In this document: positions 1 through 64,000 of the stretch, piece by piece
Layout of the letters: each line of letters opens with the position of its first letter
Position numbering within the stretch: the stretch's first letter is position 1
Origin: Dicyema japonicum
Taxonomy: Eukaryota > Animalia > Dicyemida
Length of the DNA: 64,000 bases
NCBI GenBank assembly: GCA_011109175.1
Contig: RDEW01000006.1
Location: forward strand, 1,510,133 to 1,574,132
Reading direction: 5' to 3'
Program-made: the position numbers and the translations under genes
The notes under the pieces: generated by a model
Told to the model about the DNA's origin: nothing
The model's database searches: none
Seen by the model: only the letters and a program-made list of their open reading frames with translations

Positions 1-968
1 TTTTGAAATGCCAGCCCAAAAATAATGATGGAACTAATTGAGGTAGTCTTAGTTTTTCACTAAGAACGCTTTTCCGAACGCCATGCTTAAACAACGTCAT
101 TTTCCTTGGATGGGTGAACGTTGATGAATGTGACGAGGACACGTGTTTCCTTTCAAATGGTGATAAAATTGAGGCCACTACAGTAGCTCTTCTACGAGAC
201 ATTCAATCATTTAAGAACTCTCTCGACGCCTCCGTGCTTCTGATTAAACAGAAGTTTACCACTTAAAAGCAAGTATTAAACTAATCTGTAGTAAAGTGAG
301 TTATTTTTCTTGACACATGGAGCAGCTTTTAAACGTGTGTGTCAAAAGAGGAGACTGATTTGACGCCTGCTAGAGTGAGCCAATTGGTTATTATGAGGTA
401 TCAGTCGGACTGGCACCACAAGTATGTGAAGAACATCTCAAGGACTCACACGACTGCGACAACTACCAAGATGCTGCATATTCTGGCCCAGAAGGAGTTT
501 AAACCTATGAAGTATTTCTTGATCGACCGTGTATTCAGCAATGAATTAGTGGATGCCACACATTTGGCAGAATTCAACCAAATTGAAGAATCTGATCGAT
601 TATGATATGTCTCTGGTTTGATGGGTTTAGTGACCCCGTTTTCTTTAATAAGTTGGGTTGGTGAGTTTGAGTGAGTTTAGGGATCACGGATCTGCTGTTC
701 AAGGTTGCCTATAATCCATATATGGAACCAAGCATGGAGATATTCCACGACCATAAACGTTAGTGGTGTTGTTATTGTAGAATTAAACAAGTTAATGGAG
801 ATATGGAACAGTGGAGTAATCAGAAGGGAGGTATTGTCACCAATGGGATTCCCCGATAATGTGAATTGTATTGCATGGGAGATTTCATTTGAGAGACCAA
901 CCATGATTTTTTATGAAATGACTAATATACGGATTTGGTGGGACGCCGTGTTGGAGTTAAAAATTTAA
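1..968 (+). CDS. Probable exons of an unidentified host gene, likely running off the window start
   Basis: GT-AG segments of 22 nt at 43-64 and 759-780. Removing the second gives ...[25 protein letters not shown]|[17 protein letters not shown]. Full exon chain not resolved and product not recognised. Confidence 0.3.
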
Positions 969-2899
969 GGAGTTTTTTGTCAACGGAATTTTAAACACGT
1001 TTACTCTAAGTGAGTTCATTCCCTCTGCAAACACCTGCTATTTGGAAGTTCTATTCCCTCAATTCAAACTCGGATTCAGAAGTCTTTGTTTTGATTGCTA
1101 TTCTTTTCTTTTGATGATTTTCCAAGCCAGAATATCCAGAAATTGGAACAAAGGCTTCCGTAGGAATCTCCACGTCTTCCTTGCCTTGGTTTTGCCTCCC
1201 CATTCCTCGCTTGAGTCTTCTGTGAGAATCAACAAACACAGAACAGTTTAAATGGAAGACTCTTTGAGGTACTCTTCGACATGTCAGATTCAGCACTCTT
1301 CCTGTTCAGTTTTTGTACAGAGGATAAGGAAGGACATTGAAGAAAATGGATTTCCGTATTTGGGGAGGAATTGTGATTATCTCACTCCAATTACTGGTAA
1401 TTAACTATTTTATTTACATATTGTAATTAACTTAATTCATTTGAGGCCACGTGCTTGAGCTCATCATATGAGCAATAATATTGTACTTAGTTCTTTTTAA
1501 ATAACGTGGTTGAATTATGTGATTAGATTATTAAGTTTTGTAGCACAAACTGACTATTCAATAACGACCACATGCTCAAGCTAACTCAATGGCCAATGCT
1601 CGTCTCACATAGATTTTGCAAGTCACGTAATATTTATGTAAAGAATAATGCAATTAAAAAAGTTTTCAGGTTAAAAATTTTGGTCTTTAGATAATAATTT
1701 TACAATTATAAAAATCTTTACTGAATAGATTAGGAGATTTCTTCAAAGAGCCGTATATGTATAGACAATTATGAAGAGCCATATTAGCTATAGTTCTTCC
1801 TAGGCAGAACACACACTCTATATGCATGTAAAAACTCAAAAATAGCTTCTGTCAAGTTTAATTTTTTAATCTTTTTAATTGGTTACAAGTGTTACTAATC
1901 ATTTTATCTCAAGAAGTTCTGAACTCGGAGGTTGATGTCCAAGAGGAACCAGGAGAAACAGCTGTCTTGTCTAGTGATTCGCTTTCTCAAGTTGTATATG
2001 AGGGGAACAGTGAGGGTGATACAAAGGGCCAATTCAGCTTGCATATTAGTGTCAATTAATTACAATTGATTTTCTATGATCTATATTTGATTTGTTGTGT
2101 CACAATTAAAAAATTGATCTGGATGAAGGGTTCATTGATAGAAACCATTTAGCCAGGCGGTCTGGTACTATCTCCAGGAAACGTCTAAGTGAATCTTTGT
2201 TACTTGAGAAAAGTCAACATCATTCTTTAATACTTCCGGAGATATCGTATAGCAGATTCAAGATATATAACGAACAATACCAGAGAGAGGGAGTCTCCTT
2301 GAGGTATGATCGCTGTTTTCACGATTTACCAATAAGCAATCGCACACTGTGTTTGATAGGAGCATCCGTATTAGGGTGACCGTGTCCTGATCCAGGAAAC
2401 TTTCCAGCACTTCAATGAGTTTTTCTCAACACAGTGTCGAAAACTCATGTGACATCAATTCCAAAAATAGGCCTTGAGAGAATCTTTGCTGAATAGTACA
2501 TCAGCTGTTGATCTCTTAGTCCTGAACACACTTTGCTATTGAGTCAAGTACCCTCCACTGATTCTTGGATCCAATTAAGTACGAGCAGGACAAGGATCCT
2601 CCGCAGGATATTTAGAAAGATGACAGGAGGCAAGTTTTCAACAGATCCGGTAGGGTTATTTCCACTCTGGAGTGGTATTAGTACACCCCACTTTTAATGA
2701 CCCTACCCCTACATTTTCCGGATACAAGGCTATAAGGATGGACCGTAGAGAGAAGAGATGGAGATCTGCTCACTCTATTCCAAAAGTACCTCAAATGCAA
2801 AGACATCTCAGAAGTGAGGAAACTTGTTGGGAATCATGAGATTAACGTAATAATCTTGCTAGGAACAACGACAGGAAGACTTTTCCTTGTGTATTTCTA

Positions 2900-3960
2900 C
2901 GTTCCGCCAATGGTTCCACCCAAATAGCTATTCCATGCGAAACCCATCAATACTGGTTACCTTCGATGAGATCATGAAGATCTAAAGCATCCCTCATGAA
3001 AATCAAACTCAACATGAGAGGGAAACTATTCTTATCGAAAACGGATTCACTTACGATATTGAATGATCCATCGAAAATACAAGGACACCACTCAGAAAGT
3101 CGCTTCGAACACTCTCTCCATATCACTTTCTTTGATAATTGCTTGGTCAGTCTCCTATGAAACAAGAAGCGATCATAATCCGACTGCGGTAAAGATCAGG
3201 GAGAAGCCAACGTGAGGAAAATTCCTAGAAGCTACAATTACGAAGCTACTAATGGAGATTGTTACGCGCAATCTCAGAAGACGGACTGAAGAATCGTTGC
3301 TGGCTATGCCCAAACATTGATTAAATTCTTCGAGTGGTCGTGGGAAGACGGCCTTGATTGAAAAAGAAATCAACTCAAAAAATCTAACCTGATCACTTTG
3401 GAAATGAAACTCCGGATTAAAACATTGAATAATGAAATAACAGACAAAGAGCTCATAGGAGAGAGGTTGAAATGTAATCGTGTGCTCACATCAGTAAATC
3501 GAAATCTTACTCCAAGAGAAGTATGGAAAGCTAATCGAAACGTAGTAAAAAGCGAGGAAATATCGTCTGAAGAAAATTACGCTCAAAGAGATGTGAACAA
3601 CTTGATAAAATTCTACACAAAAATTTTCCACAAGGAGCAAAACTATTATCACGCAGAAAATTGAAAAAGTGTCAGTCCCCTCTTCTTTTAGGAGAACGAT
3701 GTGAGGGATACACTACATTCCGCAGACGCCATACTCTCACGGTTATTCTATTAAAAATTTTGGAGACAAGGGAGTTATCTTCCTATGTCGATTTTCAACT
3801 CTTCTATTTATCAGGCACAGATGCGGCCAATATTTAAACCTGGAAGACTAAAAGATTACCCAGCGTCTTTTAGACTGGTGTCACTACTATGTTACATGTA
3901 AAAAATACTGGAGAGGTTTGTGATCGTGAGAATGAGAATAAAAGAATTATGCCTTTTCAA
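2900..3960 (+). mobile_element. Degenerate APE-type LINE ORF2 fragment (end of endonuclease to start of RT)
   Basis: RSDHNP near 3170 and RPIFKPG...ASFRLVSLL...KILERFV near 3830-3930, with many stops and frameshifts. Most of it is duplicated at 22202-22890. Confidence 0.65.
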
Positions 3961-3968
3961 CACCCTTA

Positions 3969-4002
3969 TAATATTTCGCGGAACCCAGGTTGGGAAACAC
4001 TG
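3969..4002 (-). mobile_element. Solitary hAT terminal inverted repeat
   Basis: Reverse complement is CAGTGTTTCCCAACCTGGGTTCCGCG, the same end type as the 58445-60088 element. Flank GTGTAGAG fits nnnTAnnn. A copy ends at 22918. Confidence 0.7.
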
Positions 4003-4321
4003 GTGTAGAGGATTGTCCTAAAAGTTGGTTTCATCACCAGACGAATTGAATTGAGACTGAAAACTCTGTTAAATTGAGTTGGCATATATTTAAAGAAAAT
4101 CTTATTAAACAGAGCAGCAATTTTCTTCGTAGCATCAAGAGTGTTCGTCGAAAAATATAACAGATCTCTCAAGACACTGTGGTTTGAAACACTAAACCAA
4201 ATCGATAAATCCTCAGATTGAGATATTTTTATGTTAAAAAAGTGAAATTATGAGTGACAAAATGATTATTAAAACCATTTAATCCCTTAAAAACAAAAAG
4301 TTAACTAATCAAGCGATCAAA

Positions 4322-7001
4322 TTATTCTATTATAGGATACATTGGATAGTAAGGAAATCCACAGTTAAATTTCCCACGTGACAGTTTGAAGTATCCAAAT
4401 AAACCCCATGCTTTTCCCCATCCATTTTTGATAAGCCAATACTTTTCACCTTTCATAATTCCATAACCAACAACAGAAATTACATGATTATAGTCCAAGT
4501 TATAACAATTCCTGATATGGTATACTCCTAAAACGTTACATTTATATTTACCTCGGATATAAGCTTGCATGCTTACAAAAGAACCATCAACAAAAACAGT
4601 AATAGGACCAACATTAATGAGATAGTCCATAAGCATTTTTCGTCACCATCAATAAGTTTTTTATAACCAGTCAATTTAAATTTAATATTTGGTTTACCAT
4701 CATATTTACATTTACCCTCCTATAGAGTTATCCCTCGAGAAATTATTACCTTAGCCACATATGGATATCGTTTTTCTGAATTAATTCCTCCGTTATGTTT
4801 AATGTAATTATAAACATCTTCGACAGATCCACCACTGCATCCATGATCTAGACAATCTACTATGTTTTGTTCACTCATAGATTTAAGAATATTGTGTTTG
4901 ATTGCTAAATGTGACTCCAACGTTGCCAACTATATGCATTAAACCAGAGCTTTTCAAAAAATAATTCCCGCGGCACACTAATCGTAAAAAAAATAATCCA
5001 CGGCACACATTAAAAAATTAAATTTTTAAGATGTGTAAAACTAAGGACAAAAATTGAGAATTTAATCCCCAAATTTTTATTAATAATAAAAATAAAATCT
5101 TAATTATTATTGTTTTTGCATATATCATCAATATCAGTCGAATGGTTGACAAAGCCACCCGCATTTCAGCATCAATGTTTCTCAAACTTTCACGTTTGTT
5201 ATATTTCATATTATGCAGCGTAGAAAAACCTGTTTCGCATAAATAGGTCGTTGAAAACTGTAAAATTATGGTCAGTGCTTGTTTTGATAAACTGGGATAT
5301 ATGTTTCGAATATATATCCAGAATTCTCCAATGTCTAACTCCCTCATCATTAATTTTAAAGATCGATCATTAAACAGTGCAATAAGTTCTTCATTTTCTT
5401 TAACAGATAAGTGTTTTGATTCTGACACAAGAAAAGGATTTCGTATCTAAAAATATTTAAAAAATAATAACCCAATCGAATTTTTCAATTTCTAAGTCTG
5501 GAAAATAAGCATCCATTTTGTTTTCCAAAATTATTAAATATTCATTAATCAGTCCCTGTATCGATTCACCATTATATCCTTATTATAATTAAAATATAAA
5601 ATAAACCATTCGTATTAGGAAACATAGTATAATCGCCATCTAAAACCCTTTTTCTCCAAAAACTGATTTTCATTTTCAAAGAATTTAATTTGTCCGTCGA
5701 CGATAAAATAGTCTCAGAACCTCCTTGCATACTTGCAATATTCTCCGACAAAGCACAAATCCGACGAGAAACAGTGTTATCTGACAAAGGTATCTTCATT
5801 ATTTTTTGTTCATATTTATGACCAAACATTGTCCGAGCAATAATACGACAAGCAGGGATTATCAAGTTTTCGCCAATAGTGTGAGGTTTTAGTTGTTTTG
5901 CTATCAATTCTGAGATCAGGTATGAACATTTCAATGATTCCTTTGTGTTTACAAAAGTTTCACTGAACATCATTTGACTAGATCTACGATTCATAGTAAA
6001 AACTAAATAATACTTGTGTTGTTTTTTCAAATGGATAAAATAATCCACAGATTTTTCGGAATAGTCCGGATGCTTGGAAGTAAAATGTCTCTTTAGTTTG
6101 CTAGGAACCATAGCATCATTTGCCAAGACTTCCATACAAATTAGACATTGAGGTAGTTTATTTTTATCTATGCATATAAATCCAAATGACAAATAAGAAT
6201 CTTTATAAGAACGACGAACTGATTTACCCATAACCACGTTGATGCGCACGTTATTAAAAATTATTAAATAATGGTTAACCAATGTAAATGTCATTTATTA
6301 TATAATAAAAAAAATGATTATTTTAATTTATTTATCTTTTTAAATTAATTAGGTCAAAAAATGTATATAAATTTATTCAAATTTGTATTTGGCAGGCGGC
6401 ACACTAGAAATTGTCTCGCGGCACACTTAGTGTGACAACCTCTGCATTAAACATTCGTTAACTGCTCCAAATGCATAGCAAGACCCACAAAAACTTCCTT
6501 GCATTTTTATATCAGTTACACAGTTTCGTTTTACCCAACTAAATGATTTGGGATATCTTGTTTTATTAGCATGCACAGTATAATCTTTTAATAATTCAGC
6601 TGTGTATGTTTGATTAGAATAAGAATTAAATTTGAATTTGTTTGGTTTTTTAAATTCCCTTTTTGTCTACAAAAATATATTTTAAATAAACCAGGTCAGC
6701 AAACTGATTAATTCCCAATTCATACAAAAATCTTCCTTTATTGAAAAGTAAATTGTGATTGTCAATGAATCTTAAGTTTTCAGTAAAAATTGCTTTTCTA
6801 ACCTGGAGTTCTAAGCCAGAATAAGATTTATCTGTATAATAGGTAAAAATAAATTTAACTATATTTATCTATGAAATTATTCCATCGGATTTCATAATAT
6901 TCATCGTCTTTAAGTGAATAGTTGATTGATTCGTATTTGAAATGAATTTTAGATGAAATAAAGTTATTAAAAAATGAAACAAGGAAAACTATGTTGATCA
7001 T
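4322..7001 (-). CDS. Cathepsin L-like papain-family cysteine protease, copy A, with a hAT inside intron 3
   Basis: ATG at 7001. I29 prodomain WNNFIDKYNKSY...RKAIFTENLRFIDNHN...GINQFADLT. Catalytic motifs QG-CGSCYAF, NHVISVVGYG and KNGWG. Introns of 28, 25, 25 (now 1533, at 4930-6462), 30 (4720-4749) and 24 nt (4528-4551). One apparent 1-nt loss in an A-run near 4640. Confidence 0.9.
4945..6444 (-). mobile_element. Non-autonomous Buster/Charlie-type hAT transposon, 1500 bp
   Basis: Perfect 8-bp TSD CATTAAAC at 4937-4944 and 6445-6452. Imperfect TIRs CAGAGCTTTTCAAA / CAGAGGTTGTCACA and subterminal GCGGCACAC repeats at both ends. The empty site is present in the paralogous intron at 23841-23865. 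Confidence 0.95.
5060..6231 (-). pseudogene. Internally deleted hAT transposase with three short introns
   Basis: BED finger CLICMEVLANDAMVPSKLKRHFTSKH, then LSDNTVSRRI, FDW|IRNPF and YPSLSKQAL...FSTTYLCETGFS. Introns at 5984-6013, 5579-5606 and 5447-5471. The central catalytic region is missing. Confidence 0.85.
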
Positions 7002-7049
7002 TTTAATTAATTCTTTCTATTTTTTATTTAATATATATTTTTTTCATTA

Positions 7050-7620
7050 AAAAATATATTTTTTTGTTTTTATGAGTTTATCGAGACGAATTTGATATCG
7101 CATTATTTTTGCTAGATGGTCATTCCTTGATCCTTCACCAGCTCTTTGGGTTCGTGCTGTGTTCTGGTCACGTTGGATTAGGTCTCCTCTGTTATTAGTG
7201 GTAACTTAGGTTACTCATATAGGAAATAGCCTGGAGACAGACCCAAGGAAGACTTGTCTCCTCCGTTCTCCTTCGCTCTCTGCTTTCCGCATCTGTCCGT
7301 AGATTTTCTAGGTCATTGCAGATTTAAATTTCTTCCAATTCCATTAAGATCCTTGTTCAGAGCCACAGAGAGGGTGACTCCTCTGAACGATGGTTTGTTC
7401 TCATTGTTAGACTTACTGTCCATTATTATATTTGCAGAAGCGTTTATGTCTATTCTAAGCACGTGCCCAAACAGTCTCCATCTTGATTCAATAATGTCGA
7501 TGGTTTTAGCCTCTATTGTGCCACAGAGGATAATTACTTTTTTGAAATCTTTTTTGGGCAGCCTAGGCATATTAAATTGCGTAATTGTTTTTGATGAAAT
7601 ATATCTATTTTTTAGCTGTG
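7050..7620 (-). mobile_element. RTE-like LINE 3-prime fragment
   Basis: IESRWRLFGHVLR...KPSFRGVTLSVALNKDL. The same sequence recurs at about 24490-24905. Confidence 0.7.
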
Positions 7621-7744
7621 TGACCCTCCCATGTACCCCATTTGTACATAATCACCGTCTTTATATATGAGTTTTATACTCTTATTCTTAGATTTGTTTT
7701 TATTAGTTTTCGTCGACTCCATATCTACTGCATTTTCTTGTGAC

Positions 7745-8640
7745 ATCTCTCATTCCAATACATCTCCTCCAAAAAAAAGCTTAAATAACCAAATCACCCC
7801 AACTTGTATTCCAACCCCTATAAAGTCATTCTGCGAATTTCAGAAAATTGAGTAATCAAAGGAGACGACTACAATAAGTTTACAATTCATTTGAGTCTTC
7901 TCTAATCCATTAGATTTCTTCATGATGAGGGAAGCAATACCACCAGGACAAATGTTTTGAAGATCTCTGTGAAATTCTGTGAAACTTGTTCAAAATGTAC
8001 GACTGAGAGCATCACTTGATTGATCATAGTGTACATTACGCAATTACTAAGCCAATAACTTCTGGGACTCGTTCACATTAAGTTGTCTCGAAAGCAAGTC
8101 ATCGTTAACAGAATCAATGTCAGAAACTGATCCTTTTATTCACATGATTTTATTGCTTTAGTTTGACGTTACAATCATCATATAGTTTGCAAACTGGCGA
8201 AGATTCTGACCATTGTATTTCTCAACTTCCTCGAATGGGATTGTACCCAACTTTCTAACCTTTACTAAACACTTCTCTTTCTAGCAATTAATGTACAGGG
8301 ACTCTTTTAAGCAGCATCTTCTGCTTAATTAATATCCCCTTTCAACGATTTCCCAACTTTGTTAATCTGGTTCCACAATTCTGTCTCTTTAATTTAAATT
8401 CAAGATTCCCCGAGACCTTGGTTCTGTTAAATTCTTCTCGAGATTCTATCAAAGTCAGAACTCGACATTATAATCTTCACAAAGAATGACGACTTTTCTC
8501 GTCGAGCACTTCTGTTTGAGTTATTTCTTATTCATTCGCAAGTTCAGTTCTTTCGATACCATTCAAAACAGGATCTTGCATTATATCTTCATTAACAAAT
8601 TTATCAATACATTTAATTGACTCAGTCTTTTTAAAACAAT
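7745..8640 (-). pseudogene. SMC3: SMC3-like (cohesin) fragment: second coiled-coil arm to start of C-terminal head
   Basis: KQKMLLKR|KEKCLVKVRKLGTIPFEEVEKY...DDCNVKLKQ*NHVNK...SDALSRTFEQVSQNFTEIF...PGGIASLIMKK...DFIGVGIQ...EMRD matches the SMC3 pattern. A 22-nt intron is retained. In-frame TAA at 8150-8152. The LSGGQ signature and Walker B are absent. Confidence 0.8.
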
Positions 8641-8649
8641 TTTAATGGT

Positions 8650-9560
8650 CTTCCTTTACTTTGTCATAATGATGGCTTTCCGTAAATTCACAAAAAAATT
8701 TTTTTTTACCAAATCAAGGATATATATCCAAAATAAGCCTTTTTCTATAATAATACTTACGTTCTTGTTTATGCCTGCATCTATGGTAGAAGATGTGCAG
8801 TTGTGTTTTTTGGAAAAAATAAAATTTCAATTTTCAGAAAATTACGTTAAAACGTGGAGCATTATCAATCAGTAAAAAGAACTTTTTTCTGTAACATTTT
8901 AATTCATCACTATGATGACTGATGAAAACATTAAAAAATCCTGTCATTCAAACCCTTTTATTTACATAGTACAATAATTTTCAAATTCAAAATCTTTAAA
9001 AATCTTGGTCTAAGAACTTTCTTTAAATCTGTGATAGCCTTTACTAATTTCAAAATCATTGATTCTAAGCTTTTCACCAAATACTTTAGCTTATGAAATG
9101 ATCTTCAGTAATAAAACCATTAATTTCATCTATTCAATAAGTGAATTATCAAGTTGATGACGTTTACCACTTGGTTCTTGACTTGTTAGTCGTATTTTCA
9201 CTGTTTTCCAACTTTCACGGTATTTTTAGAATTTCTGAAAATGTAGGAATTCCAAAATAGTTCATTTTTATTTCACAGATATAAGATAATTTTCTGAGAG
9301 TCATTTTTTGATGTATTTTTATTTCACAAATATTACTTTTTTATAACAATGTGGTACTGTTAGATTTTAAATGTAAATTCATGCGAATGTAGAATAAAAA
9401 CAAAATAAATTAATCCGAAATATTTAATAAATGTCTTTCGGATTGCGGATTATGAAGTTTCGGTTTTTTAAAGCCTGTTTGTAAGGAAACTTTGTAAAAT
9501 TTTGCTAACTCATAAAAAATTCGGATTATTGAAGTTCAGATTAATAAGGGTTTACTATAT
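8650..9560 (-). mobile_element. pogo/Tigger-like transposon remnant
   Basis: KVLLLIDNAP and FPKNTTAHLLP.DAGI.KNVKYYYRK-like motifs. The end near 9556 reads TA-TAGTAAACCCTTATTAATC, resembling pogo TIRs. Confidence 0.6.
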
Positions 9561-9899
9561 TGTGAAATTTCTTCCCTGTAAAAGTGAAGAAAATTCATTC
9601 AATTTACTGAAAATATCGGATAAATATGCTTCTCGTTGCAGCCAAATGAAATCGTTTAAAAATTTACAAAATTGAGATTTGAGTAGATTAAAAAAAATTA
9701 AATTCATCTATCAACTCGAAAAAAAAGCCAAAATTCTGCCTCTCTATAACCACCTTACTTTGGTATGTAATAAATGAGATGTATGATCCCATTTCTTTAC
9801 ATAATACTTTAATAGACGCGCTTGTAACGGCCGTGATTTGATATAATTTATCATTTTTATAACATCATATATAACCAATTTTAAACTAGGATGGAATAT

Positions 9900-11627
9900 T
9901 TTTAGAAACAAGAGCACAACGATGTAAAATACAATGTTACTTGCTATATACGGGATACTGCTCCGGCATAGTTCTCGATCATTGCTTGAGCACCCTCAAT
10001 GCAAACATCAATACATTTTTCCCAACATAATTCCCGAGAAATCATATAATCTTGGATTGCGTTGAAAATTTCTTGACCAGTTGTGTTTTTTTTCAAGAGA
10101 TTTACAGAATAAAAAATCTTCTTGCAGTGTAGAATCAAACTAAAAATTATAATCAACTTCATAGGAAGCTTCAGTGGCTTTTAAATTTTCATCTATTATG
10201 AAGTTTTTCATCGAATCTTTCGAGTTACTGAAAGCAGCAAGCATTTTTTCAAAAAAGATGTATCTTTGTGTTTTAATTCTTTGTGCTGACCAACGAAATG
10301 TCGATAGAGCTTAAATGGTATTAATGTCTCTTTTTACATAATTTTGTGGCACATCATACACTCTGCTCTCTTCGAATCGTCCTCAAACTGGCAAAATCCA
10401 TAAGCAAGACTTTCTTAAAATTTCTATTCTAGAAGTGGAATATTACAAGGTTTTCTTATTTATTTAATAATTTTGTCAAAAAATTTAATAACTTCGTCAT
10501 AAAATTTAATAACTCTGTCAAAATGTTTAATAACTTTGTCAAAATACTTAATAACTTTGTAAAGGGTCAAATTAAAAGAAACCAATTTCATAATTAATTG
10601 AAAAAAAACAACTATAAATTAAAATTCTTCATTAGCCAATGCTTTAACTAAATGGCTCCACATGAGGCTGTACAAATTATTACACACATCTGATGGAATT
10701 TCTCCGATGTTTTGGATTGCGTTTATTAATTCATCAAGTTCCTACAATTTTTCTTTTTGATGTTATTTTTTCAAACAGAAAAAAACTCTTCACTTGGATT
10801 AAGTTGAGGAGTATAAGGAGGCAAAAAATACAACATTTTTTAATTGCTCGCTCTTGTGAATTGATGCATTGTCACATATCATTACCATGTCTTAAATAAA
10901 ACATATAACCATACTTTTTTCCCTGCATGTTCAAGCTTATAATTAAGATGTATTACAAAATCAATGAACGTCTCCGCGCGATAAGGGGAGGAATTGATTT
11001 CGTAATGTAAAAGGCCGTCCACAGAAATAGCAGCACAAATAGAGAAATTTTTCTCTTTCATGTTTCTAATATATTTTTTTCGGAGTAACTCCTTTTATAG
11101 ATCTTCCAAATTTGGATCTCATCGAACAATTGACTCCCATTTCGTCTATAAAAAATAAGCCGTCGATTATCAATTTAAATTATTTTTCTGGCATATCTCT
11201 ATCTTTCTTCCACATTTATTGTAGAATTTCTCGCCATAGGTACAAATCGAATTTTCTTAAAACTATATCCGAATGTCTCTAGCGTCCTATTTATTGTCGA
11301 TAGAGAGACATGTTTTTTTGCACATCAAATAAAGAATTTTTGTAAATTCTTCAGCGTAAATGAAGCATCTTCTTCAATTATTTTAGTCAAAAATAAGATG
11401 TCCGATGAATTAAGTTTTTTTTTCGTCCACAATTATTTCTTGTTGAGGCAACATTTTGACAAAGTTATATAAATTTTATGACAAAGTTATTAAATTATTT
11501 GACAAAGTTATTGAATAAATAGGAAAACCCTGTATAATAAAATATTTAATTTAAATTAATTTTTTATATATCATAATTTTTTTGAGGCACCCCGGATTTA
11601 AAATGAGGCATACTTTGGGAACCACTG
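9900..11627 (-). mobile_element. Buster-type hAT remnant interrupted by a Tc1-like element
   Basis: BED finger ECMMCHKIM...KLYRHF near 10330, KATEASYEV and WEKCIDVCIEGAQAM. TIR TTGGGAACCACTG ends at 11627. The other end was not found. Confidence 0.75.
10446..11532 (-). mobile_element. IS630-Tc1-family DNA transposon, degenerate, 1087 bp
   Basis: TA at both flanks (10444-10445 and 11533-11534). TIRs CAAGGTTTTCTTATTTATT / CAGGGTTTTCCTATTTATT with internal 20-21 bp repeats. Motifs YSFKKI, FIDEMG, KNFSICAAIS, ICDNASIHK and LPPYTPQLNPSEE. Confidence 0.9.
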
Positions 11628-11689
11628 CTATTGTATAATTCTGTTTTCTCGGTGTTAATGTTTAGGAATGATTTTTAAAATGTTTTGGC

Positions 11690-12520
11690 CAATTTGTCGA
11701 TAATACCTTTAATTGGAGTTCTGTTACCGTGAGATCTATGTCATCTGCGAAGATGACTTCCTTATATGTCTGGGGATATTTTCCTGGCATCTCGCAGGGT
11801 CGCCTTCAGATATGCGATGAATAAGACCGGGGATAGGGCGTCTCCTTGGGGGTGCCCATGTTTGTTCCGAATACTCTGGATTTCTGATTTCCGATTTGGA
11901 TAAATAGTTGAGTGGAGGAGAGTAGATATCGAATTATTTTGATGCAATCTTCCTCGAATAGTGGTGTTAATATTTGTATCATCTTGACTCTGCTGATTGA
12001 GTCAAATGCCTTAGATAGGTCGATTTCCATTATGTGGTACTCCTCTTTATATTTTTGGCATGAAAAACACATCCATTTGTGGCTCAAAAGGCATCGGAAG
12101 TTGATCTTACAGAGACAAACCCACTTTGGCTAGCTCCGATAAATCCACGTAGTGGAGCTTTTATTCTGTCCAGAACAATTAGCGATAAAATTTTTTTAAA
12201 ATTGAAATATTTTTCAAATTGATCAGCTATGGTGTCTGTGCGTTCCTGGTTCTTCCAAGATCATCATGAACTGTTAGATTTTCAGATTTCTTCTTTCAGG
12301 CTAGCATCTTTACAGACGAATATATTTGCGCTTCGTGTTTGTACTTTCCTACTTTATTTGCAAGGTTTTGTAGCTCTGTTTCATGGATTATCTGATTTTT
12401 TATTGATTTGTCTCATAATTTTGTTTTTTTGGATTTTGAACTCAGTTGCTTTCACTTGGTTGTGGGGTGTTCATGCATTTGATACGTAGATCCTTTTGTA
12501 AATGGAATAAATGATTTATA
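11690..12520 (-). mobile_element. RTE-like LINE reverse-transcriptase fragment
   Basis: IDLSKAFDSISR, HGHPQGDALSPVLFIAY and a ...ADDID-like YADD region, all frameshifted. Confidence 0.8.
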
Positions 12521-12629
12521 TGTCGTGTAATCTAACTGCTACCTTAAGCCCTAAATTGATCGCAATACACTAAATATAAATTAAAAAAAGTAAATAACTC
12601 CATTACTAAATTAATAACTAAAACTATCG

Positions 12630-14191
<1,562 letters not shown>

Positions 14192-14816
14192 TTGGTATTC
14201 TTGTCACTATTCTCAATTTGATTACGAAGGCATATTGTTTTGGGAAAAGAGAATCTTTGTATTTATATGCTTAGTTATTAGTAATAATATAATTTAGTCA
14301 CGAGAATAATTTTACATTCTGATACTCATTGTTCGTTGCAATCGAAACCTCGAGAATTCTACTAATATCTGCTGTTCAACAATACGATACTATAAATCAC
14401 TTTGATTCAAGAATTTTCTGGTGAGTTGAATTATTTTTTTTGATTTACATTAAAAGTCTTTTTAGTTTCATTTAAATTTCTCATAAATTCAATATTTGTA
14501 TAATATCGATGATCTGTCTTGTACAATTTCCCTATATTCTTAAAAATTTTTAAAATTTAAAAATAATAAATTAAAATTTATCTATTATTCACATAAATAT
14601 GAGTAAACTTAAAAATAAAATTTCAGCATAAAGTTTCATTTTCTGTTTAATATTCTGCTCATTGACCTGAGACATGGCTCTTAAACACTAGGGACTAGAC
14701 CAGTGTTTTTTTAACGACGGGCGAATTTTATTTATCAGGGGCGATTTTCTATTTAGTGATTTTTTAAATTATGAAAATATTTATGATTAAATTTATTTTT
14801 AATAATTAAAATAAGC

Positions 14817-15000
14817 AATCGAGACGTCTGGTGCAGCAGCAAGTATTACAGCCTCTTTCTTAAAGGAAATCGGGGGGAAATTGGCCCACCGCAAGAAAGA
14901 CGTGCGGGAAGCGGTCTGGCTGAGGCAACAAATTGGTATCGCAGTTGTCCACGGAAACGCTTACTCCGTGATGTCAGCACCCGTCCTCTCCCATAGTTAA
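14817..15000 (+). mobile_element. CRE-clade non-LTR element, short 3-prime fragment
   Basis: ETSG...ASFLKEIG...REAVWLRQQIGIAVVHGNAYSVMS. Close match to 61596-61760 and 48850-48935. Confidence 0.8.
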
Positions 15001-15097
15001 TAGATGTCGTATGTGATAGCGTCCGGGCTGTTGATACTGTCCGGGTTGATAAGACAAATTTATCATTTGAAAACATTAACAACCACTAAGTTTTGCT

Positions 15098-15371
15098 TCG
15101 AAAGATCTGTCCCTTGTTCCCTAAAAAAACAAAAAAATATTTTGAGTCACTAAAGCGATTAAGCGTGAAAAGGTTGGAAAATAGAAGAGGTCGAAGGATC
15201 GGTCCCTTGTTCCCTCAAAAACAAAAAAAATTATTCTGAGTCACTAAAGCGATTGAGCGAGAAAGAGGTCGAAAATAGAAGTGGTCGAAGGATCGGTCCC
15301 TTGTTCCTTCAAAAACAAAAATTTATTTTGAGTCAATAAAGCGATTAAGCGTGAAAAGGGTTAAAAATAAG
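15098..15371. repeat. Tandem repeat of about 93-94 bp, about 2.9 copies
   Basis: Units start at 15098, 15191 and 15285 (TCGAAGGATCGGTCCCTTGTTCC...GAGTCACTAAAGCGATT). Confidence 0.9.
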
Positions 15372-15399
15372 TTTTGTAACAGTGAGGTTTCAGCATTTT

Positions 15400-15510
15400 T
15401 ATGTGACTGGGGGATAACGGCGATTCGTGGTATACCAAGACTCTCTCAATCACAAGAGCAGGTGGAACGCTAAAATCAAACGATGAAGCGTTGGTTAGCG
15501 AAAACTCTAT
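15400..15510 (+). mobile_element. Retroviral-type (rve) integrase remnant, Gypsy/Ginger-like
   Basis: WGITAIRG...SQSQEQVER.NQTMKRWLAK resembles the PQSQGxVERxN motif. Confidence 0.55.
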
Positions 15511-16232
15511 TTCAATCCAAATCTAATAATTGGATTTAAAAAATAAATACAACTATTTTTCAAACGGGAGAAATATTGTTCCACTGCAATTTAAGTAGCG
15601 GGACATTTAGAAGGTTGTAATATGTCATTGGATTTATTAATTTGTTATTAATTTAACAACATCCATTAAACCATTTTTATCATATCTTTCAATAACATAA
15701 TTTTCAATATCCCTTTTTACAGAAATAGAACTGATCTTTAAAAAATCTGCATTACTCTTTTTGATTAAATACAGTGAGTTATGCAATTTTTCCAAATTAG
15801 ATTTTAGCCATTGATATTTGGTAATTTCAGTTCATGAAACAAATTTTCATTCATGATTGATTGCTTCACATTGGCAACAATAATCCCATCGTCTTCAAAA
15901 TTGTTTAATGTCTTTTATTGCAACAAAACTTTCGGAATAAAAAAATGCCGCTTCTAAGAAACTCCCTCATCTTGAAAATTACATCTGGAAGTAATTTAAT
16001 TTCAACGAACATAGCTCTGTGCTTTATTGACTTCGAAAGATCATATAAAGAGCCACATCGATAATAAATAAAATCAAATTTCAAATTTTTAATAAGAATT
16101 TATCAAAACATTTTTTGATTGTTTAATTATTTCATTCGAATTCAGATTTAGAAAATTTTTTGTTGTTGTGGTGTTGTACATGTCCGTTTCTAATCATACC
16201 GAGAAATCGAATCCTATGGGCCTTCTGCAAAA

Positions 16233-16620
16233 TCAAATAAAGAAGATAGCATAGTAGAAACAGGACCGTCGTCTGTTGGGCTGGATAATGTCACAAGAAC
16301 TAATATCCACGTCACAAGAACTAATATCCACGACGATCCTGTGGTCGCTGTCAGTTGTTGTTCCCTGGTAGGAACGTGCATCATTTATCAGGTATTTATC
16401 AGACTTTCGGGAGATAATGTAGTCGATTTGATTATATATATTCACGGTCTCCACGACAGAGTTTCTTCTATGTCCGTGCCACGTCGTCTTGTGCAAGCTG
16501 AGTGCGTGAAGGCCGTGTTGCACATGAAAAAAGCTATTTGCCTCGCAGAAGTTCACCAGAGAGGCTCCAGATGCATTTCTCCTTCCGCGCAGATTATCTC
16601 TTGAAGTGAGTTTTTTAAAA
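16233..16620 (-). mobile_element. RTE-like LINE endonuclease fragment
   Basis: YNQIDYIISR...DARSYQGTTTDSDHRIVV. Contains a 21-bp tandem duplication at 16290-16331. Confidence 0.75.
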
Positions 16621-16955
16621 ATATTAGAAGAATTACTAAATTATTACGTAGATTACTATTTCTGACTGTCTACTTCTTGACTCATTTTATAATTTATCAA
16701 TAGAAGGAATATGGCTAAGACAAAAGATTGGAATGGCCATTCTCCGAGGGAACTCGTTCGCAATTCACGCATCAGGCTTCCTCAACTGACATTTGTTTAA
16801 TTGTTAAAAAATATTTTGTTTTAAAAAAAATAACTAAATAAAAATTATAAGGTCACTCATGATCGACTGGTTGAATAAAAAAATAAGACAATAGTATTTG
16901 GTGAAAAATAAATATAAGACAATAATTAATTAAGTTTTCCTAATGCTGTGTGTGT

Positions 16956-17043
16956 GTCACGTTTCAACTATCCAGAGGATTCCTCTTGGAACTATTCCAG
17001 AGACTGAACCTAGAAGAACTCCTCTGGATAGTTGAAACGTGAC
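16956..17043. repeat. Perfect 24-bp inverted repeat with 40-bp spacer
   Basis: GTCACGTTTCAACTATCCAGAGGA (16956-16979) and its exact reverse complement (17020-17043). Confidence 0.9.
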
Positions 17044-18060
17044 CCACTCATTCCAGAGATTAATTCTGGAGACTTTTAAATTAATTTCTTACCTTGATAA
17101 GCTCTGTTTTCCTGGCAATTGCCATGAAAGAGGTCATAGTCTATTGGCAAGTCTAAGAACAATAACAAGATAAGATACGATGGTCCTTCTCAAGAACGTA
17201 CATGTAAGTCTACTGGAGGAATTGGTAAGCTGTATAACGATTTATTTTTAAGATTAATAATGACTTTGGAGTCACATGTGGCGGCCAAATTGGTTACACG
17301 TTACAATTTTATAGCTATTATTGCTAGTTATGACTGCTTGTGCTGTGCTTACCAAAGATTGTGTTAATAAATATAAAAGTTTTTAATGTATGGCAAGTCT
17401 CGTATTATTCGCATTGATATCCATATTTTCCTTCTATTCATTAATTGAAGTTTTCGATTTATTTGATAAATGATGTGCACGACATCTTTTAAATTGATTT
17501 CTTTGTATTTTATCCGTATTCAATGTATTGAATAATATCGATGATGAAATTTGAAAACTTTAATATTTTAAATGATAATATTCTCACTTTGATTGCACTA
17601 TCACATAATGAATGACTATTGTCATTTTGATTGACATTAAGAATAGGAAATAGTATAGTTTGTGTGGATATTGATAAGATGTAATCCGCTCACATGTTCG
17701 ATTGTCGGTATGATTTATTGTTCAATGTGAGGGAGAGAGGATATTGGGAATCTAGAAAAGGCCTTGTGGATCCGCATCGATTTGGACTCTCAAACAAATT
17801 TCTCCATGTGATGTGTGAACGTCATACCGTAGTGTTTGACTTTTCTAGGATATATTCACGTGGTTCTTAAGGAACCATGAATTCATATTGTCGAGGATCT
17901 CCTGAATCCTCCTTGTAGCTAATATAGCCCATTTACATTGTTTTGAATAATTTATGAATTGAGTCAACTTCGTTACAAGTGTAGAAATCGAATCTCGTGA
18001 TCCGCCGTGTTTTGAATGCGGGAAGCTTGAAGAAGGAGATATCTTCTGAAACTCAGTACA

Positions 18061-18335
18061 CTATTGAATTATTATTATTATTACTAAAAAGCATTTTCAC
18101 ATAACCAAAAAACGTTATATTTTAAAGTCCCGTTTGTGCCACACGTTTCAAAATTTGTTTCACTAGGCGTCTCTATCGGCCTCTGCTTTGCGCAGCTGTT
18201 GGTAGATCTTCTATATCATCTGAAGATTTAAGTTTTCTTCCATTGAGATCTTTGGTTTAGAGCGACATGGAGAGTAACTCTAGGCCTTCCTCTGAATCAG
18301 TGGTTTCCAACCTATTTGAGAGCACGGAACCCTTA
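18061..18335 (-). mobile_element. RTE 3-prime end with (TAA)n tail abutting a hAT TIR
   Basis: RPRVTL...DLNGRKLKSSDDIEDL. TIR CAGTGGTTTCCAACC starts at 18298. The same junction is repeated at 24906-25155. Confidence 0.7.
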
Positions 18336-18579
18336 TATATATAGTTTTTAACAATTATTAGTAATTTACTAATATAAAAAATAAAATGCTAGTTAGTGAT
18401 ATGGTTGAGGCTGATGTCTCTTGCATAGTTCTGTAATATTTGGCCTTGACAGGGATAAACGCAGGTCTTTTTCCACATACAGTAGGCGCGTTTTATGATA
18501 TATATTTGTTAATGCAGAAAATCCACTTTCACATAGATAAATAGTTGAAATGGAGGCCAAATGGTAATGGTTACGAGGG

Positions 18580-20700
18580 ATTAGTACTTATGGATCTTCT
18601 TGACCTCCGCCTGGTCCGCTTCGTCTCCAGGAGAGTGCGTCGCCGTCAGCAATCTGGCTCCTGAGAAGGTGTCCACACACGTTGCATCCCAGACGAGTGA
18701 TTTTCCGTGGGAGTATGGGAACAACGTCATTCCATCCGACCTCTCCATAGCCTCTGTCGAAGCCCAATGGTTCCAATTGGGCCGGAAATCCCGCAGAATT
18801 GAAGGCTCGAAAGATGATGTCATTGAGGGCTGCGTGGCGCGAGGCTCGACCAGCACTCCGTCGGCAAGAGAGTGGATGTAATCCTTTCGCATCAACGTCT
18901 CCGCCGCAACGGCATTTGTGTCTCTGGCATATGTCCAGTCCTAGGCGCAGTGACACCCTGATCCTCAAGCTGTTTTCGTCAAGGAGGGTCCCCAGATGTG
19001 GGCAAGGTAGGGCCACGAGCCAGACTCTATTTCCGCGATGTGCGGCCGACATAATGCTTGCTAGTCGGTGTGGTTAGTGCTTATATTCGCGGCCTCCAGA
19101 GTGCTCATACATGCGGTTGAATCCCAACTCTTCTGGCAAACAAAGTTCGACGGGAATTCCAAGTCCAACTCATCCACAACTTGCAAACTCTGTCAAGCTC
19201 CGAGTCCAAGGTATGTCCGGTTGCGTTACGTAGGACTGTTGGGCCAAGCGACTGCAGCTCGCAAGGGATGAAAAGTAGGCAGGCAGGGCGGCTTCAAGGA
19301 GGAATCTCAACCAATACCCCCATTTCTCGCAGGTTGTTTGCACATAGTCCAGCACCAGATCATCAATTTGACATTCAGTATTGACTCCACCGATCGTCTC
19401 AGAGTCATCAGCCGACTATAGTGCATTCCGGTTCAAAACATGGTGAACATCTCAAAATGTACATCATCTTCGACATGGAAATACAATTTTTGAGCAAGAA
19501 GAAAGACACATGTGGATCCAAAGATGATACTCTTTTTGTATAAGCTTCAACTTCATTATTCTTACTGGTAAGGCATTTTTCCAGCTCGTCGTTTCCGAGA
19601 GGGCAGCCAAGGAAGTGTACCTTTTCCAAGGAGGATATGCTGAAACCTGGAACTAGGGATCTGAATTCTTGTCAGGCAGTAGAAAAGTTTGGAGAGAGCA
19701 TGAATATTGATCAGTTCCGATTTCATAACGTTGACACTTAAAACCAATTCGATTAGAGCTGGAATGGTTGAAGAAATATCCTGAATACGTTCTCCATGAG
19801 CCAGCTATTGTAGGGTCGTCCAAGTACCACAGGTTGAGTTCATAGTTTATGCTTCGTGCCACTGTGTCAATTGTCATTCAAAAAGCAAAGGCCTTAGAGG
19901 GTCTCCCTGCTAAACGCCTGTGCGTGAATAAACGATATCGTTTCCGTAAACTAGTCCGTCCATACGATAAGTGTACAAGTCGGCAAATCTTTGGAGCTCT
20001 CTTCGAATAAATTTCCAAAATACAGTCTCTTCTCAGCGTGTTGAAGGCATTTGATATATCAAGCTTCAGACCTAGCCTTTGGGTCTGAGAATTATTGTTG
20101 TTGATATAACCCCTCGCGGACTGGACTGCTGCTTCGCAACCGCCGGTCACTCCCACACCAAGTTGAGTCGGAAACAGCTCTTCAACAACATTGTGGGAGA
20201 CTCTCCGGGCAGCGATTTTAGCAGCAAGCCTTCGAAAGTATGTGCCGATCGCAATTGAGCGGACACCTCCATCCCCTTTTCGGAATGCCAATAGATGTCC
20301 ACAAAAAAGAAGATCTCTAGCAAATTTTGGAATATCACCATTAACTATTCGAGTAAACAGCAAGGTGATAGACGTTAACAAGGCACGGCTGGCTTCTGCA
20401 GTAGCTCTAGAAGTTATGTCCTTCCGTGGGAATAAATGCCGGGAGGTCTTCTGGCATTGTCAAGTTCCGCTGGTTCGGTGGTATAGCAGGGTGCTTCCAA
20501 GCAAGATGTACAATTCAAACCGTACTTCCTGCGTTACCATTTCGCCCACATTGCCGCGGAGACAACTGGAACTGTAGGCGCGAAGACAGAGGCCTTTCTC
20601 CACAGCATTGGAAGCAAACTCGCCTCAAAAAGGTGTAAGACACGGGAGGTACTCCGGTTGAGGCAGAAGCTCGAAATGGCGACTATCAGAGGTAACGCCT
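18580..20700 (-). mobile_element. CRE-clade (RLE-type) non-LTR retrotransposon, long degenerate copy
   Basis: RT: GGVRSIAIGTYFRRLAAK, TQLGVGVTGGCEAAV, LKLDISNAFNTLRRD, WYLDDPTI. CCHC knuckle CRCG...HPLSC...RH. RLE: DGMTLFPYSHGKSLVWDATCVDT. Multiple frameshifts. Confidence 0.85.
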
Positions 20701-20779
20701 TCCCATTCTATCGTCTTAATTACTGCCTAATTTTCATTATATAGTATATTAAAATTTAAAAATAAAAAAGTAGTAGAAA

Positions 20780-22190
20780 ACTGGACCAAAACTTTTAATG
20801 TTTTGTTTGCCAGAATAGGATATTCTTTTTTGACAATCAGCCAAAAAATCAATATCAAGCTGTAAATATTCTATTTTTAACGTTCTGTCACTTGAAACAA
20901 ACGCAATTTCTTCTTCCTCTTTTAATGTAAGCTAGTTTCTAGTTATTTTGTACTCAGCAAAAGGATTCCTCACCCAATCATAGAGTTCAACTTATGTGGG
21001 TGGAGAATAATTATTCGTACATGTAAATACTCCAAATGGTCTACAATTTGTGAAACAATTTATCTAAAATTTCTTTATTGCACATGAAGAAACATTTCCA
21101 AGTTGCCATTCATGATATGTCGTTTCCATATTTGTAGTTTTTTCAGAAAAGCAGCTATTTTTGCATGCTGCTATTGCGAACATTGAGTTCATTAAAAATA
21201 TCGGCGAGATATGCTAGTTTGCAACACAACATTCATCACTGAGGCATTCAATAAAGTCATCCAACTTCTCTTGTATACAAAAAGCCAACATTCGTGTCTT
21301 ATTTCATAGAAACGAATATTTCACTTTGAGAACCATCTTCAGTATGCAAAATCAAAACTGAATGCATTTTCACAAAGTTTCGAGAAATGTCGCAATTTCA
21401 AGTCTCATTTTAATGTAATTAATTATTTTTACAGCCATGTTCAAAGGACATTAAAGTTCATGCCCAATAGTTTTTGCAATCAATGTTTGTGAAGAAAACA
21501 ATGCGTGTGAATAATGTTCGAATTCTTATTTTTAGCAATAGAAACAATGCCTTTAAATTGCATAGTCATTGCTGGAGCTCCATCAGTGCAGATACCCAAA
21601 AATGCATTCCAATCCAACTTTATATCCTCAAAATATGAATTTATAAGATTGAAAATGTCATATCCCTTGTTGTTCCAAGCAACTCTTTGCAGGAAATAAA
21701 ATATTCAATAATGGATTCATCGATCATATATCGAATGAAAACAAGGAGTTGCATTCTTCCTGTAATATCTGAGCTTTCATCCACTTGAAGGGCAAAAAAG
21801 GCAAAATAACAGTTTCGGCGAGAGTATGCGATTTCAGATTTTTTAGCAGCAATCTCAGCAACAGCACAATTAGCATGCTGTGCTTTTTCATTTATTTTGA
21901 ATATTTTTGTAAAAGGGAATACTTGAACTTTATTCTGGTCCAATTTCTGCATAAAATAGTCTTTTTTTCTTTGAAAGTCAGGGTGCTTGGTGGAGAAATG
22001 ACGTCAAATTTCGTTGGAGCCATAGCTCTATTCGCAAGTTTTTCACCGCAAACAAGACAGTGATAGAAGGTAATTCATGTCCCCAGTCGATGTGAAAACA
22101 AAGGCAATATAATTTTCTCGATACGATCGATCATTAAGATATTCAGTGTCACAAGACTGCATTTAGACACGCTCAAATTAAATTAATTCG
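20780..22190 (-). mobile_element. Buster-type hAT transposase remnant
   Basis: CLVCGEKLANRAMAP, FALQVDESSDITGRMQLLVFIRY and an uninterrupted YDWVRNPF at about 20960-20985. Confidence 0.85.
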
Positions 22191-22201
22191 TTTTGAAAAA
22201 T

Positions 22202-24905
22202 TCAGAAGACGACGAAGAATCGTTGCTGGCAATGCCCAAACATTGATTAAATTCTTCGAGTGGTCGTGGGAAGACGGCCTTGATTGAAAAAGAAATCAAT
22301 TCAAAAAATCTAACTGATCACTTTGGAAATGAAACTCCGGATTAAAACATTGAATAATGAAATAACAGACAAAGAGCTCATGGACAGAGGTTGAACTCAC
22401 AGCAGTAAATCGAAATCTTACTACAAGATAAGTATGGAAAGCTAATCGAAACGTAGTAAAAAGCGAGGAAATTTCGTCTGAAGATTATGCTCAAAGAGAT
22501 GTGAACAATTTGATAAAATTCTATACAAAAATTTCCCACAAGGACCACAGGAAGTCGAATAAACTATTATCACGCAGAAAATTGAAAAAGTGTCAGTCCT
22601 CTCTTCTTTTAGGAGAGTTATGTGAGAGATACACTACATTCCGCAGACACCATACTCTCACGGTTATTCTATTAAAAATCTTGGAGACAAGGGAGTTATT
22701 TTTCTATGTCGATTTTCAACTCTTCTATTTATCAGGCACAGATGCGGCCAATATTTAAACCTGGAAGACTAAAAGATTACCCAGCGTCTTTTAGACTGGT
22801 GTCACTACTATGTTGCATGTAAAAAATACTGGAGAGGTTTGTGATCGTGAGAATGAGAATAAAAGATTCTAGCTTTTCAACATTCTTATAATATTATAAT
22901 ATAGGTTGGGAAACACTGGTGTAGAGGATTGTCCTAAAAGTTAGTTTCATCACCAGACGAATTGAATTGAGACTGAAAACTCTGCTAAATTGAGTTGGCA
23001 TAAATTTAAAAAAAATTTTATTAAATAAAGCAGCAATTTTCTTCGTAGCATCAAGAGTGTTCGTCGAAAAATATAACAGATCTTTCAAGACACTGTGGTT
23101 TGAAACTGTTGACCATATTGATAATTCAGATTGAGATATTTTTATATTAAAAAAGTGAAATTATGAGTGACAAAATAATTATTAAAACCATTTAATCCCT
23201 TAAAAACGAAAAGTTAACTAATTAAACGATCAAATTATTCTATTATAGGATAAATTGGATAGAAGGAAATCCACAGTTATATTTCCCACGTGACAGTTTG
23301 AGTATCCATATATACCCCATGCTTTTCCCCATCCATTTTTGATAAGCCAATACTTTTCTCCTTTTATAATTCCATAACCAACAACAGAAATTACATGATT
23401 ATAGTCCAAGTTATAACAATTCCTGATATGGTATACTCCTAAAACGTTTCATTTATATTTACCTCGGAGATAAGTTTGCATGCTTACAAAAGAACCATCA
23501 ACACTAACAGTAATAGGACCAACATTAATGAGATAGTCCATAAGCATTTCTTCGTCACCATCATTAAGTCTTTTATAATCAGTCAATTTAAGTTTAATAT
23601 TTGGTTTACCATCATATTTACATTTACGCTCCTATAGAGTTATCCATCGAGAAATTACCTTAGCCACATATGGATATCGTTTTTCAGAATTAATTCCTCC
23701 GTTATTTTTAATGTAATCATAAACATCTTCGATAGATCCACCACTGCATCCATGATCATTTATACAATCTACTATGTTTTGTTCACTCATAGATATAAGA
23801 ATATTGTGTTTGATTGCAAATGTGACTCCAACGTAGCCAACTAAATGCATTAAACATTCGTTAACTGCTCCAAATGCATAGCAAGACCCACAAAAACCTC
23901 CTTGCATTTTTATATCAGTTACACAGTTTCGTTTTACCCAACTAAATGATTTGGGATATCTTGTTTTATTTGCATGCACAGTATAATCTTTAATAATTCA
24001 TCTGTGTATGTTTTATTAGAATAAGAATTAAATTGAATTTGTTTGGTTTTCTAAATTCCCTTCTTGTCTACAAAAATATATTGTAATAAACCAGGTCAGC
24101 AAACTGATTAATTCCCAATTCATACAAAAATCTTCCTTGATTGAAAAGTAAATTGTGATTGTCAATGAATCTTAAGTTTTCAGTAAAAATAGCCTTTCTA
24201 ACCTGGAGTTCTAAGCCAGAATAAGATTTATCTGTAAAATAGTAAAAATAAATTTAACTATATTTCTATGAAATTATTCCATTGGATCTCATAATATTCA
24301 TCGTCTTTAAGTGAATAGTTGATTGATTCGTATTTGAAATGAATTTTAGATGAATAAAGTTATTAAAAATAAAACAAGGAAAATTATGTTGATCATTTTA
24401 ATTAATTCTTTTATTTTTATTTAAATAATTTTAAAAATATATATTTTTTTCATTAAAAAAATATATTTTTTTTGTTTTTATGAGTTTATCGAGACGAATT
24501 TGATAATCGCATTATTTTTGCTAGATGGTCTTTCCTTGATCCTTTACCAGCTCTTTAGGTCTTCTCTGTTATTAGTGGTAACTTAGGTTACTCATATAGG
24601 AAATAGCCTGGAGACAGACCCAAGGAAGACTTGTCTCCTCCGTTCTCCATCGCTCTCTGGTTTGCGCATCTGTCCGTAGATTTTATAGGTCACTGCAGAT
24701 TTAAGTTTCTTCCAATTCCATTAAGATCCTTGTTTAGAGCCACAGAGATGGTTACTTTTTTGAACGATGGTTTGTTCTCATTGTTAAACTAATTGTCCAT
24801 TATTATACTTGCAGGTGCGTTTATGTCCATTCTAAGCACGTGCCCAAACAGTTTTCATCTTGATTCAATAATGTCGATGCTTTTGGCCTCTATTGTGCCA
24901 CAGAC
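22202..24905. repeat. Direct segmental duplicate of about 3273-7526, lacking the 1.5-kb hAT
   Basis: Colinear and highly similar over the LINE remnant, hAT TIR, cathepsin gene and RTE fragment. Similarity ends at GCCACAGA (7526 / 24905). Confidence 0.9.
23235..24396 (-). CDS. Cathepsin L-like protease, copy B (frameshifted as assembled)
   Basis: Same exon-intron structure as copy A, with intact 25-nt intron 3 (23841-23865) and the 24-nt intron at 23439-23462. 1-nt losses near 23818 (CATTTG vs CATTTAG on the gene strand) and near 23300. Confidence 0.8.
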
Positions 24906-27140
24906 TATTGAATTATTATTAAAAAGCACTTTCACATAACCAAAAAACGTTATATTAACTAAAGTCCCGTTTGTGCCACACGTTTCAAAATTTGTTTCAC
25001 TCGGTGTCTCCATCGGCCTCTGCTTGCGCAGCTGTTCGTAGATCTTTTATGTCTTCTGCAGATTTAAGTTTTCTTCCATTGAGATCTTGTTTAGAGCCAC
25101 AGGAAGAGTAACTCTAGGCCTTCCTCTGAATCAGTGGTTTCCAACCTATTTGATACCTAAATAACCTACATCCATGTTCTTAAAGAACCTGCTTAACCGC
25201 CGAGAAGGCCGAAAGATCAAAACGAACAACGTTATGTTCGTTCCAATCATATAGAAACGTCCGGCTCCATTTGTCCGCTCGAATTTTTGGGTCAATTATG
25301 AAAACGACTGGGGATCACCGCAAGCACCGCTGGCTTTTGAGCAAATCTCTCTAGCAATCTTGAGAGGAAATAAACAAGCAGTCAGGCTGCTGTACAATTC
25401 TCGAATTATTACTTTGATATTTTTTGGTAAATAAAATTTGCTACCGAAAATGCCGTGTTCTATCAGATATGTGTTCTGTTTATAAGTTTGTGTGTGTGCG
25501 TGTATGTGATCTTGTGAGTGTCTGTTAGTCCACATTCGACAATTACTATAGGTCGACTCAAACGACGTAAAAGAAAAATATATTTCAGTTTGGCTTACCA
25601 AAAATTGTAATCTTGGTTTATTATATAAAATATACTGTCTAAATTCTAAGCCACAAGACAACAGTGAAAAAAGTGCGTCTAGAAGATAAATTCGAGATCT
25701 CGCGCTGGACCTCCCAGAATCGACTTGAAAGTAAGGATCTTTTGGATCGACTTGTTTTGGCGACATGTTTCATACTGCTAGGAGATACCTGCATGCTAGC
25801 TTATCTTATATTGCAATAAAGGACAAATGCTTTTTTTAAATATGCATGCACATCTCGTCAGATATAAAAGAACTCATGCGTTTGCGAAGTAATGTTGGTT
25901 TTGTTGACAAAATTTAGTTTCTTTTGTAATTAATCATTTTTTTGATGCCAACCAACCACTTAAAGGTACATATAGGGGTAACTTTATAATTTATTAAATA
26001 GATAGAATGTGCAGAAAAAACGCTCATTCACTTGCGGTATAATATTCTCGATGGTTAACTGTATACAGGATTTCGAAAAATTCTGTTAATTATATCCGAG
26101 GACAAATGAAAATATTTGCAAGGATGAATATAATGTATTATGTGACACATGAACATCTTGGAAAATTAGTTGAAATTCTAATAGAGGAAAACCAGACTCT
26201 TACTGCAGACAAATTCCCAATTATTGTTAGCAATACTAACCTTAAAATATAAAAAATGCTACAGTTGCCAGCTATAAACAGTATTCAATGTGTTTTCTAC
26301 AGAATTAGTAAACTAATTGATAATTTCACTTTCTTGGCTAAATTTTCTATATTCAGTGAATTAAAAAAATGACAATTCATCTTCAAACTAGTGGCTGTGG
26401 AAACATCAGGACTCATATGAAGCAGATCACTAATTCTGCTAACCGTATCGGATCGCTCATCGCAGGGAGGAAAAAAGAGAAAGGACTCATTATGCGCCTT
26501 GCAAATTTTCTGGAGGAAATACGTTCTCGATCCTGAAAGTAGCCAGTAGTTATAAGTGTTAGTTTTTATCAATATTCGAGTTACATCTAATAAAAAATAA
26601 TTAGAATGTGATGATAAACAAAATGTTTCAAAGCATTGGATGTAGGAAAATTCATAACCAGCATCATTAAATACATTATGCTCTGGGTTCGAAAATATAA
26701 TTGTTATCGTCATTTTATGATTTTATAGTTTTCATAGATCAGAAAATAACATTTTTGTGGTGTTTAGAGATCCATTAATACATTCAAGCAACAAAAACAG
26801 AAGTTATAATCTAATATAACAAGAATCATCAATAGTCATATTCATGCGATCCACCACCCTCAGTTGTTTTCAGTGATGAAAAAGGTCATTCGCTCTCTAA
26901 TCCATGGATAAGTTCGGACAACTAATAGGAATAAATTATCGGCTAATTAATGGTGGACTATTACAAGTCTTTGCTTCTGTATCCATGAGAGTTGGATATA
27001 TTTGATTACCCATTACTAAAATATATTTCTTGGAGTACCGGTTAATAAAAAACACTTCAGTTCTTATTTAAATTAAATAAATTTTCCAAAGTCCATTGGT
27101 AAACCAAATTACTAATTTATTGATCCTGACGAGTTCCATT

Positions 27141-27235
27141 GGCTTGACGAGTGAAGCCGTCATCAGTGGATATTCACTGCGGAACTGATAGTCTAAAAAG
27201 ACACACACCCAAGAAAAAGAAAACAAAGAAGGGAA
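27141..27235 (+). mobile_element. 5-prime-truncated copy of the SINE at 44011
   Basis: TTGACGAGTGAAGCCGTCATCAGTGGATATTCACTGCGGAACTG...CAAGAAAAAGAAAA matches 44122-44210. Confidence 0.7.
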
Positions 27236-27379
27236 GAGTATTCCTTAGTCCTTGATCCTCTTTCGATTAGCTATTATAACTGTTCTTTGCTTAAAATAAA
27301 GTGTGTATTCTGCCTGTGGGGATCGATAACTGATATGGCTCTTTGGAAAGTGCGAACATTATTATTTTATTAATATGAC

Positions 27380-27720
27380 GCGTTCCAACAGAACACCCAC
27401 GTAAGCACCTTGATCCAGAAAGATTTATCCGGGGAGTTGAGGTCGATTCCAGGACTCGTGACCAGGTTATAACGATGATTGACTGTCATGTGTACGAAAC
27501 ATATATATTGAAAACTCCTCGAATATCTTCCCCAACAGTCTTATATAAGTACAGAACCAACTGCCAAATTTTCCTTTGTCGATTTGGTAAGCATTAACAT
27601 AGTGCGATCAGGAATTTCCAAGAGTGAACATTCTTTGGTTTCTTTGCAAATTCTTCCAAATAACCATTGCTTGGTTAATATACTTCCGCGATTATTACTT
27701 CTTTCGTTAACTTATAATAT
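27380..27720 (-). mobile_element. Merlin (IS1016/ISXO2-like) transposase remnant
   Basis: NNRGSILTKQWLFGRICKETKECSLLEIPDRT...GSVLI.DCW...FVHMTVNH. Confidence 0.7.
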
Positions 27721-28259
27721 TAAATGTAATGTCTTTTTTTCAGTATTTTTTATGCGGAAATATCCCATTTTTTTGTAAAAATTAAGTTCTGATGGAAACA
27801 CATTGTAGCTTTATATTGCTGAATAATTTGAAATTTGTGAAGAAATAACCGGGCCTCAATGTAAAAATAATGGATCTGTCGAACGTCCTACATATTCTAG
27901 ACTTGTCTTAGTGTAAGAGCTATATTAAGGATGAATAATGCCGTAACTGCATACGATATTATGGAATCATACTTCCTCTGCTCAGGGACTTTTAAAAAAA
28001 GCCACAGGCAATTTTGCCATCGATTTAAAACATATTTAAATGGCATTAGAAAACGCAGATGATCTAGACAGTCTCTGAAAAATCGCAATCTCAAAAAGAT
28101 CACGGAGGAATCAAACAGACCGGATCATCAGGGGGTTACACAAAAGACGGAAGGATATAACTTTTTTATCGCGAATGTGTATTATAATAATTATAATAAT
28201 AATTTTTAATAATTTTTTACTCTGGAAAACCTAATTTTAATAAATAAAGCACATTATTA

Positions 28260-28975
28260 TAATGAGACACAGATACAATGGTTTGCTGTCTTTAGTCAAC
28301 CTTTTAGATGATAATACTAAGTCTACTACTACTTTTTCAAAATATCCAAAGCAACTTCCAATTAACAGATCTATGTATTATTCCTTATTTATTCAAGTTA
28401 AAATGGTTACTAATTTCATATTCCACCGAACAGGTTAGATTATTTCAATTTAACTTATTTTATTAACATATCTGTTAATCAGTAGGAGATAAAACTGCAC
28501 AACCCCGGTAAACGTGAAAGTATCTGAAACGACAACAAAGAACCAATCAAACCAAGAATCTACAAGAGTACCGGTTTCTCAGAACCCAGAGAAAATCAAG
28601 GAAAGCATTGTCAAACTATCAGAATACGAGAATAAATTAACAGATGGTGGAGGTTCAATCTAAATTCTAGATTTTAAAAATCATTATGAGGATGTTCTTC
28701 TTATTGGGGATCATATATATCCTCGCGAAAGCGACAAAGTTGAGCACATTAAAGATCATTTTTATCCTCACGAAAACCATGAGGCCGAGCACACAAAGGA
28801 TAACTTTCATTATCAAAAGAATAATAGAAATGGGCAGAGAATAGATTATGTTTATTTTCCCAATCAAAAAAACCACCATTCACTTGAAAACATTAATTAT
28901 AATGGAAGAAATGAGAACAGTGACCTAAATAAAAATGATCACAATAGCCCAATAAGTTTGAAATATTCAATAATA
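28260..28975 (+). CDS. Probable host gene encoding a low-complexity His/Asn/Glu-rich protein
   Basis: Open reading VKVSETTTKNQSNQES...NKLTDGG|DFKNHYEDVLLIGDHIYPRESDKVEHIKDHF...HENHEAEHTKDNFHYQK, joined by an 18-nt GT-AG segment. Other short GT-AG segments lie upstream; start not resolved. Confidence 0.4.
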
Positions 28976-30008
28976 TTATTAAATGTTAACTTACTGTAGG
29001 GAGATTCGTCAGATTTGTTAAATCCATTGGAAATATTTTAAAGAAACCTGCCCATCCGAATCGCTTCTCAGAGGATATAACTCACCGCACAGCTGATGAA
29101 GGTTTTGAATTTTGTGATTTTAGTTTCCTTTGTTGGAAGAGTTTATTATTGGGTAGACAATGATAGTTATTATTAGATTACTCATAACAGCAAGACTATA
29201 ACTGTTGTTTTATATTCGATATTCTCAACCTTGATCATTATATCGACTGCGATACTTTTGGTTAAGTTTCTTGGAAGGGTTGGTCACTGTGGTAAAAATT
29301 TTAGATAAAATCGAGAAAGGTTTGTTTAGACGACAGTGTTTGATCTAATTATTTATTTTAGGAATTGTTCGATCAGAAAAAACTGATTACGAATTCTAAT
29401 GATTGCTAGTCAGTCTTTAGTTAAATTGGGACTATTTTTTGGGTTAATGAGAACGCTTAAATTCTTTTTCTTAGTTTTACTTTATACTTTTATTTTGGCT
29501 AAAAAGCCGAGAGGTTACAAAAGTAAGGGTACCGATACCTACTTGTCGGAGAAATTCTGTTCTTTGCATTTTAAAGGAGTCATTAGGTCCACCTAACTCA
29601 GGAGATATCTATGTGCCATTCAATGAGGATTTCCAAATTCTCTACTTCATTAAGATGTTCTCATAATGGCGGATACTCAAAAAAGATGTCGGGAAAGGAT
29701 ACGTCCACTCCGTTCGAGGGAAATAGATAAAATCTATTCGAGATTATCTAAAGTTATTAAAAATAAAATTCTAAAAATACCAGTTTAAACTGGTTATGAA
29801 ATTGACATACTTATAATTCTCTTATTTTATTCACAATGCAAATCCTTCTCAAAATAACCTATCAACCAAATTATTTAATAATGATGATAGCACTTCATGT
29901 TGATTTATACTTTTTTAATCCATCATTTCAGCTCATTGGATGTGAACATTATCTTTCGGCCGAAATTTCCCTGTTTGACATATATTACGTTTTTAAGCTA
30001 AAAGTTAA

Positions 30009-31385
30009 ACTATTATTATTTTATTACCCCCAGGATCACTGGGTCAAAGAGAAAGAAATAAAAGTTCTCATCTAACTAAGTGATCCCAGACCGACAAAGA
30101 GAGGACGAGTCCGGTGGAGTCGAGAATCCTGAACAGCTTTTCTCATCGGACATGGCATCGGCTCAAAATTTTTGTATGATTGTAGATATTTCGATAGTGT
30201 ATGGAATAGAGGGCAGCTTGATAAACTATCCTCCTTTAAGAGTTACCGTTGTAATTCGATTAAGAAATTTTTAATGGGTTGGATTTTGTGTTCTGGTCAA
30301 TTAACCTTTTTGCAGTCTCCTCGATTGCGGATAGTTTCAATGAGAAAATCGTGAAATCTGCATTGCCCATGAAAAACATCGTTGGTCGGATAAATTGTTC
30401 ATAAATCGTGACAAGCCACCAGTTTGGTCTCTAAGTGTTTTTGAGAGCACTTTTAAAATTCTCATTTTCCTCAGAGCAGAAGTTACTATGTTCTCAACAT
30501 GTCGGATAAAGGTGAGTCCCTGATCAAAGATGACTCCCAGAATCTTCGGTGTTTTGTTAATAGGAATAGTCCAGAGGATTTGTTGCTGATATGTCGAGTC
30601 TCGCTTCGAGAGCTATAGTTCCAGCTTGTCAAGCATTTGTTGAGTGAACTGAGTCGCTGAATAAATGCTTCTGTCCTTGGAGGCAAGAATGATATCGTCG
30701 GCATAGGAGAGGATTAGACAGTTTTCATTACAGGTTTGTGGCATATCGTTTATGTAGAAGAGTTGGGGTGATAATGGGGAGCCTTGAGGGACTCCATTTG
30801 GAAATAGCGAGATTTGATTTGATGTTGTTGCAGAGTACTTGTGCTCGTCTTCATTTAGGAAGTTTCCAAGCCAAAGTTTCCAGTGCGGATGGATGTTGGT
30901 TTCAAATATTTTCTTGGTAAGGAGTTTCCTAGGGACTGAATCGAACGCTTTTGTGATGTCCACGGATATATATTACTGTCCTCTGATGGGGTTTGGGGGA
31001 GTTAAATCCTTCCGCAATGAATTGTGTAAGGGTTGTGAGGTTTGTTGTGGTCGAATGGTTACCCCGGAATCCGTGCTGGTTTAAGGTATTGAGATTGAGT
31101 CTTGTACTTTTTCCAGAACAAGCCTTTCAAGGATCCTTGATATCGGACTCAGAATAGATATTGGGCGGTAGGAAAATGGTTCATTTATTATTTTTTGGGT
31201 TTTCAAATAGGTTTGATTAGAGAGACTTTTCAATATTTCAGGGATTGTATTTGTGTTAATGGATAGGTTGAATATATGGGCTAATAGTTCCAGGGCTCGA
31301 TGGCCTAGGTGCTTCAGTTCACATGTGGTTATGTTGTCTGGTCCTTTGGCCTCTGAGTTGTTGGCTTTGGATATGGCTCTGCAAA
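30009..31385 (-). mobile_element. I/Jockey-like LINE, 5-prime truncated and internally deleted, (TAA)n tail
   Basis: DITKAFDSVPR, GVPQGSPLSPQLF and LSYADDII. Close relative of 40190-42237 in inverted orientation. Confidence 0.85.
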
Positions 31386-33549
31386 CAAGTTAAACTATTT
31401 TAAGATTTTATATAATTATTTGAAATGCAAATGCATTAAAAACAGAGAATACTGGACTTAGTTTCCTGATAAGATTAGCAATAAAAGAGAAAGAATCCGA
31501 ACAAATGTTTAAAGGTGATTCAATCTTTGATAAAGAAAGTCAAAATCAGATAGTTAAGTACCTACGCCAATGTCTATGTTTCATTCAGCCAGGCCAAATC
31601 GGAGGGTTTTTCGAGTGACTAATGGAATCTACCTGGACTTGTGAGAACGCCCAAAATTCTCAATTTGACATTTGATGACAGCCGCCTACTACATGTTATG
31701 AGGACTGAGTTGATAACTTAATCGTACTTCAGTCTTCCTTCAGATATATTAGAATATTGACTATTACTTTGATTGATGGTCAAATCATTCTATTATCTGA
31801 CCATATGTCTAATATTTAAGTATTCTAAGATAGCCTATATCATCAAAGAGGTGTAATGAACTATTGAAACGACTAAAGAGATTGGCCTCGCACTCCCAGT
31901 GGATACTTGATTGAAGATATCTCTTCCTTTAGTGGTGTCATCAGATCCAACTTAGTTAGGAGACGTCCAATGCTCGGTCGGTATTCAAAGGGATCTGTCT
32001 TTTCATTCCATCGGGAGAGTATTCGTTCTCTGACAACGAGTTCTGGCTTCTTTCTCAGTTTCCGGAAAAATGTCCTCTGAATCACTGTGCTTGGATGAGG
32101 GCTCTATGGAAGAATTAGGATCACTAGATTTAGTTTACTTTTACCCTTGGTCTTTGGAATAATTTCATTTCACTAGAAAATTATATTTCAATCATTTAGT
32201 GTTCCTTTGTCCTATTCTTTCATAGACTTATTCTCGGTTATGAAAAATATTTGGTTATAATAATTCGGAATAATTCCAAATCAGTTTCAAATGAAAAGTA
32301 GTTGATACAAATCCAGTAAAATTGGATCGATGACAAGTGAATAGTATAAAATACCGGTTCACTAGGGAGTCTTTCCTTATGTAAGCATTGTTTTTTATAA
32401 ACGTCTTAACCCAGAGGTCAATTAACGAACTCATTAAAAATCGGATTTATTTGGACTTTACTCTTGCAAACAAAACCAATCAACTATGACATCACTGCTC
32501 TCAAAAAAATCAAGTGAACAATTACCTGAACTGGTTTCTGTTATTCTTTGGTTTCCTGAAAATATTGATGAACTGTATTGTTCTAATAGACATCAGAAAA
32601 CGTGGATGAATCAATCATGGCGAGTAGAACCACGGTAATGACGTGATAAGTCCATGGAACCTGGTTACCCTTCGAACGTGCTCTCAGTGTTTTTGAAAAG
32701 TCTTCTATACAGCTTTTCCATTAATCTTCGACTGAAAAATACTTAGGTATAAAGCTAAGTAAAAAGACTATCTCCCAAAACTACAATCCGAAAATAAAAA
32801 AGCTGATGTACGCTTAGTGATCCACGCATCTGGGATTCTTCGCATTTGACGATTGACGCTATTAATGAACACTTCACTGCAGAAAAAATAAGTTAAAGAA
32901 AATTGCCCTTTTCCTTTCAATGATAAGATACATCACTGTTCTTTACTTTAATATAATGTAGTCCTGCATTACTGTGATATAAGTTTTATGATTCTCGTTA
33001 AAATACTATTATTAAAAATGAAAGTGTGCTCATTACTTTCAAAACACCGCCTATTCCTTGCAATTTTTGTCTGGTCTACCTCCTAGTTTTGCATAGAACC
33101 AAATACATCTGTCTCTGGCGTTACGTTCTTGTTAGCCACCGGTTTCTTTCACTCGAAGGGACCGAGGGTAAGTAAATAAATCCTTTTTAACTGTTAATGG
33201 TTATATTATGGACTTAATCCTCTTGTAAAAATCAATTAAACCGAAATATTTTTAAGTGCTATTCTACTAAAACGTTATTCGTGAATTTACTATAACTTTC
33301 AAACACCTCCATTGCTCTTCTGCTTTTCACCTTGGGATTGACTGCACAGTCATGTTGATAGCTACTCATCCAGGATCGACATCAGCGTGACCCACCCTTG
33401 GATAACAATTTGTCTTCAAGCCCATCGCAGCTGAAATTTGGGGGATTCTAAAATCCGAATCGCTATTCTTTTCACGTATCTCTAATCATTGATAGAAAAA
33501 AGGAAAGATAGTAGAGAAGGGAGATAGTTGGATGGGCGCATTAGATACC

Positions 33550-33900
33550 CTCTATTTAATAGACACCTTTCACTCACGTCTCAAACATATGATGACTGGC
33601 TCCCCATCAAACTCCTTGGTAGCTACAGGTTGTTCAGACGTCCACCAGGTGCCATCGATCGAAGTGTAACTACAAACCTATGAAATTCAAATCCATTTGA
33701 AAATAAGTCCCAGATGGTTTTGATTATTACTTTTTTAACTCCTAGGAAAAAAAACTTGCAAGTAACATCATCACGTGATTTTGGAGATCGTTCGTACCCA
33801 GAAACATTGAGACCACTCGCCTCCCACATAGAGAGTTTTGAGAATACCTTGTCGAAATTGAGTTGGGTCACAGTCGGGAAGCCGTAACTCAACAGGTAGA
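33550..33900 (-). mobile_element. Possible highly decayed Ty3/gypsy integrase region
   Basis: PGGRLNNL.LP resembles the PxGxLxPL motif. Heavily degraded. Confidence 0.3.
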
Positions 33901-35529
33901 AGGAAATTTGCTACATAAAGGACTGGACGTTTTTACCAAGGTCTATATGTTTCAACCACCATGGGTACTCAATACATTAATTGGTCGTTTTTAACCAAAA
34001 GATTTGTGTAATCGATGCTTCCTTGTTCCTAAACGTCCCTCCACACAAAAAAATTAGAGCCATATTGACGAAAAAAGACATTTGTCAAGCATAGGGCGGA
34101 TACTTATTGATTTACAATATTTTAAACAATGGTCGGTTCATGATGGGGGGGAATAGGTTCGTCTTCCTTCTCTCATGAGTATAGGCGAAATGACGGACTA
34201 AAACGTGGGAAATGTCCACGAAGTATCTAGACCCAGCATTGAAAGTACTTGGGGGATCAGGTGTTTGTCACTTTTCCAAATATTGTCCCGGTTTGGAAGT
34301 TATTGAACAAATTCGTCTTGCTCGGTTAAATCTTCAACACTGAGTCCTGCCTCGACGACAAGGAGTTTAATGATCACTGGTCTAGGCGGATAATGAAAAT
34401 ATCTCCAAATTCTAGGTAAACTTATACAGGAAAAAGCGAACTTATACTGATAAGTAGGTGTCCGTTTATTTATGTTGCAACGAAATTGTAGGACAGTGGT
34501 TCTGTACTACTTTCCCACGATGATGGGGTTGTCTTCTTGTTACGTCTTTTAGCCTCAGTTTTGGCGCTATCGCGATGTCTTTACCGTACGAATCAGATTT
34601 TTTGATACTGTCTTTCAAGTCCAAACAATTTTTGATTGTCTAAAAGGTTCGATTTGTAACTAATTTGGCTGTGTCGACGACATTGGTTTTGGTAGAACAT
34701 CTTGAAATGAGGGAGAAGATAATGGAACGATAGAACTTTGGAGGACCAGTGAGAGATCGGTGGGCGGTTTTGTAGGCTTCGATGTAAGGATTTTCTTCCA
34801 TAACGGGAGGATATTGTTTTTAGGAACCCATGCGTTACAGAGTGATATATGATCTATGATTTCCTTGGTGGATCCAGTGATGCAAAGGAGTCATTGAGTC
34901 GGGGTTCTGGTCACCCTAATATGAGAGACTCTAGAGGGTACTATCCCTAAACTCTCTAAATGTATTCTGTCTTACGGACACGAAGTATCTTGGGAAGAGT
35001 GGATTCAGTGGCCAGGATAGAACTTATTGTCTCGAAAAAAACTATGCCCAAATAATGGAAAAACCGTGTAATGTAGTTACTGATGATTTTAGTGATAGAA
35101 AGTTCAGGATTTGGTTCGTCGTGGTAGGAGAGGAAAGGTACCACTCACTTTTCCGTGATATATAGATTTCTGGTCTTTCCTAATGTTAGCTAATAAAATC
35201 AGCATGGTTTAGCTAATTACTTGAAAGAACCCTTAAGACATTTTCTTACAGGGGTATTGGATTCCTTCCTCGGAAATAAAATTAGATATTTTGAACTTGT
35301 AGAGTAAATTCTCCCATCAGATACTTTATTCCCCCTCCCAAATGTAGAGATTTTCAGTAAGTGGCGAATATATAAACCAAACAACATTTAGGATGACACG
35401 TGACTGGTGTAGTTATTTATATTAAGGTGACGCGTTGAGGCGACTCGGGGACACTCCCTGTTTTACTCCGTCGCGATAAATTGAGTAAATTCGAAGAAAA
35501 ATCGCAGATTGTTTTACCGTCGCCTAAAC

Positions 35530-36120
35530 GAAAATGGCCATAGTGCATATTCCCAGCAGGACGCGGCAATGCTTTCCACATGGGGTAGTATGTGGGAGGC
35601 TAAACCACGCAGAGGAAATGCGTGGAATGTCCTGTAAAGGGTCGCTCCTTTCTTGGCGGAATTTTAGATTTCTGCAAGAAATAGAGAGACATCTCCCTGA
35701 TTGGAAAACGACCGGGGTCGATAAAGTTTATAATTTTTTTATCAAAAGATGCACTTTATTGCACGAGTCTATGTGTCGTGTATTACAGAAAAGCATCACT
35801 AACGATTCCTGATTGGGCCTGCACCGGGACAACTTATTTGATCCCAGAGCTGGACAACCCTCAGTCTGCTGCAGAAAATCGACCGATAACCTGCATGCCA
35901 ACCCTGTATAAACTGATGACCAAATAGGTGGCTAATAAGGTCAGGAGCTATGTAGAAGCAAATGGGATTCTCTCCGAGGATCAGTTGGGTACTGTACGTA
36001 TGCCTGTGTGGTTCATCAGCTTTGTAGTGGCTGTGACGAATTAGTGGAGTATTCATCTGAACTTAATAGGCACCGGATAGGAGAGGTAAAACTCAAGAGG
36101 GGGATCCTTCAGGGGAATAG
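35530..36120 (+). mobile_element. R4/Dong-like non-LTR RT fragment
   Basis: LPDWKTTGVDKVYNFFIK and ENRPITCMPTLYKLMTK...GILSEDQLG. Confidence 0.7.
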
Positions 36121-36124
36121 CAAG

Positions 36125-36205
36125 TCTTCGCTGGCTGTTTGAGCGAATTTCGCTCGCAATTCTGAGAGGGAACTGCTATGCAGTGAGGGCGGCAGCTAAC
36201 TGATG
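36125..36205 (+). mobile_element. CRE-like 3-prime end fragment
   Basis: WLFERISLAILRGNCYAVRAAAN*. Confidence 0.65.
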
Positions 36206-36684
36206 TTTTGTCCTTTTTAATAAATTTCAAATTTAATAATAAAGATCAGTCGAAAAAGGTCAGTTTCAAGGTCAAGTGCTGCAACGTTTATTTTAGTGTA
36301 ACCGTAATGGCGTAGGAAATTAAACAAGTACTCGGCATTCATTTTCTCTTGCTTAAGTTTAGATTAAAATATCCCCGAGTGAACTCAAACAGCCAATATT
36401 TTTCTGAATTCTTTTCTAGATTCATGGATTCTAAGTATTATCTTCACAATCTTTATGCCATCCCGAATCCAAGCAGCGATTTTTCTGAATTTGTCCTTTT
36501 ACGCCTTTCGATTTCAGAATTCGCAAAGCATATCCATCGCTGCTATTTACCAGCTGAATTAGTGACTGTTGGGGTTTTCCTTTTCAATAAATTAATTATT
36601 TTATTTCAATCTACTGAAAATCCATTTATTATCACCCCCATCATATTCATTTGGGAGCTTCCGAAATATCCTTAAAACCAAACT

Positions 36685-36790
36685 AATTACATGGTCCCTA
36701 CATGTTGAAGGGGCAGTAAACTTATTGGCCCCAGATGGAGTAGAGTGAATGGATCTCTTTCATGTTGCATTATTAAAAACATACAGTTCA
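36685..36790 (+). mobile_element. Gypsy integrase GPY/F-domain remnant
   Basis: HGPY...FHVALLKTY. Confidence 0.45.
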
Positions 36791-37759
36791 GGTGAGCACA
36801 TGACCCGTCCTAACCGTCAATGATACTCAATATAGTAGAATGCATCAAAATGATTGAAAATGAAAAAACAATTATTCTCGAATAATTCATTATTGAGTCA
36901 AAAATAGCCCATTACTCTACGAAAGAGACATATTCTCTTAGAATTTTGAATAACAAATTAAAAGATAATGAAGCTTTAATAAAAAACAGCCAAAGCTCAA
37001 TGACCATCGTCAACATTTTCTAGTAATACAAATTTTTCTCGAATTTTTTGAGTAGAAACTTCTCCCCTTTTCATCGAAAAACTTAAAATCTTTTCTGAAG
37101 TTCCGTTTAGCAATAGTCTTCCTCAGATCAACTCCAAGAATAGGTCTAACCTGCCCAAGTAAATCATGATATATTACTCGGGACCATTTAAACGGCGAAA
37201 GCGTGAATTTTTGGTGGGATCGTTAAAATAAAATTTTGTCTCATTAAAGAGGGGATTGACATAAATAGATTCAATATCTATAACTCACTTAAAGTTACCA
37301 ATTACTGTCGGAAGGTTATTACCCTAAATTCATAAATTACATTAACCATTCTATCGCATTCTCCGTTATAATCGAGGATATTTATAGACGAATGTATTCG
37401 GTATTTGAAAAATAATATAAATCCAATTATTCGTCATATAATCTAAGCACGTGTTCACTTTTGAGTGACTTTGGTTATCCGAACATAATCTATTATTATA
37501 TTTTGTATTGAACTACTGGGACTCCATAAGATCACTGACTGACAATGATGAGGATGTCTCATGGGCAGGACATGACTGCCATAAGTACTGTGGTTAGTGT
37601 GAAAGTGCTTAATAATTACCAAGCAGAACAGATTCCAGGGACTAACGATTCAAATTCTGAATCTTTATGTAGTCAGGATAAATTATTATTAAGATAAATT
37701 TTCTACTATAAAATTTCAAGTGTTTAATAAATTATCTAAAAATTTTATTCTTGAAAAAA

Positions 37760-38520
37760 TATAATTCGCTTGTCTTTGAATTGACTTTTCATTTTCAAGT
37801 TCCAAATACTACAGTTTGATTCTAACGAAGCGATTTCTGCAACCAAGTCTATCTGTTCCACATTCACGTCGGACCGTCGTTCCAAGGATGAACCGAGTCT
37901 TTTCATTGGTCCCACTCGGATTCCAGTGACAAGGTCCCCCACTGTCCTTGGAGTCAAGTACGACAGCCTTCGCAATTTCAACTCCCATGCAACAGACATG
38001 ATTACCAGGGGCCTCCAGAAAGTTAACGTTATACGCGCCCTTGTTCGGAGGACCACGAGGAACATGGACTTTTCCGTTTCTACCCTCTACCAACAAACAA
38101 TCGCGCCTGCCATTGAGTATGCCTCCGTTGCATGGAGATTCGGGCTATCGGAGTCTATGGTCCAAAGAATCAACTCGATATACCGGAAAACAATCAGTAT
38201 GCTTTGCCCACGTAATGGATCAACAGTCGACCCACTACTCATGGAAGCTAAGATCCGTAGTCGTGGCTCCGGATTTCTTCGCGTCTGTGAGGAAGATGGA
38301 AATCCGCTTCGCCTGATCCTTCCCATGGCAAGAGAAAACCGATTGGATAAGAAATTCCCCTCCCCGATCGGATTCCTCTGCAAGACCGAGAGAAGGCTCT
38401 TCCGGAAAGTAGTGGGGACGATGGAAGATCACAGACGTCGAATGGCACAATTGATTGCGAGGACTGGGATCACTTAACTGTTTGACTCTTTTGTCTTTCT
38501 TTCTCGGTGTTCCCGGGGTT
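37760..38520 (+). mobile_element. I/Jockey-like LINE 3-prime fragment with (TAAA)n tail
   Basis: PTVLGVKYDSLRNFNSH...LYQQTIAPAIEYASVAW. The 3-prime end CTGGGATCACTTA is shared with the 42150 element. Confidence 0.75.
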
Positions 38521-38859
38521 ATTAAAATAAATAAATAAACGAAGCGATGAATACATCTCGCTCATTAGAGTTGTCAAAACGCAAACATCCGGAATCACTA
38601 GGTTTTTTCTTTATTTGCATTAATCATATAAGAATCGACAAGAGGATCTCCACTAATATTTAATTATTTTTCTTAGAAAAACAAAAATTAGATAAAATCA
38701 GTTGTATTTGAAAATCTATTTTAATGGAATATGTGATAAATATGTTTGTGTCGAATGTTATTACGATTCCATAAATTGTGGAAAATTATATCTTCAATAT
38801 TGTTGTTTCTTTAAGAAAATGTGAAATATTTGTATACAAATAAAAAACATCTCTCTCAG

Positions 38860-39890
38860 ACTACGGCTATATAACACGCTTATCCGTTCCATTTTGTTAT
38901 ACTACTTGGGAATCTGGGGGAAAATAAACAAGAGTTGGATAAACTTGACACGTTTCATTGGTGGACTTTTCTCAAAATACAATGGCCGAAGAAAATATCA
39001 AATGAAAAATTATAAAAACAAAAAAATCAACGCCATAACAACAAGCCATGAAATTGTTGAGTACAGATGAAGGCTATTTGGGTATGTCCTAAGACTAAAC
39101 TGCGACACACCATGTAATATTGCCACGGAAAAGTATTTTAATCAGAAAGGAAGACGTGCTTTCCGTGGAAGACCGAGACGGACATTACTAGTTTGCCTAA
39201 AAAAAGACTACCAGAGGACCGGAAAAAATTCAACTCCATGAATGACCTGGGTGATATTCGAAAGAACGAAAAATACTGAAAACTGATGACAGCAAGGATT
39301 GTTGAAAGTATGGCTCAAGCGAAACCAGACAAAGTCAGGGCAACGCGAACAAGCTTTTTAATAACTAATTGTTATGTTTTTCGAAGTTGTATTGATTGAG
39401 CTGATAAATGATTTAGTTTACTTAGCCATAGTAAGAAGCTGCTAAAGAGGGGACATCGTTAGGATAGTAACCCCGGCTTCATTAACTTTTAGGAGACCAG
39501 TGGATATTAAGTAGGACGTAACAAATGCCGGTCGCTCTCATGCATCAGTCAATCTGTTCAATGACCTCAGCTTTTTCAAAATGCCGTCCGAAATCTTATA
39601 CAAGAGAACAGGAACTGAGCCAAGATCATATGATATTACTGATTCAAGATGATTCAAGACTGATATTACTGATTCTGTTTGGACACATACTCCGCCACGA
39701 TATGAGAACCTCTGCCAACATAGTAACGGAGGAGTATTTCATCTTAGAGGCTTAGCGCTTCCACGGCCGGCTGAAGACAACACTTCGGTAATCCTAAATG
39801 AAGATCTCAAGAGGATTGGAAAGTGCCTTAAAGATGAGGATGATCCAGATATGCTACGGAAAATGGCAACGGATCGAAAAGATGGGCGAT
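38860..39890 (+). mobile_element. Two RTE-like 3-prime fragments (about 38860-39345 and 39640-39890)
   Basis: RLFGYVLR / LFGHILR and GRPKTTL-like motifs. Confidence 0.6.
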
Positions 39891-40189
39891 GTTAATTATA
39901 CTTTTTCGTGTTGCACATACTTTATCATGATTTTGGCATCACGTACGTGCCTATAATAAAAATACTGATAGTTATTACGCGGGAGAATAAATTATTGATG
40001 GGACGAAATTTTTTTCATTGGGACGATATAAAAAAAAGTTGAGCTCATCGGACATTCTTAAAATCAAATTTTAAATTATTAAAGTCAACGGTTTTTTCGC
40101 GGACAGTAAGCTTTTATTAATAAAATTTATATAAATAATTTTATTTTTGAAAGCATAAATTGTGTTAAAATTTAAAAAACAATTGGAGG

Positions 40190-42237
40190 TCACGGATAAA
40201 AGGACAATGCCCAACAATAACTAACTACAGCCTTGCGAATTGGAAAGGATTCAAGGAATACGTCGATAATTGTATTGGACTATTAAATTTCCCCACTTTT
40301 CCCTCCGTCGAACAATTAGTGAAATGGTTCAACTCCATTATAAACGATGCGAAAAAGAAGTACATTCCTATGGGGAGACAACCAACGTAATCAAAACGTT
40401 TAACACAACGACGAAACATCTGATCAGAGAACTAAATAATCTAAAGATGGTAAAATTGCCAACAGAAGAGAACATCAGGAAAATACGAGAATTGAACAGA
40501 GAGATCGACAACAACATAAAGACAGAAAATGCAAATAGATGGACGAGACTATCGTAAGCTCTCTACAAAAACCTCCCAATGCAAAGAGTGTGGAAGTGGA
40601 TCAAAAACATCAAAAGACCCTCCCCAGAGAGAAAAGTCGAAGTCTACATAAAACCAAACACTCTGATAAAATATTACACATCTATATCCTACAGGAAGTT
40701 TTCAAAAGAACACCAAGTATTCCTGAAAAAGATTGAACCGAAACGCTCCGATGACTGGATCCTATTTACTAGTCAGGATGTTCGCAGAGCCATATCTAAG
40801 GCCAACAACTCAGAGGCCAAAGGACCAGACAACATAACCACATGTGAACTGAGGCACCTAGGCCATCGAGCCCTGGAACTATTAGCCTATATCTTCAACC
40901 TATCCATTAACACAAATACAATCCCTGAAATATGGAAGAAGTCTCTAATCAGCTATTGGAAAACCCAACAAACCAATAAATGAACCATCTTCCTATCGCC
41001 CAATATCTATTCTAAGTCCGGTCTCAAGGATCCTTGAAAGGCTTGTTTTGGAAGAAATACAAGGTTCAATCTCAATACCTCCGACTTAGCACGGATTCCG
41101 GGATAACCATTCGACCACAACACACCTTACAACCCTCAAAGAATTCATTGCGGAAAAATTTAACTTTCCAAAACCCTATCAGATGACAGTACTTATATCT
41201 CTGGACATCACAAAATCGTTTGACTCAGTCCCTAGGAAACTCCTTACAAAGAAAATATTAGAAACCAACATCCATCCGCTCTAGAAAATTTGGCTTGGAA
41301 ACTTTTTAAATGGAAGACAAGCAACAACATCATATCAAAATCTCGCTATTTCCAAAATGGAGTCTCTCAAGGCTCCCCACTATCACCCCAACTCTTCAAT
41401 CTCTACATAAACGACATACCACAAACCTGTAATGAAAACTGTCTAATCCTCTCTTATGCCGACGATATCATTTTTGCTCCAAGACAGAAGCATTCATTCA
41501 GCGACTCAGTTGGCTCAACAAATGCTCGACAACTTGGAACTATGGCTCTCGAAGTGGAGACTTGACACATCAGCAGCAAAGTCCTTTGTCACACTGTTTA
41601 CCACCTACAAAAGACAGCTCTGTATCGAACCAAAAGTCTTTATGAAGAACGAAGCTATCTCTATTAACAAAACACCGAAGATTCTGGGAGTAACCTTTGA
41701 TCAGGGACTCACCTTTATCCGGCATGTTGAAAACAGAGTAACTTCTGCTCTGAAAAAATGAGAATTTTAAAAGTGCTCTCAAAAACACTTAGAGAGCAAA
41801 CTGGGATCCTTGCCACGATTTACAAACAATTTATCCGACCAACGATGACGTATGCAAGTCCTTCATGGGCAATGCAAATGTCACGATCTTCCACATTGAA
41901 ATTATCTGCAATCGAGGAGACTGCAATAAGGTTAATTGGACCAGATCACAATATCCAACCTATTGAAAACTTTTTAATTGAACTACAACGGAAACTATTA
42001 AAGGAGGCTGTTCTACCGAGCTGCCCTCTATTCCAAATACTATCGAATTATCTACAATCATACAGAAATTTTGAGCCGATGCCATGTCCAATGAGAAGAG
42101 CTGTTCAGGATTCTCGACCCCGCCGGACTCGTCCTCACCTTTGTCAGTCTGGGATCACTTAGTTAGATGAGAACTTTTATTTCTTTCTCTTTGACCCAGT
42201 GATCCTGGGGGTAATAATAATAATAATAATAATAATT
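40190..42237 (+). mobile_element. I/Jockey-like LINE ORF2, 5-prime truncated, (TAA)n tail
   Basis: AKGPDNIT...LRHLG, SYRPISIL, SQGSPLSPQLFNLYINDI, LSYADD and PKILGVTFD. Tail at about 42213-42237. Confidence 0.9.
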
Positions 42238-43069
42238 AGTTACTGTGTATCTCCGTTGCTGTTACCACTTGGGTCTTAATGCCTACCTATACAAGACGGA
42301 CAGACAAAGTAGCCAATTTACTCTTTGTGTGCACTTGATGACCGCGGGAAAGAATACTTTTTCTCTTGTCCTGGCACGCCTTCTATAACTCCTCCACATG
42401 GGATCAACCTTTGGATCTCAGAGAACATCCGTCTTTGGTAATTACGTTCTTGTTAGCCACTAGTTAAATTTATTTGAATGGACCGTAGATAATTAATTAA
42501 TTCTAGCACGAAAACGGTCCTTGTTATTATAACTAAAGAAAAATTATTGCAAAGCAGGAAACTCCAAGGATCTTTAGAATTCGCAATGGAAATTGACCGG
42601 AACACGAAATATCGACTCGACTTTTCTGAAAAGTCTTTAATCTGGGAAAATTCCTTTCTAAGGTTCTTAACCTGCAATGATCGAGGTTAACATATTATTT
42701 TTTACATTTGTAGAAAGATCATAATTCTACCGGGTAGACTTAATGGGTGAGGTACTCTCGGTTTTTGGGGCAAGTCTCTAATTCAAAAAATTGTAAAAAC
42801 AGTAATACTTCTTTTCTGTTCTAGTGGTCTGTGAGAAAAGATGAAATCTTTATTGTTTAGAAAGACAAATTTCCGTGATTTATGAAAAACTCAAATAGTG
42901 AGGATCATGAAGTGATTTAATCAGCGTCAAAATTGTCTGGATGACATCTGAACTTTTTCCCTGCTACAAAAATATGTGATAAGAAAATAAAAGAAAACAT
43001 ATCAGAGATGAATGACATTATTATATAAAATAATTTTGACTATGTTGTCGCGAGTGGAAAAGATCTATA

Positions 43070-43745
43070 TTTACTCCAATACCTAAAAAAGGGGATAACA
43101 AGGACTGTTAAAACTGTCGTACAATAGCCTTAATTCCCCACGTCAGCAAAATACTTCTAAAGATAATACAACATCGTCTAATGCCGAAATGATTCTACCG
43201 GATGTCCAAGCAGGATTCAGGAAGGGACGAGGCACATGTGACCATATAACGAATGTCCGGTGGATTATGGAGAAAGCCCATGAATCCCAAAAGAGTGTAT
43301 ACATGTGCTTCATTGACTATCGGAAAGCTTTTGATTCCGTTATACATGACAAGCTGTGGTCCGCTTTAAAAGAATTTGGATTCGATTCCCATCTGATATT
43401 GCTTATCAAATCTCTTTATAAGGATCAAGAAGCTACTGTTAGAACAGTGTATGGAGATACCGATTGGTTCAAAATTGGTAAAGGAGTAAGACAAGGATGC
43501 TTATTATCTCCCGTCCTATTCAATATTTTAGCTATTCAATATTATTATCCCCCATCCGTTTTTTGGGCATGTTGTCCGCTCTGATTCTCTGGAAAGAACC
43601 ATTATGCTGAGCAATATTACTGGGAAGAGAAGACCTGATCGACCGAGGACTCGGTGGCTATCCACGATGGAAGACGTCACGGCTACTCCAAATTGCGACG
43701 GATCGGGGAGAGTGGAGAAAATTGGCTCAGAAAAATAGATCAAGT
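43070..43745 (+). mobile_element. RTE/BovB-like LINE with internal deletion
   Basis: LPDVQAGFRKGRGT...FIDYRKAFDSV...GVRQGCLLSPVLFNI joined to FGHVVRSDSLERTIML...RPRTRW. Confidence 0.85.
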
Positions 43746-44010
43746 TGTTTGTGAAATATCTGGTTTTAGGCATTTTTATAAATCGGTCCCAAAACTGGGT
43801 CTCAACTAACACTGAATAGATGCATGGCGCTTACCGTTGTGGACACCACGCTTTGGAGGAATTTTGTGGAAAAAGATTCCTTATTAAAAGAGATGTTAAT
43901 CTTCAGATGACACTACCATAGATGCCAGTTTTGCAGTGCCACGAAAACAATATGACGATGTGAGTGAGTCACATAACTATATTTTTTCTAAAAATAATAA
44001 TTTCATAAAA

Positions 44011-44210
44011 GCTGGGTGGCTTAGTGGTTAGTTGTCGGGCTTTAGTGGCTTAGGCTACGGGTTCGGATCTCGCTGCTGTTCACCTGGTGGAAGGTTCCAC
44101 GCATCTACGATGCAGAAAGGGTTTGACGAGTGACGCCGTCATCAGTGAATACTCACTGCGGAACTGGATTGTCTAGAAATGACACTCACACAAGAAAAAG
44201 AAAAAAAGAA
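44011..44210 (+). mobile_element. tRNA-derived SINE
   Basis: A-box-like TGGCTTAGTGG and B-box-like GGTTCGGATC in a degenerate tRNA-like head, a body with two hairpins and an A-rich tail. A second, truncated copy lies at 27141. Confidence 0.7.
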
Positions 44211-44329
44211 TAAAAATACCAAAAAAGACCAGATTCAGGGTCCAAAGGTTCATAAAATTTAGTATTGATTAATTTTTATAGAACACAAATTTCTTATTCA
44301 AACAAATAAACAAGTGTTAATTGAGGAAT

Positions 44330-44660
44330 CCTGCTGCGTGGATCGTGAACGTGTTTCCTCGGTGTATGGCCATTCCAATCTTTTGTCTTAGCCAGAACGC
44401 TTCTTGTTAATCCCTTTTTTCCTGGAAAGCAATTCTCCGAGTTCGCGGAAGAACTCAGCCGTCATTCGACCAACGACTCCTGATGACTTGACCGCAACAG
44501 GAGTAAATCGTTACTGGTCCAGAGGAAAGAATATTTCTTGATTTTTTGGTTTTCCGCAGTTGAAGCAGCTGCTCCAGGTGTCTGAACCGATTTAAAAAGG
44601 TTCGTGCTTGACTGTGTATTAACACAAGTTGCGTCCCAGACCAAAGATAACAGGATCATC
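44330..44660 (-). mobile_element. CRE-clade 3-prime fragment
   Basis: LVWDATCVNT...AENQKIKKY...WLRQKIGMAIHRGN. Confidence 0.75.
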
Positions 44661-44963
44661 CGTCAGGTCTCTTTCCATCTCCTCGATCGAGACCACGAGG
44701 TCAAGCTGTAATGGGAAGTCTGTAATTTTTATTAAAAATGGCAGCTGTCCAAATCGTGTCTATTGGTTGACAGCGCTCTCGACAACACTGACGGTGTGAT
44801 AGCATTATGGGCATGTGATATAATATTCAGATTTAATAAAACGATTTAGTATTTTCTGGTGTACCCAGAAATACGGGTGACATGCCAAAACTGAAAAATT
44901 AAATAAAAAAGATTAAATTTATAAAACTATCACATTGTAGTCATTTTCTCTTCATAAAAATTC

Positions 44964-47900
44964 TTAATATGCACAAAAATCAACCAGATCAGTAGAATTG
45001 GACATTCTTCTCAAATAATTAATAGGCACATATCCCTCCTCGTCCTTAGATTCCGCCAGACAGAAGCCGTGACTGTTAATGGGTCCTTTCACATAAACTG
45101 TCTGTCCTCGTCTCAGCCTCATTTGTTTCCCCTAACGTAAAGAAAGACATCCTACAATATCCATGTCAAAGTTTATCGATGATATCGGATCAAAGTCGAA
45201 GATCGCCACATAATACTCCGTTTTATGAGACCTCTTCTGTTTTGGACTCAATTCACTGAGCTTCTCAGTATCAGTGATCTCTTTGACCACATTGCTGGGT
45301 ACATAACCGAATCGCCCTCTACACTCACCCTGGTAGAATCCATCTGCGTCCATCTCCCCATATATTTTTATTATGTCGTCCTTAGTGAAAGCGATCTCCT
45401 CGTCAGCCGAGTCTTTGTTTGGGGACATTGTGAAGGGATCGTACGTATACAAGGCCAGGAAATACCTAATCTGAAGTAGAACTGTGAAATACTTTGGAGT
45501 TATTCACATTCTCTTCTTCGGTATCCAATTTGACGGGCATCTCATCAAAATCGGTTGGTTTGTAGTCAAGCTTCCTTAAATCGGCATTTTTTAAAAGTGG
45601 GGATGGTTTATGTTCTGGTTTGGGTTCCTCTGGAAGCTGGAAGACATCGCAAATGAAATTTTTCGTGATCTCAAACGGAGTACTGTCCGCAGACTCTGTC
45701 CCGTCGTACCCGAACGACCGAATAGTCATTTTCCTGACCAATCCCTTCTGCAAGCATCTGGCAGGGAGAATCACATGATCACCTCCACTAAGGTTAAATC
45801 AACAACTTTTAGCTCCAAAGACTTCACGGACCAAAATTCCGTCAAAGAAAATCGCGTAACCCTTTGGTCCCAGAATCTGGTCTTTTTTGGTAGATGGTCG
45901 CCAACTGACCAAGAGAGTGTCACTTTGGGGTCCAGGTTCAAGCATGATGGATGTAGGTGCGTCAAAATTGCCTAAATTAATCTCCCATCTAAATACATGG
46001 TTTATCTGTCTTGAAGGTTATCGTTTCCGAGTCGGTGGTGATCTTCTGTTTCCTCTGTGAGTCAACGAAGACAGCAGTGACTCTAATAGTTCATTATAAT
46101 AATCAATCAGCCAATTTTATAATCAAATTAACTTATTAAATACCTAAGTTTATGCTCATTAAGGGGATTCAAGTGGGAGATACAGACTTGTTGAACTCCC
46201 GGTCTCAAGAAAGCCATATCTGCATCATTCACGTAGACAATATGATGGCAGTTACTGTTCCCTGGTCGCCAGCTTACCGTCACTGAATACCCTGTGACGT
46301 TTTCGACTTTCACGTGGGTTGGTGTCGAAGAGGAACCTGAAATGAGTGGGACACAACCTTTCCCCACCAGAATTGAGCACTGGTACATCTCTGATCTCAC
46401 GAAAGGATCTATTTTACTGACTACAGAGATCCGGGACAACTGAAATGATCACTAATTTACCTCTTCGAGGTCTATATTGTCTAGTAAATGTCTGGGCTTG
46501 TTTTGGACGGGAATTATAGCTTTTTTTTCATCATTCAAGTAGATCTCATACACTTGACCATCCTCTGTTGGGGTTGGGGGAGGAGTCCAAGAGATTAACA
46601 GACCATTGTTGAATTCCCTCTCAACCTTCAGCTTTGTAGGTGGTAAGACGAATATGTTGTCAATCTGTCTGTGTTTGCTATGAATCGTCTAGGATTTATA
46701 CTTAAAGAACCTCACAAGACGATATATTGATCTCTTTTTGGATATTCTGATCCGTCTCATGCGAGTCACAATCAATAATGTCTATCCTCACATCACTCTC
46801 GTTCACTTTCTCAAATCTAAGGTCACTGAGTAGTTCTACAAGTTCGGGTCATCTGTTTGAGTTTCCTTCTCAAACTTTTCAGAAACCCACAGATCTTCTG
46901 ATGACTTCCTAGGATTTCTAGAACTGACAAAACTTGTCATTACTTGTCCAAGTCGTCTGTTTTGACACGTGGGTGGTCATCCTAAAGTAACCCGTATAGT
47001 AACCATTATTTGATTATGACTCTGCTGTTTCTGTAATAACAACACATTTTACTAATTGAGACTCCAACTCCTTGATGGTCGATATCTTCTTCTCCAATTC
47101 ATTAAGCAAAGCCTTGTTTTCTTCTTCAACCCCAGGATTGCCTACAGTAGATCGTTATAGGACCTTTTCGTAATGCGAGGTATCAACAATATCGGGGACA
47201 CTTTTAATTTTCGCCTGTAAATGACTGAGTTTGCGATCAAATTCTGTTTTGACCCTCTCATATTTGTTGATATACTAAAATGAGGTCACAACTGACATTT
47301 CTGTTGGTCTCCTCCAAGGCATCTATTCTGTTCTCGTACTGAGTGTTTTTGATCTTCAGAGCATTAATAGACTCAATTAGGCGGGCATTTTCATCATTCT
47401 TTACTTCAAATCAATAAATTACAATTTCTGCCATTTGAGTGGCCACGTGTGTGAATCTTTCCAGTTCAGCCCGCAATGCGGCGTTGGTGTCAACCAATGC
47501 CCGAGTTCTGTCACGCTCTAGATCGTAGTGAGCCTTCATTTGCTTGTTCTCCCGTTTCATGCTGATTATCTATTCATTAATTGCCTCAAAATTGGACTAT
47601 TCAGCTAATTAGCGTATTTATGCATTCTAGGATAGTCAAGTGATCCGATTATAAATGGGAACAATTATCGCTGTAGTATCAATGACACACAATATGTGCT
47701 AAACACGTGCAAATAACTTAGTTTAAACTACTTCACAACTATGAGACAATTCTTGTATTTTGCGGGCATTAATATTTTATTATCCCATCAATTGATTATG
47801 CCTTAACGATACAATCGATATTATGCCCACGTGCATACTTTTTGTTCATGCGAGGATATCTCTTGCTTTTTTAAGTCACTTTGACAACGCAGGAGGTTTA

Positions 47901-48290
47901 TTTGCTTGGAGAATTCCTGCAAGTCTTTTCGAATGAATTTTTCGGTTGATTTCTGTCTGTCCTTTAAAGTTAGGATGGCATTCATTCGCTTGTGTCACCA
48001 AACTCGATACATCTGAGTTTTGAAGCCGTAAGTGGTCGATCACTACCTCTTGCTGTTCACATAGCGACTGCAGACGAATACACTTTTCTGACATAACATC
48101 CCCCTCTCCTATATTTTCCTATGCATAATTCTACTACTTGCCAGTTCATTTATACTTTTTGGCTCATTCTTGGTAAAGCCTTGTCTAACTTTCTCATTTT
48201 GATTGTTACGATCAGTTTTCCCTATCTTATAATAAATTAAGGTCTTCCCTTATGGAGGTAATTGTTTAGATCTTCCGGTCTGTGCTTCAT
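44964..48290 (-). CDS. RIMBP2: RIMS-binding protein (RIM-BP)-like: coiled coil, three FN3, two SH3
   Basis: SH3 ALYTYDPFTMSPNKDSADEEIAFTKDDIIKIYGEMDADGFYQGE...YVPSNVV, a second SH3 to the stop at 44964, and FN3 motifs LLISWTP, VTVSWRPGNSN and LLVSWRP. Introns: 45132-45155, 45471-45492, 45783-45806 (acceptor uncertain), 45972-45996, 46083-46143, 46337-46357, 46440-46460, 46689-46710, 46817-46839, 46924-46943, 46982-47003, 47031-47052, 47142-47163, 47275-47296, 47399-47422, 48119-48141. Junctions at 47570-47970 and the start are unresolved. One 1-nt loss near 47128. Confidence 0.85.
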
Positions 48291-48543
48291 CAGGTGTATT
48301 ACACAATTTTAATTCCCCTTTACGGAGTGTTATAGATATATTGGATTGATTACATAGCACAAACATGTGTGCCTATCGATTACTAACAGCGTAGTTAGTA
48401 TTGCTCACAGCCTCATAGCTCATAATCTGACGTCTACAGCCTATTTCCCTATTTCAGTGGGTCTTTCATTGCTAAAACCTCAAAGATCAATTAACCTCGG
48501 AAAATATCACTTCTAATATCGATTATCAAATTAATGCCAAATA

Positions 48544-48632
48544 GCCAAATTTCAAGATTCTTTAAGGATGTTGAATGTCGCGGTTACAGTGCCAAATTTC
48601 AAGATTCTTTAAGGTTGTTGAAGTCGGGGACA
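48544..48632. repeat. Tandem repeat of about 47 bp, two copies
   Basis: GCCAAATTTCAAGATTCTTTAAGG at 48544 and 48591. Confidence 0.85.
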
Positions 48633-48849
48633 CTATTAATTATTTATTTTGTATTAATAATAAAGATAATAAAGATCACTGACCCTGTTAAACATAATCG
48701 GATCGCTCACCACTAAAGGTTAAATGATAAAGAAAAGAGAGGCAAATTGAGCCTATTTCCTGAAAATCGTCTGGGGAAATGTGTTCTCGATTATAAGAGC
48801 AGGCAGTAATTGTACCTGTTAATTTTTGTTTGTAATTGGCTTAAGGTCT

Positions 48850-48935
48850 GGCTGAGGCAAAGAATTGGTATCGCAGTTGTTCGCGGAAACGCTTACTCCG
48901 TGATGTCAACAGCCGCTCTCCCCCATAGTTAATAA
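48850..48935 (+). mobile_element. Very short CRE 3-prime end
   Basis: WLRQRIGIAVVRGNAYSVMSTAALP, then CATAGTTAAT as at 14992. Confidence 0.8.
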
Positions 48936-49166
48936 ATAATATTTTATTGTTAATAAATTTTTGATAGTAAAAAAAAATTGGCTTAATAAATTAAAAAAAA
49001 GATGTCAGCACTGTATCGTACAGTGATGGCACGTGACCTTGAACATACTTGCTAGTGATTTGACGTCAAGATGATTTCATGGGGATCGACCCATACGTTG
49101 ATTTGACCTCAAAAACATCATTAAGAGTATTTTATGAATAATAAAATTTAATCTATTTGGTTATAG

Positions 49167-49440
49167 TCAAGCTAGTTTAAACAACACAACTATGAGACAA
49201 ACAACTATGAATATTTTAAAAGTGGTGATAGATATTATTGATTGACTACTCCACGACGCACGTGAGACCCGATGGCTTCCCCAGTTGATCTCTGTTGCAA
49301 TTGTGAGAGGCAACGCAACGTCGATTTTGCGTAAATCCTCGATTAACGAATTGCAAAATTCCTTACCATTGTCTGTATGTAAGATCAATGGCGATCCGAC
49401 ATAAACAAACATATTTTGAGAGTCCACAACAACCAAAATC
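49167..49440 (-). mobile_element. rve integrase remnant (Gypsy/Ginger/KRBA2-like)
   Basis: GSPLILHTDNGKEFCNSLIEDL. Confidence 0.65.
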
Positions 49441-50617
49441 TAAACTTTAATATTAAAAGTCATACCTGTAAATATCCATTATTCATTTCTGAGTATCTCC
49501 TTAGGTCTATTAAGTCATCCCCTTGACCTTCTAGAAAAAATCGGTATTATAAGCGGTTTCGTGTTGAGTAATTTCTTTTATGTGGAAATAAAAGGCAAAA
49601 ATATTTGAAAAACTACACAATTTGGAATAACTGTCCCAATGAGATCCCTTCCAATCTTGTAATACTCCTGTCTCATTTTTGGAAATGACCGGTCTCTACC
49701 AAAGTGATTATAATTATGCTCTGACTAATAAATTGTGACTTTAAGGTACACCTCTATTGTTTTTAGCTCTAATTCCTGTTTTTCTTTGCAAAAAATCGTA
49801 GCTTTTTACTACCGTGTAAAATATAGGTCTTTTCCTTTTGGAAAATAAAAATTTTAGAGAGTTTCTCAGATGAAATCTGTCAAGTGGACTAGTGTCTCCA
49901 CCATCGTCAAGATTATTACTGATTTCCTTTAATTTCTTAATTTTTATTAGTTAATCTCACTAGAATATCGCAATGGAAGATTACTACTCCTCCAATGTAA
50001 AACGCTTTCGTGGAAGACCGAAAACAACCCTCCCTGTCGTTCTACAAAACGATCTGAAATCCGTGAAGAAAACATTGCATCTGGTGACGATCTGGACACA
50101 CTGAGGGACCTGGCTAAGGACAAAAGAGCTTGGAGCAAGCTAGCTCTTTCTCTTATATTTTTTGCTGCACATGCTATAAATATTATGGCTCTCGTGAAAC
50201 TGCTAATAATAATCCCACTAGACGCACATGTTTTATTTATTTTATTTAACACCCAAGACCACGGTAGAACCAAACTAGCTATCACGAGATCCCGATGCGT
50301 GAAATCCTCATCCTTTCCCGGAACTCCACCCTTGTTCCCACACAAGCTCCGTACTGGGCGGCTGACTTGTATTTGCAGGGCCACTTTCCCACGTGCCGGA
50401 GTTTGATTTTATGAGGGCCTCCATAGTAGTCGGTCCTGTTCTGTGTCTCCCACAAGTCCACCGCTCCGTGACTCTAAAAGCCTTCTTTGTACGTTTTCGC
50501 TTTTCTTAGTATTCGTCCATGATAATGAAAGTCCCCACGAAGCATGTTTCAATGTAATATGTTCACGTTAAATTAAATAATTTTAAACTCATTATTATTA
50601 TAAGGAAAAAAGAATAG

Positions 50618-51150
50618 TTAATTCAGCTGTTGGGAGATGCATAAGCTATTCCCACGGACAACAGCCAACGAGAGCCTCTCCTTGAGCCATCTCGTCTCAC
50701 GAAGATCACCAGTTTTGTCAGTTAGTAGTTTTCCCAAATGGTTCAGGAACTTCAGCGTTTTAGGGCCAAAGTTCCCCGAAGTTTCAATCGCGACAGGTGC
50801 GAAAATGTACCTGTCGCTGATATCCGAATATTTAGCATTTTTTACTTCCTCTGCTTGAGAAGAAGGTCTGCCCAGTGAGTTATTTTTTTGCTTGGGGCGA
50901 AAGAGCAGACACAGGTCACATCCCATACAAGGTTTCGCCCTCGCTCAAAAGGAAAGGAGGTCATGCCGTCAGGGCGTCTTCCGTTGTCAAATAGACCAGT
51001 CGGTTCGATCCGGCAACGGAATCCAGCCGATTCTAATGCCCTCTTAATGATGCCGTTCATTGCCGAATGTCGAGAAGATCTGCCAATTCCGCTCCGGCAT
51101 GAGAGGAGGTGGAGACCCAGTTCGTCCGATAGACAGCCAAATTATTAAAT
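50618..51150 (-). mobile_element. CRE-clade 3-prime fragment with RLE domain
   Basis: GRRPDGMTSFPFERGRNLVWDVTCV and KYSDISDRYIFAPVAIETSGNFG...WLKERLSLAVVRGN. Confidence 0.85.
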
Positions 51151-53519
51151 AATTTTGTTAAATAATTATTAAAATTTATAGATATATTTTAATATCCAAT
51201 GAAAATTTTATGAAATTTCATATTTTTAATTTAATTTGCAAACAACAATTAATTCGCGGATTAATTAATAGGACTGTGACATTAATATATTTGAAATGCA
51301 ATAAACATAAAAAAATCAGAACGATCCACGTTAGTTATTCCCAGAGGTATATGTGTTGACAATTAACTGTCATTTTGACCAAAGCACCAAACGAAGTTGT
51401 TATATGGATAGTCAGTCTTTTATCGATACTCGAACACACCAGGCTAGAAGACCATTTTTCTATTCGTTACTGAAAGCCCCTAGCCTGAGTCATGTAAAAA
51501 CACTTTCGATTCAAAAAACTTCTTTCAGAGTGATGCCATGTATGTTCAGCTGCAGAGATATCCGAGACATTGAAGCCGTGGAATTATGTTGACCTCATGG
51601 TGATGTAAAGTTTGTTCCACTAGACTTGTATTTATGGTGTACTACATGAAGACTTGTGTGTTTGACATATTTTCAATTCTTTTATCTCCCCTCGCATCTC
51701 TCAGCAACCAGACAAAGGGAGACGGGTTGATTTGATAGTGTAGACAGGGTAGGAAGGCTAATATATTCATTAATTGTTGTCTACTATAGTGAGGGACAAT
51801 TAAATTTAGATTAATGATCAAAAAAGTGATTATTACTGAAAGGAAACTATTATACACTAAAGTGAGGTGCCAAAAATACATATGCCTAATCAATTTTTTC
51901 AGAAAGAAAAATTACAATCCTTGGGAAACATAGCTACTTTCTCGTATATTCGAAATATTAGATTAACTCAATTCATAGGGTTTGATAATCAAAGCTTTAT
52001 TTTTACGATATTAGGAATTCCTGCAGTGGAGTAATTAAAATGATCTTTTATCGCGCCACCCTGGATTCACATAACACCATTTTAATATGGTAGTCTTTAT
52101 GTTCACCATGTCTAATTGAAGTGATACTTATGAACTCTAGAAGATTTTTTATGAATCCAGTACATTTTATTTTTATAGTTATTCCGATGTTATAGTTATT
52201 CCACTGAAAGTAAGAAAGACATCTACTTATATAAGTATTTCATGAATTAAAAGGATTTCTTTCCAAATTGATATAAATGAATCTTACAGCCCCTATCCCC
52301 GTGACATCATATCAAATTCATGATCCTTAGTCCACTTTTGGCTGTTGCATTACCCGACGGTTCCCTTCATTTGAAGTGATAAAAGCGAATTAATAAAAAT
52401 GCTATTTTCCTTAGTTAATGAGAATATTCTAGTTCTGCCTTTGAGAAGGAAACTATTGGGTCTACTTCTGCTACCCAAACAGTATTTTGCCGTCTCGAAT
52501 TAAACTGTCCCATTAAATTTACATGGAACGCAAGTAAGGTGAACGTTACATCTCTGAATTCTTGTAACCCAAAATACACAAATTTTTAATTAGGAATCAT
52601 ACTCAAATCGTGACAACGTGTAATAAATTTAATTTTATGGAATTAAAAACAATTATTATGTAAATGGACTAGTAAAATAATTATCCAACAAATGTCTCTT
52701 TATTGTTTGAGGTAATAAAACTATAATTTTTTACAACATTTATGTTTCACAATAATTCCCTGACCTGGAGTAGAAACACAAATTGGGAATCACACATTAG
52801 GTAAAATTTAAACTCAAAGTCGAAATTAATTAGAGAAATCCGCCATTATGGGGACCCTCCACTGGAATATGGTAGAGAGGGGTTTTTTTGGATGCCGGAG
52901 AGTCAGTGGTAGTCACCTGAGTTATGTGCAGCCGAGAGGAATCGACTTGAGTCGAATTTAATTTTAATGGAAATTTATAAAATAATCGATTTATTTGTGC
53001 GTGATTGCTAGCAGTTATATAAACGCCCACAACGGAGAATATTTAAGTTTTAAATTTTACAAGCAATGCTTTCAAGCAGTCCTCCATACGAGAATGAAAC
53101 CTCAGATTGGGATGAGTCAAATAAAGAGAACATTCCTCCAGGGAACTCAAAAATTAAAAATTCCGAGAAAAAACTCAGAAGTTTGTCAAATAAAAAATTG
53201 AAATCAGTTGGGCATGAGAATTTAAATTTAGAAAAATAAAATCCACCGTTGTAATCTTGAATGTCATCTTTGCAGAGGAACAAAATCGAGGCCCTTTAAC
53301 TTCAGAATGGTTAGCTGTGATCACTGCAAGCATCAAATCTGTAATTTTTGTAGAATTTCATCACATTTTAATTCAAAATATTCTTTCAGCTTCATTGAAG
53401 GGTCAGATTTTTATTTAGTAACAAATCATTGGGGTACTTTCCGAGCAGATGGAAGGATTGGGATAATTTATAAATTGATATTTATTAAAAAGTATAAATA
53501 TTTCTTTATGTTGTCCAAT

Positions 53520-53860
53520 TAATTCGTGTCCGACCCTTGAAGATATCATGAACGAGTTTCCTCCACTCTCCCCGATCCGTTGCAATTTGGAGTAGCCTTG
53601 ATATAGGCATTCCGTGACGTCTTCCGCCGTGGATAGCCACCGAGTCATCGGTCGGCCAGGTCTTCTCTTCCCAGTAATATTGCTCAGCATAATGGTTCTT
53701 TCCTGGGAATCAGAGCGGACAACATGCCCAAAGAACGCCAATCTGTGTTTTACGATTCTTCCTTCTAGCGAAATGTCCGTCTCCACCCGTTTGAGTACAT
53801 CGATGTTTGTTATTTTGGAAGTCCTAGGGATTCTTAGTAACCTAATCACCACAGTTTAAA
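53520..53860 (-). mobile_element. RTE/BovB-like 3-prime fragment
   Basis: LAFFGHVVRSDSQERTIMLSNITGKRRPGRPMTRW. Sister of 43560-43745. Confidence 0.85.
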
Positions 53861-54130
53861 AGTATCAATTTTTCGTCTATCCGCCTTTTTCAATATCCAT
53901 GATTCTGCGCATTATCATAGTTTTCAATCCTCATTTAATATCAGAAGTTTGGTGGAACGTCAAGAAAACCAGATCTGTGAGATTTTATAAAGCCTTTAGT
54001 CTGGGAGGTCACGTGTACAGGTACTTTCACTTCAAAAAGTTTCCTTAGGAATGCTGCCAATGCCTGGTCAGCCACTGGAAAGACCGGACAATGAAGAGTA
54101 AGAAGTATGCTGACTTCCCGGAGATGTAAC

Positions 54131-54197
54131 GTTTGTTACTCTCACTATAAACATATGGAGCCATGTTTGTTACTCTCACTATAACATATGGAGCCAT
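54131..54197. repeat. Tandem duplication of 34/33 bp
   Basis: GTTTGTTACTCTCACTATAA(A)CATATGGAGCCAT twice. Confidence 0.9.
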
Positions 54198-55449
54198 TGT
54201 ACAATCGTTCTACAATTTTTTCAAAAAGCTCTTAAGCCTAATCTCTGATCTCTTAGGAGACTTTTCCGATGATACTGGATATTCTAGCTGATTCCCTCGC
54301 ATTCCAAAAGGAAAATAACCAAGCAGATAGGCTATAACTCTATTTTTGTCTTAAACGTGAATTGAACTCATCTTAAAAAAGATATAATCAATTTATTGTG
54401 ACAATATGGTCCACTCAGAATAATTACCTCAAATCTGGACCCGTTTAGTGCCATTTGACATCTCATAAAAGTATTTTGAACATTTAAGTATCATTATTTT
54501 CACTCAATAACTGAAGCCGGGAAAATGTTTTAGCAAACTAATTAAATGTTCAAGCTCCAGTAACACCAGGACTCTTATTCTTAATCCCGGATATTTTTAA
54601 AGTAAGTCTTATCTATATATCCTTTCCCGTCATCACGTCCCCTCTGAGTATCTTTCATTATGAGAACTTCTCCATAAAATAGAAAAGAGAGGGATTTTTG
54701 TAGTCTGCTGCTATCTCACCTCTTCAAAAACTGTTTTCTCAAATTTATACAGAATGACCCATAGGAGTATCCTTCTTCAGGGTTGATTGTTATACGACCC
54801 ACTCTCAGATTACACTCAATGTTGGGATGGCGCTGAAAACGATAATTTGCTTTCTTCCACTCCATTAGAGGGGTGCTCACAACTGCAAAGATTTGATATT
54901 TTCTTCCACACTATTGGTTTTGGATAAACATGTATGTAATATTGGAAGAACTATGTTTTCGCTAATACACTGACTATTAACTTGTTGGTGTTTCCAGAGT
55001 TGTGTTGGTTGCATGTTAATGTACTCATAATCTATCTACCCGGTTTTCTATTGCAACTTCAATGTCAGGGTGGATCGTTTCAAACATTAAACTTAACACT
55101 AATTTGGAATGATGCAAGTATGGGAGACATTAACACAATAGGTGGAAGTAAAATGGATTGAGATGTATAGAAATTATCGGCTGATACTACTACCGACTGT
55201 AGGTCGATATATAATGGGTTTTGCAGTATATTATTAATTATGAATCGAATACACAAAGTATGGATAACTACCGGGATGAGCCCTTCCGAAAATAAGCACA
55301 TACCAAAAAATCAGATAAAAAACGTTTAAGAACATATTAAACCAGCATTTTCAATATCATCGATAATTATTTCAATTTCATCGGTAATACCGTCATATTA
55401 ATTCTCTAATCAATATATGCGAAATTTCCCTTTTCAGTTTTTTCCTGCT

Positions 55450-56980
55450 AAAATTGACTGTAGCCTTGAATTCAGATACCTTGGCATAAGATCTAGTCAG
55501 TCAGCCCATTCCTGTTATTTTCTTCAGATGGTTACTATGGAACGAGTCCAGTCTATCCACTTCCTCTTTGTTCTTGAGTAGATCTTTTCGAATCTCACAA
55601 GAGTTCAGTATTGGATAGTAGAATTCTGATCATTCTTAGGCTTGACTCATCTAGAAATTTTTCCAGTAACCCCGATTGTTTATACCTATCAAAAGCTCTT
55701 GAGAAGATACCCACTGAAAAATTACGGCGTTATACTACCTTTGATATGTTGCACACTTCCATATGTGGCTCCAAACCGCATCATATGTTGATCTCCCTTC
55801 TTGCTTTGAATTTTAGCAAACAGACAATCAGGTCCGTAATTTAGCAACTCACTGTTAATGCTATCCGGACCGGGACTCCTATAATCCATTAGTTATTACA
55901 AGTATTTTGACTTCTTGGGGGTATTAACATCTCCAAAATCTTCCCAATCAATAAAAAGGAGAAATTGGTGTAACATTCACATTAAACAACTTTACGAAAT
56001 GGTCTGCGATAATATTGGCTTGTTCCTTCAATATTAATTTCCCATTACCGTCCTTAATGCTAATAATTCTCAAGCTTTGTTTGTCAAACAATCGTATTGC
56101 TGTGTTTTTGCATTATCTTTTAGTTTGATTACTTATTCGAGATAATAATTTATCTTGAAATTTCCTGTTCAGTTTATTTATTTTCGCTACAATAATTTAA
56201 TTTTATTGAACCAAAAAACCACCGTCATAACCAAGATAAACAAATTCAGATGATCCCATCCTCCTCAACAGTCTCTCACCTTGAAGGGATTTTCTCATAT
56301 ATCCTTCAAGTTCTAAGCTAGCTCCGCAACCTCTGGGTGGACGGCATCATGCAAGTCCTACTCTTCTGTCTCGTGCCAAGGTATTTTCCTGCTGCTTCAA
56401 TAATAACGTTCTTTGCATGGTTCCAGGAATCTCACATTATTCCAGATAACTTTCTATTCCCACGTCCATGTTTTCCCCCTAGAAAGGTAATTTGGATTAT
56501 TCTTTACCAAATCTTTGCATTTAGGTCGCCATCAATGAACATCAGTGAGGACGACTCGAATTCGTTGTACGTATCCGATAACGTTGAGTAAAAGTCGTCT
56601 AGATCAGACAGATCTTTCGCCACTCACACACAATTGGGCGCATACACCTTCATAATTGTCATAAGAATTTTGAAGAAACAGTAATTGCTTAGACGTATTT
56701 GAATTACAAAAATCCTGTCACTCACACGCCATATCTGGGGGATGTCAGAAGCCAATCTTGATTAGATAGCGAATCTGAGTTCATAGTGTTTTGAATCACT
56801 CGGTAGACAAACCAATCGATATTTTCTATAGCACTCGTCAAGTTTGTAGGCAATTTTCGTCTCCTGTACACACCCAATAGAAACTTCATATTTCTCTACG
56901 TCCTCACAGAGAATCTTCCTCGGCCAGACGTTTGATATACCTCTGGCGTTGAACGTAAGCAGCTTTAGACAAAATAAATC
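55450..56980 (-). mobile_element. Degenerate RTE-like LINE (APE endonuclease to RT)
   Basis: LLTFNARG...GCVQETK, VYAPN, KDGNGKLI and ...SRAFD. Confidence 0.75.
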
Positions 56981-58299
56981 CTCTTGTATCTTCTACTTTC
57001 TAGTTATTTTCATACTGTTATCCAATCGCCACCACCTAACCAACAATTTTAGTTAATTCTTTAAAATTAAATAAATTAAATATTTATTATTATTAAATAA
57101 ATCTAAGGAGTTCAATGGAATATATTGGTTGACATAAATATATTTATTACAGAAAAGTATGAACTTAACTTTTATTTGAATGATGTGACACACAAATATT
57201 TGCAATGTAAAAAATCAAACCCACAAATTAGCATTAATCACTTTTATTACGAATAGTACTCGCCATTATTAATTTTCAGCTTTAATTCCGTCTGTCTCGG
57301 CTACCACGTGCTATTTAAGCCATACGATTACGTATCTGCGACGTTCTATAACAGAAAATGTTTTTGTGCCCACGTGGGTAAACTGTTTAAAATACAATTC
57401 GATGGTTTTAATGTAAACTAAAATTATTAGAAAATTTAGAGAGAATCCACTTCAATTTAGACATAATTTGCCACAATTTCCCGCTTTCTATCATTTCAAA
57501 GGCAATTTATGCTTATAAAATGATTAAACAGGAAAATATTCATTTTGTCGACATTTTTAGTGTTATTTTCCAAATGCAAGGTTTTGTGGATTATGATGGT
57601 TAGAACTCTTCGAGAATTTCGACATTGAACAAACCGAAAACTCACAAATGATAGAATCTTATAAAATTGAAGAAATTGTCGATTTGTGTTCCACCAACGG
57701 GATAATCTACCCAGAAAATATTATTTCTGAAATTATTAAGGAAGTGCCTACTAAAATTTTGGACTTGATTGTTGCACTAAGAAATAAATTTAATGACGTT
57801 TTGTCATGTAATTACATTTAAGAGTTAATCTTTCCCATAAAAGCTGTTCTTATATTTCAAAGTACTGACGGTGGTCTCAGTGTCTTCTAAAGGGTCGACA
57901 TTAGAGCGGGAAAATAGACAAAAATTTTATAAGAACATGGGGTCTAACAAGAAATTGCTAATATAATGTGGCTAGAACATCGGGGGATCATCAATATTTC
58001 CACAGGTCTGCTCTGGGGATATTAGTTTGTTCTAACATCCCTATTTGTGTTTTTTTGGAAGTCAATAGCAAGGTCCACCACAACAGAGACTTCCATCAAG
58101 TGAGAATTTATTGTACCAATGGTGGTGACTATTATTCAGCTTAAATAGATGATTTGTTTATTTTTATGTCCTATTTTTTCAAATATATTTGTAACGACCT
58201 TGGGTTAAACATCCTCTGTGACTTCTGATCATACAATGAATTGTGTCATTAAACATAGTTATTTAATGGGAACGTCAGTCTCAGATCCAGGTCATGCAT

Positions 58300-60170
58300 C
58301 TAAGTAGGTAGAGGATTAGAAGAGAAGGAAGCACTGAAGCATTTTGGAGGATCACTTAATTGTCTCATTTGCTGTTGAGACGTCAGAAATCCTTGGCCTA
58401 CAAGCGGACGATCTAGTCCGTCGAATCCGTTCAATAATCTATAGCAGTAGTTCCCAATCTGGGTTCCGGTAACTCCAGGGTTCCGCGGAGCCAGTTCTAG
58501 GGTTCCGCGAAAATTATTATAAATTATTTAATAATAGTTTTTAATTACACAAACACGGATGAAGGTTTCTGATAAAGAGTACACCTCTGCTACCTCTCAA
58601 CTTGTGGAACTGGCATGCCGTGAGGACATCCCACTTGACTCTAACAGAGATAAATCGACTGACCTGATATGGAGAATAACAGGGAGTTGATAGCACACTC
58701 TTCTTCTAAGAAAAAGAAAAAGATTACCAGCGATCTGGATTAAAATCCGCTCAATTAGATAATTTACTCGTTTACTTTTTCAATTTATTTTTTCCAAAAA
58801 TATAAAATATATTAATCATGATTCTGTTTCAGGTTAGTTAGTCAATTAGTCAATTTTATAAGATTTTTAGTGAGAAAATAATAGCATAGGAGATTCCAAA
58901 AATATTAATAAAAAGGTTTTTTATGATTATAATTTCATAAAAAAATATGATGAAACCTACATCCCATATAGGTTTTCTCAGAACGGATCTGATTTAGCGC
59001 ATAAGACTGAATGTGTGATATGCCATCATATAACGTTTAACACATTTCTATCAAGACATCTATTGATGAAGCATCCTCATTTAAAAAATAAAGATATTTT
59101 TTTTCAAAACAAATTGAATTCATTTACAAGGTGATAGTTGGAAATGTCTAATTTTGCGAAAGACGAACTTAAAATGGACCAGAGCATCCTATGAAGTATA
59201 TACTATTTTAATCGAACAGGTGAGTTATCTTGTAGCACATTGTGGAGAGGCACATTTAGTTAGTTAGTTAAAGCACATTCGCGTTGCCAATAAACATTGT
59301 TTATGGTTTCGCTTGTGCCATGTTTTTTGACTATCCTTTCCGTTAGTCTTCTCCCTCTTTTTCGTTGTCGTGCTCGTCTCTGATTTCGTCCAGATCTTCT
59401 GCATCCATCAGTCGGCCTTCGATCACTGCATAATCCTCCGCAAGTGTCCCGGGAGACAACTTCTTTGACGTCCTCTGAATGTAGAAGATTCAGTATGGCG
59501 TTGAAGGCACGTATAATTGCCAAAAATCTTATAAAGCAATGTTCAAAAAAGATCATCCATACAGAAGTAAGATGATTATCACGTGGAACGATATTGCAAC
59601 GTTTGTTCGAATTAGGAAACGAGCTTTTTGTGTTTCTCAAGAAATAAAATTTTCCATTTTACAAAAATTTGAAAAACAATCTTAGCTTACAAATATCTTA
59701 TTGATTTGACACCAGAATCAACGTCAAAAATGAACCCCCCTTTTTAATTTTTATGAGAACATACATTTCCAAATATCCTGATATCTCAGAAAAGGCTATA
59801 CGTACACTATACTTATTCCAGCGACTTGCTTATGCGGAATATTCAATATATACATCTACCAAAAACAAAATACAGAAATAAACTCAATGCTTCCCTAATA
59901 TGAGGATACAGTTGTCAACAAAAACTCCTAACGTTACACAACTAAAAAGTTACCTCATGTTTATATTAAAATTGTTTTTGGTTATTACTATGTTTTAAGT
60001 GAAAATTGTAATAATTGAATTATAAGGGTTCCGCAAAAATAAATTAACTCAAAAGGTTCCGCGAGCACCTTAAGGTTGGGAACCACTGATCTAAAGGGTC
60101 ACAGAGGATTTACATGAGACTGGATGGCTTTTAGAGCGTATAGCTATTGTCAGAGGAAACAACCTTGCAA
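58300..60170 (+). mobile_element. CRE 3-prime fragment split by a hAT insertion
   Basis: AVETSEILGLQADDLVRRIRSII before the hAT and RVTEDLHETGWLLERIAIVRGN after it. Confidence 0.75.
58445..60088 (+). mobile_element. Non-autonomous Buster-type hAT, 1644 bp, with nested LINE scraps
   Basis: TIRs CAGTAGTTCCCAATCT / CAGTGGTTCCCAACCT, TSD ATCTATAG / ATCTAAAG and subterminal GGTTCCGCG repeats. Degenerate transposase C-terminus (YPDISEKAI...KYRNKLNA) near 59770-59900. Confidence 0.85.
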
Positions 60171-60737
60171 ATTTTCTCATGGTGCTATCAGAGTTCCTTT
60201 CCTGTCAACACGGCCCCACAACGACGCATGGCGTTTGCAGAAGTCGAGCCCAAGACGCAAGCCAATTCCGATACAGAGACTCTCAGTGTCCAACAAGGTT
60301 CCTACGCTCGAGAGTAAGCGTTTAGCCAACAACCGCTGTTTCCTAAGCAGACTGCCCGAATGTAATCTTTTTACAAAGAATTACGAGTGGTTGGCCTTTA
60401 TTCAATTTATTGATATGAATCACTCAATAACTTCACTCTGATGCTTCAGGGATTTGTCTTCAATAAAAGCACGACTAATATTGATTTCAACCACTAACGA
60501 TCAAAGTCAATGAGTTCCGTCAGTGTTGAATAGATGGCGTAGAAAATTATATCAATCATCATATACTTACTGTGATACCACCTTCAATCAATGAGGACAT
60601 TGAAAAGATGTGAGAAAATATTTTAAATTTTCTCCAATTCACAAGGAAATCTTATTTGCAATTTATGGCAAAAAACAATTTTTATTTACTAACATCGTTC
60701 GTCTAAGAAAAAAGTTAAATTTTTTAATTATAAACAT

Positions 60738-61595
60738 TTGAGATCTAACAATAAAATATTATTTATTAACTATGAGGCAGACGATCTGGACTTTGTATCG
60801 GATGATTCTGAATTTCTCAAGTACATAAACGAACATCTTCCTAACATTTTCCAAAAATGGTTCTTGAAGATAAACACTGACAAAACGGAATTTACATCAT
60901 TCAGCCGTGCAGAGAGGATATCTTACGAGACGTGGAGAAGACATAAGAAGGTCGGATCGCTCTTGAGGGACGAGGAAGATGTAGCTCGATGGAAAATCCT
61001 TGCATCTGGTGCTTTCAGAAGCCTATCTAAAATATGGAGTTCGGGAAGAAGACTTTGTGGAAAAATAAATCTTATGATATACAAATACTTTGTTGTGCCC
61101 ATCCTAATATATAACTGTGGGACATGGGGTTTGTCTAAACGGGCAATGGAGTTGACAGTTTCGACCGCAGTATGCTTCGGAAGGCACTTAATATTCACTA
61201 CAAAATGAAGATAAAAAACGAACAATTATATAAGTTGAGCAAAACAGAACCATTATCCATGGAAATCAGAAATCGAGATGGAGACTGTTCGGTCACATTC
61301 TGTGGATGGACATGGATGTCCCGGTAAATCACGTAATAGATGAATATTTCATGGAAAAAACAAAATTATTCCGAGGAAGGCCTAGAACAACCTTACCTAT
61401 CACGCTAAATGAGGACCTAAAATCCATAGGCAGGGAGTTGAAAACAATGGATGACCTTGATGAACTAAGAGATCTTGCGGAACGGAGAGGCCTTTGGATG
61501 CGATTGGTGCAAAGGGTGGCCGGCGCGGCACAAGGGAACCTTAATTGACTTTGTTTTTTTATGTGTTCTCGGCAGTGCTGATAATAATAATAATA
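60738..61595 (+). mobile_element. RTE-like LINE 3-prime third with (TAA)n tail
   Basis: INYEADDL...LKINTDKTE...YNCGTWG and RWRLFGHIL...RGRPRTTLPITLNEDL. Confidence 0.85.
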
Positions 61596-63050
61596 AGGGA
61601 GAGCGGCTACTGACATTACGGAGTAAGCGTTTCCGCGGACAACTGTGATCCCAATTCGTTGCCTCAGCCAGAGCGCTTCCCGCACGTCTTTCTTACGGTG
61701 GGCCAATTTCCCCCCCCCCCCCCGATTTCTTTCAGGAAAGAGGCTGTAATAATTCCGGCCTCACCAGACGTCTCGATTGCCACCGGTACAAAACGGTAGC
61801 GGTCTCCAATTTCGCCATATTGTTTAATCTTGATTTTCTCGGCCATATAGGCTGCCAATCCAGCAGATTGCGCCTAGCTGAGTATCATCGAGTTCGAGAA
61901 CGAATCCACAACAGTCCTATACGAGCGATTTTCCCTCAGTGAACGGAAAGATAGTTAACCCATCCGGTCTATTCCCGTCTCCGCGGTCCAATCCCACGGG
62001 CTCCAGTACTGCTGGGAAGTCTGCAGCTTAAAGAGCACGCATGACAATGTTGTTCATAGTATCATGGCGGGGTGCTCTGCCCGCACTCCTTTTGCACAAG
62101 AGCGGATGCAGCCATTTGGCATCGATGAGGTCTCCACAACGACATTGGTGTTCGACGAATACATAAACTCCCAAGCGTTGTCTGATCCCAATCCGAATAC
62201 AGTCATCGTCCAAAATGGTCCTAAGGAGGAACAAGGGAGTGCATCCAGTTACGCTCCGCTCCCATGGTTGGCGGCGGACACAAAGCATGCAAGACGATGC
62301 TGGTTGGCCTCAGAATTTAGCACGTCGAAGATATTCTTGGAGTAAATCTCATCTCAATCACGTTGCCTTGAAGGATCGTTCGGCGTATCCAAATAAGTTT
62401 CACGCCATTCGCGAAGAGCTTCGTCGAAGACTTTTTCCCAAGAAAGTTCGGATGGAAAACGTAGGATATCTTGGACCAAAGGCTTCCATTTGAGAGCGAT
62501 GACACATATGCTGGAAAGGCGATCTCCAGCGCCTATCTGAGACTCGTACCTCCAAAGCGTGTAGGAAGCTTGCATTGATTCCAACTCGGCACGTCAAAGT
62601 GGATGTTTAAAAGCAATTCAGCTGATTTTCTCATTACCCTATTTGTTGATAGAGCGGACAATTTCATCAATGGCCAGAGCGAAGAGAAGTGGACCAAGTG
62701 GGTCCCCTTGTTAGACTCCAGTCTCCGAACAGATAATCTTATCCCCGAAAACCAGTGAAGAATTGGTTCCGTAAGCGAGGTAGACAAGTGGAATAAGTTC
62801 CGGGGCCCGTTTGCTTGTAGATTCAAAAGTTTAATCCCTCCTCAGTGAATTGAAAACATTTCACATGTCCAGCTTGACCCCAATGTGTGGGTTTTGTTCG
62901 TCTTTCTGTAAAAAAACATTTCGCAGCATGCACTGCCGCCTCGCATCCGTTCCTTACACAGACCCCCAGTTGGAGGGGAAATGTTAAATTAACTGGTATA
63001 TTATTTTCATTACTTTTAACAGCTGCCAGTACAATAAAACTGCTGAAAAC
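61596..63050 (-). mobile_element. CRE-clade non-LTR element, 5-prime truncated, degenerate
   Basis: QLGVCVRNGCEAAVHAAK, CRCGDLID..HPLLC...RH and KIKQYGEIGDRYRFVPVAIETSG...WLRQRIGITVVRGNAYSV. Confidence 0.85.
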
Positions 63051-63329
63051 ATTCAGAAATTGTATTTCTGATACGATTATGTGAAATCGGGTATATCTGG
63101 GATTAATGATTTCTGTCAATCAAGTTCTTTCTATCAATGAAGTCAAAAAGTAAAAATTTTAAAATTTATTCAATAAAGTCAATTTTTAGGACAAAGTTTG
63201 GGTTTATAGAAAATCTCCCTAATTATCAATAATGTTATTTTGGTCATCAAGTTCCTAGGCAAGACTGGCTACTTGATCGAAGATTTCTGTTTGTTTAGTG
63301 TGTTCCCCCTCTCTCCCTTTCTACTAGAG

Positions 63330-63640
63330 TGACGTCATGTGGCGATCAGTGACAGGGTGGCATTTAAAAGATCAATTGATTTCTCCATTCTACTGGAGGG
63401 GTTTCCACAACTGCAAGGAATCGACATCTTTTTTTATGCTGGTTCTGAATGGACTTGTGTGAAGCTGAATGGACCCTGTGACGGTAGAAACTGGATATAC
63501 TTAATAGGTTGTCAATTGTTAACTTTTTCTCGGTGTATTGGGGGTTAATAATGAATGAGACTAACAAGTAAAACCTGAAGAGATTGTCGATGCTATAATC
63601 CTTCATGCGCGGACACGAGGAAGGAACATGGGGCAAAGAT
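63330..63640 (-). mobile_element. Possible Penelope-like GIY-YIG C-terminal remnant
   Basis: Weak, frameshifted resemblance only (HKKD...AVVE...IDLLNA). Confidence 0.25.
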
Positions 63641-64000
63641 AAGGTCGTTGATAGAACGCATCGGAATCACGTTGGTTTTACCGTGGTCTGATAAAATAAT
63701 TAACAATTTATCACATTTTACTCATTTACTACACATTTTCATCCTCCTCTGTGACTATTGCATTGAATGTCAAATACGCATAAAAAGATGCTTTCCGTGA
63801 AAATTCATATTCCCCAACTCCCTAATACCGCTCATCAACGTCTACTAATAAAGTCTAAAACTTTGTTAGAACACAAAAATTATTTTCTATATTCACGATA
63901 GGAATTAATAGCCAGTAATCCACGTAATATTGTGGCGATAACACAAAATATCTAAAAGTATATATTAATCAAACCAGAGTAGCAATAGTGGAGGATCGAT

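Follow-up and report, generated by a model that had tools for sequence, protein, structure and literature searches.

A deleted Buster-type hAT copy in a cathepsin intron of Dicyema japonicum probably retains three micro-introns

The 64,000-nt stretch of Dicyema japonicum DNA analysed here (the window) contains a deleted copy of a Buster-type hAT transposon within an intron of a host cathepsin gene. Our best explanation, to which we assign a probability of roughly three in four, is that this copy keeps three spliceosomal micro-introns from an autonomous parent. An internally deleted copy of a high-copy Buster-type hAT would have entered a 25-nt intron of a cathepsin-L-like gene, forming an 8-bp target duplication, and in what remains of the transposase gene, GT-AG micro-introns measuring 30, 28 and 25 nt would survive from that parent. 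In the parent element, the host spliceosome would have to remove these micro-introns before the transposase could be translated, and further introns are probably present in the part that has been deleted from the copy at 4945-6444. The latter, unable to make transposase, would move only via transposase supplied in trans. The features on which this explanation draws are collected in Table 1.

Table 1. Features of the element, its candidate micro-introns and its insertion site, in window coordinates (P0040 and P0031 are homologues of the element protein)
Feature	Position	Strand	Description or basis
Non-autonomous Buster-type hAT element	4945..6444	-	1,500 bp; bounded by 10-nt direct repeat, 8 nt of which are the target duplication
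Host cathepsin intron 3	4930..6462	-	25 nt pre-insertion, 1,533 nt now; Pfam Peptidase_C1 position 31 ends exon 3, 32/33 starts exon 4
Target-site duplication GTTTAATG, copy 5' of element	6445..6452	-	Fits Buster consensus nnnTAnnn (PMC3517528)
Target-site duplication GTTTAATG, copy 3' of element	4937..4944	-	Direct repeat and paralogue comparison
5' terminal inverted repeat CAGAGGTTGTCA	6433..6444	-	10/12 positions match reverse complement of other end
3' terminal inverted repeat, reverse complement CAGAGCTTTTCA	4945..4956	-	10/12 match with 5' end
Exon 1: start codon and BED-type zinc finger	6014..6231	-	40% identity to P0040 from residue 53; Pfam matches below cut-off
Candidate intron 1	5984..6013	-	30 nt, GT..AG, phase 2, multiple of three, stop-free
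Exon 2, with in-frame internal deletion junction 5736/5735	5607..5983	-	Alignment to P0040
Candidate intron 2	5579..5606	-	28 nt, GT..AG, phase 1
Exon 3, ~35 codons	5472..5578	-	Aligns to P0031 314-344 and P0040 484-513
Candidate intron 3	5447..5471	-	25 nt, GT..AG, phase 0
Exon 4: hAT C-terminal dimerisation region, 1-nt frameshift at 5137/5136	5100..5446	-	Pfam PF05699

The gene that flanks the element encodes a papain-family cathepsin (cathepsin-L-like) with an I29 propeptide. A second cathepsin copy is present in a segmental paralogue at 22202-24904, which is 91% identical to 3274-4944 plus 6445-7527 and which has, at ~23865, an empty hAT site with an intact 25-nt intron. This paralogue crosses the insertion point with a single GTTTAATG, which establishes that an insertion took place and that it duplicated 8 bp. 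The target-site duplication of hAT elements is present as GTTTAATG on both flanks, and the TA at its positions 4-5 agrees with the Buster consensus nnnTAnnn (PMC3517528) in a comparison involving one insertion only. A joint of 4934->6443 was considered as an insertion polymorphism and ruled out, the 91%-identical empty-site paralogue explaining this joint at the 90% likeness threshold.

Both termini of the element begin CAGAG and form short terminal inverted repeats, as the hAT superfamily requires. The match of exon 4 to the hAT dimerisation domain PF05699 lies above the cut-off (E 2.2e-5, 24.6 bits against 21.4), and those of exon 1 to zf-BED and zf-C2H2_12 both lie below it. The nearest proteins by source name are FAM200A, ZBED5-like and SCAND3, and homologues of the element protein carry the Pfam domains PF27073 and PF27046 of the FAM200-ZBED5 families. 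The Buster-type hAT identity proposed in an earlier sequence-only reading is supported by PF05699, the target duplication and these FAM200/ZBED5/SCAND3-type relatives, the Buster assignment being based on closest relatives and target consensus. A domesticated gene was ruled out on the grounds of inverted ends, target duplication and high copy number. A search of solved structures returned no Buster structure, and its Hermes match reached only E 0.83. We also observed a subterminal motif, GTGTGCCGCG, repeated with unchanged orientation close to either end of the element (4966-5013 and 6396-6438), and a related motif, GGGTGCC(G/A), near the ends of an intron-less relative, L002 (1-60 and 2540-2568); these may represent a shared, putative transposase-binding site.

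Alignment of exon 2 places residues to ~165 against P0040 residues 53 to ~200 and residues 167-207 against P0040 435-475. The in-frame deletion between them has removed ~230 codons (P0040 about 205-434), among them those for the RW motif and the two catalytic aspartates. The RNase-H-like DDE catalytic core is absent from the 4945-6444 copy, and the element is therefore hAT-derived and non-autonomous. The 1-nt deletion at 5137/5136 shifts the last ~15 codons, and the frame continues to 5018 instead of ending at the family stop codon expected at 5102-5100. With these codons and both aspartates lost and the frame shifted, this copy cannot make transposase, and the label of transposase that it had been given was not borne out: it is an internally deleted, frameshifted, non-autonomous derivative.

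Other members of the family are visible in the reads. Copies that diverge at 5736 go on as ...SENIENNVSFSIKE, matching homologues, and as their contigs continue past this point into the catalytic core, longer copies must be present in the sequenced sample. An extra base in about half of the family contigs restores ...STIRPDIDDICK... / ...IRPDIDDICK... as in homologues. Read depth over the element is 10-20x that of the flanks and there are many other deletion joints among the family contigs, indicating that the family is high-copy and consists mostly of deletion derivatives. Apart from the frameshift of the copy itself, all of the well-supported indels listed inside the element are outside exons, in intron 3 or in the untranslated ends. 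Searches of protein collections found no other family copies, the best identity being 54%, and the host ORF was not on record. Two metagenome scans, one with the site-3 junction pattern (spliced or unspliced) and the other with a 23-mer of the BED-finger coding region, were both empty.

Re-reading of the DNA reproduced the coordinates and lengths claimed for all three minus-strand segments, and both of the claimed ORFs (5572-6294 and 5018-5428) are present. GT..AG boundaries were found for 3/3 candidate introns, which read, on the minus strand, GTATT...CGTAG (6013-5984), GTTTA...ATAAG (5606-5579) and GTTAT...TTTAG (5471-5447). If candidate intron 1 is retained, the ORF reads on with ten additional residues. 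Retention of candidate intron 2 shifts the frame, with the ORF stopping at 5572, and retention of candidate intron 3 likewise shifts the frame, with a TAA four codons later. Candidate intron 3 has one extra base at place 5448 in about one-third of family copies (26 as against 25 nt). Each of the three segments lies within contigs built from different runs of a single sample, so the DNA is real rather than an artefact of assembly.

Removal of the segments restores colinearity with related proteins. The coding region contains 95 GT..AG pairs of 15-60 nt, and colinearity with intron-less Buster transposases results from the removal of these three only. In a per-site test, where each segment was compared with 83-91 alternatives, the proposed segment was the single best at 3/3 sites, and local alignment scores summed over four full-length homologues rose from 1233 with the three segments in place to 1641 once all of them had been taken out. 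At site 1, the distance from YF to the (A/C)-S/N-Y/C motif is 26 residues after removal, gapless and as in 7/8 homologues, and 36 if the segment is retained; because this segment is in frame and stop-free, the support for candidate intron 1 consists of spacing. The YF-to-N spacing put forward in the sequence-only reading was also recovered (19 residues after removal of the 30 nt versus 20 in the relic near 21950, both having 26 residues from YF to the motif). At site 2, removal restores the frame and gives an MFP-to-YFP length equal to that of P0031, and at site 3 the alignment becomes gapless with P0040 positions 513 and 514 joined exactly. Loss of the 28- and 25-nt segments links the two ORFs via a 35-codon middle exon to give ...EKFDW/IRNPF..., as had been claimed, and the predicted spliced product, aligned with Buster transposases as had been suggested, is colinear with eight homologues. 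This three-way restoration, by segments that are each the unique best among the 95 candidates, exceeds the fit expected by chance and supports the view that they behave like host-sized introns; we infer that they are actually spliced.

The introns of the cathepsin gene measure 28, 25, 25, 30 and 24 nt, are all of the form GT(A/T)...AG and leave the Pfam profile coordinates contiguous across the exon junctions. Their counterparts in the paralogue differ by 1-3 nt in length, and there the 24-nt intron contains a stop codon in frame, which fits non-coding sequence. A second gene, at 48249-44965, yields eleven more GT..AG introns of 19-26 nt in a heuristic model. The element segments, at 25-30 nt, are within the host range (24-30 nt in the cathepsin and 19-26 nt in the heuristic model of the second gene), and the description of them as host-type is justified by a form and size in common with the cathepsin introns. 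Among animals, only myxobolid myxozoans and D. japonicum have been reported to possess introns of <30 nt whose sole signals are GTa...AG (2026; PMC13644364). Two further observations concern the cathepsin copies themselves. The exons of the paralogue differ from those of the first copy by several indels of 1-2 nt, and hence either copy, or each of them, may be a pseudogene, or small indel errors may be present in the assembly. In addition, a minus-strand A run in exon 5 of the cathepsin gene that carries the element, at window position ~4635, has a 1-nt frameshift where some read contigs contain an extra base.

The window has ~36% GC and contains reverse-transcriptase relics; the D. japonicum genome has 36.7% GC, 49% repeats and LINE copies (PMC6736024), a closer fit than with a myxozoan. 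An ORF at 19878-20381 (minus strand), whose RVT_1 match (E 1e-4) does not reach the cut-off, probably represents the remains of a non-LTR retrotransposon. At 10450-11400 (minus strand) there is a degraded relic of a Tc1/mariner transposase, within which a 24-nt GT..AG segment (10891-10914) was tried as a Tc1 intron and rejected: it is a multiple of three, a stop follows soon after its removal, the downstream DDE is in another frame and the copy is degraded. There are also four further Buster-type relics in a much more degraded state (20700-22129, 9558-10408, 18396-18560 and 59492-59683), with 27-47% protein identity to P0040.

The only runs with element sequence are four from one sample; they are DNA-like, and host introns and candidate introns alike are unskipped in them. 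Runs X5-X14, labelled with four other organisms (B-E), contain 8%-16% of the element's sampled 31-mers, which could derive from related species, from host tissue carrying the parasite or from horizontal transfer. One alternative to our explanation, unlikely but deserving some weight, is that the segments were introns in an ancestor and that the family is now extinct, with no present-day transcription or splicing. This would accommodate the dead state of the 4945-6444 copy, the retrieval of no intact copy and the lack of an RNA run among the runs with element sequence, but extinction fits poorly with a high copy number that includes many contigs of >=99% identity, with the longer copies in the reads and with an insertion that postdates a duplication whose two copies still share 91% identity.

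The candidate introns are absent from homologues that were checked at the DNA level, a check that covers three homologue loci. The best full-length relative, P0040, is encoded by an uninterrupted 1,914-nt ORF (637 codons) on L002, which has a CAGTG element end (the 5' end is kept) and GTGCC subterminal motifs and is therefore element DNA rather than a transcript. The closest match, P0030 (54% identity), is encoded on a 975-kb genomic contig, L003, with no break at site 2 or site 3, and ~100 retrieved homologues are continuous through site 3. Degraded Buster relics of the window in which the sites are preserved have no site-1 or site-3 inserts. As the sequence-only reading had stated, the relic at 20700-22129 is uninterrupted and reads YDWVRNPF, and that at 9558-10408 is without the BED-proximal intron, having 27 residues at site 1 and no 30-nt insert; the former is without the site-1 insert as well. 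Taken together, the intron-less L002 and L003, the ~100 homologues and the two window relics make gain in this Buster family, rather than loss elsewhere, the simpler reading. The claim that introns of host size were gained is thus favoured, with the closest DNA-checked homologues (L002 and L003) being without them, and we infer that the gain occurred in this lineage. The fuller proposal, that the Buster family gained at least three micro-introns after settling in a lineage with a spliceosome accepting 20-30-nt, GT...AG-only introns, is a tentative one to which we would give less than even odds. A possible route would be short insertions into coding sequence that were harmless once spliced out.

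Alternatively, the segments may be real introns that were not gained in this host lineage, having been ancestral to the Buster subfamily, having shrunk together with the host introns or having been transferred horizontally from another host with tiny introns. The coverage of the DNA-level check (three homologue loci) leaves room for such histories, as do three homologue ORFs (P0011, P0145 and P0086) that start at the W-IRNPF site, which could mark an exon boundary elsewhere, and the element 31-mers in runs labelled with four other organisms. We nevertheless regard these histories as distinctly improbable, given the ~100 homologues unbroken through site 3, the single ORF of the best full-length relative in a genomic element, and the two window relics without a site-1 insert, of which 20700-22129 is also uninterrupted at site 3. 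That the segments are not introns at all, and are instead chance insertions accumulated in a decaying pseudogene copy, is scarcely credible: the copy is clearly defective, through deletion and frameshift, and the runs carrying the sequence are DNA-like and without spliced reads, but all three segments are GT...AG, 25-30 nt long and restore exact colinearity, each as the unique best at its site, they lie in parts of the element covered by the contigs of many other copies, none of the joints and indels listed removes any of them, and the other defects of the element differ in kind. Rare intron-less DNA copies may still occur among a further 28 indel rows and 26 joint rows outside that listing.

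Introns of <30 nt in animals have been accepted only recently (PMC13644364), and a further question is by what means genomes of this kind acquire and maintain their introns. If the family carries several host-style micro-introns, it would provide a way to time intron gain, through intron-less relatives and divergence-dated copies, and to probe minimal splicing signals. As transposon families are young and their copies datable, gains in this family, if the gain reading is true, would count among the latest intron gains that can be dated in an animal, and the element would be dependent on a micro-intron-capable spliceosome. The recent timing of the gain is offered as an idea, and tissue control or a host-range barrier through micro-intron splicing is speculation. 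For annotation, software for transposon or gene finding that expects Buster transposases to be single ORFs, or introns to exceed a minimum length, would misread such elements as pseudogenes.

Comparison with described Buster hATs (TcBuster and AeBuster1, with the domesticated FAM200A/ZBED5/SCAND3) reveals a common nnnTAnnn 8-bp duplication, CAG-type short inverted ends, an N-terminal BED-type finger and a C-terminal hAT dimerisation region with ...STTYLCE.GFS..., and the element protein is 40-51% identical to full-length Buster-type proteins. The described transposases and the closest checked homologues are single ORFs, whereas the D. japonicum family has at least three candidate micro-introns; the 4945-6444 copy further differs in being without the catalytic core.

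Among transposase genes, those of Ac, Tol2 and the P element contain introns. The Tip-group hAT BuT2 has five exons (PMC3942097), and intron gain and loss have been studied in CACTA transposases (PMC4158355). In all of these systems, as would be the case for the D. japonicum family, transposase expression needs host splicing and the introns are of the host's usual form; however, their introns are ~55-150 nt or longer compared with 25-30 nt here. Splicing of the P element is regulated; that of the D. japonicum Buster family is a prediction from DNA. The Paramecium Tc1/mariner elements Sardine, Thon and Anchois have ORFs with predicted introns (PMC3464196) and are similar in that the predicted introns occur in transposon genes of a host whose own introns are tiny. 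They differ in host (a ciliate rather than an animal) and in superfamily (Tc1/mariner rather than hAT), and their introns are likewise predicted only. The Ac-derived Ds elements and hAT MITEs, Mar being an example (PMC3517528), resemble the D. japonicum element in having internal deletions, both ends kept and many deletion variants, whereas in the latter the deletion is in frame and the BED finger, the three candidate introns and the dimerisation region are kept. An expansion of hATs in myxozoans has been reported, with introns unmentioned (bioRxiv 10.64898/2026.02.11.705288). Intron-bearing transposase genes have thus been described before, in hAT, P and CACTA elements, and what is new is their candidate occurrence in the Buster clade and with introns of the animal micro-intron class.
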